Below, one piece after another: positions 1 through 64,000 of a stretch of 64,000 nucleotides of DNA. The stretch comes from a virus. Each line of letters starts with the position of its first letter. Within the stretch, counting starts at the first letter, position 1. The notes beneath the pieces were generated by a model. It was given only the letters and a program-made list of their open reading frames with translations. It had not been told where the DNA came from and did not search any database. The stretch covers positions 1 through 64,000 of IMG/VR virus record IMGVR_UViG_3300013772_000002; one strand, 5' to 3'. A program made the translations under genes and the position numbers.

Positions 1-128
1 GTTGCCTCATGGGCCGTGAGCGCCGCCGCCGCCGCAAAGTGTGCCGCCGAGGTTCCCCATTCGTTGCCGTTCCACGCTTTGGTTGGTTCGTCCTTGCGAA
101 CGACGTGACTGAGATAGATCGTTGCCAC
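1..128 (-). CDS. Early hypothetical protein, truncated by window edge (MATIYLSHVVRKDEPTK...)
   Basis: GTG start after GAAAGGACA RBS, downstream of promoter 166-194. Confidence 0.6.
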   Translation of the reverse strand, partial: MATIYLSHVVRKDEPTKAWNGNEWGTSAAHFAAAAALTAHEA

Positions 129-195
129 TGGCTTGTCCTTTCCCTAACTCCCATTCGACATACTCAGTCTATCATGGAATGGCTATGGTGTCAAG

Positions 196-381
196 TTATC
201 CCGCGACGAACGGACGGGAGATTGACCAGTAGCGCGCCGATTGATGCGTGATGGCGATATGGTTGCGTTCCACCATCCGCAAAATCGCTCGATCGAGGTC
301 GGTCTCTCCTTTGGGTATGCGACAACGTTTGGCCTTGCGATCACATTCGACGAGATGAAGCATGATACTGAACGCGATCAT
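196..381 (-). CDS. Early hypothetical protein (MIAFSIMLH...)
   Basis: GGAAGGA RBS; ends next to the -35 of the following promoter. Confidence 0.6.
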   Translation of the reverse strand: MIAFSIMLHLVECDRKAKRCRIPKGETDLDRAILRMVERNHIAITHQSARYWSISRPFVAG

Positions 382-438
382 CGTGTATCGTCCTTCCCGG
401 TTCGGTGGTGTCACTTGACACCACCGCCTACGTATCGC

Positions 439-720
439 CTACCCGAATGCTCGCGTATTGTCCCGAACCCACATCCCGTACGCGCGGTCATCATGCGGCG
501 CGCTGTAGAGCGTGAAATCGTGATCGCTCTTGAACCGTTTGCCACAGATGAGCATTTCGGTCCCTATCAGACGGTCCCCGGCCACCGCTCCAGATTCCAC
601 GGCCTTGCGCGCCATGTCACGCGGCGTCATATCATAGCCGAACGTTTTGCCCGTTCGCTCGATCCGCGCCCATGATGGCATCATCGCGTTCATGCTGCCG
701 ATCATTTTGGGTTTCGCCAT
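439..720 (-). CDS. Early hypothetical protein, 93 aa
   Basis: Own promoter (759-787) and GGAAAGGA RBS. Confidence 0.7.
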   Translation of the reverse strand: MAKPKMIGSMNAMMPSWARIERTGKTFGYDMTPRDMARKAVESGAVAGDRLIGTEMLICGKRFKSDHDFTLYSAPHDDRAYGMWVRDNTRAFG

Positions 721-775
721 CGCCTTGTCCTTTCCGTTACTCGACTATCGACACTTACAGAATAGCACGGTTACA

Positions 776-1111
776 CTACGTTGTCAAGTCGGGGACGATC
801 AGCAATTCCCGACGATAGTAGTTCGGCGGGTTCTCCAGCGCGGCGTCGAGCACCAGCGGCAGCACGTCCGCGAGCGTCACACGCAGGCGACCGGCGCGAT
901 AGACGAGTATGCAGGCATCGCCGCGTATCCAACGCTTAGGACCCTCGTTGAGTGCTACGGCGTCAATGTACGCGCCCGCGTCATCGTCTACAGTGACGCC
1001 CGCCCATCGTGCGCGTATGCCGTCGCGGTCATACTCGTTCGCGCGATCGAATGCCTGCATCTCAGCAATCTGTCCGAGCATGGTAGAGATGGTATCGACG
1101 ATATCCGGCAT
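776..1111 (-). CDS. Early hypothetical protein, 111 aa
   Basis: AAAGGGGAG RBS; 3' end overlaps the next -35. Confidence 0.7.
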   Translation of the reverse strand: MPDIVDTISTMLGQIAEMQAFDRANEYDRDGIRARWAGVTVDDDAGAYIDAVALNEGPKRWIRGDACILVYRAGRLRVTLADVLPLVLDAALENPPNYYRRELLIVPDLTT

Positions 1112-1129
1112 GATGCTCCCCTTTCGGCC

Positions 1130-1354
1130 CTAGAGCGGGCCGAATTCCCGTTCGAAGGTCGTGCAGACATGTTGCGCGGCGTCCTCGGCCGTCCGATGCA
1201 ACGTACCGTGTCCGAGCAAGTTCTCAGCCACGATATACCCTTTAGGGGTACGTGTTACGCACGCGAACGTGTAGCCGCTTTCCTGGAAGTTTGCCCGATT
1301 GCCAATTGGCATCGCGGCAAGGAACGTCGCGTGCGATGCAGTGTGTCCGGTCAT
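1130..1354 (-). CDS. Early hypothetical protein (MTGHTASH...)
   Basis: Promoter 1392-1420, GAAAGGAC RBS; start refined from the ORF track. Confidence 0.7.
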   Translation of the reverse strand: MTGHTASHATFLAAMPIGNRANFQESGYTFACVTRTPKGYIVAENLLGHGTLHRTAEDAAQHVCTTFEREFGPL

Positions 1355-1421
1355 CGTGTTGTCCTTTCCGTGTCTCTCTTTCCACACGCTCATCATAGCG
1401 TGGAATGACTACGATGTCAAG

Positions 1422-1661
1422 TTAGTCGATCTCTGCGAGCAACGCTGAGTTGATCTCATCACGAGTGAATTCACCCGATGCCAGCACGCGCCGCGCCCAT
1501 TGGCGTTGTCCCTCACGGACTGCATCCGCCCGCCGAACCACTTCCCGATGCGCGTCGCTATAGGACGGGTCCGTGCGGAAGGCGTTCAGCATTGTGGCAG
1601 CGTTGGCGCGGGTAAGGGTGTTCAGATAGTTTTCGATGCTATGGATGTATGCGAGGTCCAT
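1422..1661 (-). CDS. Early hypothetical protein (MDLAYIHS...)
   Basis: Promoter 1703-1731, GAAAGGAC RBS. Confidence 0.7.
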   Translation of the reverse strand: MDLAYIHSIENYLNTLTRANAATMLNAFRTDPSYSDAHREVVRRADAVREGQRQWARRVLASGEFTRDEINSALLAEID

Positions 1662-1719
1662 CTCAATGTCCTTTCCTATTCCCTTGCTACTCGACTGCAC
1701 TCATCATATCACGGAATGA

Positions 1720-1908
1720 CTACGTTGTCAAATGCAGGCGTCCGCGTTGCTTGTCGATCGCCGCCTGCAGGCGTACGTAATCGATCGCACACGCATTGCC
1801 GGAGCGGCGGTGATGCGTGAGCAGTTCGGCTGCCTGGAGGACGGTCATCGCATTGACGATGATATCATCGGCGGTATACGTTTCTTTCGGTACGCTCGGT
1901 ACGCTCAT
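1720..1908 (-). CDS. Early hypothetical protein (MSVPSVPK...)
   Basis: Promoter 1951-1979, GAAAGGAC RBS. Confidence 0.65.
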   Translation of the reverse strand: MSVPSVPKETYTADDIIVNAMTVLQAAELLTHHRRSGNACAIDYVRLQAAIDKQRGRLHLTT

Positions 1909-1975
1909 CGTGCATCGTCCTTTCCTGTTCACTTCCTATTCGACATACTCATCATATCATGGAACGGGGAGAATG

Positions 1976-2149
1976 TCAAGCCATGCCAAGGCAACGCGTA
2001 CCGCGATATACCCACACACATTGGCCGGCCCGCTCATGCATCGCCACTATCGCCTTGCGCCATGCGCCCTGTTCAGTGAGGGCGGTGGCGACGGTTCGCA
2101 TCCCATCATCCGCGAACGAGTAGACCATGATTTGATACCGTCCGGTCAT
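1976..2149 (-). CDS. Early hypothetical protein, 57 aa (MTGRYQIMVYSFADDG...), not in ORF track
   Basis: Leader GAAAGGACGATGCACGATG matches that of 1720-1908; the TGA stop lies within the next TTGACA. Confidence 0.6.
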   Translation of the reverse strand: MTGRYQIMVYSFADDGMRTVATALTEQGAWRKAIVAMHERAGQCVWVYRGTRCLGMA

Positions 2150-2212
2150 CGTGCATCGTCCTTTCTATGCGAGGGCGGCTTGCGCCGCCCGATCCGCGTG
2201 CATCGTCCGAAA

Positions 2213-2614
2213 CTAGTGAGTGCTGAAGACGCTGGAAAGGTATTCCGTATCGTGTCCGGTCATCGCGCCGAGGGTTTCAGCGGCCCCCATGTAGAAATTG
2301 AACGTCTCTTCTCCCATTTCCGCGATCGCGTTCGTCACGCCGTTCGTTGCGCCGTCCCTATCGTAGCGAACGTATTCCACGGCCCAATCGGTGTGCGAAA
2401 CCAGGTCGGCCATCGTGATCTCGTCGGGCTGGAGGGTACGGCGGCCGGCCATGCTGTACTTCGTGTACGTGACCTGTCCTTTGTGGTTTGCCACCGTCAC
2501 ATCGAAGAGCGTTCGTCCATCGTCATCAACCTGCCGATTGCGAAACCACAGGTCGATCCCATGCTCGATAATGAATTCCACTGCTGCCGCTTGTGCTTCG
2601 GGCGTCTCATACAT
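2213..2614 (-). CDS. Early hypothetical protein, 133 aa
   Basis: Promoter 2653-2681, GAAAGGAC RBS. Confidence 0.75.
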   Translation of the reverse strand: MYETPEAQAAAVEFIIEHGIDLWFRNRQVDDDGRTLFDVTVANHKGQVTYTKYSMAGRRTLQPDEITMADLVSHTDWAVEYVRYDRDGATNGVTNAIAEMGEETFNFYMGAAETLGAMTGHDTEYLSSVFSTH

Positions 2615-2689
2615 CGCTTGGTCCTTTCCGCATCTCTCATCTCGACATGCTCATCATAGCACGGTTGCGCTATGGTGTCAAGCCGCCGC

Positions 2690-2839
2690 TTAGTGAATGC
2701 GACGGCGCGGGCGTAGCACGGTCTCTTGCGTCCACAGGACATAGAAGAAGACGATCACGGCGGCTACCAGGGGGTTGGTGAGCATCGTCACACCAAACCC
2801 CATGATGACGGTGGCGATCAGCCAGTACGCCAGTATCAC
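2690..2839 (-). CDS. Small membrane protein, 49 aa (MILAYWLIATVIMGFG...)
   Basis: GTGA overlap with the upstream stop; hydrophobic core with a basic C-terminus. Confidence 0.55.
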   Translation of the reverse strand: MILAYWLIATVIMGFGVTMLTNPLVAAVIVFFYVLWTQETVLRPRRRIH

Positions 2840-3060
2840 CGTGCGCGCTCCATCTCGATTGAGATGGAGGAGAGGCTTGACTCGCTGAAGCCAGTGAATT
2901 GGCAGGTGTCATACTCGCCCGCGTACGGGCCGGACCAGATTGCGACGACGGAAGCGAACCACGGGTACTGGGTGGAGACTTCCGTGGCGGTGAGCGTCTC
3001 CTGATAGTCTGACTCCGGGTCGTCGCCACGCTTGATAGTGACGATGAACGTGCGTTCCAT
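2836..3060 (-). CDS. Early hypothetical protein, 74 aa, acidic
   Basis: GAAAGGGAC RBS. Confidence 0.65.
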   Translation of the reverse strand: MERTFIVTIKRGDDPESDYQETLTATEVSTQYPWFASVVAIWSGPYAGEYDTCQFTGFSESSLSSISIEMERAR

Positions 3061-3121
3061 GGCGGTGTCCCTTTCGTTACGCGCGCCCCTCGATAATGCC
3101 GAGGGGCGCTATCGTCATGTC

Positions 3122-3310
3122 CTACCCGCGCCCCTCGATAATCTCGAGCGCGCGCTGCATACCCTTGAGCTGGTACGCCATCGGCGACGTGAGCACATTG
3201 GGGTTGCGCGTGGCGATGTCCGCGATGAGCTTCTCCAGGTGCTCGGTCCGATTCTTGAGCTCCTCGATCGGCGTGACGACGAACGCGCCATTGATATAGT
3301 TGCCGTGCAT
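3122..3310 (-). CDS. Early hypothetical protein, 62 aa
   Basis: Promoter 3351-3379, GAAAGGAC RBS. Confidence 0.65.
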   Translation of the reverse strand: MHGNYINGAFVVTPIEELKNRTEHLEKLIADIATRNPNVLTSPMAYQLKGMQRALEIIEGRG

Positions 3311-3375
3311 ACCTTGTCCTTTCCTGAACTCCCGATCCTCGACTAACCGTAGTATAGCATGGTAGCGTTATCGTG

Positions 3376-3627
3376 TCAACTCGCGTACGCCATCTCCGCC
3401 GTTCGCGCGTCGATATTGGCGAGCAGTTCGTCGAGCATCAGGGAGAATTCATGATCGCGCTCGGCGCGGACGGCGAATGAGCGATTCCACACGCGCAACG
3501 TCACTCCGTGCGCGACCGCATAGCGCGGGCAGAAGCATCGCACGTCGCGGAATTCCCGAAACAGTCGCACGCCCCGCCAGAGACCGTCCTCACCTAGTTC
3601 GTCAATGCCGATAATCTCGTATGTCAT
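3376..3627 (-). CDS. Early hypothetical protein (MTYEIIGID...)
   Basis: Promoter 3667-3695, GAAGGGAG RBS. Confidence 0.65.
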   Translation of the reverse strand: MTYEIIGIDELGEDGLWRGVRLFREFRDVRCFCPRYAVAHGVTLRVWNRSFAVRAERDHEFSLMLDELLANIDARTAEMAYAS

Positions 3628-3773
3628 GATGTGTGCTCCCTTCCGCATCTCTCGTTCGACATACTCAGGATATCATGGTAGCACGCGAAAGTCAATCTAT
3701 CGTTCGCTTGACACCGATGCGATACCATGCTATTCTGAATGTGTGGACAGGACGAAACGAATAGGGGGCCGAG

Positions 3774-4016
3774 ATGCTGGAAACCTTGATAGTGGGAATG
3801 GCGAATATCGCTGAAGGCGCGATGATGAATGACGCGGTGATGGCACGCATGGGTGTCTGTGAAGTTGAGGTCGGCCTGAAGTATACCGCGCTTGCACCGA
3901 GCGTACAGGCGATCGTTCGCGCCACGCTCGACGTGGCGAAGCGCCGCTACCCCTTCCCCACGCTTTCCGCTCCGGACTATGCGTATCTCGCAATGGGCGA
4001 TGCCCCTGCCGCCTGA
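3774..4016 (+). CDS. Early hypothetical protein, 80 aa
   Basis: Promoter 3708-3736, AGGGGG RBS. Confidence 0.6.
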   Translation: MLETLIVGMANIAEGAMMNDAVMARMGVCEVEVGLKYTALAPSVQAIVRATLDVAKRRYPFPTLSAPDYAYLAMGDAPAA

Positions 4017-4085
4017 CTTGTCATCGTGCGATAACCGTGATATGATGAACGTGTCGGATCGAGTAGTCTCGGAAAGGACAAACAC

Positions 4086-4397
4086 ATGAGTTGGTTCAAT
4101 GTCCCCGTTACCGCCGCGAACAATGCCTTTCTCGCGCAAGAGGGTGGCGGCCGCGCCCCGGTCACGTTGCGCCTGCAGCGCGTCGCGCGCACCGCACCGC
4201 AGAAAGTGATTGCCAACGCGCTGGCGGTCGCGTACAGCGCGGTGCCGAACCTGCTCACGGATGATGAGCGCGCGTTCCTCACCAATGCCAACGATGGCAT
4301 GTTGTACCATCGGGTGAACATGATCGAGCATTACTGCACCTTCCCCTCCAGCCCTGTGATGGTCGCGCAAACCTTCCGGATGCTCGGCATCGCGTAG
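4086..4397 (+). CDS. Early hypothetical protein, 103 aa
   Basis: Promoter 4018-4046, GAAAGGAC RBS. Confidence 0.7.
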   Translation: MSWFNVPVTAANNAFLAQEGGGRAPVTLRLQRVARTAPQKVIANALAVAYSAVPNLLTDDERAFLTNANDGMLYHRVNMIEHYCTFPSSPVMVAQTFRMLGIA

Positions 4398-4490
4398 CAC
4401 GAACACCGTGCGATGGTGTCGCTTGACACCATCGCTGATCCGTGATATGATGAGCATGGCGAATGAGAGTGGTTAGGAAAGGAACGAGCG

Positions 4491-4703
4491 ATGGTTGCGC
4501 GCAAACGGTCAACACACACCGTCGAAGACATTGTGATGAATGGTCTGCCGGAGCACGGCATCACGGGGGCGCAAGTCCAGGCATTGCTCGTTCGGGGCAA
4601 GAAACCGTTCGAGTGCATGGAGTGCGGTCGCAAGATGACGACGGCGCAAGCGGAGCGCATGGAATGCCCGTCGTGCGGCGGCAGTGATATCGATATCGCC
4701 TAG
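4491..4703 (+). CDS. Small zinc-ribbon protein
   Basis: CMEC...CPSC motif pair; promoter and GAAAGGA RBS. Confidence 0.75.
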   Translation: MVARKRSTHTVEDIVMNGLPEHGITGAQVQALLVRGKKPFECMECGRKMTTAQAERMECPSCGGSDIDIA

Positions 4704-4711
4704 AGCAACCG

Positions 4712-4743
4712 GCGGGCGAGGAGCGACATTGCTCCTCGCCCGC
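4712..4743 (+). terminator. GC-rich hairpin after the zinc-ribbon gene
   Basis: GCGGGCGAGGAGC-GACATT-GCTCCTCGCCCGC, a 13-bp stem followed by a pyrimidine tract. Confidence 0.55.
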
Positions 4744-4888
4744 TCTCCCTTCCTGCCCCTTGCACCGCGCTCGCGCGCCGATCGCGGCCTTGCTCGCTCG
4801 CGCAAGCGTCGCGCGTGATTTGACATCGTGCGACGACCGTGATAAACTGAAAGTGTCGAGATGAGTAGTCAGGAAAGGGCAAAACCCC

Positions 4889-5074
4889 ATGAGCGCGATC
4901 ACAGACTACATGCGGGAGATGGATCAGCAGATGGACCGGCTGGAGCGGATGGGCCTAGGCAAGCCGCTCGTTAGCAAGAAAGAATCGCTGTACCCGGTCC
5001 CCGTCGGCCATCGCATCGTCAATGTGTGGGCCACCAGCGCCGCACAGGCACACGAGCGGGCCGAAGCACGCTAA
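4889..5074 (+). CDS. Early hypothetical protein, 61 aa
   Basis: Promoter 4820-4848, GAAAGGG RBS. Confidence 0.65.
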   Translation: MSAITDYMREMDQQMDRLERMGLGKPLVSKKESLYPVPVGHRIVNVWATSAAQAHERAEAR

Positions 5075-5170
5075 CACGAACGCGGCGATATCGCTTGATA
5101 TCGCTTGATATCGCCGCTCATCCATGCGATACTGTGAGCGTGGCAACCGTGGTTCAGAAAGGGCAAACCG

Positions 5171-5311
5171 ATGAAACCCGTCACGCAAGCGATCGTCATT
5201 ACTCTCATATGTATTTTGCTCGTCTCTCTGCTGCATTGGCCGCTCCTGGCCGTCGCGGCGGGGTATGGTGCCTATATGGTTGGACGTTTCGGGGGTTGGC
5301 TCTTTTTCTAG
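5171..5311 (+). CDS. Small membrane protein, 46 aa (MKPVTQAIVITLICILL...)
   Basis: Promoter 5105-5133, GAAAGGG RBS, hydrophobic. Confidence 0.6.
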   Translation: MKPVTQAIVITLICILLVSLLHWPLLAVAAGYGAYMVGRFGGWLFF

Positions 5312-5393
5312 AGCCGCCATCGTTTGACATCGTGCGACGACCGTGATATACTGAAGTCGCAGGCAATCGGAAGTACAGAAAGGACTAAGCGTC

Positions 5394-5684
5394 ATGTATG
5401 TCACGATCGTTGCCACCGATGCTCCTTACGTCCGCGGTTCGTCCGGTCGGATCGACGAGCATGACGCCGTGACCGGACAGGCGGTTTTCTACGGTCTCAT
5501 CGGTGCCACCAACGGCGTGTACATGCACCAGGTAGCGGAATATCGCACCGTCGCGGCCGTCCTCGCACGCGCCGATCTTGCCACATGGGTAGAGAAGATG
5601 CAACCGATATGGGCGGCGCAAGAGGCCGCTCTGGCCGATCTCGAGGCGTTCTGCCGCGAACCGCTCGAGCCGAAGGGGGAATAG
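5394..5684 (+). CDS. Early hypothetical protein, 96 aa
   Basis: Promoter 5324-5352, GAAAGGAC RBS. Confidence 0.7.
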   Translation: MYVTIVATDAPYVRGSSGRIDEHDAVTGQAVFYGLIGATNGVYMHQVAEYRTVAAVLARADLATWVEKMQPIWAAQEAALADLEAFCREPLEPKGE

Positions 5685-5685
5685 C

Positions 5686-5847
5686 ATGGACGCGAACGAG
5701 CGGGCCGAACACAAGGCGCAAGCGCGCGACGGCAAGGCGCATAAGGCGCAATACGGTCATCGGGTGAGTGGCAAGAGCGTCATCTTGCTCGATCGCATCA
5801 ACCGTGAGCGCGTGGCGAAACTCCCCAAAGATCGTGCGGCGGCTTGA
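5686..5847 (+). CDS. Small basic protein, 53 aa (MDANERAEHK...)
   Basis: AAGGGGGA RBS; TGA stop within the next TTGACA. Confidence 0.55.
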   Translation: MDANERAEHKAQARDGKAHKAQYGHRVSGKSVILLDRINRERVAKLPKDRAAA

Positions 5848-5909
5848 CAACGTAGCACGACCGTGATATGATGAGAGCGGAAAGTCGAAGTACGGAAAGG
5901 ACAAACCCC

Positions 5910-6182
5910 ATGGCCTATCGCACTCGCATCGCGCCCCCGCTCTCGCAACGCTCCGCGTCCGAACTCTCGCTCGTCGTTGACCATTTCACAATGATGTACC
6001 TGGAGAACAAGGCCGCCCGCGACGCCCAATACGCACTCACAGGCGATGAAGATGACTACAACCGCCTGCAGGGCCCCGTGGATGCCGCGCGGGCGATGAT
6101 GCTCAAGGCCACCCGCGACCGCGACGCCGCCCACCGGCGTGAAGTTGCTCGATACGAGTCCCAATACGGTATCGAGTACTAG
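5910..6182 (+). CDS. Early hypothetical protein (MAYRTRIA...)
   Basis: Promoter 5844-5872, GAAAGGAC RBS. Confidence 0.7.
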   Translation: MAYRTRIAPPLSQRSASELSLVVDHFTMMYLENKAARDAQYALTGDEDDYNRLQGPVDAARAMMLKATRDRDAAHRREVARYESQYGIEY

Positions 6183-6345
6183 GGCGCATGGCGCGCCCTT
6201 CCCGACCGGGGGGAGCGCGCCCGCTCACACGTCCGCGCCGCGCTCGGACCCGCGGTCGTCGCGCTCATAACTGATTTGACATCGTGCGACGACCGTGATA
6301 TGATGAGAGCGTGGAAAGTCGAAGAGCGGAAAGGACCAAAGCCTC

Positions 6346-6885
6346 ATGGCGTATTACACATCTCCCTCGATCGTTCTCTCGGACAGCGGCGTAGGCATTC
6401 ACGAGGTCCGGCAGTACCAGCGCGGGACACTCACTTTCGACGCGGCGCTCAAGTTCTTGTGCGAGGGCTATCGCCAGTGGCAGCATGACGAGGGGTGCAA
6501 GCAGTATTTCTGCGAATTGACGGAGCGCCTGAAGAGCATTCACGCGCTCCGCATGGGCGACTGGGGCCGAACCAGCGCGGAACTCGCGGAACTCATGATT
6601 CACGCGGCTGAAGCCCCCGCGAACGCGGTCGCGGAGTTGGTAACGCGGCGGAATGCGGAAGATGACGCGCCGTTTGGCGCCGCGTTCGTCGCGGACCATA
6701 CGTACCCGGACGCAATTGAGCGCGGGTACTGCGTTGCCGGGGACTGTGTCTGCAGGATCGCAATGCATTGGGTGTTGCGCCAAGGCGCAAACGGGGAATG
6801 GGCGGAAATGATGACCTTTCTCGGCCTGGTCGGCGGGTACGCGTATTGGCAGCGCGGCCCGATACACACGCTGAAGGTCGTCTAG
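6346..6885 (+). CDS. Early hypothetical protein, 179 aa
   Basis: Promoter 6276-6304, GAAAGGAC RBS. Confidence 0.75.
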   Translation: MAYYTSPSIVLSDSGVGIHEVRQYQRGTLTFDAALKFLCEGYRQWQHDEGCKQYFCELTERLKSIHALRMGDWGRTSAELAELMIHAAEAPANAVAELVTRRNAEDDAPFGAAFVADHTYPDAIERGYCVAGDCVCRIAMHWVLRQGANGEWAEMMTFLGLVGGYAYWQRGPIHTLKVV

Positions 6886-7356
6886 CGGCACCCAGCGCCC
6901 TGCTACGCCCTCGCAGACAAGCGAGGGCGTTTGGGCTGCCCGCAGGCGCATGGCGTCGCACAGGGGCACTTGACAGCGTATGGGCACTATGGCATACTGC
7001 GCGTGGCTGGGAGGCTGCAAGAGACGCCGCGCGGATGGTCCGTCCGGCGTCTTACCTCGTGCGCCCGGCGTCGCACGCGGGCTCTTGGTGTCGTCTCCGG
7101 TCGTCCTGCGACGCCCCGTCATCGTCCTGTCGTCCTCTGTGGGCGATGTGACCGATCTACCATATGAGCCCCGTTGCTACGATGGGTCGTCATCGTCCCA
7201 GGATCGTCTGTACGGGGCGTAGGGCGGGCTATGCCCGGCTTCGCCGGTAGGCGTGTGTGGGCAAGAGGGGTGGTAAAAGGATTGTTAGATGGAACGATGC
7301 GTCAGGGCGAAGGGCGTTTTGTGTGGACGAAGGACCCCGGACCCCCCTTCTTTCTT

Positions 7357-7531
7357 TTGGTACCATCCAGGTTCTTTTTGAATTGGTACCATATTCATTT
7401 TTGAAAAGGGTGGTACACAATTATTCCCAGACACCCCTACCCCCTCTTTTGAAAAGGGACTCCGACTTTTCTACAAAAAGGGTGGTGCACCTCCTCTGCA
7501 AAAGGGTGGTATCGAATTTTGGAAAGGTGGT
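7357..7531 (+). repeat. Iteron-like direct repeats AAAAGGGTGGT in an AT-richer non-coding stretch
   Basis: AAAAGGGTGGT at 7404, 7476 and 7500; variants at 7447-7458 and 7517-7531; TTGGTACCAT at 7357 and 7383. Confidence 0.7.
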
Positions 7532-7612
7532 CGCTAAATTTGCCTACTTGACTTCGTCCTCTTCCCATGATATATCTTAGTCCTTCGATCGTCGCACCAA
7601 GGAGTACGATTC

Positions 7613-8134
7613 ATGAATCTCACCACGAAAGACATCGAGCGGTTTTGGTCGTATGTCGATGTACGAGAGTGTGACCAGTGTTGGTCGTGGACGGGGCATA
7701 TGACCCATGACGGTTATGGAGACATGAACGTCAAAGGAAAACATCTTCGTGTCGGTCGCATCGCATATTACCTCGAGTATGGCACGATCGATTCCAAGTC
7801 ACTTATTCGTCATTCATGCGACAACACATCCTGTGTCAATCCACGTCACTTACTTCAAGGGAATAAACTGCAAAATGCACAGGATATGATATCGCGTGGA
7901 CGTCAGTCGTCGGGAGAATGGTGTCCCTCCAAACCCAAACTCTCTCTCGAGATCGCTGCCGAGATCATCAATCGTCATGAGGGCGGCGAATCGAAACATG
8001 CGCTCGCAAGGTGCTTCGACGTAGATGTGAAGCAGATCATCCGCATCGTTCGTGGTGAGAGCTGGAAAGATGCCCGCATGCTTGCTTATGTCAGTCGCCT
8101 TGCTCAATCACTTGACTTGCCAGTCTTTCCATGA
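7613..8134 (+). CDS. HNH endonuclease with C-terminal HTH
   Basis: CWSWTG...GYG...IRHSCDNTSCVNPRHL motif; AAGGAG RBS; promoter at 7548. Confidence 0.88.
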   Translation: MNLTTKDIERFWSYVDVRECDQCWSWTGHMTHDGYGDMNVKGKHLRVGRIAYYLEYGTIDSKSLIRHSCDNTSCVNPRHLLQGNKLQNAQDMISRGRQSSGEWCPSKPKLSLEIAAEIINRHEGGESKHALARCFDVDVKQIIRIVRGESWKDARMLAYVSRLAQSLDLPVFP

Positions 8135-8190
8135 TATAGTGCAAAGGACGTCGGGATTGTTCCCCGCCGTATCGCCAAAGGAGGCGCTTC

Positions 8191-8505
8191 ATGGACCTAA
8201 CAACCGATCCGACCGATCCACGATTGACACATGGCGTCGACGAGACTCCCGTCCCGCAAGCCGAGACCTACCTCGTCCTTTCGCCCGAAGAGCTCGCCAA
8301 AGGATTCGTGCGACCTTATCGGGAGTCGTATTTCCACGTCCACGGTAAGTATCCCTGTGGGACGGTCACGACCATGGGGCGACCGATTGCCGAGACATAT
8401 GCGAGGAACCCCCACTTCTATGGCGCCACCTACTGTGTCGCTTGCGCGAAGCATCTCCCGCTCGGTGAGTTCGAGTGGTTCGATGGAACGAAACTCGGTA
8501 GTTGA
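8191..8505 (+). CDS. Phage hypothetical protein, possible Zn-binding (H..CG...CxxC..H)
   Basis: Promoter 8112-8140, AAGGAGG RBS. Confidence 0.75.
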   Translation: MDLTTDPTDPRLTHGVDETPVPQAETYLVLSPEELAKGFVRPYRESYFHVHGKYPCGTVTTMGRPIAETYARNPHFYGATYCVACAKHLPLGEFEWFDGTKLGS

Positions 8506-8666
8506 TGAAAGTCTCGCTGCAACTGTGGTACACGCTGTACTACCGGGGTATCGACCGCCCGTTCATGAGTAACGGACAGTTTCATCCCGGTTACTGCGTA
8601 TACGAAGCGCCGGATGGCGCGATCTCGATGCGGCGGCGTCATTCGTCTGCGGTCGTGGTGCGATGA
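8505..8666 (+). CDS. Hypothetical protein, 53 aa (MKVSLQLWYTLYY...)
   Basis: TGATG translational coupling with the upstream gene. Confidence 0.5.
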   Translation: MKVSLQLWYTLYYRGIDRPFMSNGQFHPGYCVYEAPDGAISMRRRHSSAVVVR

Positions 8667-8837
8667 GATTTGAGGGTGGCAGTACGGAGCCGGACGGCAC
8701 TGTGGCTTAATGGACGTACCCGTGGCCAGATCGAAACAGGGTGTAGTGTGAGTTTCGCGAGCGCACTTGTTGAAAGCGAACATCTCGTGAGCCTTATCCC
8801 CACAAGCGAGGGCAGGACTCGCCCACCCTCAAATCTC
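8665..8837 (+). ncRNA. Candidate structured non-coding RNA (closed multi-stem element)
   Basis: Perfect 15-bp terminal inverted repeat GAGATTTGAGGGTGG/CCACCCTCAAATCTC enclosing several short internal helices; intergenic. Confidence 0.5.
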
Positions 8838-8900
8838 TCTTGGAATAGTAGAAATGGGAACTTCTTGACATCATCGTACTACAGTGAGAAAGGTTAGCAG

Positions 8901-9491
8901 TTGATGATCGACGCGAGCGTTGGTAGGCGTGTCTTGGTTGCCTGTGAATTTTCGGGCATTGTACGAGACGCCTTCCTGTCTGTCGGTTGCGATGCTCTGT
9001 CCTGTGACTTCCTGCCTACCGAGAGACCCGGTCCGCACTACCAGGGTGACGTGCGCGATTTGCTCGGGGATGGTTGGAACCTAATGATCGCGCACCCGCC
9101 CTGTACCTATCTGGCGGTAAGTGGGGCGCGCTGGTTCAAGGATCGACGTGGCGAGCAGGCAGAGGCGCTGGACTTCGTTCGTCTCCTCATGGACGCACCG
9201 ATCCCGCGCATCTGTATTGAGAATCCGGTGAGCGTCATCAGTAGCGCGATCCGCCGTCCCGATCAGATCGTCCAACCGTGGATGTTTGGACATGGCGAGA
9301 CGAAAGCGACGTGTCTCTGGCTAAAGAACCTCCCGCCCCTCACGCCGACAAATGTTGTGGAGGGGCGGACACCTCGAGTGCATCTCGCATCGCCGGGACC
9401 AGAGCGATGGAAGGAGCGGAGCAGGACGCTTCCGGGGATTGCGGAGGCGATGGCGAATCAATGGGCAGCAGTAGAAATGAGAATTTCTTGA
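8901..9491 (+). CDS. Short phage DNA cytosine methyltransferase-like protein
   Basis: VLVACEFSG, HPPCT, IENP and RSRT..GIAEAMA motifs. Confidence 0.75.
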   Translation: MMIDASVGRRVLVACEFSGIVRDAFLSVGCDALSCDFLPTERPGPHYQGDVRDLLGDGWNLMIAHPPCTYLAVSGARWFKDRRGEQAEALDFVRLLMDAPIPRICIENPVSVISSAIRRPDQIVQPWMFGHGETKATCLWLKNLPPLTPTNVVEGRTPRVHLASPGPERWKERSRTLPGIAEAMANQWAAVEMRIS

Positions 9492-10267
9492 CTTCATCGT
9501 ACTACAACGATAATGGTATCACCCTCTATCACGATCGGTGCGAAGTCATCTTGCCGACGCTTCCTGACTGCAGCGTGGACATGGTTCTTGCTGATTTGCC
9601 TTACCAGCAAACGAGAAACACTTGGGACTCCGCCATCGATCTCGACTTCCTCTGGCCACAATATCGTCGCATCGTCAAGCCGAACGGCGCCATCATTCTT
9701 TTCGGTCAAGGGATGTTCTCTGCCGTCCTGATGATGAGCAATCCCAAAGAATATCGTTATTCCTTGATCTGGGAGAAAGATCGTCCGACCGGATTCCTCA
9801 ACGCCAACCGGATGCCGCTCAGGAGCCATGAGGACATCCACGTCTTCTATCGCTCCTTGCCTACTTACCATCCGCAGATGTGGCAAGGAGAGCCGCAGCA
9901 CAGCCGTGGTATCGGGGGCGGCGTCAACGCGAAGAAGACGACCAACTACGGCGCCTATACGAACGATCCTGAAGACCCGCGTGCCGGCAACACCTTGAAG
10001 CACCCGCGCTCGGTACTGCACTTCCCGAAGCCCCACCCGGCGAAGCATCCGACCGAGAAGCCGGTCGCTCTCTGCGCTTACCTGATCCGGATGTTCTCGA
10101 ATCCCGGTGACGTCGTTCTCGACAATACCGCTGGGATCGCGAGTACAGGCGTCGCCTGTCAACACGCGGGAGGACGGCGCTTTATCGGCATCGAGTGCGA
10201 CGAGGAATACTGCCAGATCGCCGTCGATCGTTTCGCCGTGCATAACCCGATGGAACGTTCGGCATGA
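9488..10267 (+). CDS. DNA methyltransferase, N4-C/N6-A (beta class)
   Basis: DLPY catalytic-like motif, HPTEKP, VVLDNTAG, FIGIE; TTG start overlapping the upstream TGA. Confidence 0.88.
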   Translation: MTSSYYNDNGITLYHDRCEVILPTLPDCSVDMVLADLPYQQTRNTWDSAIDLDFLWPQYRRIVKPNGAIILFGQGMFSAVLMMSNPKEYRYSLIWEKDRPTGFLNANRMPLRSHEDIHVFYRSLPTYHPQMWQGEPQHSRGIGGGVNAKKTTNYGAYTNDPEDPRAGNTLKHPRSVLHFPKPHPAKHPTEKPVALCAYLIRMFSNPGDVVLDNTAGIASTGVACQHAGGRRFIGIECDEEYCQIAVDRFAVHNPMERSA

Positions 10268-10974
10268 GTAAGCCAACACACATCGATCTCTTTTCGGGGA
10301 TCGGCGCCTTTTCATTAGCGGCGCGCTGGGCAGGCTTCGAGACGATCCTCCACTGCGAGATTGATCCGTACTGCCAGCGCGTACTCGAAAAGAACTTTCC
10401 GGAGGTGCCCATTCATGGAGATGTCCACACCCTTCGTAATGCCAGGTTCGCCGACCTTCTTACCGGCGGTCATCCCTGTCAACCCTTCAGTGGCGTCGGC
10501 GAGCAACGCGATTTTGCCGACGATCGCGACCTCTGGCCAGAAATGTTTCGCTGCATCACGGAGATACGACCGACATGGGTTGTTGCTGAGAATGTTGAAA
10601 GATTCTCTCGCGTTGGGCTCGATCGCACTCTCTCCGACCTGGAAGGAGCGGGTTACGCCGCAGGGTCGCTCGTATTTCCGGCTCTCGCTGTCGGAGCGCA
10701 GCATCGTCGCCAGCGGACATTCACTCTTGCCTACGCCGGTGGCAAGGGACTGGAAGGGAGCGCCCTCACGAGCAACGCAGAGCATTTGCAAGTACATCAG
10801 GACATTCTTTCCCGATACGACCGGCCGTCCGTACCCCGAGTACTTAGAGGCGGTCATGGGATTCCCCACGCTTTGGACCAAATTAGAGTGCTCGGAAACG
10901 CCATCGTCCCCCAACAATGTTATCCGATCTTGAAACTGATCGCGGATAACATTATCGAGGAACGCGCCGCATGA
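10264..10974 (+). CDS. C5 cytosine DNA methyltransferase, alpha chain (copy 1)
   Basis: DLFSGIG, GGHPCQ, ENV, QHRRQR and LGNAIVP motifs. Confidence 0.9.
   Translation: MSKPTHIDLFSGIGAFSLAARWAGFETILHCEIDPYCQRVLEKNFPEVPIHGDVHTLRNARFADLLTGGHPCQPFSGVGEQRDFADDRDLWPEMFRCITEIRPTWVVAENVERFSRVGLDRTLSDLEGAGYAAGSLVFPALAVGAQHRRQRTFTLAYAGGKGLEGSALTSNAEHLQVHQDILSRYDRPSVPRVLRGGHGIPHALDQIRVLGNAIVPQQCYPILKLIADNIIEERAA
10415..10933 (+). CDS. Overlapping-frame beta chain of C5 MTase copy 1
   Basis: GGAGGT SD at 10401, ATG at 10415; LPTPVA and PEYLEAVMGFPTLWT (motif IX-like). Confidence 0.7.
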   Translation: MEMSTPFVMPGSPTFLPAVIPVNPSVASASNAILPTIATSGQKCFAASRRYDRHGLLLRMLKDSLALGSIALSPTWKERVTPQGRSYFRLSLSERSIVASGHSLLPTPVARDWKGAPSRATQSICKYIRTFFPDTTGRPYPEYLEAVMGFPTLWTKLECSETPSSPNNVIRS

Positions 10975-11903
10975 GTGAACTTACTCACGTCGATCTTTTC
11001 AATAGTGCGCTCGGTTTGCCCGTACCACCAACGCATGTCGATCTCTTCAGCGGCATTGCCGGTTTTGCTCTTTCAGCATCTTGGGCTGGCTTCGAGACGA
11101 AGCTCTTTTGCGAGATCGATCCTTTCTGTCAGAAAGTGATCGCGAAGAACTTTCCCGGGGTACCGATCCATGACGACATTCGTACCCTTATGACCAGGAA
11201 GGAGGAGATGCCTAGTGGATTCAATGGAGCGATCGACCTCGTTACCGGCGGATTCCCGTAGCCTTGCCAACCTTACTCAAACGCCGGTAAAAAGCGAGGT
11301 ACCGACGACCCTCGTGATCTCTGGCCAGAAATGCGACGCGTCATTGCCGCCATCCAACCGCGCTGGGTTGTTGGTGAAAATGTTGAAAACTTCGTCAACA
11401 TGGAACTCGACCGGACGTGTGCCGACCTGGAGGGGGAAGGCTACGAAGTCGGGGAACCGCTTGTTTTCCCGGCTAGTGCAGTTGGAGCGCGGCATCTCCG
11501 TTACCGGACTATCGTTATTGCCCACTCCCGTCGCTTCGGACGCGACGACTGGCAGGATCATTGGTCGGGACGACACCTATCTGATTCGTCCCCATGCGTT
11601 GCCACGCAAGATCAATCGCATGGGTCAGAACGGCTCCGTCGGACTGGCGCGATTGGTGAAGATCGAGGAGGCAATCAGGCTAGGCAAGATGTCCAGGGAG
11701 CAGCCGATTTCGATCTCGGGACGCGACGTCCTTCGTTTGACCGAGGGTCTTGGGGAGTTGAATCCGGAATTCGCCGAGTGGTTGTTGGGGTACCCGACCA
11801 ACTGGACCGCATTAGGGCATTAGGGAATTCGATTTCGCCCTGGCAATTGTACCCCGTCCTCAAGGCGATTGCCGACGATCTGCGATTGGAGCGCGTTACA
11901 TGA
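10971..11903 (+). pseudogene. C5 MTase alpha chain (copy 2) interrupted by an in-frame TAG at 11259-11261 (pseudogene or recoded)
   Basis: Reads GGFP*PCQPYSNAG; ENV, RYR and LGNSI motifs continue in frame to 11903. Confidence 0.8.
11215..11823 (+). CDS. Overlapping-frame beta chain of C5 MTase copy 2
   Basis: GGAGG SD at 11201, GTG at 11215; LPTPVA and LNPEFAEWLLGYPTNWT. Confidence 0.7.
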   Translation: MDSMERSTSLPADSRSLANLTQTPVKSEVPTTLVISGQKCDASLPPSNRAGLLVKMLKTSSTWNSTGRVPTWRGKATKSGNRLFSRLVQLERGISVTGLSLLPTPVASDATTGRIIGRDDTYLIRPHALPRKINRMGQNGSVGLARLVKIEEAIRLGKMSREQPISISGRDVLRLTEGLGELNPEFAEWLLGYPTNWTALGH

Positions 11904-12652
11904 GTGAATTTACTCACGTAGATTTATGTTCGGGAATTGGTGGTTTTTCCTTGGCGGCATGGTGGGCTGGATTTCAAACTATCCTCCATTGTGAGATCGA
12001 TCCCTATTGTCAGAAAGTGCTGGCGAAGAACTTTCCGGAGGTACCAATTCATGACGACATCCACGCTCTTACCGGCATCTCCTCCGCCGACCTACTTACC
12101 GGAGGTCCACCATGTCAGCCATTTAGTAATGCCGGGAAGCGAGTCGGCACGGCAGATGACCGCCATCTCTGGCCAGAGATGTTGCGCATTATTGACGCAA
12201 GCCGACCCACTTGGTGCGTTATTGAAAACGTTGATGGTTTCACCGGAATGGCGCTCGATCTCGTCTGGTCTGATCTGGAAAGCGCGAACTACGAAGTCGG
12301 GGCGGTTGTATTTCCGGCTAGCGCCGTCGGTGCGTGGCATCGCCGCGACCGGCTTTGGGTTATTGCCCACACCCAAAGCGTCGGATGTGGATCGGGGCGG
12401 TCGTGGCGATCTCTTGCAAGCACTTCGGGGAAACAGCAACAAACACTTTCGACGCGCGAGACTCCCGACGGGCGAGAGTATCGCGTCGACCAGTGGACAT
12501 CCGAACCCAGTGTGGATCGAATGGTTCCAGGGCTACCCTCCGAACTGGACATATGTCGACGACGTGCCATCGGAAATTCGATAGTTCCGCAACAGGCTTT
12601 CCCCGTTCTAAGGGCGATCGCTGATAGCCTTCGATTGGAGCGCTCCGCATGA
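11900..12652 (+). CDS. C5 cytosine DNA methyltransferase, alpha chain (copy 3)
   Basis: DLCSGIG, GGPPCQ, ENV, HRRDR and IGNSIVP motifs. Confidence 0.9.
   Translation: MSEFTHVDLCSGIGGFSLAAWWAGFQTILHCEIDPYCQKVLAKNFPEVPIHDDIHALTGISSADLLTGGPPCQPFSNAGKRVGTADDRHLWPEMLRIIDASRPTWCVIENVDGFTGMALDLVWSDLESANYEVGAVVFPASAVGAWHRRDRLWVIAHTQSVGCGSGRSWRSLASTSGKQQQTLSTRETPDGREYRVDQWTSEPSVDRMVPGLPSELDICRRRAIGNSIVPQQAFPVLRAIADSLRLERSA
12051..12584 (+). CDS. Overlapping-frame beta chain of C5 MTase copy 3
   Basis: GGAGGT SD at 12037, ATG at 12051; LPTPKA and PNPVWIEWFQGYPPNWT. Confidence 0.7.
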   Translation: MTTSTLLPASPPPTYLPEVHHVSHLVMPGSESARQMTAISGQRCCALLTQADPLGALLKTLMVSPEWRSISSGLIWKARTTKSGRLYFRLAPSVRGIAATGFGLLPTPKASDVDRGGRGDLLQALRGNSNKHFRRARLPTGESIASTSGHPNPVWIEWFQGYPPNWTYVDDVPSEIR

Positions 12653-13128
12653 CGAAGACGATTCATAAAGTCGAAGTTGCTTCTTTCTCGGCATCCGATC
12701 GCTGTCGCTTCGTCGTTTACCGGATTGATCCGTTGATGGATGAGTATCACATTTACAAAGAAGTTCGTGACTCCTTCGGCGGAACGATGTGGTTCGGGGC
12801 GATCCAGTCCATCGCCACGAGCGAGGCCAGTGCAATCGCAATCGCGCAACGATTGGCCGATAAATATGCTCCGCCGATACAGTTGGTTCCTACCGCATCT
12901 CCCTATATTCGTGCCTGGCGCGTGATCCGTGGCACCGGACCGCTCTGGTATATCCGCGAGCGTATTGATAACGAGAACGTCCACGTTTTCGAGACCGGGT
13001 ATCTCCCTCGGCTGCCCAATTCGTACACCGGCACCCTGAAGCGCGCGAAAGCATATTTACGTAAGTGCTCATCGGGAACGCTTGAAGAGATCGACCCCGG
13101 AAAGGCATTGCATCCCTATGATGAATAA
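12649..13128 (+). CDS. Hypothetical protein, 159 aa
   Basis: ATGA coupling to the upstream gene. Confidence 0.65.
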   Translation: MTKTIHKVEVASFSASDRCRFVVYRIDPLMDEYHIYKEVRDSFGGTMWFGAIQSIATSEASAIAIAQRLADKYAPPIQLVPTASPYIRAWRVIRGTGPLWYIRERIDNENVHVFETGYLPRLPNSYTGTLKRAKAYLRKCSSGTLEEIDPGKALHPYDE

Positions 13129-13687
13129 CTTTGACGAAGGTGAACTGTTCAAATGGATTGAGCGCACGGTCTCGACACGTAACTTCTCTAGCGAGGTTGT
13201 CGCGCAGAAGGTCAAAGAACGTCTTGCATGGCTCGAGCGTATCCGCGTTGCTGCCGAGAATTATCGTGCTTTCGACAATTCGATGACGAAGGTAATTATG
13301 GACCCGACAGTACACGATGAAGAATACAAAGACAAAGTATCTCGTGAGGCAGAGCATGCCTTTGATGCTCTTGTTGCCGCGCTCGACACTGACCCCTCTC
13401 CGCCGACCGGCGCCCTGCTCGACGATATCGACGATGGGGAGACAGGTCATCTCGACTGGCTTCAGCCCCACGTCTTCATCGATAGTGGCGACGTACTCTG
13501 CATTACCTTTACCCCCAAGGGCGGTAACCGTCGTCGCACCGTGACGTGCTACGTCCCCTTCGCGGCGTTGCAATGTTTCAAGACCTGCTATGGCGATGAC
13601 AATCGGTTCGGTATCGAACAGATTGAGTTCGAGGCTGGCTATCGCTGGTTGGTTGGGCCAGACAAGAAAGGCGATGGTCCCGCATGA
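13118..13687 (+). CDS. Hypothetical protein
   Basis: Tiled operon ORF; start uncertain. Confidence 0.65.
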   Translation: MMNNFDEGELFKWIERTVSTRNFSSEVVAQKVKERLAWLERIRVAAENYRAFDNSMTKVIMDPTVHDEEYKDKVSREAEHAFDALVAALDTDPSPPTGALLDDIDDGETGHLDWLQPHVFIDSGDVLCITFTPKGGNRRRTVTCYVPFAALQCFKTCYGDDNRFGIEQIEFEAGYRWLVGPDKKGDGPA

Positions 13688-13923
13688 CGTACACCATCGA
13701 CTGGAACGTTCGCCTCTGGCCTCCGCAGACCATTCGTGAGTTCATCGCACTGATGAGACACGACGGCGAGCGGGATCAATCGCCGGAGATTTTCAGGGAT
13801 GGCGCAGAGTACATACTCGAAGAGCTCGAAGACTTTCTTAAGTATGACTGGGCGTCGCAATTGGGTACTCCGAACGAAGGAGACTGTTTCCCCGTGCGCA
13901 CCACACCGCCGCGTGTAGAGTAA
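13684..13923 (+). CDS. Hypothetical protein, 79 aa
   Basis: ATGA coupling. Confidence 0.65.
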   Translation: MTYTIDWNVRLWPPQTIREFIALMRHDGERDQSPEIFRDGAEYILEELEDFLKYDWASQLGTPNEGDCFPVRTTPPRVE

Positions 13924-13933
13924 GAGGTATCGT

Positions 13934-14320
13934 ATGAACCCGATCGAAAAGATAGGTTACTGGTGGTTTGGTGGTAAGTTCATTCCGGCATTGCCCGAAT
14001 CTCTCCAAGATGGGGTACAGGTCAAGTCGGTGAGCGGATACATTGGTGAAGTTCGTGGGCCGATCCGACGTACGGAATTCGGAGAGCAATGGGTGGGGGT
14101 CCATTACTACGGCGGTCTTCCTGAAGTCCTTATTCGCGTGGACGATCTCTGTTTATTCGATGAGGCGGCGGCACGGGAGTTGAGAAGGTTATACGAGACT
14201 CCGAAAGAGAAGATCGCGCGGCTGGAAATTGCTCTTGCCGCCGCTCTTACTGAGCGCGACGTGGCCCAGGGCGCGCTCTTGGAGGCTTGGAAAATGAAAG
14301 GAAAAGCGAATGGTTACTAA
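13934..14320 (+). CDS. Hypothetical protein, 128 aa (SH3-like N-terminus, coiled-coil C-terminus)
   Basis: AGAGGT RBS. Confidence 0.65.
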   Translation: MNPIEKIGYWWFGGKFIPALPESLQDGVQVKSVSGYIGEVRGPIRRTEFGEQWVGVHYYGGLPEVLIRVDDLCLFDEAAARELRRLYETPKEKIARLEIALAAALTERDVAQGALLEAWKMKGKANGY

Positions 14321-14579
14321 GAAATCTCATGCGTTCAACCCCGCGAAGTCGGTTTTCATCCTCGGTGATGGGGAGGAGCGTAGTTTCACCATCCATCACT
14401 CGCATCACACCGATGACCTGACGGTTGCTCTTTGGGCTCTCCCGGAAGACGGACCCCAAACCTGGCGTCTACTTCAAAAAGCCTGGAACGCTATTGATAT
14501 CGTCGACGACCAGACGGTCGTTGTCTGGCTTGCCTTTGTACCGGCCAAGGACTCAATCAAGGTCGTTCTCATCGGATAA
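14310..14579 (+). CDS. Hypothetical protein, 89 aa
   Basis: AAAGGA RBS. Confidence 0.65.
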   Translation: MVTKKSHAFNPAKSVFILGDGEERSFTIHHSHHTDDLTVALWALPEDGPQTWRLLQKAWNAIDIVDDQTVVVWLAFVPAKDSIKVVLIG

Positions 14580-14594
14580 TGAAGCAGTAGGAAG

Positions 14595-14798
14595 GTGATT
14601 CCAATGGAAGACAGCAAATTCATTTTCAAGATGTCGATCGTCTGGGGTACGGTAGCGGTACTCATCGTCGTGGCGTTTCTCACGATGGGGATTATTGTCA
14701 GCAATCCACGCGGTCACGGCGGAAGGATCACGTGCGCGATGACGGGGCAAAACGACTACACGACGACGATCACCTGTACCACCGAACCGTCGCGATGA
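14595..14798 (+). CDS. Small membrane protein
   Basis: One hydrophobic segment. Confidence 0.6.
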   Translation: MIPMEDSKFIFKMSIVWGTVAVLIVVAFLTMGIIVSNPRGHGGRITCAMTGQNDYTTTITCTTEPSR

Positions 14799-15013
14799 GT
14801 AAAAACAATTATCTCTGTGGCGCGTTTATCAACATTTCCTGTATGAAGGACGGCACATGCGAGGTGACGTTCATGGACCCACTGCTTTCCTTCGATCCCC
14901 TTCGTCCGCATCATGTGTTCGCTACTGCGGTTGGGGCATGCGTCTTTATCCTCGAAGAAATGACGAAGCGCGAGAAAGAAGCCTCCAGCGTACATACCGA
15001 GGTGGCGCCATGA
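14795..15013 (+). CDS. Hypothetical protein (MSKNNYLC...)
   Basis: ATGA coupling. Confidence 0.55.
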   Translation: MSKNNYLCGAFINISCMKDGTCEVTFMDPLLSFDPLRPHHVFATAVGACVFILEEMTKREKEASSVHTEVAP

Positions 15014-15138
15014 GCATTGTCTGTGAAGACGGATTCAGTTCGCTTCATCCAGTTGTTCAAGTAGCGATTGTGGTCATGTTTGGAATAGTCACGATTGCTT
15101 TCCTTTTTGGGATGTTCGGTGGTTTCGGTAGAGAATGA
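15010..15138 (+). CDS. Small membrane protein (MSIVCEDG...)
   Basis: GAGGT RBS, ATGA coupling, one TM segment. Confidence 0.55.
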   Translation: MSIVCEDGFSSLHPVVQVAIVVMFGIVTIAFLFGMFGGFGRE

Positions 15139-15347
15139 GGTGGGATCGAGAACCAATGAAGAGCGAAGAAATTGAAACCGTTCAAACTGTAGTGAGAAAG
15201 ATCGCGGCGGAGCGCGAGTGCCTCGAGTCAGAGGTGATCATCGACGCCGTTGTCCTCTATCGGCACTGTCGCGAAGTGTGGCGAAAGAGTGGCAGTGTCG
15301 TTATCAAATTGCCATGTCGACATGATAGGGAAATCGTCCCGCACTGA
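15135..15347 (+). CDS. Hypothetical protein, 70 aa
   Basis: Tiled ORF. Confidence 0.5.
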   Translation: MRWDREPMKSEEIETVQTVVRKIAAERECLESEVIIDAVVLYRHCREVWRKSGSVVIKLPCRHDREIVPH

Positions 15348-15371
15348 GCAACAAACAGAAAGGGCAGCGTA

Positions 15372-15959
15372 ATGACGGATTCCGATAGGGTGTATCAACT
15401 GAGCAAAAGCGAGCTCCAAAATGTCGAGCAATATGTCGGTTCGACGCCCGAGAACGTCTTTTGGGCACTTGAGAGCAGGAACCTGACGGAGATGCGACGC
15501 GCGATCCGCTTCATCGATCGGATGAGCAAAGACGCGCCGAAGCTCCTAGCGGATATCCGGACCCATCAGGAAAGAGCGCATCGCTGTGGCGCGCGACTCG
15601 CACGACTGATGTATATCTGCAGGATGCACAACATCTTCATCACGACCGACGATCTCGACTCCGATGAGCCGGTAGCGAAAGGTTCCCTGCGCATGGACCC
15701 GTGGCCGCCACCATCGGTCGGATCGAAACTTCGTCGTCGGCACGGACGTGAGAAGTGGGTGCTCGGTGACGATGGTCGATGGCACTCGAAAGGCGCTGTG
15801 CCCACTCCGAGTGACGCGGAAGAGACGATCTCCACCAAACTTGAGATAACGCTGAAAATGCTCGAGGCGGGTCGAGACATTATTCTCTACGGTGGCGATC
15901 TACGTTTCTGGGCAGAGAGCGCCGACACAATGGTACGAAGGGAAGAAGGGAACAGGTGA
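15372..15959 (+). CDS. Hypothetical protein, 195 aa
   Basis: GAAAGGG RBS. Confidence 0.7.
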   Translation: MTDSDRVYQLSKSELQNVEQYVGSTPENVFWALESRNLTEMRRAIRFIDRMSKDAPKLLADIRTHQERAHRCGARLARLMYICRMHNIFITTDDLDSDEPVAKGSLRMDPWPPPSVGSKLRRRHGREKWVLGDDGRWHSKGAVPTPSDAEETISTKLEITLKMLEAGRDIILYGGDLRFWAESADTMVRREEGNR

Positions 15960-15965
15960 CGACCA

Positions 15966-16433
15966 GTGGCAACTGACGAGAAGATGGTCGAAGGCATCCA
16001 GATGCGTCTTGCCGCCGTGCCGCAGGGTGAATGGCATTCCTCTCTCGGTTCCGGTCATTGCGTGATGACGGCGGTTATGTCCGATATTCCCTCTGGCGCA
16101 GAGGATTACGAGACAGTCTTTATCTGCGACGTGCTTCCCGACTACCGCGTGGAAGACTCGCAGGCGTGGAAGAATCGCAGCCCGCTCCTCGACTTCATCA
16201 CAAACGCGCCGACCGATATTCGCTTTTTGTGTGCGGAGTTGGCGGCGGCACGGGAGATGGCGGGGCAGTTGCGGGAAGTGATCGGTAAACTTTGGAATGC
16301 GGGTGGCATGCTCTATTGCGCTCGCCTGATGACGCCGACTTCAGCCGACCGGACGGATGACATTGAACGGTGGTCGAAAGCTGTTCGCGTCGCTGATGCC
16401 GCACTTGATACTACGCAAAGCAAGGAAGCGTAA
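15966..16433 (+). CDS. Phage hypothetical protein (possibly Ead/Ea22-like)
   Basis: P.GEW...FITNAPTDIRFL pattern typical of this loosely defined phage family. Confidence 0.55.
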   Translation: MATDEKMVEGIQMRLAAVPQGEWHSSLGSGHCVMTAVMSDIPSGAEDYETVFICDVLPDYRVEDSQAWKNRSPLLDFITNAPTDIRFLCAELAAAREMAGQLREVIGKLWNAGGMLYCARLMTPTSADRTDDIERWSKAVRVADAALDTTQSKEA

Positions 16434-16774
16434 TGTCTATTATCCTTACCGATGAAGACCTCATTGGTAGTCCTTTCGAGGATAAGTACAAGAAGGCGAA
16501 GCGCCTTGAGAGAGAAAATGCCGCGTTGCGCGCCTTACTCATCGAGGGCGTGCCACATATGCGCAGTGGTTCCTGTGAACTCGACGACTTCCAGGGTACG
16601 ACTTGTGCCTGTTGCTATGCCACCCTCGAAAGCGATCACGAGTTCCTCTGGCCGATCCAGCCACATCATCCCGATTGCTGGGTCTCGAAAGTCAGTGCCG
16701 CTGTCGGCATCAGCATCGAGGAGATAGAGAAGACGCCACTCGTACGACCGCCGTTTGAGGGGGAGGTAGAATAG
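16433..16774 (+). CDS. Hypothetical protein with a CxxC...H.PDC motif
   Basis: TAATG coupling, AAGGA RBS. Confidence 0.65.
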   Translation: MSIILTDEDLIGSPFEDKYKKAKRLERENAALRALLIEGVPHMRSGSCELDDFQGTTCACCYATLESDHEFLWPIQPHHPDCWVSKVSAAVGISIEEIEKTPLVRPPFEGEVE

Positions 16775-16777
16775 ATC

Positions 16778-17008
16778 ATGGGCTACGAACCTGACGTAAC
16801 AGATGCTGATGGCAATCGGGGGATGAAGTATATCTCTAGCGGCAAGTTGATCACAATCCTCTCGAAGTTTCCTTCTAAGACGCATATTGGCGAGAATAAG
16901 GTCACCGGAAACCTCGTCGTCTTCTTTCCGTCGAAAGGGCGTCGTGACTATTGGGAATACGCTGGCTGGATTAGCTTGATGGACGAGGAGTTCCACGACA
17001 TTCGCTGA
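16778..17008 (+). CDS. Hypothetical protein, 76 aa
   Basis: GGAGGT RBS. Confidence 0.65.
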   Translation: MGYEPDVTDADGNRGMKYISSGKLITILSKFPSKTHIGENKVTGNLVVFFPSKGRRDYWEYAGWISLMDEEFHDIR

Positions 17009-17017
17009 GGGAGATGT

Positions 17018-17497
17018 ATGGCACGCTATCAACGAATAGAGAACGCCAACACGGAGATTGCGGCGCTGACCGTCGAGCGCGACCAGGCGATCGATGAGCG
17101 CAATCAGATGTTGGACGTCGCGACAAGATACGCGGAGCAATCCGATGCCGCGCTCCATGCGTTGGCGCGTCTCGTCGCGGATGACCGTTTCGATGAACGG
17201 ACTGGTGGCTATCCTTGGTCGTCCTGCTCGTTCTGTGGCGGTCTTCATTTTGACTCGCCCGATGAAGAATTTTGGCCGGATGATGTGCCGTGGAGCGAAG
17301 AAGAGCACGATCGCCGTAACGAGATAAATCAGGCGCTCTACGATGCGTTTGTCGAATATACCGATCACACGCCGGACTGCCCACTTATGCTTGGGCGCGC
17401 CGTTCTCGCGAACATTCGTGGAGAAACGATCGACGACGACTGCCCGACGCCCGATGTCTGTGCGTCGGACGAGCGCTGTCGTGGGCAGTGTTGGTAA
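17018..17497 (+). CDS. Hypothetical protein with a CxxC...HTPDCP motif
   Basis: GGGAG RBS; motif shared with 16433-16774. Confidence 0.65.
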   Translation: MARYQRIENANTEIAALTVERDQAIDERNQMLDVATRYAEQSDAALHALARLVADDRFDERTGGYPWSSCSFCGGLHFDSPDEEFWPDDVPWSEEEHDRRNEINQALYDAFVEYTDHTPDCPLMLGRAVLANIRGETIDDDCPTPDVCASDERCRGQCW

Positions 17498-17508
17498 GGA
17501 GAACCACC

Positions 17509-17799
17509 GTGACGCCAGAAAATGTTGCCGACCTCATTCGCGCCCTTGTGATGGTGGATCGTGCCGAGAAGAAACTGCGCGGCCTAGCCCTTCCCTACGA
17601 TCCGACTCGTTCACTTGCAAATGTCCACGAGAAACTCGAGGGTTGTTTGGGATCACTGATCAGGACCGAACAGAACGATCTCTACACTGCCGGAAGCGCA
17701 CTCTACGACGAGTGGTGGGGATCGCGTTGGGACGAAGACGTCGCGCTTGACGAGAAACGGACTGCCGCACTCACCGCCAATAACTTGACAATCAATTGA
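17509..17799 (+). CDS. Hypothetical protein
   Basis: AAGGAG RBS before GTG. Confidence 0.6.
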   Translation: MTPENVADLIRALVMVDRAEKKLRGLALPYDPTRSLANVHEKLEGCLGSLIRTEQNDLYTAGSALYDEWWGSRWDEDVALDEKRTAALTANNLTIN

Positions 17800-17894
17800 T
17801 ATCATGATATAGTGGCTACGTGTCGACCATGAATATTTATCGTGTAGTCGTTTGGAATAGACGGTCTACCGACACGTAGCGGGGTATTGACGAC

Positions 17895-18875
17895 ATGCGA
17901 CAACAGGGACATCTATCCAGAACGGTAGTGACTGCAATGATTGCATTCTTCCTCCTCTTCCCCAGTACCATCAGCGCGGATCGCGGCGTGCCGCCCCCAG
18001 TGTCGGCAACGACCACGGCTGTGCCGACGGCGCGCCCCAGTTCGCCATTGGCGCCGAGAGCCATCGATCCGACGATATCGCCCCTCCCACCTCAGAAGCC
18101 ACCAATCCCGGCGCGCTTATCTCCGCCGGTTGTGACGCCGCCCCCATCAAGTGCACCAGCCCCACGCTCTCCGGTCGTATTGCCGCACGCACTTTTCGTC
18201 GGCGACTCGGTGACAACCGGAGGATATGGTGGTGAGGAAATCGCCTATCCCGACGACGTCTGCGCCAGAAAGGGATGGCAGCGCGTCGGTCAGGCGCCGT
18301 ACATCGCGGGGACGAATGCCGCTATTCCCGGATCGACGCTTCAGGACTATTCTGGTTCCTTCTACCCCGCCGTGGACACCTTCGCGGAACGCGGAGCCAC
18401 TCTGGACGTACAGTTCCTCTTCATTCAGATTGGCACGAACGACTGGGGTTCCGATCGAGCGATGACGCTCGATACATGGGGATCGGCGCTGGCGAACCTG
18501 CTTACGCAGGTGAACCAAATGGCGAGTCACCCACATGTTTATGTCATCGGTCTGCAGACGATCTTCTTCACCGACTACACCGACCCGCTCGTGCTGGATG
18601 GTACGGGAGTTCCCTCAGCGACACACTGGTGGAGTAGCATTGCCGGTAACCAGGCGGAGGCGCAGGTGTTGCTCGACGGACGGACCGCTGCGGTCGCCAA
18701 GATGTTCGGCGCGACCTTCATTCCACTGATGCCCGGGATGGACCTGGCGACGATGTTCAATCACAACTCGAATGGCACGATTAATCTGCATCCCAATACA
18801 CTTGGCAATCGCTACATCACCGACCGCGTGATGGGTGTGGTGGGTGTCCAAAATCGGTTGCCTCCTGCACGGTAG
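17895..18875 (+). CDS. Secreted SGNH/GDSL hydrolase with signal peptide and Pro-rich linker
   Basis: Hydrophobic N-terminus; FVGDSVTTG, NAAIPGS, IGTND and LHPN blocks. Confidence 0.85.
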   Translation: MRQQGHLSRTVVTAMIAFFLLFPSTISADRGVPPPVSATTTAVPTARPSSPLAPRAIDPTISPLPPQKPPIPARLSPPVVTPPPSSAPAPRSPVVLPHALFVGDSVTTGGYGGEEIAYPDDVCARKGWQRVGQAPYIAGTNAAIPGSTLQDYSGSFYPAVDTFAERGATLDVQFLFIQIGTNDWGSDRAMTLDTWGSALANLLTQVNQMASHPHVYVIGLQTIFFTDYTDPLVLDGTGVPSATHWWSSIAGNQAEAQVLLDGRTAAVAKMFGATFIPLMPGMDLATMFNHNSNGTINLHPNTLGNRYITDRVMGVVGVQNRLPPAR

Positions 18876-18933
18876 AATGTTGACGAGATAGATGTACGAT
18901 GATATTCTTCGACGAGAAGAAAAGGAGTGTTTC

Positions 18934-19239
18934 ATGGAAACGATTACGTTACGTAACGGAACCCCAGTCCCTGGTCCCGTCTTTGACACGACGATGGCTG
19001 AGATCAAGAAACTTGCCATGCTCGAGCCGGTCGCTTTCTACGAACTGACGCTAACCTGTCGCGTCACCGGGCGCACGATCGACGACGAGACCGTTTGTCT
19101 TTACCTGAAGACGACTGGATTGATCGGTGAGGACGGTCAGCCGGACGATGTCACGCGCGAGATCGTGCTCGCCGCCGTCGGTGGTAGTGGATTCTTCCTC
19201 CACCTTCGCGCGGATGTCGTTGATCTCGGTGGCGACTAA
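18934..19239 (+). CDS. Hypothetical protein
   Basis: Promoter 18880, AAGGAG RBS. Confidence 0.7.
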   Translation: METITLRNGTPVPGPVFDTTMAEIKKLAMLEPVAFYELTLTCRVTGRTIDDETVCLYLKTTGLIGEDGQPDDVTREIVLAAVGGSGFFLHLRADVVDLGGD

Positions 19240-19450
19240 AGCACTGACGCCCTGCCCGCTTTGTCATGGACAGTGCTACGTCTACCGTCGTGCAACCGGA
19301 CGTCATCTCTGCCCGTGTTGTGGTGGCGAGGGCACATCGACGCGATCGGATGTCTTTATGCGCCAGCAACTTGGCGATGAGTTGGCGGATGAGTTTATCT
19401 CGCTCCGTACTGTCGGACGCGAAGGAGTAACACGCGATGGGTCTCTGTAA
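19229..19450 (+). CDS. Small Zn-finger protein (CPLCxG...CPCCGG)
   Basis: Paired Cys motifs. Confidence 0.55.
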   Translation: MATKALTPCPLCHGQCYVYRRATGRHLCPCCGGEGTSTRSDVFMRQQLGDELADEFISLRTVGREGVTRDGSL

Positions 19451-19796
19451 CTGTCTCAATCCACATCCAAACTGCATCGCCTGTGGGAACTGGCGGCCGG
19501 AATATTTCTCGGCGCCGATGCCATATGATTCGTTAACCCCCGGGTATGGGTGGCCATCGTCCTTTCCATCGCCCTTTCCACTACCGTCGCCCCCCCGCCC
19601 GAATATCTACCCTTTGTACGCCGACCCATCCGAGACGTCGCGCCTGAAGGCGCTTGAAGTGGCGATGGGTCTTTTCCAGTTGGCGGACTTGCTTAACAAG
19701 AGTTGTGGGTGGGACTTGGCGAAGGAGTGCATTGCTTTCGCGCTCAAACTCCAGGGCGTTTCCCCGTCAGACTTCGATGCCGATACGGCGGAGTGA
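19437..19796 (+). CDS. Hypothetical protein with a Cys/Pro-rich N-terminus
   Basis: AAGGAG RBS. Confidence 0.6.
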   Translation: MGLCNCLNPHPNCIACGNWRPEYFSAPMPYDSLTPGYGWPSSFPSPFPLPSPPRPNIYPLYADPSETSRLKALEVAMGLFQLADLLNKSCGWDLAKECIAFALKLQGVSPSDFDADTAE

Positions 19797-20332
19797 AACA
19801 GCCGCGCATTACCTGTCCGTTAATGCGTGAACTCGAACGTGTCTGGGAAGAGACGGGCGCGTGTCTCTGGTCCCCCGAGCAAAGAGATGCGTTCGGACGA
19901 CTTGCCGATGAGATTGTCTGGGACTATTGGTATTATATGCTGGGGCATTGGCTCCGGGTGCGCAATTGTCAGTACACAACCTTGGTTGACGACACGATCA
20001 CGCTCAATCGTGGCTGGTACGTTCAGGAGGTTCACTGCATGAATGGCAAGCATCCCGATGCTCCGGGAGCGGCGCCGATGACCGTTGTGGAGATTGCCGG
20101 ACCGTTCGAGACGCGGTGGGAGGCGATTCTGGACGCGGATGAGCGCAGTACGTTCCCATACAAAGTGGATGACGCACACAAGGATGAGATCGTTCGTGCT
20201 GCGCATATGGCGTGGCTCTGGTCGCCGACATATGCGCGTGACCAAGGCTACGAATGCGAAGACGATCGGTTCGAGGATGCGATGGTCGAGCTCGGCCGGC
20301 TACTCGGGGAACATAAGGCACTGATCACTTGA
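19793..20332 (+). CDS. Hypothetical protein
   Basis: GTGA coupling. Confidence 0.65.
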   Translation: MKQPRITCPLMRELERVWEETGACLWSPEQRDAFGRLADEIVWDYWYYMLGHWLRVRNCQYTTLVDDTITLNRGWYVQEVHCMNGKHPDAPGAAPMTVVEIAGPFETRWEAILDADERSTFPYKVDDAHKDEIVRAAHMAWLWSPTYARDQGYECEDDRFEDAMVELGRLLGEHKALIT

Positions 20333-20383
20333 CAAGGTAATCATTCTATGATAAGGTCGGGATAACGACAAAGGAGTACATCA

Positions 20384-21448
20384 TTGAGTGAGTTCGCCGT
20401 TACCGTTCACCGCCTTCATCTCGAACCCCATCCCAATGCCGATAGAATTTTAATCGGCAGCGTGTTTGGACAGGCGTACCAGTTCGTTGTTGGAAATGAT
20501 CGGGTAGAGGCCGAGATGGGGGCGTATATACCAGAGGGAGCGGTGTTGCCCATCCACCTCATTGAGGAGATGGAGCTCGTTGGTAAACTCGCGGGTAGCG
20601 CCCACAACCGCGTCAGGGCGATCAAGCTTCGAGGTGTCCTCTCGCAGGGTCTATGGTACCCCATCGATCGTCGCGATCCGTCGTTCGAGAGTGTTATCGT
20701 GGGCGACGACCTCACCGATTCTCTTGGTATCGAAAAGTACGAGCAGCCGATCCCCATTCACATGGCGGGAAAGATTAAAACCGGACCCGCGTCGAATATC
20801 TGGAGACACTACGACATTGAGAACATCAAGCGCTATCCGGATGTGATTGCCGATGGCGAGATGGTCGTGATAACCGAGAAGCTCCACGGGAGCTTCTGTG
20901 CCGTGGGCATCGTTGGTGGTGAGCGAGTCGTAACCTCAAAGGGTTACCTCTCGCGTGGTCTGGTTATTGTCGAGGATGACGATAATGTCTACTGGCGCAC
21001 GGTAAAGGCTGAGGGACTGCACGAGAAGCTAGCGAGTCTCCTGGTAAGTACCGACAGCACGGAAGTGCTGCTCTTCGGCGAGGTTTGTGGTGTCCAGGAC
21101 CTCAAATATGGTCTAAGCGGCGGCAAGACATTCTTTCGGGCATTTGACCTCCTGGCCGAAAATGGAGATGAACGTGGTTCGTTCCAGTTCATTCCTATGG
21201 ACTGGATGGAGTGGGATTGCGAACAGGAGAACATTCCAATGGTTCCAATCCTCTATGGTGGACCGTTCAGTGCGAAGGTTTTGGCGGAGCATACGAGCGG
21301 AAAGAGTACGCTTGCCGACCATATACGCGAAGGAGTTGTCGTCCAGCCGATGGTGCCGCGGTACGAATCGCCGTTGGGGCGCGTCATTCTCAAGTCTGTC
21401 AGTGAGCAGTATCTGTTGCGCAAGGGCGAGACGACGGAATACGAATAG
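20384..21448 (+). CDS. RNA ligase, DRB0094/Rnl5-like family
   Basis: PHPNAD N-terminus; LRGVLSQG; motif I TEKLHG; FGEV, FRAFD, REGVVV and ILKSVS. Confidence 0.9.
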   Translation: MSEFAVTVHRLHLEPHPNADRILIGSVFGQAYQFVVGNDRVEAEMGAYIPEGAVLPIHLIEEMELVGKLAGSAHNRVRAIKLRGVLSQGLWYPIDRRDPSFESVIVGDDLTDSLGIEKYEQPIPIHMAGKIKTGPASNIWRHYDIENIKRYPDVIADGEMVVITEKLHGSFCAVGIVGGERVVTSKGYLSRGLVIVEDDDNVYWRTVKAEGLHEKLASLLVSTDSTEVLLFGEVCGVQDLKYGLSGGKTFFRAFDLLAENGDERGSFQFIPMDWMEWDCEQENIPMVPILYGGPFSAKVLAEHTSGKSTLADHIREGVVVQPMVPRYESPLGRVILKSVSEQYLLRKGETTEYE

Positions 21449-21463
21449 ACGAAAGGAACGATC

Positions 21464-21643
21464 GTGAGTAAGCACAAGTCGAACAATCCCGATGCATCGG
21501 TCGGCACACTGATGTGGCGACACCTGAAACTGAGACACACCAATCCAAGGATGCACCGGAAATGGCATAAAGAGGGGAAGACCCCGGGGAAACTGGCTCA
21601 AATTACTCTCAGTGAGCGAAGAGCCGAACACCATACCAAGTAG
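21464..21643 (+). CDS. Small basic protein, 59 aa
   Basis: GAAAGGA RBS before GTG. Confidence 0.5.
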   Translation: MSKHKSNNPDASVGTLMWRHLKLRHTNPRMHRKWHKEGKTPGKLAQITLSERRAEHHTK

Positions 21644-21784
21644 GATTTGGAATTAGCGAGAAACGGCGGTGGTACGGGCTAAAATGTCGACGAAAGTGCT
21701 TGACAAAACATCAGAAACATGATATCGTAATCACGTGACTCGTCCACTTAATTAATTCGCCCACTTGTGGGAAAGGCGCCAACG

Positions 21785-23680
21785 ATGAACTTGCGCGACG
21801 AACTGGAAGCCTATCGTGCCGAAGAGGGAAAGATCACCTGGACGGGCTCCTTCACTGACTATTTTGACGTGGTAATGAAGAACCCCTCTCTCGTCCGCCT
21901 CTCCCACTCTCGTGTCTTCAACATGATTCTTGATGCCGGCACGACGGTCGAGGAGAACAAGCCTATCCATTACAATTTCTTCGATGAAGAAATTTATGGC
22001 ATTGACCCCGCTTTGCAGCAGGTTGTCGAGTATTTCCGTTCCGCGGCACAGCGCCTCGAGGTACGGAAGCGTATCCTCCTGCTGATGGGTCCGGTCGGTG
22101 GTGGTAAGAGCACGATCGTCAGCTCCTTGAAGCGCGGCATGGAGGCATACAGCCGTAGCGATGCCGGCGCGATGTACGCGATCGTCGGTTGCCCGATGCA
22201 CGAGGAGCCACTCCATCTCGTTCCTGACTCGATGCGAGCGAAAATCGAGAGGGATCATGGCATCTATATCGAGGGAGACCTCTGCCCCCATTGCCGCCAC
22301 GAGTTGGAACACACCCACGGCGGTCGTGCCGAGGACGTTCAAGTCGAGCGTATCACTTTCTCTGAGAAAGCACGGGTTGGTATCGGTACCTTCAGTCCGT
22401 CCGACCCGAAGTCGCAGGACATCTCCGAACTCACCGGAGGAATTGACTTCAGCACTATCGCCGAGGTTGGGTCAGAGAGCGATCCGCGCGCCTATCGCTT
22501 TGACGGAGAGCTGAATATTGCCAACCGCGGTCTGATGGAAATGGTTGAGATGTTGAAGGTCGACGAGAAGTTCCTCTATGTTCTTCTCACGCTCTCGCAG
22601 GAACAGAACATCAAGACGGGTCGCTTCGCGATGATCTATGCCGATGAAGTGATCATCTCGCATACCAACGAGCACGAGTATGCCGCGTTCGTCGGGAACA
22701 AGCGGTCGGAAGCCCTGCAGGATCGGATCATCCTCGTCAAGGTGCCGTACAACTTGCGCGTCTCGGACGAAGTGAAGATTTACTCGAAGTTGCTCAGGCA
22801 GAGCACCATTGGTAACATCCATGTTGCCCCCTACACCCTAGAAACCGCCGCGACCTTCGCGATCCTTTCCCGTCTGGAGCAGTCCAAGAAGTCAGGCATG
22901 AACCTGATCAAGAAACTCAAGCTCTACGACGGTCAATCCGTGGATGGCTTTCAGGAGAAGGACGTCAAGGAGCTTCGTGAAGAGGCGGTGCGAGAGGGGA
23001 TGGATGGTATCTCACCTCGCTATGTGATCAACCGCATCTCGGCGGCGCTGGCACGTGAGGGGACGACGTTTATTTCCCCGATCGATGCTCTGCGGTCACT
23101 CAAGGACGGCCTCGAACAGCATACAAGCATCACTCCCGCCCAACGCGAGACGTACCTCGGTCTGATCTCGGACGCTCGCAAGGAATATGACGAGATCGCC
23201 AAGCGCGAGGTACAGAAGGCGTTCGTCTATGCCTTTGAAGACAGCGCGAAGACGCTCTTCAATAACTACCTCGACAACGTTGAGGCATTCTGCAATAAGG
23301 TCAAGGTGAAGGACCCGATCACCGAAGAGGATGTCGCGCCCGATGAGAAGTTGATGCGCTCGATCGAAGAGCAGATCAATGTTTCCGAGGCGGGCAAGAC
23401 CGAGTTTCGTCAGGAAATTCTCATCCGCATCTCCTCCCTGGCGCGTCGCGGTCAGACCCTGAGCTACACCTCGCACGAGCGCCTCAAGGAGGCACTCGAG
23501 AAGAAAATGTTCGTCGACCTGCGCGATGTCGTCAAGATCACGACGAGCACGAAAACGCCGGACGCCGAGCAACTGAAGCGGATCAACAACGTTGTCGAGC
23601 GGCTCGTTACCGAGCAGGGCTACACGACGGATTCAGCAAATGAGTTGTTGAAGTACGTCGGTACATTGCTCAACCGATGA
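21785..23680 (+). CDS. prkA: PrkA/YeaG family AAA+ serine protein kinase
   Basis: ILLLMGPVGGGKS Walker A; CPMHEEPL, DISELTG, SDPRAYRFDGELNIANRG and EGMDGISPRY. Confidence 0.95.
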   Translation: MNLRDELEAYRAEEGKITWTGSFTDYFDVVMKNPSLVRLSHSRVFNMILDAGTTVEENKPIHYNFFDEEIYGIDPALQQVVEYFRSAAQRLEVRKRILLLMGPVGGGKSTIVSSLKRGMEAYSRSDAGAMYAIVGCPMHEEPLHLVPDSMRAKIERDHGIYIEGDLCPHCRHELEHTHGGRAEDVQVERITFSEKARVGIGTFSPSDPKSQDISELTGGIDFSTIAEVGSESDPRAYRFDGELNIANRGLMEMVEMLKVDEKFLYVLLTLSQEQNIKTGRFAMIYADEVIISHTNEHEYAAFVGNKRSEALQDRIILVKVPYNLRVSDEVKIYSKLLRQSTIGNIHVAPYTLETAATFAILSRLEQSKKSGMNLIKKLKLYDGQSVDGFQEKDVKELREEAVREGMDGISPRYVINRISAALAREGTTFISPIDALRSLKDGLEQHTSITPAQRETYLGLISDARKEYDEIAKREVQKAFVYAFEDSAKTLFNNYLDNVEAFCNKVKVKDPITEEDVAPDEKLMRSIEEQINVSEAGKTEFRQEILIRISSLARRGQTLSYTSHERLKEALEKKMFVDLRDVVKITTSTKTPDAEQLKRINNVVERLVTEQGYTTDSANELLKYVGTLLNR

Positions 23681-24432
23681 TTGCATATTACGAGGAAGAT
23701 GGTATCAGCATCTTCCAGGCCGATTGTCGGGAAGTGCTGCCCACACTTTCCGACGTCGATCTTATCTTCACCAGCCCTCCATACAATAAAGGGTTGCGTG
23801 TTGATGGGAAGTGGAGCGGGATTGTTACCGAGTCGAGTAAGAGCCATCGTTTCCGAGCTGGCTACAATGGTCGTTCCGACATGATGGACCAGGGCGCGTA
23901 CGAGGAGTTGCATCGGGAGATATTGGGACTCTGCTGGCAGACGTTGTCACCAGGCGGCGCGATCTTCTATAACCACAAGCCGCGCATCGTCAACGGTCGA
24001 CTTTGGACGCCGCTTATCCTCAATCCCGGGTTGCCCCTCCGACAGATCGTCACCTGGGATACGGGGGCGGGTATCAATATCATGCCAGGCGCCTACGTGC
24101 CTGCTTACCAGTGGATCATGATCTTTGCCGGTTCGTCGTTTCGCCTCCGTTCTCGGGAGGATTCCGCCCTTTCCGATGTCTGGCATGTGCGTCCCGTTCA
24201 TTCGCGGGAGCACCCTGCTCCCTTCCCGGTCGATTTGGTTGAACGTGCGATTCGCACTACCGCGCCGCGAACGTTGCTTGATCCGTTTATGGGTACGGGG
24301 GCGGCGCTGATTGCCGCGAAGCGTGCGGGCATTCGAGCCATTGGTATCGAGCGGGAACGAGAGTATTGTGACGTCGCCATCCAGCGCCTGGAACATGAAT
24401 GCGCCACTGATATCATCGAGGAGATCGCATGA
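23677..24432 (+). CDS. DNA methyltransferase, N4-C/N6-A
   Basis: FTSPPY, HPAPFP, LDPFMGTG and IGIE. Confidence 0.9.
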   Translation: MIAYYEEDGISIFQADCREVLPTLSDVDLIFTSPPYNKGLRVDGKWSGIVTESSKSHRFRAGYNGRSDMMDQGAYEELHREILGLCWQTLSPGGAIFYNHKPRIVNGRLWTPLILNPGLPLRQIVTWDTGAGINIMPGAYVPAYQWIMIFAGSSFRLRSREDSALSDVWHVRPVHSREHPAPFPVDLVERAIRTTAPRTLLDPFMGTGAALIAAKRAGIRAIGIEREREYCDVAIQRLEHECATDIIEEIA

Positions 24433-24524
24433 GCACAACCGCGTTCGTGGTCGGTTGCCTGATCATTTTCGGCGTCGAGATTGCGATGCTCCTCTTCGCT
24501 TTCTACGTCTTGACTCGCGACTAG
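24429..24524 (+). CDS. Micro membrane peptide, 31 aa (MSTTAFVVGCLIIFG...)
   Basis: GAGGAG RBS, ATGA overlap, hydrophobic. Confidence 0.55.
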   Translation: MSTTAFVVGCLIIFGVEIAMLLFAFYVLTRD

Positions 24525-24541
24525 GCTGGGGGTTCGGGCAG

Positions 24542-24643
24542 ATGCATGAAGTCATTCGCTGGACATTGATTGCCGCTGGTTGGCTTCTGGCTCTCGGGTT
24601 CGCTCTAGCCCTCTGTCTCCTCGTCGGGGATTGGAGAGAGTAA
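24542..24643 (+). CDS. Micro membrane peptide, 33 aa (MHEVIRWTLIAAG...)
   Basis: GGGGGT RBS-like site, hydrophobic. Confidence 0.55.
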   Translation: MHEVIRWTLIAAGWLLALGFALALCLLVGDWRE

Positions 24644-24756
24644 TGCGCGCGACCCTCTATTTCTCGCTAACTGCTATGCGGGATAGCATATTTGGTCTCG
24701 CGTTCTCTCCGTTCGTTGTGCTCTTGATCTGTGCATATGTCGTTGCCAGTCGTTAG
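24643..24756 (+). CDS. Micro membrane peptide, 37 aa (MRATLYFSLTAMRD...)
   Basis: GGAG RBS, TAATG overlap. Confidence 0.55.
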   Translation: MRATLYFSLTAMRDSIFGLAFSPFVVLLICAYVVASR

Positions 24757-24771
24757 GCTAGGGGTGGTGTG

Positions 24772-24888
24772 ATGCGCGAGATTGTCTATTGGACCCTGAT
24801 CGTCATTCGTGACGTTGGGATCGCGATCGCAATCCTCTCCTTTATCTTCTTTCTTGCGCTCGCCCCAATCTTTATCGATTACGACTGA
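24772..24888 (+). CDS. Micro membrane peptide, 38 aa (MREIVYWTLIVIRD...)
   Basis: AGGGGT RBS, hydrophobic. Confidence 0.55.
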   Translation: MREIVYWTLIVIRDVGIAIAILSFIFFLALAPIFIDYD

Positions 24889-24901
24889 CCCGGAGGCATT
24901 T

Positions 24902-26107
24902 ATGGTTACCCCATCCGCCCAATCCTATCCAACGATCGCCCAGGGCAACTGGGACTTGCAGCGCAAGGGGATCGCTGACCGCGATCGGCATAACGCGAAA
25001 GTCAAGGACGCGATCAAGAAGAATCTGCCGGACATTATCTCCGAGCAGAGCATCATTGGTAGCGATGGCAAGAAGGTCATTCGCGTACCGATTCGTTCAC
25101 TCGACGAGCCCCGCTTTCGCTTCGGCGACGAGGGGGAGAAGGGCATCGGCCAGGGTCAGGGTGGCACGAAGAAGGGTGACGTTGTCGGCCAAGGACCGTC
25201 TCAGCCCGGGACTAGTCCTGGTCAGGGAGCGGGTGACCAGCCCGGCATTGATTACTACGAGGCGGAATTCACACTCGATGAGCTGACCGCGCTCATTTTC
25301 GAGGACCTCGGTCTACCGAATCTCGAGGAGAAGCGCCTTCAGACCGTCTCCTCGCCGACGATTCGTTTCAATGATGTGCGGAAGACGGGTGCGATGGCGA
25401 ACATCGACAAGCGGCGGACGATCATCGAGAACCTGAAACGAAACGGCATGAAGGGTGACGCGCATATTGGCAACATCAATCGTGACGATCTCCGTTTCAA
25501 GTCGTGGGAGGAAACCTTCGAGCGACAATCCGGCGCCGTGATCTTCGCGATGATGGATGTCTCCGGCAGTATGGGAAATACCGAGAAGTATATCGCTCGC
25601 GCCTTCTACTATTGGATGCTGGTTTTCCTGCGCACGAAGTACCAGAACGTCGAGGTCGTCTTCATCGCTCACCATACCGAAGCGAAAGAGGTGACCGAGG
25701 ATGAGTTCTTCACCAAGGGGGAGTCGGGCGGCACGATGTGTTCCTCGGCATTCAAACTCGCTTTGGAAATCCTCGAGACGCGTTACCGTCCCGAGGACTG
25801 GAATATCTACCCCTTCCTCTTCTCCGATGGCGATAACTGGGGAGGCGACAACGAAATCTGTAAGGAGCTGGTGACGAAATTGCTGATGGTTTCCGCCCTC
25901 GTCGGTTATGGAGAAATCAAGCATTCATGGGGATCATGGGGCGGTTATGGCAGCGCAGGTGGACTCGCTACTACCCTCCGGACGATCTCTCACCCGAAAC
26001 TGAGCGTCCTGGAAGTTAAGTCACGCGCGGACGTCTATCCCGCATTGCGTAAATTCTTCGGTCCGCAGGCCGATCCGGAGCCCGTTAGTCAGAACGCCGC
26101 CGCCTGA
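24902..26107 (+). CDS. yeaH: YeaH/YhbH (DUF444) vWA-like protein
   Basis: IPIRSLDEP-like N-terminal block, Gly-rich linker, MMDVSGSM, FIAHH, ESGGT and FSDGDN; GGAGG RBS. Confidence 0.93.
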   Translation: MVTPSAQSYPTIAQGNWDLQRKGIADRDRHNAKVKDAIKKNLPDIISEQSIIGSDGKKVIRVPIRSLDEPRFRFGDEGEKGIGQGQGGTKKGDVVGQGPSQPGTSPGQGAGDQPGIDYYEAEFTLDELTALIFEDLGLPNLEEKRLQTVSSPTIRFNDVRKTGAMANIDKRRTIIENLKRNGMKGDAHIGNINRDDLRFKSWEETFERQSGAVIFAMMDVSGSMGNTEKYIARAFYYWMLVFLRTKYQNVEVVFIAHHTEAKEVTEDEFFTKGESGGTMCSSAFKLALEILETRYRPEDWNIYPFLFSDGDNWGGDNEICKELVTKLLMVSALVGYGEIKHSWGSWGGYGSAGGLATTLRTISHPKLSVLEVKSRADVYPALRKFFGPQADPEPVSQNAAA

Positions 26108-26119
26108 GAGGAGCAACCA

Positions 26120-27529
26120 TTGGTGAACGAGGTTTCGTCGCGTATTCCAACAATTGAGGAGCTCTCCCGGGCGTGCGCCGATATCTGGGAGGTCGCTTGG
26201 GGGATGGGACTACGTCCCTTCCCGATGCACTACGAGATCGTTCCCGCCGCGATTCTCTATGAGTTCGGCGCGTATGGCATGCCCGGTCGCTTCTCGCATT
26301 GGTCGCATGGCAAGGCGTATCATCAGATGAAGACCGAGTACGACTATGGGCTTTCGAAAATCTATGAGCTCGTCGTCAACACGAATCCGTGCTACGCCTT
26401 TCTTCTGGACTCGAACGGCTTTATCCAGAATAAACTGATCATCGCTCACGTGCTCGCGCATTCCGACTTCTTCGCGAATAACGCCTACTTTGCCGAGACA
26501 AATCGTCATATGCTCGATACGATGCCCATGAGTGCGGAGCGTATCCGTGGCTACGAGTACGAGTATGGCAAGGACGCGGTCGAGTCGGTCATCGACGCGG
26601 CGCTCGCTATTTGTTTGCATCTCGATACGACCGCGACCGCGTACCCACGCCGACCGATTTATGACGACGAGGGGCGTCCCGATCCGAAGTGGCGCCCGCC
26701 CGCCCGCGAAACCGTTTACGACGATGTTTGGGAGGAGCGGAAAACGGAAGCCGCGCCCGCCGAAGCCCGTACGGGGGATTCCGCCCGCGACCTCCTCCTC
26801 TTTATCGCCCGACATTCTCCCGACGCCGAGGACTGGCAGCGCGACGTTATCAATATTATTCGTGAGGAGATGCGCTACTTCCGTCCACAAATGCAGACGA
26901 AGATATGCAACGAGGGGTGGGCCAGCTACTGGCATACCCGCATCTTGCGCGAACTCGATCTCACTGGCGAAGAATCGCTTGTTTGGATGGGGATGCACGG
27001 TGGCGTCGTCCAGCCCGGGAAGCGGCAGATCAACCCCTACTACCTCGGCTACAAAATCCTTGAGGACATCGAGAAGCGCTGGTCGGAGGATGGCAAGTAT
27101 CCCGAGAAGGGACGCGAGAAGCTCTTTGAGGTGCGCGAATTGGAGGCGGATGCCTCGCTCTTGCGCAACTACCTGACCAAGGAACTCTGCGAAGAACTCG
27201 ACCTCTATGTCTACGTGCGCGCTCCCCATAGTAATGATCTTGTCGTTTCCGAGAAAGAGGAGTGGGAGATCGTTCGTGATACCTTCGCCGCTGAACTCTC
27301 CAGTCGCGGCATTCCGATCATTGTCATCGATGATGGTGACTTCGGCGGCATGCGCGAGCTCTATATGCGCCATGTCCGTGACGGTCGCGATCTCGATCTC
27401 GACTATGCGAAACGCGTCATGGAGCGGATTCATCACCTCTGGGGGCGGAACGTTTATTTGGAAACGAGCAATGGCGAGAAGAAATCGGTCCTTGCCTACA
27501 ACGCGAAGAACGGGCATTCAACAAATTGA
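26120..27529 (+). CDS. spoVR: SpoVR/YcgB family protein
   Basis: GMPGRFSHWSHG, KIYELVVN, AHVLAHSDFF, TKICNEGWASYWH and INPYYLG. Confidence 0.93.
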   Translation: MVNEVSSRIPTIEELSRACADIWEVAWGMGLRPFPMHYEIVPAAILYEFGAYGMPGRFSHWSHGKAYHQMKTEYDYGLSKIYELVVNTNPCYAFLLDSNGFIQNKLIIAHVLAHSDFFANNAYFAETNRHMLDTMPMSAERIRGYEYEYGKDAVESVIDAALAICLHLDTTATAYPRRPIYDDEGRPDPKWRPPARETVYDDVWEERKTEAAPAEARTGDSARDLLLFIARHSPDAEDWQRDVINIIREEMRYFRPQMQTKICNEGWASYWHTRILRELDLTGEESLVWMGMHGGVVQPGKRQINPYYLGYKILEDIEKRWSEDGKYPEKGREKLFEVRELEADASLLRNYLTKELCEELDLYVYVRAPHSNDLVVSEKEEWEIVRDTFAAELSSRGIPIIVIDDGDFGGMRELYMRHVRDGRDLDLDYAKRVMERIHHLWGRNVYLETSNGEKKSVLAYNAKNGHSTN

Positions 27530-27559
27530 CACGACGCGATAACGATGATATTGTATTCC

Positions 27560-27712
27560 ATGCGTAAGGGGATCGTCTTGGCTACCTTCTTGATCACAGA
27601 CTTTGGCGTTGCCCTCCTCGTATTGGTCGGTATTTTCTTAGGCGTTTCACTCGGCATTTTCGTTATTTACTTGATTGATAAATCCATCGATGAAGGAACG
27701 CGTCGTGGATGA
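27560..27712 (+). CDS. Small membrane protein, 50 aa, possibly leaderless
   Basis: ATG 5 nt after the -10 box (27549-27554); long hydrophobic stretch. Confidence 0.55.
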   Translation: MRKGIVLATFLITDFGVALLVLVGIFLGVSLGIFVIYLIDKSIDEGTRRG

Positions 27713-27806
27713 TGTGATTTACAGGACGATTTTCGTCTTTGGCGCTCTTGCCTTTTTCCTCTTGCTCTTTCTCTTGTTGTGGATCGCGGATCGGGTGGGC
27801 AAATGA
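27705..27806 (+). CDS. Micro membrane peptide, 33 aa (MDDVIYRTIFVFG...)
   Basis: GAAGGA RBS; similar to the 24542 and 24772 peptides. Confidence 0.5.
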   Translation: MDDVIYRTIFVFGALAFFLLLFLLLWIADRVGK

Positions 27807-28195
27807 CGCACGGTCGTCCTGCCAGCCTATCGATCCCCGCCATCGAGAGCCAGGTACTGCTCTCTCGACTGGAGGAGCTGGCGGAGCAACGTGGCTACGA
27901 GCGCGCCACCGAAGAACTGACCAGTAAGTTTGTCGGCTATCAAAAGCGTAAGCGCACACAGGCGGACACCGATTACCATACGCTCAAGGAGCAATACGAC
28001 CAGTTGATGTACGTGGCGATGATGGCGATTGACCATCTTGGCGGCACACTCTATATGGACCCCGGGACAGAGACGAAGCCGACGACGCTGACGCATACCA
28101 TCGAAGGACCTGACCACCTGCCCGATGGCGGATGGGGATGGCGACTCGTTCCTTGCCATACTGGCGAAGATAATCTACGGGAGGAAACACAATGA
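27803..28195 (+). CDS. Hypothetical protein
   Basis: ATGA coupling. Confidence 0.6.
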   Translation: MTHGRPASLSIPAIESQVLLSRLEELAEQRGYERATEELTSKFVGYQKRKRTQADTDYHTLKEQYDQLMYVAMMAIDHLGGTLYMDPGTETKPTTLTHTIEGPDHLPDGGWGWRLVPCHTGEDNLREETQ

Positions 28196-28500
28196 CAAGC
28201 GATCCCGACCTGCAACTATCGGCGGTTCCCGATGATGAGGAAACGCCCTGGTATCCAACCTGTGCCGACGTCGCCGAAGCAATCGCTTTCGGAATGCGCG
28301 ACGGTTATCCAGACCGCCACGATCTTTCCATCCTCGATACATGTAGCGATGGCTGTATACTGCTTCTTCGCATTGGCGATGGCGTCTTTCCGGTCGTGAC
28401 GGGCGTGATGGAGGATGGCGGTTTCTTCCGTGTGCGCGTTGAGCGCATTGGTAAGAAGGCATGGACTCATGCCGCCGGAGAAAGCGCCGACTCCGTATGA
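28192..28500 (+). CDS. Hypothetical protein, 102 aa
   Basis: GGAGG RBS. Confidence 0.6.
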   Translation: MTSDPDLQLSAVPDDEETPWYPTCADVAEAIAFGMRDGYPDRHDLSILDTCSDGCILLLRIGDGVFPVVTGVMEDGGFFRVRVERIGKKAWTHAAGESADSV

Positions 28501-29876
28501 CGATTCCGACGACGCTCGCGGCGGGTGGTATCGCTGTCTTTGCCCTGGGCATTCTCGCCGCACGCATGCGAGGATTCGTTACCCTTCTGATGCGCTGCTG
28601 TTTCGTCACGGTCGAAGTGCGCAACAGCGAGAGCCTGTTCGCGAATGTCGAGCGCTGGTTCAATGTTGAGGAGTTCACGCGTGGCAGTCGCGCCCTGACC
28701 GCCGCTTTACGCGTCGCTCCAGCGACACCACGCCGCGAAAGCCGTTCGTCATATTTTGGTCCGATATCCTCGATGGGGATTGGGCAGATCGCGGAGGCGG
28801 ACCCACGTGCCGCGCTTCATTTCACCCCCGGTTCCGGAGAACACATTTTCTGGTACGGTCGTCGCCCCCTGTGGGTAACGAGATCGGTTGATACGTCCAG
28901 TAATACCACTGACACGCGCTATCGCGAGCGCTTCATCCTGCGTATCCTAACGCGCGATCCCGCGGTGGCTCGTGCCGTGATGGAGCACATCCGACGCGAG
29001 ACGACCCCCCTCGATGTGTCAACGATCGGCATCTTCGTTTCGCAGTCATCCGACTGGATGCCACTCGGCGAGAGGCAGCCACGATCTCCTGATTCGGTTG
29101 TTCTGCCGGGCAAGACGATGGTCGATCTGATTGCCGACGCACGTCGCTTTCTCGATGGTGAGGAGTGGTACCGCTCCTTGGGCATTCCCTATCGGCATGG
29201 CTACCTCTTTCACGGACCAAAAGGGACTGGGAAGTCCTCGGCGGCAGTTGCGTTGGCGGGCGAACTCGGACTCGATCTCTACGTTTTCAACCCGAGCGGC
29301 GGTCAGTTGGCGGACGATGGCATGCAATACCTCTTCGCTCAACTTCCCGAGCGCGCGATTGTCCTCTTGGAGGACGTCGATGCCGCTTTCGTGGGGCGCG
29401 AGGCGACCGGATCGTTCGGCGCCGGTGGTGGAATCACCTTCTCGGGTCTCCTCAACTGTCTGGATGGCGCCTACGCTGCCGAGGGTCGTATCCTCATTAT
29501 GACGACCAATCATAAGGATCGTCTCGACGAGGCGTTGATTCGTGACGGGCGCATTGACGTGACGGTCGGGTTCGGATTGGCGACGCGATCGCAAGTACGC
29601 ATGATGTATCGGCGCTTCTTCCCTAATGCGGGTGAACTCGATGCAGAGAAGTTTGCTGCCGATTCACGCGCAGAAACGATGGCGGAAGTTCAACGGGAAC
29701 TGCGTGAACTCGTTCAGAAGGGACCAAAGTCCCCTCCACGACAAACGTGGCAGCCGCGTCGGACGATCTTTGATTCCCCGGACACCCCAGTCGTCTATTT
29801 GCCACATCGCGTGAGGAAGATCACGAGGACCAAGAAGGACGAGAGGATTGGAAGGCGAATCCGTGATGAAGTATGA
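28497..29876 (+). CDS. BCS1-like AAA+ ATPase with an N-terminal TM segment
   Basis: PGSGEHIFWY (BCS1_N-like), GYLFHGPKGTGKSS, LLEDVD, ITFSGLLNCLDG and MTTNH...LIRDGRID. Confidence 0.88.
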   Translation: MTIPTTLAAGGIAVFALGILAARMRGFVTLLMRCCFVTVEVRNSESLFANVERWFNVEEFTRGSRALTAALRVAPATPRRESRSSYFGPISSMGIGQIAEADPRAALHFTPGSGEHIFWYGRRPLWVTRSVDTSSNTTDTRYRERFILRILTRDPAVARAVMEHIRRETTPLDVSTIGIFVSQSSDWMPLGERQPRSPDSVVLPGKTMVDLIADARRFLDGEEWYRSLGIPYRHGYLFHGPKGTGKSSAAVALAGELGLDLYVFNPSGGQLADDGMQYLFAQLPERAIVLLEDVDAAFVGREATGSFGAGGGITFSGLLNCLDGAYAAEGRILIMTTNHKDRLDEALIRDGRIDVTVGFGLATRSQVRMMYRRFFPNAGELDAEKFAADSRAETMAEVQRELRELVQKGPKSPPRQTWQPRRTIFDSPDTPVVYLPHRVRKITRTKKDERIGRRIRDEV

Positions 29877-30417
29877 GATCATCCTCGCAGATTGCCCCTG
29901 GCCATACTATGGATCGAAAGTTAAAGATGCAGCGGCGGGAAAACATTATGATCTCATGAGCCTGGATGATATTGCCAAGATACCCGTTCGTGAGATGGCT
30001 GAGAAGCGCGCCGCTCTCTTCCTCTGGGCTACCTGCCCGCGATTGCCTGACGCGATCGACACAATTCGTGCATGGGGTTGGCATTACCGTGGCGTGGCGT
30101 TCGCCTGGTGCAAGGTCCGGAAGAGTGATGGCGCACTCATCCATGGACAGGGTGTGCCACCGACTTTCACGAAGCCATCCATGGAGCTCCTACTTGTGGC
30201 AACGACGATGAAGACCGGGCGGGCATTTCCGCTTCTCGACCTCGCGATGCCCCAAGTCGTCCTCGCCCCGCGTGGTGCACACTCGGAGAAGCCGGCCATT
30301 TTTCGCACGCTGATCACCGACCTGCTCGGAGATCGACCTCGCGTCGAATTGTTTGCCAGGCAACAGGTCGACGGTTGGGACGCTAAGGGAATTGATGTGG
30401 ACGGCACACGATGGTAG
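29866..30417 (+). CDS. MT-A70 family adenine methyltransferase
   Basis: ILADCPW, LFLWAT, HSEKP and VELFAR. Confidence 0.88.
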   Translation: MKYEIILADCPWPYYGSKVKDAAAGKHYDLMSLDDIAKIPVREMAEKRAALFLWATCPRLPDAIDTIRAWGWHYRGVAFAWCKVRKSDGALIHGQGVPPTFTKPSMELLLVATTMKTGRAFPLLDLAMPQVVLAPRGAHSEKPAIFRTLITDLLGDRPRVELFARQQVDGWDAKGIDVDGTRW

Positions 30418-30427
30418 AAGGAGAGTA

Positions 30428-30817
30428 ATGATGACAAACGTACACACACTGATTGAGGATCAAATTGACGCGGCGATCATTCTTATCGAGGAGATACGGG
30501 CAGCGCATGAAGAGCAAATGCGCGCGTTCCTTGACGTGGAGATCAGCCCCTTGGAACAAGAGATAATCGGTATCGAGTTCCTTGGCGATTGTCGTTTCAA
30601 GATACCGATACGCGACGGGCTTGGAATGGACGTCTATTTCGCTGACGTTAATTTTGATGGTGACCCGACATGGAGTTACTCAATACATGGACCGCATGCA
30701 TCAAGGTCGGGATGGTGCGGCGGCGGCGACCTGCGTCGCCATATCGTCGATTTATGTGCGCGCATGAAGATCGCGGCACGTCAGTCGTTGGTCGCCGCGA
30801 AAACGACATCTGAATGA
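30428..30817 (+). CDS. Hypothetical protein
   Basis: AAGGAG RBS. Confidence 0.65.
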   Translation: MMTNVHTLIEDQIDAAIILIEEIRAAHEEQMRAFLDVEISPLEQEIIGIEFLGDCRFKIPIRDGLGMDVYFADVNFDGDPTWSYSIHGPHASRSGWCGGGDLRRHIVDLCARMKIAARQSLVAAKTTSE

Positions 30818-31311
30818 CCCGATTAATTATCGCCGGTAGTCGTGGCTTCGATCCGGATCGGATTGCCAAGAGCGGTCTTGCCCCGGACATGACGATCGAT
30901 CAGATCAACTCGGTCGTTCGTCGTTTTCTTTTTCTAACGATCGACACTGCCTATACATCCTTGGCACTTGGTCTAGCCGACCGTACGATCGAAAAGGTTG
31001 TCTCGGGGGGAGCGGTCGGTGTCGATACGTACGGAGAGCAGTGGGCGCGCCAAGAGGGCATTCCCGTGCGTCGGTTTCTGCCCGAGTATGAAAAGTTCAA
31101 GAATAAGAGGGCAGCGCCGCTCGCGCGCAATGTGGAGATGGCCGCACATGGCACTGCCCTGATCGCGATCAGTCTCGGAGAATCCACGGGAACCGCGCAC
31201 ATGATGCGAGTCGCACGCGACCATGGGCTGCCAGTCGCCGCCATTCACGTTCCGGACGAAACGCTATCGCGCGTTTTGCGCTACTCGACGCATTTCTTTC
31301 TTGCTACTTGA
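30814..31311 (+). CDS. SLOG family protein (DUF2493/YspA-like)
   Basis: IIAGSR, VSGGAVGVD, AAPLARN and STGTAHM. Confidence 0.85.
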   Translation: MTRLIIAGSRGFDPDRIAKSGLAPDMTIDQINSVVRRFLFLTIDTAYTSLALGLADRTIEKVVSGGAVGVDTYGEQWARQEGIPVRRFLPEYEKFKNKRAAPLARNVEMAAHGTALIAISLGESTGTAHMMRVARDHGLPVAAIHVPDETLSRVLRYSTHFFLAT

Positions 31312-31371
31312 CAACATAAGAGAACAACGATATACTCTTACCCGAGATCGTCTCCTTGCCAGAAGGATCGT

Positions 31372-31587
31372 ATGCTATTTAAGGCTCGTGTCAACAATCG
31401 CATTTATGATGACTTCTCCTCCCTTTGCGATCGTCTCGGTCTTATCTGGGACACGGAAGTCGAGATAATGCTGATCGACCGTATTTCCCGACTGAGTCTT
31501 GTCTGGGCGGCGACCGATGAGGGGCTGCACGCGCTGTCACCCATGGTCGCCGTCGAAACACGTTCTCTTTTCGGCGATATCGAATGA
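31372..31587 (+). CDS. Hypothetical protein, 71 aa
   Basis: Promoter 31308, GAAGGA RBS. Confidence 0.6.
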   Translation: MLFKARVNNRIYDDFSSLCDRLGLIWDTEVEIMLIDRISRLSLVWAATDEGLHALSPMVAVETRSLFGDIE

Positions 31588-31898
31588 TTGACGGAGCCGC
31601 GCTCGCCGGTTGCTCAATTGTCTTCATCGGACTGACGCGAGATCGGACGCGGATTAGCTTTCACTTCGCGAATGGCGAGCCATCCCTGACGGGCGCGGGT
31701 GCGGGCAAACACGTTACCTGGACGCGAGCCGAGGGAGACGCGGTGCCGCCCTCGATGATTAGTCCGTGCGAGAAGCCCCTCGACCAGGTCCTCACCTTCC
31801 CTGACGGCGTTCTCTTCGCCTGGTTTGGGCGCGCGCCTCGGCGTTACTCCTGGGTAAATGGCGTGTGGCGAGACGATGCGACTGAAGGATCGACATGA
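31584..31898 (+). CDS. Hypothetical protein, 104 aa
   Basis: ATGA coupling. Confidence 0.6.
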   Translation: MIDGAALAGCSIVFIGLTRDRTRISFHFANGEPSLTGAGAGKHVTWTRAEGDAVPPSMISPCEKPLDQVLTFPDGVLFAWFGRAPRRYSWVNGVWRDDATEGST

Positions 31899-32176
31899 CG
31901 TACGCCGAGCGTCTCTACGGTCACATGATTCGGACGCGAGTAAAGCATTACCGCGTTCCCCGTTCCCCGAAACGCTTCTTTGCTACATATCTCGCGAACG
32001 TGCAGGATCGAGGCATTCCCGCCGTCTGTCGTGACCGCTATGAGGTCCTGCGCAACAGTGATGAGCGCGGGGTTGTCGTCGACTGGGAGCGTGTCTTTCT
32101 CCTCGACTTTCTGATCGACATTCGTATTCACCCCGAGCCGGAGGAAACCGATGGCGAACCCGACGACGATTCCTGA
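31895..32176 (+). CDS. Hypothetical protein, 93 aa
   Basis: ATGA coupling, GAAGGA RBS. Confidence 0.6.
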   Translation: MTYAERLYGHMIRTRVKHYRVPRSPKRFFATYLANVQDRGIPAVCRDRYEVLRNSDERGVVVDWERVFLLDFLIDIRIHPEPEETDGEPDDDS

Positions 32177-32423
32177 TAGTGCACGTATTGACGGTCTACT
32201 CGCGAGTTGCGGTATCTCAGTGATGAACGTCGATGAGATTACCAACCGTGACGCGATTGGTTGGCGTTTCTCCTGTTTTGTCGGACCGAGTAGTGCCGAT
32301 GTTGGGGCGGTTGCTCAGGCAGAAGCGGCGCTCATCAAGGCTGGGTATATTCCGGGATTTACCTGGGAAAACGACGAGGCCGCGAAAAATGGTTGGGGTC
32401 GCTGTATTTTGAAGGTGTTGTGA
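32151..32423 (+). CDS. Hypothetical protein, 90 aa
   Basis: GGAGG RBS. Confidence 0.6.
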   Translation: MANPTTIPDSARIDGLLASCGISVMNVDEITNRDAIGWRFSCFVGPSSADVGAVAQAEAALIKAGYIPGFTWENDEAAKNGWGRCILKVL

Positions 32424-32424
32424 C

Positions 32425-32703
32425 TTGCAGGCACATTATCTCGAGTGCATCGCGCGCGACGGTGTCATGTATGAATTTGAATATTGCACCGAAGCACTTG
32501 CATCGGGATCAACGGTGCTCTTTTGCCTGATCACCGTTGAGGACCCTACCGCACAGAACCTGCGCTATTACAACAAGGTCTGGACTGATTCGACGAAATG
32601 GGTAATGCCCGTCTTCTACAACTTTCAAGGTAAGTTCATTAACGACGTCGACTATCGTCGGCAATATCTGATAGAAGGAGTGACCGATGAGTGTCCCGGG
32701 TGA
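32425..32703 (+). CDS. Hypothetical protein, 92 aa
   Basis: Tiled ORF. Confidence 0.55.
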   Translation: MQAHYLECIARDGVMYEFEYCTEALASGSTVLFCLITVEDPTAQNLRYYNKVWTDSTKWVMPVFYNFQGKFINDVDYRRQYLIEGVTDECPG

Positions 32704-33370
32704 CGGCCTCGATACGCCGGAGCGCAATCGCCGCCGTGAGGCGCGACAGAACGGCACATTGGCACAAGTGCCCCCACCGCCCCCACCACCGGAGGATGAT
32801 GGACCGGAGGAGCACTGGGCGGTCCGACACCTGCGCGAGAAAGGCGTGCCCGTCACCAGCCAGTCGCTGGCCATTCAGCGAGCGGGGGGTGAGGTCGTCT
32901 ATCCCGACATCGATGCGCTGGGTAATAAGGTAAAGCCGGAGGTAGCGGATGAATCGATGATTCCCGCCGTCCGCTCGGCGAAGATTGACGCATTCCTCGC
33001 TCACGAACGCGACGAGGACGTCCTCCCCGACGAGGGTGGAAGCGACGATCTGGATGCGGCGATGGCGTCGATGGCGGTACGTACACGGAAGACGGTCTCG
33101 CATCCTGAATACCAGCAGGACGTTGTGACCCATGCGCCGAAAGTTGGCTCCGTGGGGTTGCCGTCGCGTGCCGTCGATCTCGTTTCTCTTGCCGATTCCG
33201 AGGGCTTGACATTGACCATTGCGACACTCCCCTATCTCCAGGAGTGGGAACGCAAGATGGAGGCATGGCTTGCTGCCGAGCGCGCCAAGGATGCCGCACA
33301 CCAGAAGAAACAGGATCAGGCGATCGCCTCGGTGATGCGTACAGTCGGCGCACTGCTCGGTAAAGAATGA
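32687..33370 (+). CDS. Hypothetical protein, 227 aa
   Basis: GAAGGAG RBS. Confidence 0.7.
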   Translation: MSVPGDGLDTPERNRRREARQNGTLAQVPPPPPPPEDDGPEEHWAVRHLREKGVPVTSQSLAIQRAGGEVVYPDIDALGNKVKPEVADESMIPAVRSAKIDAFLAHERDEDVLPDEGGSDDLDAAMASMAVRTRKTVSHPEYQQDVVTHAPKVGSVGLPSRAVDLVSLADSEGLTLTIATLPYLQEWERKMEAWLAAERAKDAAHQKKQDQAIASVMRTVGALLGKE

Positions 33371-33627
33371 TCCTCGAACAAGAGAATCTCATCGATCTGA
33401 TTGCGAAGATCAACGAGCAATGGGGATATTTCGAGAGCGACCAACAGCCGCCCCCTCATCTTCGGTCGAGCGCATGGGAAGTTCACTCTCTTGCTGAGAC
33501 AACGACCTTTTTACTCACGGTTCTTGATAAGGCGGGCGTTGCTTATAAGCGACCGGACTTCCCCTATGTGGGCGGTCTGCCCGTTATCCTCAAAGAGGTC
33601 TTCGGAGAGAAGAAAAAGAAGAAATGA
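33367..33627 (+). CDS. Hypothetical protein, 86 aa
   Basis: ATGA coupling. Confidence 0.6.
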   Translation: MILEQENLIDLIAKINEQWGYFESDQQPPPHLRSSAWEVHSLAETTTFLLTVLDKAGVAYKRPDFPYVGGLPVILKEVFGEKKKKK

Positions 33628-34034
33628 AGCAACTCTTCACAGTGGCTCCGCCCGAGCCAACACGACAGGATCATACGCTGGTGATTGGTGAGGCGTGGGA
33701 ATGGACGGTCACCTTTCCTCCGGAAGTGTGTGATGGGCGACACGGCTTCGCCCTTGCCGTCTTTATTCATTCATTGGGCGTTGTACCATGGGCTCAGGCG
33801 GACGTCGCGGTAATCGATCATAACCAAGTTCGTTTGTCATTCTCCGCAGGAAAGACCGCGCTTCTCCCGCTACGGAATCGCCTTTGGTATGAGCTCCGTA
33901 CTATCGATCCCGATGGAGACGGTCACGTGTGGGCGCATGGTCGTATCGACCTCATGACGCCCAACGAGCACGCGAAGAGCATTCGCCGCGTCAGCTACAA
34001 GATCACTATCCCGGTGCCGTCTCGTGCTCGATGA
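33624..34034 (+). CDS. Hypothetical protein, beta-sandwich-like
   Basis: ATGA coupling. Confidence 0.6.
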   Translation: MKQLFTVAPPEPTRQDHTLVIGEAWEWTVTFPPEVCDGRHGFALAVFIHSLGVVPWAQADVAVIDHNQVRLSFSAGKTALLPLRNRLWYELRTIDPDGDGHVWAHGRIDLMTPNEHAKSIRRVSYKITIPVPSRAR

Positions 34035-34218
34035 ACTCTTGCCACTGATGAATGCGCTCGACGATGCTACCGAGCGTCTCGCGGAGTACCTCGCCGTCCA
34101 CCCCCGCACCGACGCTTCGACGATTGAGGAGGCGCGCGCTCTTACGACCGCCTGGCTCGCCGTTCGTGCCGTTAGGGTGGCGAAATGGTGGTACTGGGCC
34201 TGGCGTGTTGACACGTAG
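34024..34218 (+). CDS. Hypothetical protein, 64 aa
   Basis: Tiled ORF. Confidence 0.5.
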   Translation: MLDELLPLMNALDDATERLAEYLAVHPRTDASTIEEARALTTAWLAVRAVRVAKWWYWAWRVDT

Positions 34219-34290
34219 CGAATGTCATGGTACAACTACTTTGTCAACACATGAATCCCCTGTTGGGGGGAAGGCGAGAAGGAGTAAACA

Positions 34291-34782
34291 TTGGCAGGCG
34301 ATTATCAGGGTCCCGCTCGGGCACGAGGCAAACAGCACGCGACGATTTTCGGTAAGATCGTCATGGACAAGAACACGGACCATCTGACGGTTTCCCACAC
34401 CGATGGTGGCTCCGCGTTCGTCGAGTTCACGGTCGTGGTGAGCGACCTCGTCAAGGGCGTCGAGGTTCCAACCTTCTACAAGTGCACCCTTTGGGGAGCC
34501 GGTGAGGGTGGGGAGAAATACCTCCAGTTCGTTTGTGGTAAATGGGAGAAGAACAAGCCGATCACCGTCATTGGTAAGCAGACGCATCGTGCATGGATCA
34601 ATCGGGATGGCATTGCGCAGCCGGGACCGGAAATACGGGTCGCGGACATCTTCTATGAGCCGAATTGGGACCAGGTTCCGGTAGGGGGCGCGCCCGATGA
34701 CTCGAACTACGGTCAGCTCGTCGGCGCCGCCGCCGCTAAAGCCCCCGCCATTGACGCGAACGCCGATCCGAACGCGTGGTAA
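34291..34782 (+). CDS. ssb: Single-stranded DNA-binding protein (OB fold)
   Basis: TIFGKIV..D, FTVVVS, FYKCTLWG, ITVIGK and W...DG...EIRV pattern; AAGGAG RBS. Confidence 0.72.
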   Translation: MAGDYQGPARARGKQHATIFGKIVMDKNTDHLTVSHTDGGSAFVEFTVVVSDLVKGVEVPTFYKCTLWGAGEGGEKYLQFVCGKWEKNKPITVIGKQTHRAWINRDGIAQPGPEIRVADIFYEPNWDQVPVGGAPDDSNYGQLVGAAAAKAPAIDANADPNAW

Positions 34783-35357
34783 AGGTTCCCGCCACCGGAC
34801 ATCTCCGTCCGCGGACCTTCTCCTTTGCCCTTCCCAATCACGGGAAGGGCAAAGCGCAGGTCTTTGGTGAAGTATTCGCGAACTATATTGTCCATCATGA
34901 CGCGCATATTGCTTCCGGAATCTCCGCGAGTGACACTCGCCTCGGAGAAATCGACTGGACCGAATGGGATCGTGAACGCGCGATCATGACCGTTGGCGCG
35001 CGCGTTGACTACGCGATGAATCACGGCACTTGGTGCCTGATACGCATTTGGGCTGACGCACCCGAGTCGATCGCCACTGGTTACGGCGCCATGCCGGAGT
35101 ACGGCGCGACCCATGTCGGTCGTCACGTGTTCGCTGAATCACTTGACATTAGTCGAGGCGGCACGGCTCCACGACTCGATGCTCCCCTGGGCGATTGGGT
35201 TGAGACTAATCAACTCCTCGTTCCACGCGAGACCGGAACAATCATTACCCCCGGAACACAATTCTCCCATATTCTCAAGACCCTAGAAATCTTGCCCGCC
35301 GAACTGGTTGAGGAGACGGCAATTCGTATCGAATTTCTGCCGGAATCATTCGACTGA
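34776..35357 (+). CDS. Hypothetical protein, 193 aa
   Basis: Tiled ORF. Confidence 0.65.
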   Translation: MVKVPATGHLRPRTFSFALPNHGKGKAQVFGEVFANYIVHHDAHIASGISASDTRLGEIDWTEWDRERAIMTVGARVDYAMNHGTWCLIRIWADAPESIATGYGAMPEYGATHVGRHVFAESLDISRGGTAPRLDAPLGDWVETNQLLVPRETGTIITPGTQFSHILKTLEILPAELVEETAIRIEFLPESFD

Positions 35358-35405
35358 CTTATTGACAGCGTCCCCATAACATGACATTATCTATCGGGAG
35401 GTCGC

Positions 35406-35708
35406 GTGCGAACCCGCGAGATGGGCTACGATCCGCTCTTCTTTCCCATCAACTCAGTTGCCCGGATTGCCGCGGTGATCAAAATCGACGCGGGTTTCGT
35501 GCACGAGAAGGCACGAGACATTCTCGGTCGTTATCCGGGCATCCAGACGGCACTCGCCGACGCCGAGGTGCCGCGCGTCGTCAACGCTTGCCGACCATAT
35601 ATGCCACGCGACGACGAGGCGTGGGAGGCAGAGGAAGACGATTGTGAGTATCGCGATCTGATTGAGCGGTACGGCGGCGACCTCTTCGACGCGCCACGAG
35701 AGGAATGA
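35406..35708 (+). CDS. Hypothetical protein, 100 aa
   Basis: Promoter 35362, GGAGGT RBS. Confidence 0.65.
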   Translation: MRTREMGYDPLFFPINSVARIAAVIKIDAGFVHEKARDILGRYPGIQTALADAEVPRVVNACRPYMPRDDEAWEAEEDDCEYRDLIERYGGDLFDAPREE

Positions 35709-35709
35709 A

Positions 35710-36054
35710 ATGGGGACACAGATTGCGCGGAAGTCAGGAGAGATGCCTCGCAATCATTTCGAGGAGCCACCGTCCGGATGGAAGCCGCGTCGTTTTCCGC
35801 CGATTGGCGCTTATGGTCAGGGGTCAGATCGCCTCGCGCATGCATTGGGAAGGGTTGTTGGTTCCGGGGTTCACGGTCATGTTGAGAGCATTCCCGTCGA
35901 TGGTGGTGAGCGCGTTCTTTTCATGGTTGGACTGATCGTTGGTGGTTTATCGTGGACATGGCAAGGCACCTATGAGGAATGGGAGGTCAGAGAGGCGATT
36001 GAAGATTTACTTGCCGCTTTCAATAATGGAGGGAGACATGATGGGTCTGACTGA
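35710..36054 (+). CDS. Hypothetical protein
   Basis: GAGGA RBS. Confidence 0.6.
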   Translation: MGTQIARKSGEMPRNHFEEPPSGWKPRRFPPIGAYGQGSDRLAHALGRVVGSGVHGHVESIPVDGGERVLFMVGLIVGGLSWTWQGTYEEWEVREAIEDLLAAFNNGGRHDGSD

Positions 36055-36066
36055 TGGGATTGACCT

Positions 36067-36336
36067 GTGGTAAGTGAGCGTACTGCCCAGATGGCGCGAC
36101 GACGAGAGGCTGAGATCGACTATTTGATCTTGACGGCTTTTCGTGCCGCGGAAGATCGGGGCTTCGATGTAAACGATTGCCATCCCGTCGTTGACGAGGA
36201 GGATGGCTCGTGCGTCCTGATGATAGGGGATCGTCCATTTGCGGTGATCGAAATGGATGAAGAGACCCTTCGTCTTACGTTGCGTTTCTTTCTACTTTTC
36301 GCGCCCGACACAAAGGAGCATAAAAATGACAACTGA
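36067..36336 (+). CDS. Hypothetical protein, 89 aa
   Basis: Tiled ORF. Confidence 0.55.
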   Translation: MVSERTAQMARRREAEIDYLILTAFRAAEDRGFDVNDCHPVVDEEDGSCVLMIGDRPFAVIEMDEETLRLTLRFFLLFAPDTKEHKNDN

Positions 36337-36628
36337 ACATCCCGATGCGCGACTGACGATGGCACGAGCATTCGAGGAGGGCGCGATCGCCATTACCGGA
36401 CGCGCCGCGCGTACCAATGCCGCGGGGACGATTGTTCCGGTGCGGGTACGCGTCACCGGGCTGGGAGAAAGTCCGTTCTTCGCTCTTTCCATTACCAGTG
36501 AGGCGGATGGCATGGACCTGCTCAATGAGCGCGTCTTCGCCCTCGATGGCGTTATTGCTCGCCTCATGGATGCTGGTGAGGGAGTGGGCACGGACGGGTT
36601 GCCAGCAGTGTGGGAAACGATCCGTTAA
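36326..36628 (+). CDS. Hypothetical protein
   Basis: AAGGAG RBS. Confidence 0.6.
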   Translation: MTTEHPDARLTMARAFEEGAIAITGRAARTNAAGTIVPVRVRVTGLGESPFFALSITSEADGMDLLNERVFALDGVIARLMDAGEGVGTDGLPAVWETIR

Positions 36629-36644
36629 TACCGAAAGGAACATC

Positions 36645-37574
36645 ATGCGTAGCCAATCCCTCCTCTTCGATCGCCTGACAACTCATCCGCTCGTCATCGC
36701 CGAAGGCGCGATGAATGATGCCGAGATTCTCACGAAAGGCGCCCCGATCGAGGCGGTCGTTTTTGACATTACCGAGCTCGCCTTCGTTCAGCGCATGCTC
36801 GCACCGCTCGATCGGTGGGCACTCGACAGTTACCCCTGTGTCGTCCCTGTGATCGACACAGACCTCTGGTTCGAGTGGTTTTCCCCCGCTCACGGGACGA
36901 CCTTCGGTCTCTTTGTGCGTGCCGCTGATATGGGGGCGGCAATTGACGGCCAGCTCCGCGACGGCTATCTCATTTGCCACCATCTCGTCGGCGGTCATGC
37001 CTTTATGGAGCGGCCAGCGCAAAGGGACATTCTTCACCTCGGCACCTTTCGCTATGGCGTCGATCGTGAAGGACGCCTCTTCAGTGGTTGGGCTCCTTCC
37101 TTGACCAGTAACTGGGATCGTGAGTTTGGCGAGTTTGGTCCGGAGATGATTCGCGCCTTGCTCTCTCCTCACCTCTTTGCGATGTCTGTGCTGCATAACC
37201 CGACAACTACGGTCGCGCGACACGACCCGGACGATCTTTACGCGCGGCGCTGGGTGAAGAAGTATAAGCGCTCACTCGCCTCCTGGTATGCGATTGATAC
37301 CGAGCCGGAGTTTGACACGGTCAGTGCCGAGCAAACGGGTGCGGAACCCTTTCCGTCGGCTCTTCGTCGCATCCAGCGTGAACCACGCGCGGGTATCGTT
37401 GACTGTCTCAGTCGCTATAACTGGCGGATCGATGACATTCGTGTCGCGACACAGTCCTTTCAGGGATCAGAGAAGCCAATTGTTGCGCCGCCGAGCGGAA
37501 CGCTACTTCTCCCGCCGGCGCCCGCTCGCGTTGTGCCCATCTTCCTGGGTGGCGCACCGGGACACTCTCAATGA
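36645..37574 (+). CDS. Phage hypothetical protein, ~309 aa
   Basis: GAAAGGA RBS. Confidence 0.7.
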   Translation: MRSQSLLFDRLTTHPLVIAEGAMNDAEILTKGAPIEAVVFDITELAFVQRMLAPLDRWALDSYPCVVPVIDTDLWFEWFSPAHGTTFGLFVRAADMGAAIDGQLRDGYLICHHLVGGHAFMERPAQRDILHLGTFRYGVDREGRLFSGWAPSLTSNWDREFGEFGPEMIRALLSPHLFAMSVLHNPTTTVARHDPDDLYARRWVKKYKRSLASWYAIDTEPEFDTVSAEQTGAEPFPSALRRIQREPRAGIVDCLSRYNWRIDDIRVATQSFQGSEKPIVAPPSGTLLLPPAPARVVPIFLGGAPGHSQ

Positions 37575-37795
37575 CCATCAATGTGCAGCCGGGAATACGC
37601 GTCGAATTGACGGGCGCTCCAACCGCCGTGACCCTTCGCGGTCGCACCGGGACGGTCGTGCGAGAAGACGAGGACGAGGGCTATGTGATTGTCAATCTTG
37701 ACACCCCCGCCCTGTATCGCCATTTCAACGGCGAAGTTGAAGAGCTGCCGGAAGTAAGGGTGATGACCGACAATCTGCGTATCCTCGGCTCCTAA
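37571..37795 (+). CDS. Small KOW/SH3-like protein
   Basis: PG.RV......GRTGTVV...YVIVNLD pattern. Confidence 0.55.
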   Translation: MTINVQPGIRVELTGAPTAVTLRGRTGTVVREDEDEGYVIVNLDTPALYRHFNGEVEELPEVRVMTDNLRILGS

Positions 37796-37861
37796 GCGTT
37801 TCTGATGCCACTTGACACGATATATCTAACATGATATAGTGGGGGTCATGAGGGAGCGATC

Positions 37862-40800
37862 GTGACAACTGATCCATATATTCATCTTCACCTACATACC
37901 AGCTTCAGCACCGCCGATGGCATTCCCTCGCCCGACCAGATTGCCGAGGCAATCGTTGAGCGCGGGCAGGACGGTTGCGCCATTACGGATCATGGCGCGC
38001 TCCACGGTCTTTTTCCCTTCGACGCGGCGATGCGGAAGGCGGGGAAACACCCCATCCTAGGGGGGGAGCTTTATTTGACGGTTGGACCGATCGTCAAGAA
38101 TAGTGATGGCGCAAAGCCGATTCGGGATAGTTTTCATCTCACCGCGCTTGCCAAGAATGAGATCGGCTATCGCAATCTTCTCGCCCTCAATGCCAAGGCG
38201 TCGATTGAGAATACCTACTATGATAAACCGCGCGTCACGCTGGATTGGCTTGCGGAACATCGCGAAGGTCTCGTTATCCTCTCTGGCTGTATATCCTCAC
38301 TGATTTCCGTCTGCATTCTCGCGGCAAAACTGGAAGGAGCGTGGGGAGACAGGGCACGCGCAAAATCAGGTGTTCGCTTCGGCTATCTCGATGTGGCGCT
38401 AAAACACTTCCTTTGGTTTCGCGAGACGTTTGGCGAAGACTTCTTCGTCGAATTAATGGATCACGGTCTTCCCGAGGAGGAAATAGTTGCCAAGCAACTC
38501 CTCGCCTGGGCAGATCAGTATGAAGTGCCGATTGTCGGCACCAACGACGTTCACTACCTAGAAAAGGATGATTTTCAGATACAGACCGTCATCACTGCCG
38601 CGACGCGGAAGAAGGACGATGATGGCGTCTGGACCGAGGGAATCGGTCACGAAGGACTGCATCTCATGACGGGTGCGGAGATGGCGGTATTACCGCTCTT
38701 TCTCGAACGCCCCGAAGCGCTGACCAATACGCGCGTTGTTTTTGAGCGCTGCGTATTCGATCTGCCCGCGCCACCATCGCTCCTGCCGTCTTTCCCCTTG
38801 CCAAAGGGCGCGAAGGGCATTGAATCGTACCTCTGGGACAAAGTAGTCGCCGGTTGCCACCGGCGCTATGGACATATGTCGGGTGAAGTGCTCGATCGTG
38901 CGACCTACGAGTTTGAGGTCATTCGTGACATGCGTTTCCTCGACTACTTTGCAGTCGTTGAGGAGTTGATCTCCTGGTCGAAAAATAAGGGCATTCGTGT
39001 TGGCCCCGGTCGTGGGAGCGCGGCAGGATCGCTCGTCGTTTATGCGCTCGGTATTACGGATGTCGATCCGCTCCACTTCGGTCTCTTTTTTGAGCGCTTC
39101 CTGAATCCGAATCGTATCTCGATGCCGGACATCGACATTGATTTCGCTGACACGCGACGCGATGAGGTCGTAGCGCATGTGCGAAAAGTCTATGGTGATG
39201 CCCATGTTGCCCAGATATCGACCTATGGCACATTAGCGTCGCGTTCTTCGGTGCGAGCTGTCGCGCGGGCGATGGGAGTCGGGTATCTCGCGAGCGATCT
39301 TCTTGCGAAGCAATTCCCGATGGGTCCGACGAGTCCGCCGATGGCAGAGAGTGCCGCCAGTCCGGCTATCCTCAACTATCTTGCCCAGCAGCCGGACGGT
39401 GAGCGAGAGGAGCTTGAGGAACTCGTCCGTACGGCGGTGACGATTAATGGGCGGATCAATAATGTTGGCCGTCATGCAGCAGGCATCGTGATTTCCGGTC
39501 CGCCGATCCTCGATTACATTCCCGTCGGGCAAATCAAGGGCGAGAAGGTCGTGCAATGCTCGATGCATGAAGTGGAAGACAAGGGACTCCTCAAGATGGA
39601 TTTCCTTGGTCTCACGACATTGACGCTGATCAATGTGGCCGAAGAGTTGATCAACGCCAATCGCGCATCGACACTCGAGCCATTCGCCGTAGCGGATCAG
39701 CCACTTGAAGGACCTGACGCCGACGCGGTCTACGCAATGATGGCGCGCGGTGATGTCTTTGGGTGCTTCCAGCTCGATCAGGCGACGGCATTGGGCATTA
39801 CACGACAGGTAAAACCCCGTCGCTTCGACGATGTTGTGACAATCACTGCGCTTGGTCGTCCTGGACCAATGGAACATGCTCCCCAATTTGTGTCGCGACG
39901 TGAGGGGCGGGAGGCGGTTGTCTACGCCCATCCCGATCTCGAGCCCGTCCTGGGAGATACTTACGGATTCCCCGTTTTTCAGGAGCAGGTGATGCAAATC
40001 GCTCGTGTCCTGGCGGGTTACTCGCTCGCCGAGGCGGATGAACTGCGCAAGGCAATGGGCAAGAAGCTGCCGGTTGAGATGGCAAAGCATCGCGATCGTT
40101 TCCTCGCGGGATGTCGGGGAAAGGGTATCGCCGATAACATCTCGAATCCACTTTTTGATGATATGGAGAAGTTCTCCGGTTACGGGTTCAATCGCTCGCA
40201 TTCGACTTGTTATGCGCTCATTGGCTTCTGGACGGGTTTCCTTTCTTGTCATTATCCGAATGAATTCCTGGCTGCCTTAATGACGAGTGAGTTCGGTAAT
40301 TCCGAGAAAGTTGCGCGTGTGATTGCCGAATCTCGTCATCGCGGAATCGGTATCCTTCCTCCGTCGGTTGATCGTAGTCAATGGGCGTGCACTATTGAAG
40401 GGAGCGCTCTTCGTCTCGGATTGGGCATGGTCAAAGGATTGGGCGCTGACATGGCTCGCCAGATCGCCGCTAGTGCTCCATATGATTCGATCGACGCACT
40501 TTTCTTGCGTATCCCAGCGATTAGTTCCGGAGCCGTCACGGCATTAGTTAAATCTGGGGCGTGCGACCACCTCATCCCCGATCGGTCGCCCAAGCAACGC
40601 GTCGGCGTCTCCGAGCAAGTATCAGCGATGGCAAGACGCGTGCGGGCAATGGTGAAGAAGAATCAGAACGGTCTTCAGACTTCACTCTTTGCGCCAACCG
40701 AGCACTTCGTTCCTCTTCCCCTTGCCGTCCATCCGGACAGCTCATTAAAGGAAACGCTCGAGAATGAGCTCGGGATACTCGGTTGCTATCTGACGCTCTC

Positions 40801-41512
40801 ACCACTTGCTGAGTTGGCAGAGCGTGAGGGACGCGGTGCATCCCTTGCCGATGTGCCGGAGGAAGTTCCGCCCGACGAGGAAATCACCTATGCATTCAAG
40901 GCGCCGCACGACTACGTTGTCGAAGTGCGCGAAATGAATGTCGTCTTGACGAAGGAGTCCCAAGAGTCAATGGCACTCCTAACCGTTGCTGACGCACAGG
41001 GCACGAAGCGTCGTATGGCAGTTTTCCCGCGACTCTATCGCGAGCTGGCGCCGGAGGGTCTCGCACAGGGCGCGCTGATGCGGGTCGTCGCGCGCGCGAA
41101 CATCTACAAAGGCGAGGTCGGTCTTGTCGCCAATGAAGCGCGTATCGTTGCCCTCGGCGACATCGAGCGGATGATGCGTGCGGATGATGCACGGATGCTC
41201 GAAGTCCTGCACGTTTCATTCTCACAGGCACAGTTGGCGACACCAGTCTACATGCGCTTTCTTACAAGCGCCATCAATCGTCCGGAGTTCTCCGGAGACC
41301 GCCCTGTGATCCTCCACACGCCCGATGGCAAGGCGGTACCACTCTCGACGGGCGTCAAGGCCCCACGCGCCATCTGCGAGCACCTGCGCACTCTCTTTGG
41401 GGGTCGCGTGTCCACCGGACCACCCGGACTCCGTTGGCGTGATGAGGCATGGAATTTGTACGACCCAAACGCGGCATTGAGTGAAGAAGACTTCGCCGAC
41501 GTGCCATTTTAG
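37862..41512 (+). CDS. dnaE: DNA polymerase III alpha subunit
   Basis: PHP domain (HLHLHT, ITDHG, TNDVHY); GPGRGSAAGS, FERFLNP, MPDIDIDF and YGFNRSH. Confidence 0.96.
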   Translation: MTTDPYIHLHLHTSFSTADGIPSPDQIAEAIVERGQDGCAITDHGALHGLFPFDAAMRKAGKHPILGGELYLTVGPIVKNSDGAKPIRDSFHLTALAKNEIGYRNLLALNAKASIENTYYDKPRVTLDWLAEHREGLVILSGCISSLISVCILAAKLEGAWGDRARAKSGVRFGYLDVALKHFLWFRETFGEDFFVELMDHGLPEEEIVAKQLLAWADQYEVPIVGTNDVHYLEKDDFQIQTVITAATRKKDDDGVWTEGIGHEGLHLMTGAEMAVLPLFLERPEALTNTRVVFERCVFDLPAPPSLLPSFPLPKGAKGIESYLWDKVVAGCHRRYGHMSGEVLDRATYEFEVIRDMRFLDYFAVVEELISWSKNKGIRVGPGRGSAAGSLVVYALGITDVDPLHFGLFFERFLNPNRISMPDIDIDFADTRRDEVVAHVRKVYGDAHVAQISTYGTLASRSSVRAVARAMGVGYLASDLLAKQFPMGPTSPPMAESAASPAILNYLAQQPDGEREELEELVRTAVTINGRINNVGRHAAGIVISGPPILDYIPVGQIKGEKVVQCSMHEVEDKGLLKMDFLGLTTLTLINVAEELINANRASTLEPFAVADQPLEGPDADAVYAMMARGDVFGCFQLDQATALGITRQVKPRRFDDVVTITALGRPGPMEHAPQFVSRREGREAVVYAHPDLEPVLGDTYGFPVFQEQVMQIARVLAGYSLAEADELRKAMGKKLPVEMAKHRDRFLAGCRGKGIADNISNPLFDDMEKFSGYGFNRSHSTCYALIGFWTGFLSCHYPNEFLAALMTSEFGNSEKVARVIAESRHRGIGILPPSVDRSQWACTIEGSALRLGLGMVKGLGADMARQIAASAPYDSIDALFLRIPAISSGAVTALVKSGACDHLIPDRSPKQRVGVSEQVSAMARRVRAMVKKNQNGLQTSLFAPTEHFVPLPLAVHPDSSLKETLENELGILGCYLTLSPLAELAEREGRGASLADVPEEVPPDEEITYAFKAPHDYVVEVREMNVVLTKESQESMALLTVADAQGTKRRMAVFPRLYRELAPEGLAQGALMRVVARANIYKGEVGLVANEARIVALGDIERMMRADDARMLEVLHVSFSQAQLATPVYMRFLTSAINRPEFSGDRPVILHTPDGKAVPLSTGVKAPRAICEHLRTLFGGRVSTGPPGLRWRDEAWNLYDPNAALSEEDFADVPF

Positions 41513-41527
41513 ATTGAGGAGAATATT

Positions 41528-42394
41528 GTGACTAAGACAAAGACCATTCGCATTGAATTGACGCAGCGTCAGACCGCTCTTATTGACATCGCCAACAAAG
41601 AGCGTGTGCGTCCCTACGACTGGCATGCGACCTTCGATCGCAATTCCGAGCGCTGGTACGCACGCGCCGCGATGACATCTCCTGACGGAACGCGCACCGA
41701 GGTGATGCTGCACCGCTTTCTTCTCGACGAACCGTCCGGTACCGCCGTCCAGTTTATCGACGGTAACCCGCTCAATTGTACCGCCATCAACATGATTGGT
41801 GGTGTACGTAATCGTCTCGCACTGGGGCGCGGCACTTCTCGTTTCAAGGGCGTGTCGTTTGTCTCGAAGAAGAAGGTCAATCCCTGGCGGGCCGAGGTTC
41901 GTTTTGGTGGAATGAAGCATTATATCGGCGGCTTTCCCACCGAAGAAGAAGCCGCAAGCGCCTTTGACGATTTCTGGGAAACTCTTGGCGGTGACCCACG
42001 CCTGACGAACCGGGCAATGATGGCGAGGCGGATGTTGCCAGCGGTCGCGATGGAGGTCGGTGTCGAAATCATGCCTCGGAGGGTTTCGCACAACGCTTCT
42101 GGCTATCGTGGCGTGACACTCTTTAATAAGAAATGGCATCGCGCGACGATCTGGCTTGAAGATAAGACGAAATTGATTGGCTACTTCACGGAGATCACCG
42201 ATGCCGCCCGGGCGTATGACAGGGAGGCGTTTCTTCGCGACGGGGATCGGGCGCGCCTGAACTTCCCTAATGACGATCCGATGGTCTGGGTTGCTCCCCC
42301 TCCCGTCATTCGCGTCCCCCCGCCGCCAAAGCCGGTTTTCCCGCGTGATGCGAAGGATCGGCGGCGGCGCCCCGATCCGATGGCGGCGGCATAG
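41528..42394 (+). CDS. HNH-AP2 family protein with two AP2 domains (HNH degenerate)
   Basis: LHRFLL..IDGN; SRFKGV..WRA..YIGGFPTEEEAA; SGYRGV..IGYFTEITDAARAYD..LNFP. Confidence 0.85.
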   Translation: MTKTKTIRIELTQRQTALIDIANKERVRPYDWHATFDRNSERWYARAAMTSPDGTRTEVMLHRFLLDEPSGTAVQFIDGNPLNCTAINMIGGVRNRLALGRGTSRFKGVSFVSKKKVNPWRAEVRFGGMKHYIGGFPTEEEAASAFDDFWETLGGDPRLTNRAMMARRMLPAVAMEVGVEIMPRRVSHNASGYRGVTLFNKKWHRATIWLEDKTKLIGYFTEITDAARAYDREAFLRDGDRARLNFPNDDPMVWVAPPPVIRVPPPPKPVFPRDAKDRRRRPDPMAAA

Positions 42395-42823
42395 ATGTAC
42401 GGATCGATCAATTCGTACATAGAGGAATCAACCCAACACGATCTGAACGCGGAGATCGATCGGATCGCTAGGAGGCAGGAGGATATTCTCGTACGCGGTC
42501 GGAAAGCGCTGGAAGTCGCGGCGTTGCTCGCCGTTTCATTCTTTGGTATCAAGATGCCGTCATCGCTCCTCGTGCTTTGCGATGGGCCGCTTCGTGCCAA
42601 TCATCGGCGGACAGACGGACTCATGACGGGTGACGGCATGTGGCAAGAAATACGGTTTGATGGCGATACGCTTGTGCGTGCCGAGCAACGGCATGTCCTC
42701 GAGGAATCGTCAGTGCGCATGGAAGTTTCCGTTCAATTCGGGGAGCGGTTTCGGAAGGCACTCGAAGCGCGCGGGATGCTTGAATACGCGAATGGGGAGA
42801 TTGAGCGATGCTTGAAGACATGA
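42395..42823 (+). CDS. Hypothetical protein, 142 aa
   Basis: Tiled ORF. Confidence 0.6.
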   Translation: MYGSINSYIEESTQHDLNAEIDRIARRQEDILVRGRKALEVAALLAVSFFGIKMPSSLLVLCDGPLRANHRRTDGLMTGDGMWQEIRFDGDTLVRAEQRHVLEESSVRMEVSVQFGERFRKALEARGMLEYANGEIERCLKT

Positions 42824-43644
42824 TGCCTTTTGTACTCCTAGACGTAAGTCGTCCCCGGAATGGCGGAAGGATGAGCGAGGACGATATTATTGATATTCAC
42901 GTCTCGTACGCGGCGGGAATATGCACGCGAAAGAACCTCGCGGATCGCTATCATGTTTCCCAAAGACAGATCGGTGCGATCTTGTGTGGGGAACAATATT
43001 TGTTGATCGGTCGAGATAATATGCCGGTCATTCAGAAACACCAAAATAAATTGACCGCTGATGATGCGCGGGCAATTTGTGCCGCGTCCGATATCGGTGA
43101 AACGCAAATGTCGATTGCTGGCCGCTTCGGCGTCTCGGGTGCCAGGGTCAATCAGGTTATCAACGGTTTTGCATGGAGGGAAGCGACGGGGCGTATATGC
43201 CAACGCCATAATCCCTACCATCCGTCTAAACTGACGGGTGAGAAGGTGCGGGCTATCCGTATCGCGTATGCGAAGGGCGATGTGACGCAAGGCGAGATTG
43301 CCATTCGTTATGGAGTTTCGCAATCACTGATATCCAATATTATCCTTGGCATTGCGCACCTAGAAAGCGATGACGAGACGAAGGATGATTACTTCTGGCG
43401 CAAAGTAGATCGCACGGGTGGTTCCAGTGCCTGTTGGGAATGGCAAGGGTCGATAAAGGCAGGGAAGGGTTACGGAATAGTAAAGCGGTCCGGTTCCATT
43501 ATCTCTGCCCATCGATGTGCGTACGAGATGATTAATGGCAAAATTGCCCCCGGAATCACCCTCCGACAAACCTGTCGGAACCCTCGTTGCGTCAATCCCG
43601 CACATATGCAAGAAAAGACAAGGAGGGTACAAGGTGTCGATTAG
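42808..43644 (+). CDS. Triple-HTH plus degenerate HNH protein
   Basis: Three LA/IA.RY/FxVS HTH repeats; CWEWQG..GYG..AHRCAY..RQTCRNPRCVNPAH; start may be 42871. Confidence 0.8.
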   Translation: MLEDMMPFVLLDVSRPRNGGRMSEDDIIDIHVSYAAGICTRKNLADRYHVSQRQIGAILCGEQYLLIGRDNMPVIQKHQNKLTADDARAICAASDIGETQMSIAGRFGVSGARVNQVINGFAWREATGRICQRHNPYHPSKLTGEKVRAIRIAYAKGDVTQGEIAIRYGVSQSLISNIILGIAHLESDDETKDDYFWRKVDRTGGSSACWEWQGSIKAGKGYGIVKRSGSIISAHRCAYEMINGKIAPGITLRQTCRNPRCVNPAHMQEKTRRVQGVD

Positions 43645-44071
43645 TTACATCAATGGCGATCTCCTCGCCTCAACAATGGAGACCCTCGTCTGTCCGACAA
43701 ACTGCGTTGGCATTATGGGCGCGGGACTGGCGGCAAAATTCGCGCGACGTTTTCCGGAGGTGGCAGATGCGTATAACCGGAGTAGTAAGGATGGTCAGGT
43801 CAGTCCCGGAGTTTTGGTGCTCTCTCGCGGACCCGGAGCACACAATATCCTGATGTTTCCGACCAAGCGTCACTGGCGTGATTTGTCGCGGCTGGAGGAC
43901 ATTGTTGCCGGGCTTGCCAACATTCGGGTTTTTGGAATTCAATCCATCGCCGTACCCGCGCTTGGCTGCGGTCTTGGCGGTCTTGACTGGGAGATTGTTC
44001 GCCCCCTAATGGAGCAGTATCTCGGCGCGCTCGATATTCCGGTGGAAATCTATCCGCCAAAGGAACGATGA
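43634..44071 (+). CDS. Macrodomain protein (DarG/Appr-1-p processing-like)
   Basis: GDLL, NCVGIMGAGLA, FPTKRHW and SIAVPALGCGLGGLDW; AGGAGG RBS. Confidence 0.9.
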   Translation: MSISYINGDLLASTMETLVCPTNCVGIMGAGLAAKFARRFPEVADAYNRSSKDGQVSPGVLVLSRGPGAHNILMFPTKRHWRDLSRLEDIVAGLANIRVFGIQSIAVPALGCGLGGLDWEIVRPLMEQYLGALDIPVEIYPPKER

Positions 44072-44467
44072 ATGATGCCATTAATGGAAACCGCACTGAA
44101 GACGATGCAATTACCCGACATGGACCCCTTCGTTCGTCCCGATGAGACGACACATGTCGACCATCTTGACAAGCGCTGGTACATCCGCGAAGGAGATGAG
44201 GCGATCGGCGCACTTTGTGAAAACATCTCTGAGAAGTATCCCGATACCAAGACAATTAGCGTCGTTTCTTCATCCGGGGTCGAATATCGGGAGACCCCGG
44301 TTATCGGTGGCGGGTTCGTTTATCACCAATTCTATCACTGGGCGACGGCTATCTCCGTTTTTCGGCACGGTCCCTTCGGTATTATTCAAGGAACGTGGGA
44401 GCGGCGTTGCGGCTTCCTGCCGATTTTTACCAGCCCAAAACGACTCGATGGCATTCGTCTCGATTAA
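44072..44467 (+). CDS. Hypothetical protein, 131 aa
   Basis: AAGGA RBS. Confidence 0.6.
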   Translation: MMPLMETALKTMQLPDMDPFVRPDETTHVDHLDKRWYIREGDEAIGALCENISEKYPDTKTISVVSSSGVEYRETPVIGGGFVYHQFYHWATAISVFRHGPFGIIQGTWERRCGFLPIFTSPKRLDGIRLD

Positions 44468-44496
44468 GGGCGTATCGCTTGACTCCGAGATAGCAC

Positions 44497-44526
44497 AATA
44501 CCCCCGCTCGATCGAGCGGGGGTATT
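44497..44526. terminator. Bidirectional terminator between convergent transcription units
   Basis: Perfect 30-bp palindrome AATACCCCCGCTCGATCGAGCGGGGGTATT followed by CTTTT. Confidence 0.8.
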
Positions 44527-44539
44527 CTTTTCGCCTTGC

Positions 44540-45046
44540 CTAATCAGGATCGATCAGCGATCCATCGAAGAGCGGTCGCGCCGCCTCCATCGTCCAGTGA
44601 CCACGTACCGCTCTCCACCTGCCATCATATTGGCAGGAGAAACGGAGGGAGCCAGAGAGTGCGAAGCGAGCGATCTCTACCCTGCCCTTGTGTTTCGCGC
44701 GCTGGAGCGACGGTGGGTTGCCGTAGGAGTGCACCATGCTCCGAGCCACAATCAGTTCGATCGATTGGCCGAAAGAGTTCTGCCAGGTACGCGTTGTCGT
44801 TTCAAGAACGATCAGTGGTCGTGCCGGGAACTGAGCCTCGTGCTCTTCAAATGCCGTCAGAAAGCCGCTCGCTCTTGCTTCGTGATCGAGACCACCAAGT
44901 GAGCCGGATGGTTCGGAGAAAATGAGGTAGTCGCGAATCGGGAAATCCGCGTAATCATCTTCGCGCCCAAGAAGCGGATAGTTGCCGCCGAGATCGATGG
45001 CAAAGCCCAGTTCCTGCATGCGTGGGTCGATATTCCAGATGCTCAA
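44540..45046 (-). CDS. Hypothetical protein, 168 aa
   Basis: TTGA coupling. Confidence 0.6.
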   Translation of the reverse strand: MSIWNIDPRMQELGFAIDLGGNYPLLGREDDYADFPIRDYLIFSEPSGSLGGLDHEARASGFLTAFEEHEAQFPARPLIVLETTTRTWQNSFGQSIELIVARSMVHSYGNPPSLQRAKHKGRVEIARFALSGSLRFSCQYDGRWRAVRGHWTMEAARPLFDGSLIDPD

Positions 45047-45675
45047 GCGGCGCCTTCTTTCTTCAGCCAGAGGTCGCGAACGAAGGCGCCGATCGCGACG
45101 TGACCCCTCATGCGCTTGATTTGTGGAAGGGTTATTTTATTACGATTGTACGACGCATCTAGAAGGAGAAGATCGAGAGGGCGGTCAAAGGTGTAATTGA
45201 GCGCGATGTTCGTCAGTGTCTCCAGGTGATCGTCGATAAAGACGAGGCGTTCGGGTCCGTGGAGGGCGAGTGCCGACATCTTTGTTTCCGGACCGCAGGA
45301 GAGGGATTCCTTGGGACAATACGGCGTCAAGAAACCGTGCGCCTCGAGCCAGGTACGCGTTGTCGTCAGGAGGTGTTCGGGACGGCTGGAACGGAAGTAG
45401 ATTGCACATCCAAGCGTACGCAATGCGAGAACCATTGCCAGTGCACCGCCCATCACGGGCGCGGTCGCGTAGTAGTAGGGATTGTTGTATGCGCTCTCCC
45501 ACCAACGCAGACTCTCCGGGCTCATCCATGGATAGGCATCTGCCGTCCGGAAGGCGGTTGGCGCGGAGAGGGGCTTAGTGGGATGGAGCGTATTCCAGGC
45601 GTTCGTAATGTGACCGCTGACGTCACAAATGACGCCATCAATATCGCAAATGATGCCAATCGATTTGTTGAACAC
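45043..45675 (-). CDS. HAD-family 5'(3')-deoxyribonucleotidase-like protein
   Basis: DIDGVICD, SSRP, T..WL and FIDD. Confidence 0.85.
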   Translation of the reverse strand: MFNKSIGIICDIDGVICDVSGHITNAWNTLHPTKPLSAPTAFRTADAYPWMSPESLRWWESAYNNPYYYATAPVMGGALAMVLALRTLGCAIYFRSSRPEHLLTTTRTWLEAHGFLTPYCPKESLSCGPETKMSALALHGPERLVFIDDHLETLTNIALNYTFDRPLDLLLLDASYNRNKITLPQIKRMRGHVAIGAFVRDLWLKKEGAA

Positions 45676-46322
45676 TAAGCGCTCACTTTCCTGTCATGGG
45701 TCGATACGAAATCTGGATCGCGTGGGCGCGGATCGAAGGCGCCGAAGCCGGGACGACTAGCGAGATAATCGGCGGTCGCGACGGCGAGTTCGATCGGGAC
45801 GGTGGGTTCGCCCATACCATGACGACCCATGTGCGCTTCGCAAATTGCTACGAGTGGCTCATAGTACCGACCGAAAAGCGGGAGATCGGCAAGGTCGTCA
45901 GTCCGCATGCGCACCAGACTGTCATGAAAGCGGTCGATGTGCACCTCGTTATCCTGGTAGGAGGCGATATCGTGAACGAGCGCTCCCGCCATCGCGAGAT
46001 CGTGCTCGACCTGAGTGAAGTCCCAAGCGTCAGCCAAGAGGGCGACGATATAGGCGACGCGGCGGCAGTGGTGAACCATGCCGCCCGTCTCTCCGGGGCT
46101 CGCGGGCGCGTTCGTTGGGTCTCCCTCCCGGGCGGAGAAGAACTCATCCGGCGGGTGGTAGATGCCCGTCGAGCTCGACGGACCTGTCAGGAAGCGCGGA
46201 TGGGCACGACGGAGGAAGGCGACCGCCAGTTCACGAATCACCGCGTTCCTGATGCGTCCGAGCTCGGGCGCGAAGGCGGTGCGAACCGCCGTCTCATTAA
46301 GGAGACGCCCGGTCGTACGCAT
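45675..46322 (-). CDS. HD-domain phosphohydrolase
   Basis: PSSSTGIYHP, GGMVHH, LVHDI, HMG and ADYLASR. Confidence 0.85.
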   Translation of the reverse strand: MRTTGRLLNETAVRTAFAPELGRIRNAVIRELAVAFLRRAHPRFLTGPSSSTGIYHPPDEFFSAREGDPTNAPASPGETGGMVHHCRRVAYIVALLADAWDFTQVEHDLAMAGALVHDIASYQDNEVHIDRFHDSLVRMRTDDLADLPLFGRYYEPLVAICEAHMGRHGMGEPTVPIELAVATADYLASRPGFGAFDPRPRDPDFVSTHDRKVSA

Positions 46323-46601
46323 CTAGTCGGCCGGATCGCCGGGCGGTAGTGAGGTCGGCACGGTCTCGACGCCCGAAATTGGCGTGACGTTGGCGGGTAG
46401 TGCGGGTTCGTCCTGGATGTTAACGGCCTGCGGTTGGTTGACGCGATCGCAGAGGTCCAGGTATTTCCTTGCGATCGCCCTGGTGTCACCACTGACGTTG
46501 CCGAGGTTGGCGGCATAGAAGCACGCCGCGAAGGTTTGGTAATCAACGGCGGGGATGACGAGCGCCACAAACTCTGGCGCTGCTGGGGTGGTGGGTTCCA
46601 T
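46323..46601 (-). CDS. Hypothetical protein
   Basis: Promoter 46658-46686, GAAAGGA RBS. Confidence 0.6.
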   Translation of the reverse strand: MEPTTPAAPEFVALVIPAVDYQTFAACFYAANLGNVSGDTRAIARKYLDLCDRVNQPQAVNIQDEPALPANVTPISGVETVPTSLPPGDPAD

Positions 46602-46688
46602 GGTCAGGAATTCCTTTCGGATGAGCGAGGACTTATCGCAGATCGACAAGTCCTCTTATGATATCATGGTATTCGTGCGTTGTAAAGC

Positions 46689-48812
46689 CTATGCCACAAC
46701 GAACACGGGAGTCCAGTCGCACTGGCTGTAGCCGCAGGATTGGCAGGTGACACAACCACCGTCGTCCGCCATCGCATCGATCCCGCAATTCGGACAGCAG
46801 ACGTCGTCATCGCCGGTCATTTCCGTCGATGCCTCCAGAAGAGCCTGTGGTGCCCCTCCACGCGCGAGAAGGCGGTCATCGGCAGTCTTGCCAATGTTAT
46901 AGACCTGAACCTCCTTGCAGCCGTCACGGTAGATCGTCGTGCCCATGCAACCCGATGTGTACGAGAGGATGTACGCGGCACCGATCTCTTCACGCGTTGT
47001 CGAGTTTGGAGCATTCCCGGTCTTGGAAATGCCCGAATCGTTGTGCTCCTGCCATGCCGCCTGCATGAGGATGTGGTCGGTGAGCGAAATATCTCCCGCG
47101 GTGCGGAAGACGCGCTGCCATCGCTCCGGTACCATTGCAACGCCTTGGACTGACCCAGTCGCGACAACGTGTGCCTCCAGATCGCCTGACCAGAACCCCT
47201 CGTGTTCGGCCACGGCCCGGAAGGCGGCGTTAGCGATCTTCAGGTTGCGCCATGAGCCGTCGGTCTGCTTGACCGAGTGGTAAGCGAAGAGGGCAAAGAC
47301 GGGCTCGATGCCGCTGGAACAATTGCCAAGAATTGAAATTGATCCGGTCGGCGCCACGGTCGTGAGGTTACTGTTGCGTCGCGGTGCGTCGTTTTTGTAG
47401 CGTGAGACGTTTTGTAGCGGGAAAGCCCCCCGATCGACCGCCAAGTTTTCCGAGGCAGAGATCGCCTCCTCATTAAGGACGCGCATGATATCGTTGCCCA
47501 GGGCACGAGCCTCGGGTGTGTGGTAGGCGATGCCCAGCAGAAAAAGGAGGTCAGCGAATCCCATCACGCCGAGACCGATCCGGCGCAAGTCTTGTGCGCG
47601 CTTGGTGATCTGTGGTAGTGGGAAGGGGTTGATCTCGATCACGTCGTCGAGGAAGCGGGTCGCGAGGCGGACGACGGACCGGAAGCGTGCCCAATCGAAG
47701 ATCGGAATACCAAGTCCATACCCGCCAAAGTAGTGCGTGACGCTCTCGATAACAAAACGTCCGAGATTAATAGAGCCTAGATTGCAAACATCATATGGCC
47801 CCAAAGGTTGCTCTCCGCACGGATTAGTTGCCTCAATGCTTTCTATCTCTGGGATCGGATTCGCACGAGAAGCATTAACGCGATCGAGGAAGATAAGCCC
47901 CGGATCGCCCGTCCGCCACGCACAGTCAACAATCTGGTCCCAGATGTCGCGTGCCCGGCGCCGACTCGTCACCGCCTTCGTGTCGGGATCGATGAGATCG
48001 TATTCGCCATCTTCGCGTACCGCGTCCATGAAGACGTCAGTAATGCCGATCGAGCAATTAAAGTTCGTAATCGGATACTGAACTTCGTTCGTGCCGTTTA
48101 GTTTTGCGAGGACGCCGATTGGCTCCTTGCAATGAATGAATGTTTCCACGTCGGTATGATCGCAGCGTAATACCGCCATATTCGCGCCACGGCGGGTGCC
48201 CCCTTGCTTGATTTGCTCCGTTGCTACGTCGAAGATTTTCAAAAAACTGACGGGTCCGGACGCAACTCCCATGCTCCTTTTCACGGTTGCGCCCGCGGGA
48301 CGGAGGCGCGAGAAAGAAAACCCGGTTCCGCCGCCGCTCTGATGCACAGTGGCAGCATCTCGTATTGTATTAAAGATTCCCTCTATTGAATCTTCGATAG
48401 GCAAAACAAAACATGCTGACAACTGAAGACCGTTCCCCTTCCCGGCGTTCATCAGACAGGGGCTATTGGGCAGGAAGTCTCCAGAGAGCAGCAGATCGGC
48501 GAATTGATCTCCGACGCGAGCGATCGCCGCATCTTCCTGGTGACCGCAAGCATCGAGATAGGTGGTGAATTCTTCGCGCGGCGTGAGGCCCGGCACGGAA
48601 CCCCATTCGCTTCCGGCGCGCTCTTGATCAATCTTGACAAATTCGCGCTCGCCCTCGGCGACGGCGTATGCGACGCGTTTGTAGAGTCCCTGGGGAGTTT
48701 CGGTAATAGTGACTGTACCATCTGGTTGTTTAACTTTTTGAAGATAGCGTTCTTCGAGGACGCGGAGCGCGGCGTCAGTAGTAAGGGGCGGTGAGTAAGG
48801 AGCGATGGTCAC
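46689..48812 (-). CDS. nrdJ: Class II (adenosylcobalamin-dependent) ribonucleotide reductase
   Basis: PNSPCLMNAG, LSACFV, GGGTG, QGGTRRGA, TNPCGEQ, APTGSIS and YRDG; C-terminal CxxC..CxxC; no beta subunit in the window. Confidence 0.92.
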   Translation of the reverse strand: MTIAPYSPPLTTDAALRVLEERYLQKVKQPDGTVTITETPQGLYKRVAYAVAEGEREFVKIDQERAGSEWGSVPGLTPREEFTTYLDACGHQEDAAIARVGDQFADLLLSGDFLPNSPCLMNAGKGNGLQLSACFVLPIEDSIEGIFNTIRDAATVHQSGGGTGFSFSRLRPAGATVKRSMGVASGPVSFLKIFDVATEQIKQGGTRRGANMAVLRCDHTDVETFIHCKEPIGVLAKLNGTNEVQYPITNFNCSIGITDVFMDAVREDGEYDLIDPDTKAVTSRRRARDIWDQIVDCAWRTGDPGLIFLDRVNASRANPIPEIESIEATNPCGEQPLGPYDVCNLGSINLGRFVIESVTHYFGGYGLGIPIFDWARFRSVVRLATRFLDDVIEINPFPLPQITKRAQDLRRIGLGVMGFADLLFLLGIAYHTPEARALGNDIMRVLNEEAISASENLAVDRGAFPLQNVSRYKNDAPRRNSNLTTVAPTGSISILGNCSSGIEPVFALFAYHSVKQTDGSWRNLKIANAAFRAVAEHEGFWSGDLEAHVVATGSVQGVAMVPERWQRVFRTAGDISLTDHILMQAAWQEHNDSGISKTGNAPNSTTREEIGAAYILSYTSGCMGTTIYRDGCKEVQVYNIGKTADDRLLARGGAPQALLEASTEMTGDDDVCCPNCGIDAMADDGGCVTCQSCGYSQCDWTPVFVVA

Positions 48813-48815
48813 GGG

Positions 48816-50399
48816 CTAGACCTCCTGCGCGACAACACTGCCGCCAGACGAATGGAGTTGGGTTGAGAGCCTCGCCCACACATCGTGGGCGAGGGTACGG
48901 TGGAACCCCTCGCAGCCGCCAACGATCTCTGAGATCGCGACGGTGGCGTCGGAGCCGAGGATGATGCGCTCGACGCAAAGGCGATCGACTAGCGGCTTGA
49001 GTGCCTCAATGAGACCGATACCATGGAGTTTCTGGACGCGTTTGTCTGCTTCGATGACGATTTCCCAGGCGAGTGCGGCGACGGCCTCCATGACAAGTGT
49101 GGCGTCGTGATCGATGCGCGTAATGCGTGTCGCGGCGTTCTGTTTCATCTCATCCTTGAGGGCTGACCAGTCGAAGCGCGAGCCGTCAGCGCCACCACCC
49201 GCGACCGTTAGTTCGACGAATGATTCGACGATCGCCTGGTAATCGCCGCCTGCCGCGTGGAGCGCGACGCCGTCTTCACTATAGACGAAGCGCTCCATTG
49301 CCTTACCCATGGCGAGGGAAACAATTTCGCAGAATCCGTCGAGGTAGTTCATCATCCGCTCGTTCCGGAAGAAAACTGACGCCTCCTGATCCCAAACGTC
49401 AAAGAGGTTGATGTTGGAGATCGAAAGACCGAGCGCGAAACCCCCGAGCGCGTGTCCACACTCATGGTGGGCGACGTGGATTTCGATCTCCGGTTCGTCC
49501 TGATCGTCAGGAATCGGGAACCACTGCTCGACCAGGGCACGGGCAATCCAGGATGGCGTTATCTCTCCGGGTGGGCAGATTTCAGCGCGAAGGGCAGTCC
49601 GTTCTACCGCGTCGTCAATGTCCGCTCCCGTCTGCGCGCTGCCACCAATTAGGTCGCGAAGATGCGCCGCGCTCGGAACGGGTAGATTGCGTGTGGTGAG
49701 GCGTTCCCCCAGCATGCGCGATGCTTCGCGGTCGGGTAAGCGAGAGCACTCCGCCTCGATCGACAATCGACCCGCACGGAGCAGCGAGGGATCGATACCA
49801 TCCTTTTCATTGGCAGTCGCAAAAAGGAAAACGGGCACGCCACGATCCGCGAGCCCGTCCAGACATGTATTAAGAGCGGCGGTAATTGGGTCCTTGCCAA
49901 CCGTTCCCCGGTCGGTCGTGACGTGCGCGTCGAATTCGTCCCAGATCAAGCCAATCGGTGCGTCGAGCCGTCTTGCCTCGTGGCATGCCGCCTTCCATAG
50001 CGCAACGACGTCGTTCTCTCCCCACTCGCCATTTTCCAGCGGCCACGCTCGTGCGTCGAAACACCGCGCCCTGACTTCCGTAATCAAGTGGCGAAGCATC
50101 AGCGTCTTGCCATTGCCCTGCTCGCCAAGCAGGATGCCGCCGCGTGGTAGGCGCTGACCGTTTGCCTTCATCTCGGGCCAGCGGTTGATTGCGGCGATAA
50201 ATTCACCCATCGCGCGCTTGACATTCGAGAGTCCGTAGATGTCACCGGCATGAACGGTGTTCGCCCCAGTGCAGGAAAGAGGATGTTTCCAGTAGGCGAC
50301 ACGAGATTTTGTGAGGATGGTGCGGGTACGTGGGATGACCGATATCTCCCCATCATCGAGACGGGCATTTTCGTTCATGTAAAACTCCCATGACGGCAA
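48816..50399 (-). CDS. FtsH-like AAA+ ATPase with an M41-type HExxH domain, no TM anchor
   Basis: PRGGILLGEQGNGKT, WDEFD, ATAN, LLRAGRL, TGADI, HECGH and GGDY. Confidence 0.82.
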   Translation of the reverse strand: MPSWEFYMNENARLDDGEISVIPRTRTILTKSRVAYWKHPLSCTGANTVHAGDIYGLSNVKRAMGEFIAAINRWPEMKANGQRLPRGGILLGEQGNGKTLMLRHLITEVRARCFDARAWPLENGEWGENDVVALWKAACHEARRLDAPIGLIWDEFDAHVTTDRGTVGKDPITAALNTCLDGLADRGVPVFLFATANEKDGIDPSLLRAGRLSIEAECSRLPDREASRMLGERLTTRNLPVPSAAHLRDLIGGSAQTGADIDDAVERTALRAEICPPGEITPSWIARALVEQWFPIPDDQDEPEIEIHVAHHECGHALGGFALGLSISNINLFDVWDQEASVFFRNERMMNYLDGFCEIVSLAMGKAMERFVYSEDGVALHAAGGDYQAIVESFVELTVAGGGADGSRFDWSALKDEMKQNAATRITRIDHDATLVMEAVAALAWEIVIEADKRVQKLHGIGLIEALKPLVDRLCVERIILGSDATVAISEIVGGCEGFHRTLAHDVWARLSTQLHSSGGSVVAQEV

Positions 50400-50425
50400 T
50401 GGTATGCCGTCCCGGAATAGATCGA

Positions 50426-51109
50426 TTAGAACGCGATAGGTTTCAAGCAGTTAACGATGTCGTTCACACGGCAGTGGAGATCATCGAGACTACCGCCATT
50501 GACGATCTCCTCGTCGGCGGAGAGTGTGGACCAAAATTGCTCGGAGGAGTGATTCGCCGCTTCGCCTGTCAGTTTAGTGGCGTCGGGACGAATGATGCGA
50601 ACGAAATGGAAGCCGTTGGCACGCAGTTGCTCGACTTCATGGGGGTAGCGAACATCGTCACAAACTATTGCTTTCCCAAAGAAACGAGATGTTTCCGCTT
50701 CCTGGAGTAGTAGTTTGACCCACGGTTCCTCGGGTGCGGCGAGACCCCGGATGACTTCCGTTCCCCACTGCTGGAGTGCGCCGCGGAAATGTGGCTTGTG
50801 TGCGTTGACGTAATTGACGAAGTGATCGCGGACAATAATATCGCGGTGGTATGTCTCGAGATTTGGAGAATTCGTTGCGTACAGATATCCCATCTTGCCG
50901 GCCATAATACGCCTGACGCTGCCGAACGTATCGGTAACGGACATGTGGAGTGGGAACGGCAGATCGAGTTGGACGTGGGCGAGAAAGCCAAGGCTTACCT
51001 TCATCGGATCAGCGAGTGCTGCCCGATGATAGTCATCTCGTACCTCGACCATCTGACTGACTGTCGTCTTTCCGCTACTGGCCATGCCGATAATGCCGAG
51101 ATTTTGCAC
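50426..51109 (-). CDS. Deoxynucleoside monophosphate kinase
   Basis: GMASSGKTT, LADPMK, LQQWGTE, DDVRYPHE and HSSE. Confidence 0.88.
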   Translation of the reverse strand: MQNLGIIGMASSGKTTVSQMVEVRDDYHRAALADPMKVSLGFLAHVQLDLPFPLHMSVTDTFGSVRRIMAGKMGYLYATNSPNLETYHRDIIVRDHFVNYVNAHKPHFRGALQQWGTEVIRGLAAPEEPWVKLLLQEAETSRFFGKAIVCDDVRYPHEVEQLRANGFHFVRIIRPDATKLTGEAANHSSEQFWSTLSADEEIVNGGSLDDLHCRVNDIVNCLKPIAF

Positions 51110-51130
51110 GAGATATTCCTTCCGTCGTGA

Positions 51131-51991
51131 CTAAATTTGATCGCGGTATGCCGCAAAACGAGTACGATCACGCCCTATTCTTGGCCTGAGCAATAGCCCT
51201 CGAATGGCAACGTCGCTGTTCGGGTAATTGGGAGTGACCATTGCTGTGAGTGCCGCTTGCAGTGCGCCGGCATTGGTACGCGATACGAAGATTTCATCCT
51301 GGACGGGGATGCCTGTCGCTTTCAAATCACTCCATCCGAGCCAATAATCCCTGGCAACGCAGTAGACCTCCTTAACGAGAAAGGTTGTGCGTTGGGATGA
51401 GGACCCGAGGGTTACGCCGTCGTAGGGCTCACCGAGCATTGTGCCAATGACAACGAGTGGGTAGAGGGGAGCGTAGCGCAAAAGAACGTCTCCCCATGCC
51501 CGCAACCAACCAACCGCAGCATCCTTACGTGTATTCCGACGTGGATCATGACTGTGACCGATGCCCTTCGTTGGATTCGGCGGCGGTGACATAATCGGAT
51601 AGGGAGCGGGATCGTCCCAGTTATTCCAATCGCCGACACGAATACGAAACGTGCCTGTCGTCGTCTCTATCGCGAGTGGCAAGTGACCGATGCGCGGCAG
51701 GATGGCGACGCCAAAGGGCTCGGAGAAGTCAGTGGCGCTTGTCGTTACCGTCTTGCCGTCTCCGGAAAGCCAGATACGTAGTTGTTGACCGGGTGGCAGC
51801 GCCTGAAGAACGCCGATCTCCGGGTCCAAAAGCAAGCTGGACAAAACAGCCGGGGTGAAGGCGGGTGCGGCACGACGTGTCTTTGGATCGGTCGTAAAGA
51901 GCGGACCCTCTACCAATGGCGCCCATGGAACAGCACGGTCGCTCGAATGCGGAGACTCCAGTTCAAGGAGAATCGGTGGGACGGTAGACAT
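51131..51991 (-). CDS. Hypothetical protein, 286 aa
   Basis: AGGAG RBS, TAATG coupling. Confidence 0.65.
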   Translation of the reverse strand: MSTVPPILLELESPHSSDRAVPWAPLVEGPLFTTDPKTRRAAPAFTPAVLSSLLLDPEIGVLQALPPGQQLRIWLSGDGKTVTTSATDFSEPFGVAILPRIGHLPLAIETTTGTFRIRVGDWNNWDDPAPYPIMSPPPNPTKGIGHSHDPRRNTRKDAAVGWLRAWGDVLLRYAPLYPLVVIGTMLGEPYDGVTLGSSSQRTTFLVKEVYCVARDYWLGWSDLKATGIPVQDEIFVSRTNAGALQAALTAMVTPNYPNSDVAIRGLLLRPRIGRDRTRFAAYRDQI

Positions 51992-52245
51992 TATGACTCC
52001 TGCCGGGCTTTCGCCAGGGGGGTTTCATCTTCGGTCGTGCGCCGTCCGGCAAGAGGCTCTTCGTCGTCCTCGCCACGGCGTTTTTGGAGGGGTTTCGAGT
52101 GATGAATCTTCCGCAGCGGCGTCTCGACCTCGTCGGCATCATCGTCGTCACTATCATCGCTTGGTGTAGGGGGTGTCTCGATCAATGGTGGTCTCCTTAT
52201 TCTACCGCACCGGGGCATTCCGGTGCAAGGGTCTTCAGGGTCCAA
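51991..52245 (-). CDS. Small acidic hypothetical protein (start uncertain)
   Basis: Asp/Glu-rich ORF coupled to the downstream gene. Confidence 0.45.
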   Translation of the reverse strand: MDPEDPCTGMPRCGRIRRPPLIETPPTPSDDSDDDDADEVETPLRKIHHSKPLQKRRGEDDEEPLAGRRTTEDETPLAKARQES

Positions 52246-52883
52246 GAGTCGATTACCGTCGTCTCACCGGAAGAGATTGGCAATTTGCCGAAGTAGATCG
52301 TCTCATTCTCGGGACCGACGTTGACGACAGACATGGCGCGTCCATAACCGTATGGGCGCTCCCGATTTTTGCGCCGCTTGTGGTGAAGCGCGTCGACGAC
52401 GCGACGACCCCAAGCGCCGGCCAGATCAAGCCAGACGATACCGATATCAGCTACTTCCTCGACGTCAATCTCTCCCATCCGGTAGTCAGCGGCGCGTAGC
52501 GTGGCGAGCGATTCGCCGATCTCGGCGACGAGGTGCAGGAGTTGGCGCAGAACATGACCGTCAATTCCGTTTGTCGGAGTTGTCACGGTCTGCTCGCGCC
52601 TTCCAGAACCCCCAACGCGGGCGTAGGGAGGAAGGCGGGCGGAGAATGCAACACGACGCAATAGATTGGTTGCGTTCTCGATCTCTTCGAGATGGCTCGA
52701 CGGGATTCGACCTGTCTTGCGCTGACCGTCGATCGCCGCGCCAACCGCGCGGACGAGGTCGCCGAGAATAACGAGCTGTTCGGCGTCGGGTGGTGGCGAT
52801 GATGACTCCGCTTCATCCCAGAATCCCTGGCGAATCGCATCGATGCGGCAACTATCGACAATTGCTCCCAAACTCGTATCCAT
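52197..52883 (-). CDS. MazG-like NTP pyrophosphohydrolase
   Basis: LHLVAEIGESL...EEVADIGI..LDLAG...K..KNRERPYGYG; GAGGAGG RBS. Confidence 0.75.
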   Translation of the reverse strand: MDTSLGAIVDSCRIDAIRQGFWDEAESSSPPPDAEQLVILGDLVRAVGAAIDGQRKTGRIPSSHLEEIENATNLLRRVAFSARLPPYARVGGSGRREQTVTTPTNGIDGHVLRQLLHLVAEIGESLATLRAADYRMGEIDVEEVADIGIVWLDLAGAWGRRVVDALHHKRRKNRERPYGYGRAMSVVNVGPENETIYFGKLPISSGETTVIDSWTLKTLAPECPGAVE

Positions 52884-53035
52884 AGGAAGCCCCTCCTCAA
52901 TAAAAATCGATTGCAGTCGAAGCATGAGCGGCATGCGTACTACGACTTTGCTAGTATACACGTGAAGTGGTACAATGTAAAGCAGAGAAGACGACTTTCT
53001 ACATGAGTTTTTGACACCCCGGAAGGATCGCCCCT

Positions 53036-53782
53036 ATGCCCCGTCGTACGCTCAACGATCGCGACCTTAAGGCTGATCTTGATGAGGGGATGACGCCCGT
53101 CGAGATTGCCGTGCGGCGCAATGTCACCGATCGCACCGTCTCTCGTCGCATTCTCCGCCTCGGCGCGATGGGTGACGGCGCCGCCGTGCGTGCCGCCGAT
53201 GAGATTATGGCCGCCGGTATTAATCAGGCGCGTGCCTACTACATGATCCAGATGACGATGTTGGAGCAACTGGACGACCTCGCCGAGGACGCGGAGCATT
53301 ACCGCGAGGCGAAAGAGGAAGGGTTGGCGCTTGCCAATGAGTTTCTGGTTCGCTTTGCCGATGGTGAAGAGATTCTTACGCCACAGTTTGAGAAGACGCT
53401 CGATAGGCTTACCAATCCGTCCGACCCCTACCCGAACATGTTCAAGGCGGCATCGCTTGCCTCCGCGAACATGCAACTCTATGTCGATATCTACAAGACG
53501 CTAATCGACATGCGCGCGATGGCGATGCTCAAGCAGGCGCTCCTGGAACTGCTCGATCTCGGTGACCCGCGCATCGCGGCGATCATCGGCGCTTATCAGA
53601 CGCGCGCCGAGAGCGCCCGCAGTCTGCTTGGTATGGACTATCGCAACCCGGACCCCGACCCAAAGACATGGAGCGCGGCCGCTGAGCGTGATTTTCAGGC
53701 GCTCCCCCGCCCCGACAGCTTGCCTGACCCGAAGCGGATTATTGCCGGTCACGGGATCGTCATCGAGGGGAAGGCGCGATGA
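53036..53782 (+). CDS. HTH protein, putative terminase small subunit
   Basis: N-terminal HTH (GMTPVEIA...DRTVSRR), helical body, position upstream of TerL. Confidence 0.5.
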   Translation: MPRRTLNDRDLKADLDEGMTPVEIAVRRNVTDRTVSRRILRLGAMGDGAAVRAADEIMAAGINQARAYYMIQMTMLEQLDDLAEDAEHYREAKEEGLALANEFLVRFADGEEILTPQFEKTLDRLTNPSDPYPNMFKAASLASANMQLYVDIYKTLIDMRAMAMLKQALLELLDLGDPRIAAIIGAYQTRAESARSLLGMDYRNPDPDPKTWSAAAERDFQALPRPDSLPDPKRIIAGHGIVIEGKAR

Positions 53783-53955
53783 CCAATATTTGGGATGAGC
53801 TCACGCTGGCGAAACGCCTGGCCGCTCGCGCTGCCGCCGAGGATCAACTGCGCGCCGCAGAGGAGCGCGCCTGGCACCGGGCGATCAACCGGCGTATCTG
53901 GGCGATCAACCACCCATTGCTTGCTGCGCTATGCGTCGAGCGAGCCAAACGATGA
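53779..53955 (+). CDS. Hypothetical protein, 58 aa
   Basis: ATGA coupling at both ends. Confidence 0.5.
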   Translation: MTNIWDELTLAKRLAARAAAEDQLRAAEERAWHRAINRRIWAINHPLLAALCVERAKR

Positions 53956-54419
53956 TTGATTTTCTTCTCCGCCTGACGATTCCGATGCCGCCGACGGGCA
54001 CCAACCACGCCTACGTCCCGCGCGTCGTTCATCGTGGTGGCGGCAAGATGGGCGCCTCCCTGATGCATTCCAAGGAGCACGCCACTTGGGAGTCGGGCGC
54101 CCTCAAGGCGATGGTCGATGACGACATGGGCGTCGAGTGGTTTATCAACCCGACTGATTTTGATCCCAAGGAGGCTCTCGGTCTTGCTTTCTCCTGGTAT
54201 TTCAAGGATCGTCGCTCCGACCTCGACAGTCGCCACAAACTTGTCAAAGACCTCGTTTTCGATTACCTGACGGCACGGACGGGAATGAAATGCAATGATC
54301 GTGAGGTATCCGGCGACATCAACGATCGCCATTACTACAAGACGAATCCTCATGTTTTCGTTACCGTTCGTACGCTTGACGCGCACAACGCTCGCTACCA
54401 CACCGATGCCGAGCGATAA
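53952..54419 (+). CDS. rusA: RusA-like Holliday junction resolvase
   Basis: PP..TN.AY, RRSDLDSRHKLVKD and NDREV. Confidence 0.75.
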   Translation: MIDFLLRLTIPMPPTGTNHAYVPRVVHRGGGKMGASLMHSKEHATWESGALKAMVDDDMGVEWFINPTDFDPKEALGLAFSWYFKDRRSDLDSRHKLVKDLVFDYLTARTGMKCNDREVSGDINDRHYYKTNPHVFVTVRTLDAHNARYHTDAER

Positions 54420-54506
54420 CCCGGTGGTTGAGTAAACACCATAAATCATGGTATACTGGTAGAGTATAGTATCGTTTCCCTCCCCATCCATAAAATCTGA
54501 GGCGCT

Positions 54507-56567
54507 ATGCCTGTCGCTACCTCCGCCGTTGACCCGCTCGACGATTTGTTTGGCGCGATCAAGGGCAAACTCAGCCAGCAAGTACAGCGCGACGAGCGCG
54601 CCCGGCTTCGCCTCGCAAGCGGCGGGGCGATTGGTGCTGGCGGCTCGGCTCTGCGCATGTACGAAGAAGGGACGATCTGGACGGATGGTATTGCGCCACC
54701 AACCTTCGTCGATTTCGTCACGAACGAGATGGAGGGCTTTCTTTATCCTCTGCAGGCCGAAGCAATCATGGCCGCGATTGGCAACGATCCTGCTTTGCTC
54801 TTTCATCCGCGAGTCGACGAGAACGAGTATTACAACGATTGGCCGAATGGTCCACCACTACGCAATATTATATCTACTATTATCTTGTTATGGGGTAAGG
54901 GAAGCGGAAAAGACCTCATCATTTCATATCTAGTATCATATATAGTGTTTGTAATCATGCACATGGCAGACCCCTATGCATACTTTCATCATGCCCCCGG
55001 TGAACCCTTCGACATCATTAACTGCGCCATTAATGCCCACCAAGCGCAGAACGTCTTCTTCCGTAAGCTCAAGAATTGTTTGTTGCGTGAGTGTTTTCAG
55101 AAGTTCGGCAGTAGGCCCGACATCCTCACTGATCGTGCCATCTTCTACCGCGTTGTTCCGGGCATCTCCGAGCCGGTCGAACTGATTCGTTGCTGGTCAC
55201 GCCACTCGAAATCTGAATCGATTGAGGGGATGAATATCATCGCCTTTATCCTCGACGAGGCATCGGGATTCGAGCTCAAGGGGAAGAAGGAACTGGCGGA
55301 AGACGACGAGGGCGAAGAGTACGCCCTCTCTCCCGCCGATGCGATCTTCGATGTTCTCGAAACATCCGCCGCAACGCGCTTCGAGGATCAGTACCTGGGA
55401 TTCGTGATTTCGTATCCACGCTTTGAAGATGACTTTACGATGCGGATGTATAACCGGACACTTCTGGATCATCCAATGAACTACTTCTCGTTGGACGACA
55501 TCGATGATCCGAATGACTCCGTCGGGCTATCGCGGATCGGCAAGTTGAAGTATCCCCACATCTTCGCGCATAAAGCGGCTACCTGGGAAGTCAACCTCAA
55601 GAAACCACGCAGTGCATTCGATAAGTTCTTTCGTGCCAATCCTGAGAAGTCGGCGATGCGCTTCGCTTGCGAACCGCCCCCCGCCAAGGGCGGCTACTTC
55701 TCGCAGCCACAAAAGATTGACGAGGCATTCAGTGAACGCCTTCGCCCCGCTGTCCAGTGGACCGTCGACCATATTCGCCGCGGCTCTCAGGAGTTGGTCG
55801 GCGTCAAGTTGACAGGGCACCGCTTCTCTCCCGCCAACCTCTATGTTGCCCACTGCGATCCCGGTCTGAGTTCTGACGCTTTCACGCTCGGTATCGCGCA
55901 CCCGAACTACGCGGTACAAGCGGAAATCTTCGACTCCAAAGGAAAGGCGTACACGGTTCCGCAGGTGGTGATCGACTCGCTTATCGTCTGGCGTCCCGAG
56001 CCGCGCGAGCATCGTGTCGTTGATTTCATTAATGCCTCGCAGGTGATTCTCGATCTGGCCGGACTTTGTGACATGCGTCGTTGGTCGGCGGATCGTTGGA
56101 ACAGCGCCCAGTTACAACAACAACTGACTGCCGCTGGCATTCGCTGTGAGTACGCCGCCTTCTCGAATGCACAGCAAATCCAGCAGTACGAGAATTTCAA
56201 GACACTCCTCTATGCCGGACTGATCAAGTTCAGTGGTTTCTGGGATGTCGAGCCCTGGCGGCGCGTACGAGACGAACTTCGCAAGTTGATCCTCATCAAT
56301 GGCACGCGCATCGATCACCAAACGGGCGGATCGAAAGACTGTGCGGATGTCGTTGTTGGTGCTACCTGGCTCGCTTGCCAAAAAGGTCTCTCGCAGCGGG
56401 CATTCGAGGGATACGCTCCCCCCGCTCCGGGTCATGCCACTCTCCACCAGCACAACCAGACAACATCGACCCTTGATACCTTGCGCCGCATGCACCGCGC
56501 TCCAAACGCGAAGGAAACGCTGCGGCTCCCCTACGCCAAGTCCCGCATTTCGGCAGGAGTTAGCTAA
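54507..56567 (+). CDS. terL: Terminase large subunit
   Basis: LYPLQ, WGKGSGKD Walker A, FILDE Walker B, ISYP, HCDPGLSSD and IDH..GGSKDCAD. Confidence 0.92.
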   Translation: MPVATSAVDPLDDLFGAIKGKLSQQVQRDERARLRLASGGAIGAGGSALRMYEEGTIWTDGIAPPTFVDFVTNEMEGFLYPLQAEAIMAAIGNDPALLFHPRVDENEYYNDWPNGPPLRNIISTIILLWGKGSGKDLIISYLVSYIVFVIMHMADPYAYFHHAPGEPFDIINCAINAHQAQNVFFRKLKNCLLRECFQKFGSRPDILTDRAIFYRVVPGISEPVELIRCWSRHSKSESIEGMNIIAFILDEASGFELKGKKELAEDDEGEEYALSPADAIFDVLETSAATRFEDQYLGFVISYPRFEDDFTMRMYNRTLLDHPMNYFSLDDIDDPNDSVGLSRIGKLKYPHIFAHKAATWEVNLKKPRSAFDKFFRANPEKSAMRFACEPPPAKGGYFSQPQKIDEAFSERLRPAVQWTVDHIRRGSQELVGVKLTGHRFSPANLYVAHCDPGLSSDAFTLGIAHPNYAVQAEIFDSKGKAYTVPQVVIDSLIVWRPEPREHRVVDFINASQVILDLAGLCDMRRWSADRWNSAQLQQQLTAAGIRCEYAAFSNAQQIQQYENFKTLLYAGLIKFSGFWDVEPWRRVRDELRKLILINGTRIDHQTGGSKDCADVVVGATWLACQKGLSQRAFEGYAPPAPGHATLHQHNQTTSTLDTLRRMHRAPNAKETLRLPYAKSRISAGVS

Positions 56568-58531
56568 TGCCCCGCGACCCGCGCATGCCAAACATCCCGG
56601 CGCCACCTGACTGGGACTACCACCAGGGGAAAATCTATCTTCCCCCGACGATTGCCAAGTCAATTAGGGAAGAGAAGAGTGCCGAAGAGAAGGCGATCAA
56701 GGGGAAGCTCTTCTCCAACTGGTCCCGGACAATTACGCGTACCGCCGGCGGCGCCGTTGACCGTTCGCCGAACCGCCCCTCACACGCCCTCCTGAAGTAC
56801 GTGGCACGTAACTGCACGCTGGATTCAGCGATTATCTCGACACTCAAGGCGAACATTTCCGCCTTTACACAAGTCGCCCACGTCGAGGGGAAGCAGATTG
56901 GCTTCCGCGTCGTGCACAAACGGTACAACGATCCCGCCTGGCAGCCGGACGAGGAGACGTTACACGATATCAATGATCGCTGCCGCCAGATGGAACGCTT
57001 GATCCTCAATACGACCAAGCCCGCCTGCCCTTCGTTCGCCACCTTTATGTCGGCGGCGACCGATGATGAGCTGACAATCGACCGCGCGAACATGGTGATC
57101 GTCCCTGACCGCCAGGGACGTCCCCTTAGTTATCACTATCTTCCCGGCGGGACGCTCTTGCCACGCTTCCTCTATCTCAAAGAGTTCATGGCTCGCTGGG
57201 GTAAAGAGGATTCGCTCTTCTATAATGACGACCGTGCCGCCCAACGTCTTTCCGAGGAGCTGAAACTTAACGGCGTGCGCACTCCCGAGGGGCACGAGAT
57301 CGACCTGACGCATGCCGCTTTCGTACAGGTCCTTGATGACAATACCGTCTGTGGCGCTTGGACTGAGAAGCAATTGGCGATTGACATTATCAACCCGATG
57401 GTGGAGATCGACCAGAGTTACTTTGGCACTTCGCCGGTCGAGCAGTCACTCGACGTGAGCTATCTGTGGAACAGTGCCTGGAACTACCAGAAGCAGCTAT
57501 TCCAAACGACCTGGCCCGAAGCGATCCTCCTGTTGCACGGCGACTACTCCCCCGAAGGGTTGCAGGGGTTCAAGGACGATGTCCTTGCCTCGCACGGTAA
57601 CTCTCAACGTCTGCCAGTGATTTCCGGTGGTCCGAAAGGGGAGACCGACGTCTCGCTCGTTACATTGCGCAATACGCCACAGGACATGCTCTTCGACCAG
57701 CTGTTGAAATTCATGCTCGCGCTGAAGTGCGCCTTTTTTCGCATCCATCCCAGTACGATCAACTTCGCTTCCGAGGGCGCCGCTTCCGATGGCGGTCTGC
57801 CCCAAGACCGAAACTACATCATCCAGCAGGCCAACGAAGAGGGCAACCGTTCGCGCCTGCGTCGTCGCTTCGGCTGGCTGACCCATCACCTGATCATCCC
57901 ATGGTACGACGATCTGATCGCCATTCCCGAAGGAATGGACATGGTTCCCTTCGAGCAGGTCATTCAACGTGAGATCGAGCTCTCCGGCGCGGGCATCAAG
58001 ACGAAGAACGAGACGCGCGCGCAGATCGGTCTTCCGCCCATGCCCGATGGTCTACCTGGCTCCAACCTTGGCGACTGGACTGGATCACAGGTCGATGTCG
58101 CGATCGTCGGCGCCATCCAGGCTCAGGAAGCGATGAAGCAGCAGCAACAGGCGCAGATGAACCCACAGAATGTCGCCGCACAACAGCCGGGCGCTAGCGG
58201 TGGCGACTATGGCGCCGACCAAGGGATGCCCCAGGGCGGTGCGACCACCCCACCTCCACAGGGTCAACCACCCCAACCCGGCGCCCCGCCGACGGGCGGA
58301 CCACCCGCGGCGCCGCCGCCTCCTCCGGCACAAAAGAGTCTCAATCCATTGACGGAAACGGAGGGACATCCCCACCATCGGAAGACACATTACAGTCTTC
58401 TCTGGTCGGGTGGCCCGGTCGTGCCGCGCGGCGGTCTCGGTTCTGCCTACATGGAGGATGACGAGGACGACACTGATGATGGTCCGAATGGTTCGGACGA
58501 TGATGGAGGCGAGGATGGCGACGACGTCTAG
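56567..58531 (+). CDS. Portal protein with a long low-complexity C-terminal tail
   Basis: Directly after TerL; YFGTSPVEQ, QDMLF, CAFFRIHP..INF and TKNETRAQIGLPP. Confidence 0.88.
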   Translation: MPRDPRMPNIPAPPDWDYHQGKIYLPPTIAKSIREEKSAEEKAIKGKLFSNWSRTITRTAGGAVDRSPNRPSHALLKYVARNCTLDSAIISTLKANISAFTQVAHVEGKQIGFRVVHKRYNDPAWQPDEETLHDINDRCRQMERLILNTTKPACPSFATFMSAATDDELTIDRANMVIVPDRQGRPLSYHYLPGGTLLPRFLYLKEFMARWGKEDSLFYNDDRAAQRLSEELKLNGVRTPEGHEIDLTHAAFVQVLDDNTVCGAWTEKQLAIDIINPMVEIDQSYFGTSPVEQSLDVSYLWNSAWNYQKQLFQTTWPEAILLLHGDYSPEGLQGFKDDVLASHGNSQRLPVISGGPKGETDVSLVTLRNTPQDMLFDQLLKFMLALKCAFFRIHPSTINFASEGAASDGGLPQDRNYIIQQANEEGNRSRLRRRFGWLTHHLIIPWYDDLIAIPEGMDMVPFEQVIQREIELSGAGIKTKNETRAQIGLPPMPDGLPGSNLGDWTGSQVDVAIVGAIQAQEAMKQQQQAQMNPQNVAAQQPGASGGDYGADQGMPQGGATTPPPQGQPPQPGAPPTGGPPAAPPPPPAQKSLNPLTETEGHPHHRKTHYSLLWSGGPVVPRGGLGSAYMEDDEDDTDDGPNGSDDDGGEDGDDV

Positions 58532-58790
58532 CCCTAAGACCACCGTCGGCGACATCGTTATGTTTCATCGCGCGCATGGTGTCCACCGTGGTGTCGTACT
58601 CGCTTCTGGCAAGGATGGCGCGCGCGTTCTCGATGCTTTCACGGGCGATAAGTTGGAAGTACGTCACGAAGGTATCTATCGTCACATTACTATTGATGCC
58701 ACCGACCTCCGCGCCGCTGTTGCCGGATTGCACGGCATGGGCCTGCGCGTTCATTTGACCGACGCGCAACGCATCGCGCTGGAGGAGTAA
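58515..58790 (+). CDS. Hypothetical protein
   Basis: GGAGG RBS. Confidence 0.6.
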   Translation: MATTSSPKTTVGDIVMFHRAHGVHRGVVLASGKDGARVLDAFTGDKLEVRHEGIYRHITIDATDLRAAVAGLHGMGLRVHLTDAQRIALEE

Positions 58791-58794
58791 TCCC

Positions 58795-59277
58795 ATGCCT
58801 ACGCATCGTGTTGCCTGGATTGGCGCCTATGAACCGCTCAAGCCATGGCGTTTCGATACCGGATATCCCTCGATCTCTCTCTTTATGGGGGACGACGTCG
58901 ATATCTATTTTCGGGCAACGATGCGTGCCGCCACGACGATCTATACTCCCGATGGGGGCTTTGAGAGTACCGTTGTCGATCTCACTTATGCCAAAATCAT
59001 CTTTACCCTGACCCCCGCCGACCCCGACCTGACAGACCCCCAGACGATCACGAAGACGAGCGCTACCGGCGGCGGCATTGTGATCGTTGACGGTCCAACC
59101 GGGCAGTTGACGATTTCGCTTGCCGCCGCGGATACCGCCGACCTGCCAACGACCGTTTACACCGCTGAGTGTCGTGCGTTGTTTACGGACACGGGCAAGA
59201 TCGGCATGATCGGCAAGAGTCCCGCCTTCTTCATCCCCACGAGCATTGGCGCGGACGCCTTCAACGCGATTCCATAA
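58795..59277 (+). CDS. Putative virion protein (Ig/BppU-like fold)
   Basis: VDLT.A.I.FT...GIVIVDGPTGQLTISL..ADTA.LP pattern. Confidence 0.5.
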   Translation: MPTHRVAWIGAYEPLKPWRFDTGYPSISLFMGDDVDIYFRATMRAATTIYTPDGGFESTVVDLTYAKIIFTLTPADPDLTDPQTITKTSATGGGIVIVDGPTGQLTISLAAADTADLPTTVYTAECRALFTDTGKIGMIGKSPAFFIPTSIGADAFNAIP

Positions 59278-59287
59278 TAGGAGCCAT

Positions 59288-60016
59288 ATGGCGACGCCCA
59301 CGCTGCCGGAACAGCACAAGTTCAGCTCGAAAATCTTCATCCCGGGTCACGGATGGAAATATAACTACGCGCCCGGCTTATCGTCGACACGCGTGCCGAC
59401 CTTCGCTGCTGCTGCCGCGCGTGCGCGATCTGCCGCCACTCCCCCGGGAGGCACGGCGCCACCAACCCTTCCTTCGACCCCATCTCCTCAAACTCCACCC
59501 CCGCCGCCCGGTGACGATGGCATGATTCGCGTCGGTGACCGGGTTGTTCCACGTGCTGAAGGTAAACGCGCCCGCCGCTCTTTTCGCCCCGATGGCGGAC
59601 CCGACCCGGACGACGAAGCCACGGCACAATTCGTTGCTCAGGCGCGTGGTTATATCCGCAAGGCGCTTTTTCTCTATGCCCATGAACGATGTGCACTTGG
59701 GCATTTGCCCAATGTTTGGAGTGCGTTAGAGCCCCACCTAGACGCCGCGCTCGAGGCGGGAGTCGATATGGTTGTCGCCGATAAAGATCGTCTCTCCGCG
59801 CTCTTCAAGGCCGCGAAGGGAAACGCGCATATCGCCGGGCATCTCGCCGCCGCCGACCGCTGGATACCTGCCGCGCATGCCATCTGCGCCGCCGCCAATG
59901 TGCCGCAATTTGGCGGTGAACTTGCTCGGATCGCTCGACCACGCTCAGGTTGGCCAGCGTTCGATGCCGCCATGAGGGAACTTTCTGAGATGCGTCGTGG
60001 TACCCCAAATGACTGA
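59288..60016 (+). CDS. Putative head-associated protein
   Basis: AGGAG RBS; located in the head module. Confidence 0.55.
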   Translation: MATPTLPEQHKFSSKIFIPGHGWKYNYAPGLSSTRVPTFAAAAARARSAATPPGGTAPPTLPSTPSPQTPPPPPGDDGMIRVGDRVVPRAEGKRARRSFRPDGGPDPDDEATAQFVAQARGYIRKALFLYAHERCALGHLPNVWSALEPHLDAALEAGVDMVVADKDRLSALFKAAKGNAHIAGHLAAADRWIPAAHAICAAANVPQFGGELARIARPRSGWPAFDAAMRELSEMRRGTPND

Positions 60017-61364
60017 TGCACTTGGTCCTGTCCCCACACTTCATCTTGACCACCACGGCTTACCCGTGGCGTTTGGAGACGTGCCAGCGGGGGCATATAG
60101 GATCATCACCCTTCTCGAGGGTCCCCTGACGGGAAAGGACATCCTCATCCGTAAACGCCCCGATAACGCCGTCGATCTCTTTCTCGTCCCCGAGAACAAG
60201 ATTGGCAAATCCCTGCGCCTCGATGGTATCGGTCACGAACCTGATCGGGAACCGCTAGAGAAGACCTTTATCGAGCATCTCGGTTCTCACCTTGCCGCCC
60301 AATCCGCCGCAAAGACCGTCGCTCCGACGCCGCCGCCACAGGCATCGTCAACATGGACGAGTACGAACAAGCCGACACATATAGCGCACGTCTCATTGCC
60401 ATCAGGACAGACAAAATACATCGGTATGCACGGCACTCCCATGCCTGATCTCGAGTCGTATAAGATTGGCAATCCCGCCGATCGTGCCGATGGTTCGATC
60501 GGTATCCGTAATGGGCAGAAGTTGGCGATGACGCCCGTTGAGCGCGCGACCAATCGTGCCTACGGCGTGACGAATCCGACTGCGGACCTCCCCTCCGCCC
60601 GGATCGGCACGAATGCGCAGGAGGCGGTCAGGCGGCGCGTCTCGCATCCTGACTTCCGGATGATCGACGAAACAGGTAAATCGAAGTCGGATCGTTGGGA
60701 CGACATGGAACGCAAGGTATTGGCGGGCGGTCTGGTACCGAGCGACCATCCCTATCTCTCACCGCGCGCCTACATGGGCATTGGCCCTGACGGTCATGTC
60801 ATTCATGTCGCCACCGCCGCGACGGAAAAGATGCGTCCCGAACTGCCGCAGTCTAGGGGCGAGAGCTATGCGTATGGCGAACATAGTCACAAGAGTACGG
60901 GCGACTACCCCGATCGCGGCCATGCCGACGATTTCCTCCATCATGCGATCTACAACCCCGCCTGGGTGACGATGCAGCGACGACATGGCAAGGACATCAT
61001 GTACCGTCACGTCTACCCGCGCGCGGACGGCAAGAACAGCCAGTTGGAACATGACGCGCCGGGCGGCCTCACGTACGTAATGGAGCGCATCCGTCACCCT
61101 AATGACCCAAACGGTAATCACTGGAACCTGCAGACCGTGATTACGAACCAGGGTTATAGTCGTCACCACCCAACCCACGATCAATACGTCGCGGAGTCAC
61201 ATCGTCTCGCTGACGATAATCGTGGCGCGCGCTATATCCGCAGTAGCGAGAATCCGAATGACCCGGGCGTCCAGGCTGCCGTTGCCGCCAGCGCCAAGCG
61301 GTATGAGTACCTCTCAAACAAGAACTCTCCCAAGATTGCCGATCCAGACACGGGAGGGCGCTAA
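60009..61364 (+). CDS. Putative internal virion protein, His-rich
   Basis: Long ORF after the portal. Confidence 0.6.
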   Translation: MTDALGPVPTLHLDHHGLPVAFGDVPAGAYRIITLLEGPLTGKDILIRKRPDNAVDLFLVPENKIGKSLRLDGIGHEPDREPLEKTFIEHLGSHLAAQSAAKTVAPTPPPQASSTWTSTNKPTHIAHVSLPSGQTKYIGMHGTPMPDLESYKIGNPADRADGSIGIRNGQKLAMTPVERATNRAYGVTNPTADLPSARIGTNAQEAVRRRVSHPDFRMIDETGKSKSDRWDDMERKVLAGGLVPSDHPYLSPRAYMGIGPDGHVIHVATAATEKMRPELPQSRGESYAYGEHSHKSTGDYPDRGHADDFLHHAIYNPAWVTMQRRHGKDIMYRHVYPRADGKNSQLEHDAPGGLTYVMERIRHPNDPNGNHWNLQTVITNQGYSRHHPTHDQYVAESHRLADDNRGARYIRSSENPNDPGVQAAVAASAKRYEYLSNKNSPKIADPDTGGR

Positions 61365-64000
61365 TGCCCGTCACGCCGTCAACAATCCCACCGAACAATG
61401 TTCCCGTCCGCCTTGCCGCTAACGCGGCGCAGGGAACGGCGCCGACGATGGGGCAAATACACGGTATTAGTAATGACCTGAAATTGGTGCCATCTCCGAA
61501 CGCGGGAAAGACTGACCTCACTCCGGGCGTGCCTGGTGGCATGGTGCCGAAACTCGCCCTCAATCTTCCCCAACGTCCACGCATCACGGCTGATCCGGTC
61601 GAAGATCAGCCATCAGCCAATGCATTTCCGGTTGCCGGTGGTGGATCGCCTCCGCCTCCCGCCGGTTCCGCCGTGCATCGTGCGGTTCCCCGGCTCTTCG
61701 GCGGACTCAATAACGCCAATGACCTGCGTCTCGATTACGCCGCCGCCGTTCGTCATCCCGACGGCGACTGGTTCGCGGACGGCGGCTACGCCCCGCCCCG
61801 CGTCACCGACGACCCGCTCGCGAATCGCGCGTACGGCGCTCAGCGCGCCGCCGCCCACACAAGCGTTGCCCAGGGTGCGCCCGCCGCTTGGGTTGGTCCA
61901 GACGGCGCGGTCGGTCATGGCATCTCGCTCCACGATCGCGAAGGTAACTTGATTGGTCATACAATGCGCCACTATCATGACGACGGCGCCGGTGGTATCG
62001 CGACACGCATGCACCCGATGACCCTCGCTCCAGGGATTAATCCGGCGGTCGCGCACCAGCACGCCCATGCCGAGGATCAATGGCTCAGGGGGCATGGCGT
62101 GACACGCAAGGAGCGGTCGGTCGGCGCCGGGCAAGAAGCACACGACGCGGCGCGCGAGGGCTACGACTTTGCCTCGCCTGCCCAGGGCTACAATGCGACA
62201 CAGCGCTATCACCGCTATCTGATGGAGCGCGGCCATACGCGGGCGATGAACGAGTGGCAAGATCGGTTGGCCGCCGAGGGGCGAGACGCGATGACGCCCA
62301 ACGAAATCGTCACGCACGCTCCCTTCCAGACACAGGTAACACAGCGCGGTGAAAACGGTCATGCCGAGGACTTTCCGACGGTCGGTGCGGGCACTGCCTA
62401 CATGCTCGAACATCAGCAGCCCTATGAGGCGGTGCAAGATTTTGATTCGCCCGGCGATCGGATCGGCGTTGCCCAACGCGCCGTGGAAATGAGCAAGTCC
62501 CTTGCTCCTCCGCCGATGCCGAAGATCGATGTCCATGCGGAGCCGCCGCGTGGCGCTTACCGCATTCCGCCCGTACCGAAACCGGCGCCCGCCCAGCCGA
62601 AAGCGGCGGAACCGTGGCATGGCACCGCTGAACGGGCGGCCGCGACCTGGCGCTCACCGACGCCTGAACCAGAAGGATGGGGCAAACCGAAGCCGCCGCC
62701 CGAGTCGGTCACTGGTCCTGCCGTCCATGGCGCGACTCCCTACGCCAACGTGACGCCAACGCATATTCCCCACGAACCGGATGCCCCGCCGGTCCACCAG
62801 ATGACCCAGGCGGAATTCCTCAAGACTGGCCACCTCCTCTACCCGAGCAGCGAAGATAATGGCTACGGGAACACCGCCCGTATGCGTCTGACGCCGGAGA
62901 TTGGCGGCAACCTCAATCGCTACGCCGAAGAGGTCGGCGGCGCATCAGTACGCGGCAGGCATCGCAAGGCGGGCAACAGCGACCCGACCGGCGGCGGTCG
63001 TCCTCCGGAGCACGCGGCGATCCAGACGGAGCGGCGCGCTGACCTTCGGGCGGCGATGGAGAAGCATGGCGTCCTCTGGCATCACGACGAGCAAGGCAAT
63101 CCACAACGAATCGACAACCTCGACGCCCTGCCCGAGCATATCCACGACAATGGCAACATCTTTGCCTTCCCGCCTGATGCGCCCAAGCAGGACGCGAAGA
63201 CGGTCTGGGGCAGTGGCTTCCGCGCCGACCAGGGTCACTCCCCTTACAGCGACGAACCCGATACCAGCGAGGACATGACCGATAGTTATACCGCCGGTCA
63301 TCACGGTAAAGTCGTCGACCATAACTTCCTCTTCGACGCCGACGATGACTTCGAGGAGAACGAGCACGAAGGGACACCCAAGAAGCCCGCGCCAGACCCC
63401 AAGGTCGTCCTGGCACGTCGGGACATGATCGGCAACAATGGCAAGAAAGTCCATGCGAACCTCGTACGCGCGGCCCTCATGCACGGCGACGAGCATGTCC
63501 CCGACTCCGTGCTCGCCGACTATCCGGGGTTGCGCGAGAAAGTCGACGCGGAGCGGCTTGAGAAGTTCCGTCCGCAGATGGAATACAACGCCACCCTCCG
63601 CCCCCACCTCGACGATTTTGCCGTCAAGGCGCGCAAATTTATCCAGAACAGCGTCGACAAGAAGATGGAAGGGCATCTCGCGGCCGTCAAGCGGGACAAG
63701 CCGAATCACATCCCCGAGTACGGTGATTTCGATACCCATCCCTCTGCCAGTGACCGTCGGCTGGCGGCGTTGGACTATGAGACCGTCGCCCCCTTCGACG
63801 TTCCGGATGCCCATGCGGCGATGGAGTCTTGGCCCAAGGGCGCGCGGGAGCTCCCGAAAGTCGGTCAACTCGCCAAGCACTACGACGCCCATGCCGCGCT
63901 GACGCGCCACCATAGTGGCGCGGACCTCTATCACTACACCGTCTCCCCCGGTCATTTCTCTGACTTCCAGCCGGAGCGCAAGACCGAATACGAACCGGAG
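61364..64000 (+). CDS. Large His/Pro-rich putative internal virion (polyvalent-like) protein, truncated by window end
   Basis: GGAGG RBS and TAATG coupling; the frame (MPVTPSTIPPNN...) read by eye stays open to the window end; absent from the ORF track because it has no stop. Confidence 0.75.
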   Translation, partial: MPVTPSTIPPNNVPVRLAANAAQGTAPTMGQIHGISNDLKLVPSPNAGKTDLTPGVPGGMVPKLALNLPQRPRITADPVEDQPSANAFPVAGGGSPPPPAGSAVHRAVPRLFGGLNNANDLRLDYAAAVRHPDGDWFADGGYAPPRVTDDPLANRAYGAQRAAAHTSVAQGAPAAWVGPDGAVGHGISLHDREGNLIGHTMRHYHDDGAGGIATRMHPMTLAPGINPAVAHQHAHAEDQWLRGHGVTRKERSVGAGQEAHDAAREGYDFASPAQGYNATQRYHRYLMERGHTRAMNEWQDRLAAEGRDAMTPNEIVTHAPFQTQVTQRGENGHAEDFPTVGAGTAYMLEHQQPYEAVQDFDSPGDRIGVAQRAVEMSKSLAPPPMPKIDVHAEPPRGAYRIPPVPKPAPAQPKAAEPWHGTAERAAATWRSPTPEPEGWGKPKPPPESVTGPAVHGATPYANVTPTHIPHEPDAPPVHQMTQAEFLKTGHLLYPSSEDNGYGNTARMRLTPEIGGNLNRYAEEVGGASVRGRHRKAGNSDPTGGGRPPEHAAIQTERRADLRAAMEKHGVLWHHDEQGNPQRIDNLDALPEHIHDNGNIFAFPPDAPKQDAKTVWGSGFRADQGHSPYSDEPDTSEDMTDSYTAGHHGKVVDHNFLFDADDDFEENEHEGTPKKPAPDPKVVLARRDMIGNNGKKVHANLVRAALMHGDEHVPDSVLADYPGLREKVDAERLEKFRPQMEYNATLRPHLDDFAVKARKFIQNSVDKKMEGHLAAVKRDKPNHIPEYGDFDTHPSASDRRLAALDYETVAPFDVPDAHAAMESWPKGARELPKVGQLAKHYDAHAALTRHHSGADLYHYTVSPGHFSDFQPERKTEYEPE

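Follow-up and report, generated by a model that had tools for sequence, protein, structure and literature searches.

In the literature searched, C5-methyltransferases (C5-MTases) made of two chains from two frames are described for M.EcoHK31I only. This enzyme (E. coli HK31, YGGCCR; Lee, Kam and Shaw 1995) requires both its alpha and its beta chain, beta is encoded in another frame within the alpha gene, and the predicted target-recognition domain is reported to lie on alpha (PMC2836561, PMC3404938); association of the two chains depends on the N-terminal part of beta (PMC2836561). Another natural two-polypeptide C5-MTase, M.AquI, is split within the variable region and has motif X on its second chain (PMC3404938).

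Here we describe three tandem C5-MTase paralogues in a soil phage, at positions 10264-12652 of the window, i.e. the whole 64,000-nt stretch of DNA that was analysed. We put at about 75% the probability that the array consists of three tandem two-chain C5 DNA cytosine methyltransferases of the M.EcoHK31I type, duplicated within the lineage. As in M.EcoHK31I, each would be a two-polypeptide enzyme with beta wholly inside the alpha gene in the other frame; the phage alphas carry motifs I-VIII and X without motif IX, which is found on beta. In contrast to M.EcoHK31I, the phage alphas (236-250 aa) have a disordered spacer, and selection on the variable segment acts in the beta frame. The alpha chain of M.EcoHK31I is reportedly 309 aa long. 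M.EcoHK31I also belongs to a restriction-modification system, whereas the phage genes stand in a row of five methyltransferase genes and occur in three tandem copies. The M.AquI arrangement was not found here, as the phage beta is nested in alpha and motif X lies in the alpha frame; with motif X back on the first chain, the enzyme can only be encoded by using both frames of the gene. The chains of M.AquI are reportedly encoded by consecutive, non-overlapping genes.

In the mechanism that we favour, the main frame of each gene would give the alpha chain, and ribosomes starting at an internal Shine-Dalgarno (SD)/start site in the +1 frame would give beta. Over alpha motifs IV-VIII lies the N-terminal half of beta, which would form a helix and a hairpin docking on alpha; the C-terminal half of beta would hold motif IX and the variable target-recognition segment that begins with LLPTPxAxD, the complete enzyme being alpha and beta together. 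Three methylated sequences would shield the phage DNA against host restriction.

Layout of the locus and content of the alpha chains

The original prediction placed three C5-MTases here, each with a nested +1 ORF and its own SD sequence, and its coordinates proved correct throughout (Table 1). The adjoining alpha genes (alpha1/alpha2 and alpha2/alpha3) overlap via a stop/start ATGA, two further methyltransferase genes of the row of five lie upstream, and the ORFs downstream of the array have no recognised match. Near the array we found no recognised restriction enzyme; the HNH endonuclease encoded at 7613-8134 belongs to a common phage type.

Table 1. Features of the methyltransferase array, in window coordinates.
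Feature	Position	Strand	Description
alpha1	10264-10974	+	C5-MTase catalytic chain, 236 aa
alpha1 motifs	I 10285, IV PCQ 10474, VI ENV 10588, VIII 10702, X 10894		
beta1	ATG 10415 to 10933	+	+1-frame nested gene, 172 aa, GGAGGT at 10401-10406
beta1 motifs	LLPTP 10724; 10859-10879		motif IX core GFPTLWT at 10859-10879
alpha2	10971-11903	+	C5-MTase catalytic chain type, in-frame TAG
alpha2 in-frame TAG	11259-11261	+	in 6-nt insertion (CCG TAG), directly before catalytic Pro-Cys
beta2	GTG 11215 to 11823	+	+1-frame nested gene, 202 aa, AGGAAGGAGGAG at 11196-11207
beta2 motifs	LLPTP 11515; 11788-11808		motif IX core GYPTNWT at 11788-11808
alpha3	11900-12652	+	C5-MTase catalytic chain, 250 aa
alpha3 motifs	I 11921, IV 12110, VI 12224, VIII 12338, X 12572		
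beta3	ATG 12051 to 12584	+	+1-frame nested gene, 177 aa, GGAGGT at 12037-12042
beta3 motifs	LLPTP 12360; 12531-12551		motif IX core GYPPNWT at 12531-12551
alpha3 134-139 / beta3 87-90 strand stretch	12299-12320	+	lowest expected-error pairs in predicted complex

The alpha frames match PF00145 over profile positions 1-170 of 324 only (alpha1, E 4e-37, 3-170; alpha3, E 1e-38, 1-166), and alpha1 matches phrog_363 at E 3e-67. Motif I (FxGxG, AdoMet binding) reads FSGIG in alpha1, CSGIG in alpha3 and FSGIA in alpha2, where the second Gly is replaced by Ala, and motifs IV (PCQ, with the catalytic Cys), VI (ENV) and VIII (H/QxRxR) are present in all three. Between motifs VIII and X the alpha frames hold an unconserved spacer of variable length. 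The small domain (recognition region and motif IX) is absent from the alpha polypeptide, which is not the single-chain PF00145 form, and no motif IX was found in the alpha frame across the 121 family loci described below. The original prediction had noted no recognisable target-recognition domain (TRD) or motif IX in this stretch of alpha, in agreement with a PF00145 match that stops near position 170 of 324 and with an alpha3 model in which the spacer is only a disordered linker.

Both frames are under selection

The stop-free +1 ORFs inside the three alpha genes span 172-202 codons, and across the same stretches of copies 1-3 the +2 frame is interrupted by 5, 11 and 9 stops. In 2000 shuffles of the synonymous codons of each alpha, the +1 frame was stop-free by chance in 0.8% (copy 1), 1.7% (copy 2) and 0.35% (copy 3). 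An SD complement of 6-7 nt precedes each beta start (7 nt for beta1), and LLPTPxAxD and PxxxExxxG(F/Y)PxxWT are shared by all three betas (3/3), as the original prediction had noted of its motifs. The betas of the window match phrog_1008 at E values of 1e-17 to 3e-19 (beta1 2e-17, beta2 3e-19), and beta3 is matched by 4577 representative proteins at E<=1e-3. HMMs recognise motifs IX and X in no frame, so motif IX is called here from a short pattern and predicted contacts only; virtual frame-hopping read-throughs did not extend the PF00145 coverage.

For the family comparison, 160 loci were retrieved with alpha-frame patterns only, giving 147 unique alpha cores. Conservation of both frames across homologues, a check that the original prediction had proposed, is borne out by 121 of these 147 relatives. 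In them the alpha ORF contains motif X, and motif IX, LMG(F/Y)PxGW, falls in a +1 ORF (median 190 codons) without stops between motifs IV and IX; over this stretch the +2 frame carries a median of 11 stops. After shuffling of alpha synonymous codons the +1 frame stays open with a mean probability of 0.027, and the alpha frame is also open across the spacer, for which shuffling of beta synonymous codons gives an expectation of 0.08 (mean) or 0.02 (median). An SD of at least 5 nt precedes a +1 start at 46% of the loci versus 8% of controls. Beta3 matches the +1 frame of the alpha3-matching gene in distant phages, namely Lc-Nu, Paenibacillus phage Lily, Bacillus phage yong1, Mycobacterium phage Che9d and a Porphyromonas phage.

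Substitutions and synonymous sites point in the same direction. Four-fold degenerate third positions of alpha have an entropy of 1.87 bits ahead of the overlap but 1.31 bits within it (Mann-Whitney p 7e-6), with several sites in the overlap dropping to 0.1-0.8 bits; alpha synonymous sites are nearly frozen opposite beta F(Q/R)LxPS and, family-wide, at 12299-12320. Counted by alpha codon position 1/2/3 in only 4 independent close pairs, substitutions number 29/17/103 in the N-terminus, 49/12/73 in the IV-VIII overlap (half the rate), 104/26/29 in the VIII-X spacer and 14/4/3 in motif IX, both of the latter falling on the third codon position of beta, and 10/7/40 in the motif X tail. Along the gene, the selected frame passes from alpha to both, then to beta and back to alpha. 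The spacer counts agree with the earlier claim that beta holds motif IX and a variable recognition segment.

The +1 ORFs might be an untranslated echo of a conserved alpha, which alone would be the enzyme, and conservation in the N-terminal half of beta does largely mirror alpha motifs (SGQKC over LWPEM, KML over ENV). We attach next to no weight to this explanation, given the third-position substitutions of beta in the spacer and motif IX, the nearly frozen alpha sites opposite F(Q/R)LxPS, a +1 openness far above the shuffled expectation, and the absence of both small domain and motif IX from alpha. It is also highly improbable that a double frameshift, +1 after motif VIII and -1 before motif X, produces a single I-VIII/TRD/IX/X chain with no separate beta. 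Such a chain would account for a +1 LLPTP...GFPxxWT block lying between VIII and X, in the order of an ordinary C5-MTase, but the +1 frame is open and protein-constrained for some 60-100 codons upstream of LLPTP, back to the SD/start, and the alpha frame is kept open over the spacer; both argue against frameshifting, as a frameshifting enzyme needs neither. Moreover, no slippery run is common to the three copies at the VIII-to-LLPTP junction, and M.EcoHK31I consists of two polypeptides. These results support the nested ORFs being real genes of the M.EcoHK31I kind, and we infer that beta is translated.

The overlap is unusually long, with about 100 doubly constrained codons in which two conserved proteins share the same nucleotides. 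The two-frame layout is under measurable selection in most of the 147 related genes, from phages and bacteria of many phyla, and in these relatives the hidden chain bears the recognition part besides motif IX. Cloning, expression or specificity assignment would go wrong, because standard annotation reports alpha only. The same family and architecture occur in Paenibacillus phage Lily gp62/gp63 (NC_028841; 41% identity to alpha3 and 34% to beta3), where beta3 matches the alpha locus in its +1 frame, phrog_363 corresponding to alpha and phrog_1008 to beta; Lily has a single copy, whose nested gene is annotated as 'g62 internal gene' with no stated function. In most other records, e.g. Lc-Nu ORF40, the nested gene is unannotated.

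Predicted structures and target recognition

The alpha3 model (pLDDT 80, pTM 0.76) aligns with M.HhaI over 207 of 327 residues (Z 24.7, rmsd 4.6), and alpha is predicted to fold like the large domain of M.HhaI, with a disordered linker (spacer residues 160-212 in alpha3) in place of the small domain. Beta modelled alone is poorly defined (pLDDT 64, pTM 0.27). The original prediction had suggested comparing alpha+beta pairs with known C5-MTases: structure prediction favours the correspondence (alpha3+beta3 complex score 0.88 versus 0.00 for the best of 3 controls; M.HhaI match of alpha3 alone), whereas HMMs do not, leaving IX and X unrecognised. Of 80 solved complexes 58 attain the mark applied to complex scores, as do 2 of 110 mismatched pairs; with own alignments used for alpha3 and beta3, this calibration is only approximate, and the pass of alpha3-beta3 may reflect likeness to solved single-chain C5-MTases. 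Three runs share at least 86% of contacts, with a partner pLDDT of at least 69.

In the predicted complex, beta motif IX (the G(F/Y)PxxWT block) touches the motif I and X regions of alpha, and beta residues 52-113 contact alpha residues 115-157, a docking that resembles the role of the beta N-terminal part in the association of the M.EcoHK31I chains. Residues 134-139 of alpha3 and 87-90 of beta3, encoded by the same nucleotides, are predicted to form adjacent strands, so that the two products would touch via segments encoded by shared nucleotides. The two chains presumably assemble, and specificity would sit on beta, a placement that departs from the only characterised example, M.EcoHK31I.

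In a tree of 119 sequences, alpha1, alpha2 and alpha3 form an exclusive clade (support 0.997), and the three betas also form one clade (0.815); judging from their sequences, the copies are tandem duplicates that arose within this phage lineage. From LLPTP to motif IX the beta segments measure 35, 81 and 47 residues (longest in beta2) and cannot be aligned, as expected from the original prediction that recognition segments differ in length and sequence. Unrelated recognition segments in the three copies make three specificities likely, as far as dissimilarity alone can tell, and the phage probably has three different methylation targets, which would fit a role against restriction. The triple array suggests a way for a phage to broaden its protection, namely to duplicate a compact dual-coded cassette and alter the recognition segment alone.

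The original prediction went further and proposed that chains might exchange, giving the phage several specificities; in its full form, any alpha would pair with any beta and specificities would outnumber genes. One operon does hold three paralogous alpha/beta pairs, and the predicted interface parts are among the more conserved portions of both chains: conservation between copies is 59-68% at the alpha interface versus 52-55% elsewhere, and 48-50% versus 36% in beta. We nevertheless consider this very unlikely. Beta is the selected frame over the entire variable segment, where alpha holds only a disordered linker; because that segment is selected in beta only, alpha cannot alter specificity, and nine pairings would give three targets. 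Solved C5-MTases, too, take all specific DNA contacts from the small domain (PMC3404938). The argument for exchange is also weak in itself: with specificity set by beta alone, a swap of alphas would leave the number of specificities at three. Chain exchange could still let beta2 use alpha1 or alpha3.

Copy 2: an interrupted alpha and an intact beta

The three genes are not equivalent, as the original prediction had taken them to be, since an in-frame TAG that it did not mention interrupts alpha2 inside motif IV (GGFP-stop-PCQ), in a 6-nt insertion relative to the paralogues. TAG terminates 16 of the 58 long ORFs in the window and is thus an ordinary stop; no tRNA gene was found in the 104.8-kb record, and the alpha2 TAG occurs with identical letters in contigs from two soil samples. 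Besides the insertion before motif IV, alpha2 has a duplicated THVDLF at its N-terminus. Read through the TAG, it retains PCQ, ENV, H.R.R and GNSI and departs from the family at 4 of 43 conserved columns, among them those of the second Gly of FxGxG and the motif X Gln (alpha1 departs at 5 of 43); beta2 matches 8 of 9 family-conserved beta columns. Copy 2 as written would be incapable of yielding an active alpha, and with its broken alpha and intact beta it is a natural test of chain interchangeability.

One explanation is that alpha2 is dead and beta2 is kept as a recognition subunit pairing with alpha1 or alpha3. There is no in-frame start from the TAG up to ATG 11331, already past the catalytic Cys; an ordinary stop, a record devoid of tRNA genes, its recurrence in two samples and the retained beta columns all fit. 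Beta2 further has a strong SD of its own and a GTG at a new position, the ancestral start being lost, and the predicted interface is better conserved between copies than the remaining chain. We hold this to be possible but doubtful: the TAG aside, alpha2 is at least as well preserved as alpha1, so the break may be recent and beta2 perhaps not yet decayed, and about half of the predicted beta interface residues differ between copies. If true, it would represent a modular C5-MTase system of shared catalytic alphas and interchangeable recognition betas, resembling the exchange of specificity subunits in Type I systems, in which new specificities could evolve by duplicating or swapping the nested beta frame alone.

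Alternatively, copy 2 could be fully functional if peptidyl-tRNA(Pro) hops from CCG to CCT past the TAG. As the TAG sits between two Pro codons, the hop would erase the stop from the protein; the insertion is exactly 6 nt, the chain would read GGFPCQ, the exact canonical motif IV, and the alpha2 motifs 3' of the TAG are intact. Termination is poor in Pro-stop contexts, and ribosomes are known to make short hops across a stop flanked by matched codons, as well as to bypass in T4 gene 60. Known short hops are inefficient, however, the take-off CCG differs from the landing CCT, a search of relatives gave none with the same device, and selection on beta2 alone, which overlaps most of downstream alpha2, could have preserved the motifs. 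We judge such a bypass rather improbable.

A different route to several specificities is found in the C5-MTases of Bacillus phages SPR, phi3T and rho11s, which reportedly carry several recognition modules in one polypeptide and thereby gain several specificities against restriction. As in these enzymes, only the recognition modules vary in our array, whereas here they are distributed over three genes, with one LLPTPxAxD module per beta of the window. Some relatives of beta have 3-5 repeated (L/W)PTPxAxD modules (P0007, P0016 and P0147).

Organisation of the methyltransferase cassette

Three C5 cytosine-methyltransferase genes lie in tandem, joined through ATGA stop/start overlaps, and each of their main-frame catalytic chains (alpha1, alpha2 and alpha3) has a +1-frame ORF nested inside it (beta1, beta2 and beta3). 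The original prediction described these nested ORFs accurately: coordinates, Shine-Dalgarno sequences (SDs), starts and shared motifs were all found, LLPTPxAxD and PxxxExxxG(F/Y)PxxWT being common to the three betas and the SD complement ahead of their starts amounting to 7, 7 and 6 nt in copies 1 to 3, respectively. In copies 1 and 3, the PEV codons of a PEVPIHDD stretch provide GGAGGT and its HD codons ATG, a start device that is not general in the family, as most relatives have their beta start elsewhere, though usually with an SD.

We propose that each cassette would most likely yield two chains. Beta, translated from the internal start, would comprise a docking module, the variable recognition segment and motif IX, and would assemble with alpha into one complete enzyme. 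Two chains assembling into a complete enzyme have been demonstrated experimentally for M.EcoHK31I (PMC2836561, PMC3404938). The architecture is already published for that enzyme, and scattered annotations exist besides (Lily gp63, phrog_1008); what is new here is the presence of three tandem copies whose recognition segments have diversified, direct evidence from substitution phase for recognition on the nested chain, and one copy in which alpha is broken but beta is intact.

The record, of which the window is the first 64 kb, is 104.8 kb long with an estimated completeness of 67% (IMG/VR), and the stretch is carried by contigs of four soil-metagenome samples from a single study, no RNA data set being listed among its carriers. 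Two other methyltransferase genes lie directly upstream, with an ATGA overlap to alpha1, making five in a row. The N-terminus of alpha2 (window 10971-11060) contains THVDLF twice, MSELTHVDLF...PPTHVDLFSGIAGF, a short internal duplication at the gene start.

Features of the methyltransferase region, in window coordinates
Feature	Position	Strand	Description
Upstream methyltransferase	8901-9491		196 aa, PPC/ENP-type; phrog_757 match, without Pfam hit
Upstream methyltransferase	9500-10267		Pfam N6_N4_Mtase match
alpha1	10264-10974	+	C5 cytosine-methyltransferase gene
beta1	10415-10933	+	+1-frame ORF inside alpha1; SD GGAGGT 10401-10406, ATG start
alpha2	10971-11903	+	C5 cytosine-methyltransferase gene
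beta2	11215-11823	+	+1-frame ORF inside alpha2; SD AGGAAGGAGGAG 11196-11207, GTG start
In-frame TAG of alpha2	11259-11261	+	Within a 6-nt insertion just ahead of the motif IV catalytic Pro-Cys
alpha3	11900-12652	+	C5 cytosine-methyltransferase gene
beta3	12051-12584	+	+1-frame ORF inside alpha3; SD GGAGGT 12037-12042, ATG start

Conservation and selection of the two frames

When the synonymous codons of alpha were shuffled within each copy (2000 shuffles), the +1 frame was free of stops in 0.8%, 1.7% and 0.35% of cases for copies 1, 2 and 3, and the +2 frame over the beta1 to beta3 stretches carries 5-11 stops. Searches of phage genomes by tblastn with alpha3 and beta3 hit common loci, beta3 in the +1 frame relative to alpha3, including those of Lactobacillus phage Lc-Nu, Paenibacillus larvae phages, Bacillus phage yong1, Mycobacterium phage Che9d and a Porphyromonas phage, all very distant (about 41% identity for alpha and 30-40% for beta); in phage Lily the nested ORF is annotated as 'g62 internal gene'. 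Beta3 matches 4577 representative proteins (E<=1e-3). The PHROG matches are phrog_1008 for beta and phrog_363 for alpha, and beta had no match in Pfam or NCBIfam.

Both frames are kept in most of the homologues collected. We fetched 160 loci with alpha-frame peptide patterns only, which avoids selecting for open beta frames, and these contained 147 unique alpha cores. Motif X in the alpha ORF is combined with an LMG(F/Y)PxGW motif IX in the +1 ORF in 121 of the 147, the +1 ORF being open from motif IV onward over a median of 190 codons; motif IX stands 41 nt ahead of motif X in 92 of these 121 loci and in the alpha frame in none of them. Over that stretch the +2 frame is interrupted by a median of 11 stops, and after shuffling of alpha synonymous codons the mean probability of an open +1 frame is 0.027. 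Conversely, the alpha frame of family loci stays open across the spacer overlapped by the beta recognition segment, for which shuffling of beta synonymous codons gives an expectation of 0.08 (mean) or 0.02 (median). In 46% of loci, versus 8% of resampled controls, a +1 start has an SD of at least 5 nt ahead of it.

Third-position entropy at the four-fold degenerate sites of alpha falls from 1.87 bits ahead of the beta start to 1.31 bits in the overlap (p 7e-6), where several such sites are almost frozen (0.1-0.8 bits). The third position of alpha is the second of beta, which reads F(Q/R)LxPS at the near-frozen sites. In four independent close-relative pairs, substitutions falling on alpha codon positions 1/2/3 numbered 29/17/103 in the alpha-only N-terminus, 49/12/73 in the overlap of motifs IV-VIII, at half the rate, 104/26/29 in the spacer, 14/4/3 in motif IX and 10/7/40 in the tail after the beta stop. 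Since alpha position 1 is beta position 3, the selected frame runs alpha, then both, then beta, then alpha, which is the order that two separately translated proteins would predict. The phasing of spacer substitutions to the beta frame also supports the earlier claim of a variable recognition segment on beta.

A single chain made through a double frameshift is very unlikely, as it does not predict this phase pattern and needs neither an open, constrained upstream half of beta nor an open alpha spacer. An untranslated shadow ORF is very unlikely as well, the selection pattern not being what it predicts. Frame-hopping translations with virtual joins (P0173 and P0174: alpha I-VIII, beta LLPTP-IX, alpha X) were uninformative, as PF00145 coverage stayed at or below about 159/324 and PDB sequence matches were confined to the N-terminal half.

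Several related loci depart from the common arrangement. In the phage methyltransferase L011:2444-3493 (42% identity across the core), motifs I-VIII, IX and X all share one frame; this gene is related to the nested family but has the usual single chain. The alpha frame is cut short while the beta ORF continues in L012 (compared with L007), L021, L029, L059, L068 and L136; L033 is the reverse case. Such loci may be pseudogenes or products of assembly errors. Five identical nested loci (L156, L157, L159, L161 and L162) occur at different places in OX638333.1, a Roseovarius MAG chromosome, a distribution suggestive of a multi-copy mobile element or prophage. P0005, a public protein of 200 aa that comes from a 7.5-kb contig and was called by the gene caller from the beta ATG, joins residues 1-59 of beta3 to the part of alpha3 that begins at ENVDGF; this would imply a 1-nt difference near the GAAAAC run (window ~12215-12225) in another assembly of a near-identical phage.

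Recognition segments and the predicted complex

Among 119 family members, the three alphas form an exclusive clade (support 0.997; alpha1 with alpha3, 0.915) and the betas also form a clade (0.815), so that the three copies were duplicated within this phage lineage. Identity between copies is 52-57% for alphas and 36-42% for betas, which are unalignable from LLPTP to motif IX (about 35, 81 and 47 residues in beta1, beta2 and beta3); three specificities would be the simplest reading. The segment of beta3, DRGGRGDLxQAxRGNxNKH, is found again in betas that are unrelated elsewhere, which points to an exchange of recognition modules among genes. Tandem arrays are unusual in the family: of 155 related loci, only 1 has another C5 core within 1.5 kb. 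The beta relatives P0007, P0016 and P0147 have three to five (L/W)PTPxAxD repeats per chain, reminiscent of multispecific phage methyltransferases with their recognition modules in tandem. In M.EcoHK31I the predicted recognition domain is on alpha, whereas in the window genes it is the beta frame that encodes the variable segment and is under selection there.

The alpha3 model built with 60 relatives (pLDDT 80, pTM 0.76) matches the fold of M.HhaI (Z 24.7, rmsd 4.6, 207 residues aligned of its 327), with the spacer (residues 160-212) disordered. By our reading of the output, which gives ranges and no domain boundaries, the aligned part is the large domain of M.HhaI, in which case alpha would be without a small domain. 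Beta3 folded alone was poorly defined (pLDDT 64, pTM 0.27) and gave no Foldseek match in the PDB at E<=0.001; beta probably folds only on alpha, hence the lack of a usable lone model.

The predicted alpha3-beta3 complex scored 0.88, versus 0.00 for the best of three controls, a mark that 58 of 80 solved complexes attained, as did 2 of 110 mismatched pairs; as the complex was predicted from our own alignments, these counts apply only roughly. Runs agreed in at least 86% of contacts, with partner pLDDT of at least 69, and the pass may be partly owed to likeness with solved single-chain C5-MTases. In this model, beta motif IX packs on the motif I and X regions of alpha, and a beta helix and hairpin (residues 52-113) lie on alpha residues 115-157. 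In M.EcoHK31I, beta with N-terminal deletions associates more weakly with alpha (PMC2836561), in keeping with the docking role predicted for the beta N-terminal half. The tightest predicted contacts join adjacent strands, alpha3 134-139 and beta3 87-90, which are encoded by the same nucleotides (window 12299-12320); a mutation there would alter both sides of the contact together.

The interrupted second copy and the proposed exchange of chains

While the described features of the three genes were borne out, the original prediction left the in-frame TAG of alpha2 unmentioned (window 11256-11267 reads CCG TAG CCT TGC). Genome-wide TAG reassignment is ruled out, as TAG terminates 16 of 58 long ORFs in the window, and so is a phage suppressor tRNA, no tRNA gene having been found in the 104.8-kb record. 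The TAG-bearing sequence is identical in contigs of two samples (those of X3 and X4 do not cover 11208-11291), and no in-frame start occurs between the TAG and ATG 11331, past the catalytic Cys. With an ordinary stop, no tRNA, two samples in agreement and no rescuing start, alpha2 is inactive as written. Decay beyond that of its paralogues is unsupported apart from the TAG (4 mismatches in 43 conserved columns versus 5 in alpha1), the mismatches including the second Gly of FxGxG and the Gln of motif X. Beta2 agrees with the family in 8 of 9 conserved columns, and its start site is strong and relocated; a search of viral contigs gave no close relatives for copy 2.

The most likely explanation is a recent loss of alpha2, with beta2 merely still intact. 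Survival of beta2 through use of alpha1 or alpha3 is a possibility, as is a hop over the TAG, in which peptidyl-tRNA(Pro) moving from CCG to CCT would give GGFPCQ exactly, the canonical motif IV, with the insertion invisible in the protein; under plain read-through, two extra residues would stand ahead of the catalytic Cys.

Beyond the existence of copy 2, with its broken alpha and intact beta, nothing that we tested speaks for the mix-and-match of chains between copies put forward in the original prediction. Residues at the predicted interface are somewhat more conserved among the copies than other parts of the chains, but half of those contributed by beta differ. If recognition lies on beta alone, exchange adds no extra specificities, and would offer at most redundancy or a rescue of beta2.

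Follow-up and report, generated by a model that had tools for sequence, protein, structure and literature searches.

The stretch of DNA considered here, which we call the window, comprises the first 64 kb of a 104.8-kb IMG/VR record, the source of which is a soil phage. At 10264-12652 it carries three tandem paralogues of C5 DNA methyltransferases, and the second of these is interrupted within its catalytic motif by an in-frame stop codon lying between two proline codons. The three copies belong to a cluster of five modification genes within 3.8 kb, the other two, both upstream, being a methyltransferase-like open reading frame (ORF) at 8901-9491, which has PPC and ENP motifs and no Pfam match, and an N6_N4 methylase at 9278-10267. 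The features of the locus are:

10264-12652, + strand: three tandem C5 DNA-methyltransferase paralogues, the copies being joined by ATGA overlaps
10264-10974: copy 1, in which motif IV reads GGHPCQ
10971-11258, + strand: upstream frame of copy 2, from motif I to GGFP, its last codon being the candidate take-off Pro (PF00145, E 8e-11; phrog_363, E 1.6e-23)
11001-11048, + strand: 48-nt in-frame extra segment at the 5' end of copy 2, repeating THVDLF before motif I (repeat spacing 755 vs 707 nt)
11215-11823, + strand: open +1 ('beta') frame across the site, the last ~100 codons of which (LLPTP...NWT) are methyltransferase-like (phrog_1008, E 7e-8 for 11500-11820)
11236-11300, + strand: window-specific predicted hairpin (arms ~11236-11250 and 11282-11300) with the take-off, stop and landing codons in its loop
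11247-11252, + strand: Gly-Gly codons GGC GGA, 3 nt upstream of the take-off codon, at the place of the G-rich, Shine-Dalgarno-like bias of the relatives
11256-11258, + strand: candidate take-off codon CCG (Pro)
11259-11261, + strand: in-frame TAG, the next base being C
11262-11264, + strand: candidate landing codon CCT, the Pro of the catalytic Pro-Cys
11265-11903, + strand: downstream frame of copy 2 with the catalytic Cys, motifs VI, VIII and X and the TGA at 11901-11903 (PF00145, E 1e-17)
11900-12652: copy 3, in which motif IV reads GGPPCQ

Read in the frame of the ATG at 10971, positions 11247-11270 give GGF, CCG (Pro), TAG, CCT (Pro), TGC (Cys) and CAA, with 96 codons before the TAG and 213 after it, TGA 11901-11903 being the next stop. 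The initial annotation had described CCG-TAG-CCT as an exact 6-nt insertion between Pro codons and had held the downstream motifs to be intact. Both statements are confirmed: by comparison with the GGHPCQ and GGPPCQ paralogues copy 2 has exactly two extra codons (6 nt) in motif IV, while ENV, the two motif-VIII arginines (HLRYR) and ALGNSI are all present in its frame, with no second lesion in 309 codons. The TAG is the sole break in what otherwise reads, in one frame, as a C5 DNA methyltransferase with its PF00145 match, motif I, the Pro-Cys of motif IV, the ENV of motif VI and motifs VIII and X; annotated 300-aa methyltransferases match the downstream frame at 47% identity over 91% of length. 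The arrangement around the stop is that of a candidate bypass site, in which the codons on either side of the gap, CCG and CCT, both specify Pro and could be read by the same tRNA, and in which the stop directly follows the take-off codon. Re-initiation in the frame of the NTG that the landing codon forms together with TG was considered and rejected, this frame being closed after 8 codons in the window.

The insertion also traverses a second frame. As stated in the initial annotation, the overlapping +1 frame reads R-S through the inserted codons and is left open by them. The same dual-frame layout is found in all three paralogues (3/3), with motifs I-VIII and X in one frame and a +1 frame open for 190-215 codons that ends in LLPTP...G[FY]PxxWT, the +1 frame matching phrog_1008 and the main frame phrog_363. 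Over the DNA shared with the +1 frame, the main frame matches phrog_363 and the annotated 300-aa methyltransferases. In two of the interrupted relatives described below (L028 and L030) the main frame itself is closed by ...EWLMGYPIGWT, the motif that in the window belongs to the +1 frame. The layout recalls that of M.EcoHK31I, where a different frame of the alpha gene encodes the beta chain (PMC2836561); the likeness is one of gene architecture and not of the stop, the +1 frames of the window being putative coding frames. Where the +1 frame stops and motif X starts, at 11811-11826, there is a tandem 8-nt repeat, CATTAGGG CATTAGGG; we rejected it as a second hop site, as the paralogues and relatives switch frame there without such a repeat, and it is most simply taken as codons for I-R-A-L-G-N. 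The 48-nt THVDLF segment at the 5' end is a feature of copy 2 only, copies 1 and 3 lacking it, and it may represent the 5' junction of a lost cassette or a recombination junction.

Could the stop be an artefact, or no stop at all? The contigs of two samples cover the site. One from run X1, possibly the source sample, shows 0 differences, as does one from run X2, a second sample of the same study, which spans 10751-11284 and contains the insertion, extending only 17-23 nt beyond it; runs X3 and X4 had no coverage there. The assembly error that had been listed as an alternative is contradicted by the presence of the insertion in both samples. The phage uses the standard genetic code, in which TAG is an ordinary stop: ORFs under code 11 occupy 90.7% of the 104.8-kb record, 29 of 100 of them end in TAG, and no tRNA gene is found in the whole record. 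Recoding of TAG does occur in some phages, and an amino acid might be supplied by an alternative code or a suppressor tRNA; given these figures, and the use of all three stops by the relatives, we consider such recoding, together with assembly error, extremely improbable.

The evidence for a wider class comes from related genes. A search of viral contigs with the pattern GGFP, T-R-R, PCQP recovered 32 contigs, all of them with a stop (TGA 13, TAG 11, TAA 8) and none with TGG. With the two codons ahead of the stop left free, the same genes came back together with two that have GGYP, the Pro still directly preceding the stop, and freeing the middle codon entirely returned the same 32 loci, again with a stop in all. 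With the middle codon free, species-representative genomes yielded five contigs with a stop in 5/5, the carriers being the cultured Muriventricola aceti H5_61 and metagenome-assembled genomes labelled Oscillospiraceae, Ideonella and Paceibacterota. The freer pattern GG-x-P-NNN-PCQP matched at least 120 metagenome contigs, and among the matches listed there were 68 TGA, 27 TAA and 25 TAG, x was always F or Y, and no sense codon (0 of 120) stood at the middle position. Among the matches listed with this codon free (32 viral, 5 genome and 120 metagenome) a stop is accordingly found in 157 of 157, and a Pro flanks it on both sides in every relative. Close gene pairs differ in the type of stop (TGA vs TAA) or in the Pro codon, the Pro-stop-Pro being kept. 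A scan for 9-nt inserts gave six loci, four distinct genes having Pro-stop-stop-Pro and a further one Pro-TAA-GGA-Pro; the double stops are TAA TGA or TGA TGA, and 193-304 codons are open downstream in all. These variants are on viral contigs L252, L274, L275 and L276 and on L255, their downstream frames being intact. Gaps other than multiples of three were absent from a scan restricted to GGG-TTC-CC prefixes.

After the stop the frame is open for ~190-530 codons where the contig allows, being shorter in 6 of ~85 complete genes among the matches listed, and no member has a start codon in frame on the way from the stop to the catalytic Cys. The Muriventricola aceti H5_61 prophage (L049, NZ_JAOQKF010000002.1) illustrates the organisation, with 262 codons, TGA and 213 codons, and with an embedded HNH-like domain. 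Among 120 listed relatives all 112 PCQ-bearing proteins read GGFPCQ, and none reads GGFPxPCQ. A blastn search of GenBank phages yielded uninterrupted methyltransferases only, including that of Bacteroides phage BS-TP4. The recurrence of P-stop-P in related phage methyltransferases, which the initial annotation had pointed to as a check on the hop, is thus strongly positive, and its occurrence in more than 150 independent contigs is more than chance would provide. Copy 2 is best explained, on the strength of these comparisons, as one of a widely distributed group of phage C5 methyltransferases with a stop and a second Pro codon inside the Pro-Cys of motif IV.

Within this class copy 2 stands apart. 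On both sides of the stop its nearest relatives are uninterrupted proteins of 60-70% identity. A scan of viral contigs for its closest relatives by peptide pattern gave at best 63% identity over 89 residues, a large protein search either 49% over 90% of the query or, over about half its length, 59-61%, and the exact-flank pattern around its site found no match. Nor does copy 2 have a related HNH gene nearby, such as the endonuclease that adjoins a MobA-type element. There is a free-standing ORF with HNH_3 and helix-turn-helix (HTH) domains upstream of the cluster (7613-8134, + strand), unrelated (E > 1) to the insert-linked HNH family. Copy 2 would be either a cassette remnant or an independent gain, in both cases without the nuclease.

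In the relatives the insert is closely associated with such a nuclease. An HTH and an HNH-like zinc domain sit in frame between motifs III and IV in about one quarter of the interrupted genes. In many others the HTH-HNH is encoded by an ORF of its own immediately upstream, and the embedded and free-standing forms are homologous (E 1e-8 to 1e-12). A related HTH-HNH lies within 1.2 kb in 69 of 97 interrupted loci (~70%; those with at least 900 nt upstream) as against 0 of 62 uninterrupted ones. One subclade (L021:4817-5554:-, L017, L035, L038 and L048-L050) has an HTH and CxxC...HH...CxxCH insert between motifs III and IV, and termination at the stop would there yield a fusion of a methylase N-lobe with a nuclease-like domain. 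The boundaries of the unit are suggested by the interrupted gene L024, which, compared at the protein level with nine uninterrupted alleles (P0121-P0132), shows 57-60% identity upstream of the stop and 95-98% downstream of it to eight of the nine (76% to P0127); P0121 represents 929 member sequences. The breakpoint of similarity in this protein-level mosaic coincides with the insert, which can thus be placed at the 3' edge of a unit comprising the HNH together with a substitute N-terminal segment. On a 239-row tree built from the core, no fewer than 16 changes are required to account for the interrupted state, and well-supported branches force three of these, which is the behaviour expected of a mobile element. 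The mobile-element scar that had been proposed as an alternative is thus right in part, since the relatives have the insert at the 3' edge of a cassette associated with an HNH.

Both halves of the interrupted relatives are under purifying selection. For the 96 codons after the stop the mean pN/pS is 0.25 (26 disjoint pairs of close interrupted genes), and for the 80 codons before it the pooled pN/pS is 0.12 (22 pairs), with pS up to 0.66. An earlier upstream value of 0.80, from 26 ungapped codons, was rejected as having non-homologous stretches mixed in. The initial annotation had named relaxed selection on the downstream frame as an outcome telling against a hop; the relatives show purifying selection instead. 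In several pairs identical upstream parts are joined to diverged downstream parts, so that the downstream signal is in part older than the insert. The upstream part, by comparison, is seen only joined to the stop and diverges under strong constraint, and since an upstream half lacking the catalytic Cys cannot methylate alone, it is this constraint that speaks most strongly for a working enzyme being made from interrupted genes. In the window coding resumes for 213 open codons with motifs IV-X, the selection being that measured in relatives; over the 50 codons after the stop copy 2 differs from its paralogues with pN 0.27-0.29 and pS 0.63-0.87, values that cover the time before its insertion too.

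Codon usage at the site was counted in 81 interrupted genes made non-redundant at 95% over a core of 110 residues. At take-off the codon is CCG in 36, CCT in 32, CCA in 7 and CCC in 6 (CCG or CCT in 68/81), and the landing codon is CCA in 43 of the 81 (CCA at take-off vs landing, Fisher 7e-10, uncorrected for shared ancestry). CCA makes up 28% of the Pro codons elsewhere in the same genes and 3 of 23 at the homologous Pro of close uninterrupted genes. This bias fits a tRNA(Pro) with U34 that would move from a wobble to a Watson-Crick pair, and this isoacceptor is reported to be shift-prone (PMC4519876). The second Gly codon is likewise biased, being GGG in 47 of 81 interrupted vs 2 of 30 uninterrupted genes (8e-7, again uncorrected for shared ancestry), so that a G-rich tract comes to lie 3 nt ahead of the take-off codon. 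The window has neither the Gly-Gly codons nor the landing codon favoured in the relatives, its GGCGGA being a rarer form (6 of the 81). The hairpin predicted for the window has a minimum free energy of -33.7 kcal/mol (z about -1.8) and is not conserved, its pairing in the relatives being no better than in shuffles. Around the site in the 81 relatives there is no conserved RNA structure or covariation (RNAalifold -1 kcal/mol), nor was any other conserved stimulator found there.

How might a ribosome pass such a stop? On reaching GGF-Pro it would hold peptidyl-tRNA(Pro) in the P site and face, in the A site, a stop followed by C, a context in which termination would be slow. The tRNA could then detach from CCG, the mRNA move by 6 nt and the tRNA re-pair with CCT, such that decoding would restart at TGC (Cys) and produce an enzyme with the canonical GGFPCQ, while those ribosomes that terminate would release a 96-residue N-terminal fragment. 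The insert may also shield the gene from the HNH nuclease of the cassette, as the T4 bypass element does against MobA. We assign a probability of roughly 0.6 to a natural, working Pro-to-Pro translational hop across the stop. The hop, as put forward in the initial annotation, where it might allow low or regulated production of the enzyme, draws its support from the recurrence of Pro-stop-Pro, from the double stops and from purifying selection on both halves. What is observed is the insert, its recurrence, its conservation at the codon level and this selection; the hop, its efficiency and its purpose we infer. A broader proposal, to which we would give an even chance, is that Pro, one or two stops and Pro constitute a minimal natural stop-hop, with re-pairing 6-9 nt on and no elaborate RNA signal, and form the business end of an HNH homing cassette, breaking the DNA target of the nuclease and leaving the protein unchanged, rather like an intron removed at translation; the window would then hold an orphan copy of an element present in many habitats and host phyla.

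The main rival explanation is that the main frame of copy 2 is simply broken, by a recent lesion or as the scar of an HNH cassette, and is tolerated or kept for its +1 product, the pattern in the family reflecting repeated cassette invasion of working genes. Several observations are in keeping with this. Copy 2 lacks close interrupted relatives, and the rows next to it in the tree are uninterrupted; it carries the 48-nt duplication at its 5' end; its insertion may be a lesion of recent origin; the +1 frame stays open through the site and has an end matching phrog_1008; and two intact paralogues flank it, so that its loss might be cheap for the phage. In the family, the mosaic alleles with identical upstream on diverged downstream parts are what recent homing would give, and 6 of ~85 complete relatives among the matches listed have short downstream frames. 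A scar, however, would not be expected to preserve Pro-stop-Pro when Pro codons change synonymously and one stop replaces another, with 0 sense codons among the 157 listed, and this persistence is not explained by a simple dead gene, such as the inactivated alpha gene suggested in the initial annotation. Moreover, the cassette-borne N-terminal part of the methyltransferase is under the strong purifying selection noted above (pooled pN/pS 0.12 at pS up to 0.66), and copy 2 retains all catalytic motifs. We regard a broken gene as unlikely.

All that the data show is that ribosomes must get past the stop, and ways other than a hop deserve attention. Pro before a stop and C after it make up the weakest termination context known in E. 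coli, and the window site, with a single in-frame stop, is of this type, so that a near-cognate tRNA might decode the stop to give GGFP-x-PCQ with two extra residues. Against such readthrough, two consecutive stops occur in four lineages, and across double stops readthrough would be extremely inefficient, a slightly longer hop not, which favours the hop. All three stops interchange, moreover, and with them the inserted residue would change. The position is never a sense codon among the 157 listed, though sense codons are one mutation away from each stop, and this, together with the lack of any GGFPxPCQ protein (112/112 PCQ-bearing proteins having GGFPCQ), suggests that a protein longer by two residues is not viable; readthrough is quite improbable. 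There could instead be a +3 slide, giving GGFPPCQ, although no natural GGFPPCQ appeared in the GGG-prefixed gap scan. Or the N-terminal part could be released and translation resume without initiation, giving a two-piece enzyme. We know of no bacterial mechanism for such a resumption, and, as noted above, the members have no start codon in frame from the stop to the catalytic Cys, while on the other side split C5 methyltransferases can assemble, as in M.EcoHK31I (PMC2836561). Taken together, these other routes past the stop strike us as very improbable.

The hop across Pro-stop-Pro would have a precedent in synthetic constructs. In E. coli, ribosomes can be made to hop over a stop from one matched codon to the other (Weiss, Dunn, Atkins and Gesteland 1987, via PMC5009743), and, as proposed for the phage genes, matched codons there flank a stop, 9 nt yield one amino acid, and the slowly decoded stop in the A site triggers detachment and re-pairing of the peptidyl-tRNA. 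Those sites are man-made and of low yield, whereas the phage insert is natural, occurs in more than 150 contigs within a catalytic motif and in some cases has a 6-nt gap (two stops). According to a 2016 review, natural examples of an in-frame stop-hop were not known at that time (PMC5009743); our own search of the literature found no publication on a natural methyltransferase Pro-stop-Pro, the systems found being the stop-hops, T4 gene 60 and the Streptomyces candidates.

The T4 gene 60 bypass with its MobA HNH cassette resembles the phage genes in having a take-off codon followed by a stop and a matching landing codon (bioRxiv 10.1101/2022.08.31.505936), and shares with the relatives an insert tied to an HNH gene and to a cassette-borne copy of an adjacent gene segment. 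The role described for the bypass in T4-like phages is protection from self-cleavage, and there are genomes in which it has outlasted the nuclease (bioRxiv 10.1101/2022.08.31.505936); the window appears to resemble the latter. The differences are that the gap in gene 60 is 47-50 nt vs 3-6 nt in the methyltransferases, in which no conserved stem-loop was found, that the target is a topoisomerase rather than a methyltransferase, that the HNH families differ, and that the methyltransferase gene is not two separately initiated ORFs. The candidates in terminase g6/7 of Streptomyces phage Hau3 also concern a short-distance bypass in a phage gene (PMC10732093), the junction peptide having been detected by mass spectrometry in E. 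coli with a UAA variant (PMC10732093). They differ in using a rare UUA take-off codon or its replacement, a 5' stem-loop and a Shine-Dalgarno element, in being out of frame and in belonging to another gene family.

The +1 site of prfB (RF2) has a G-rich Shine-Dalgarno-like tract, a 3-nt spacer, a shifty P-site codon and a stop followed by C. The relatives share this layout of tract, 3 nt, shifty codon, stop and C, the Shine-Dalgarno likeness being a codon bias only; prfB shifts by +1 onto an overlapping codon, while a 6-nt hop is proposed for the phage genes.

Natural bypassing is known from very few cases, and the conserved 6-nt hop, if true, would be the simplest natural bypass element. The interrupted genes are called as two fragments or as pseudogenes, such that inventories of phage methyltransferases are undercounted, and the cultured carrier, the prophage of Muriventricola aceti H5_61, provides a usable experimental system. 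If the hop is true, ribosomes of many bacterial phyla would skip a stop with little beyond Pro-stop-Pro, and the association with the HTH-HNH family would constitute a second, independent pairing of a homing nuclease with a bypass. Such a second pairing would support the idea that bypass evolves so that selfish DNA can sit inside essential motifs.
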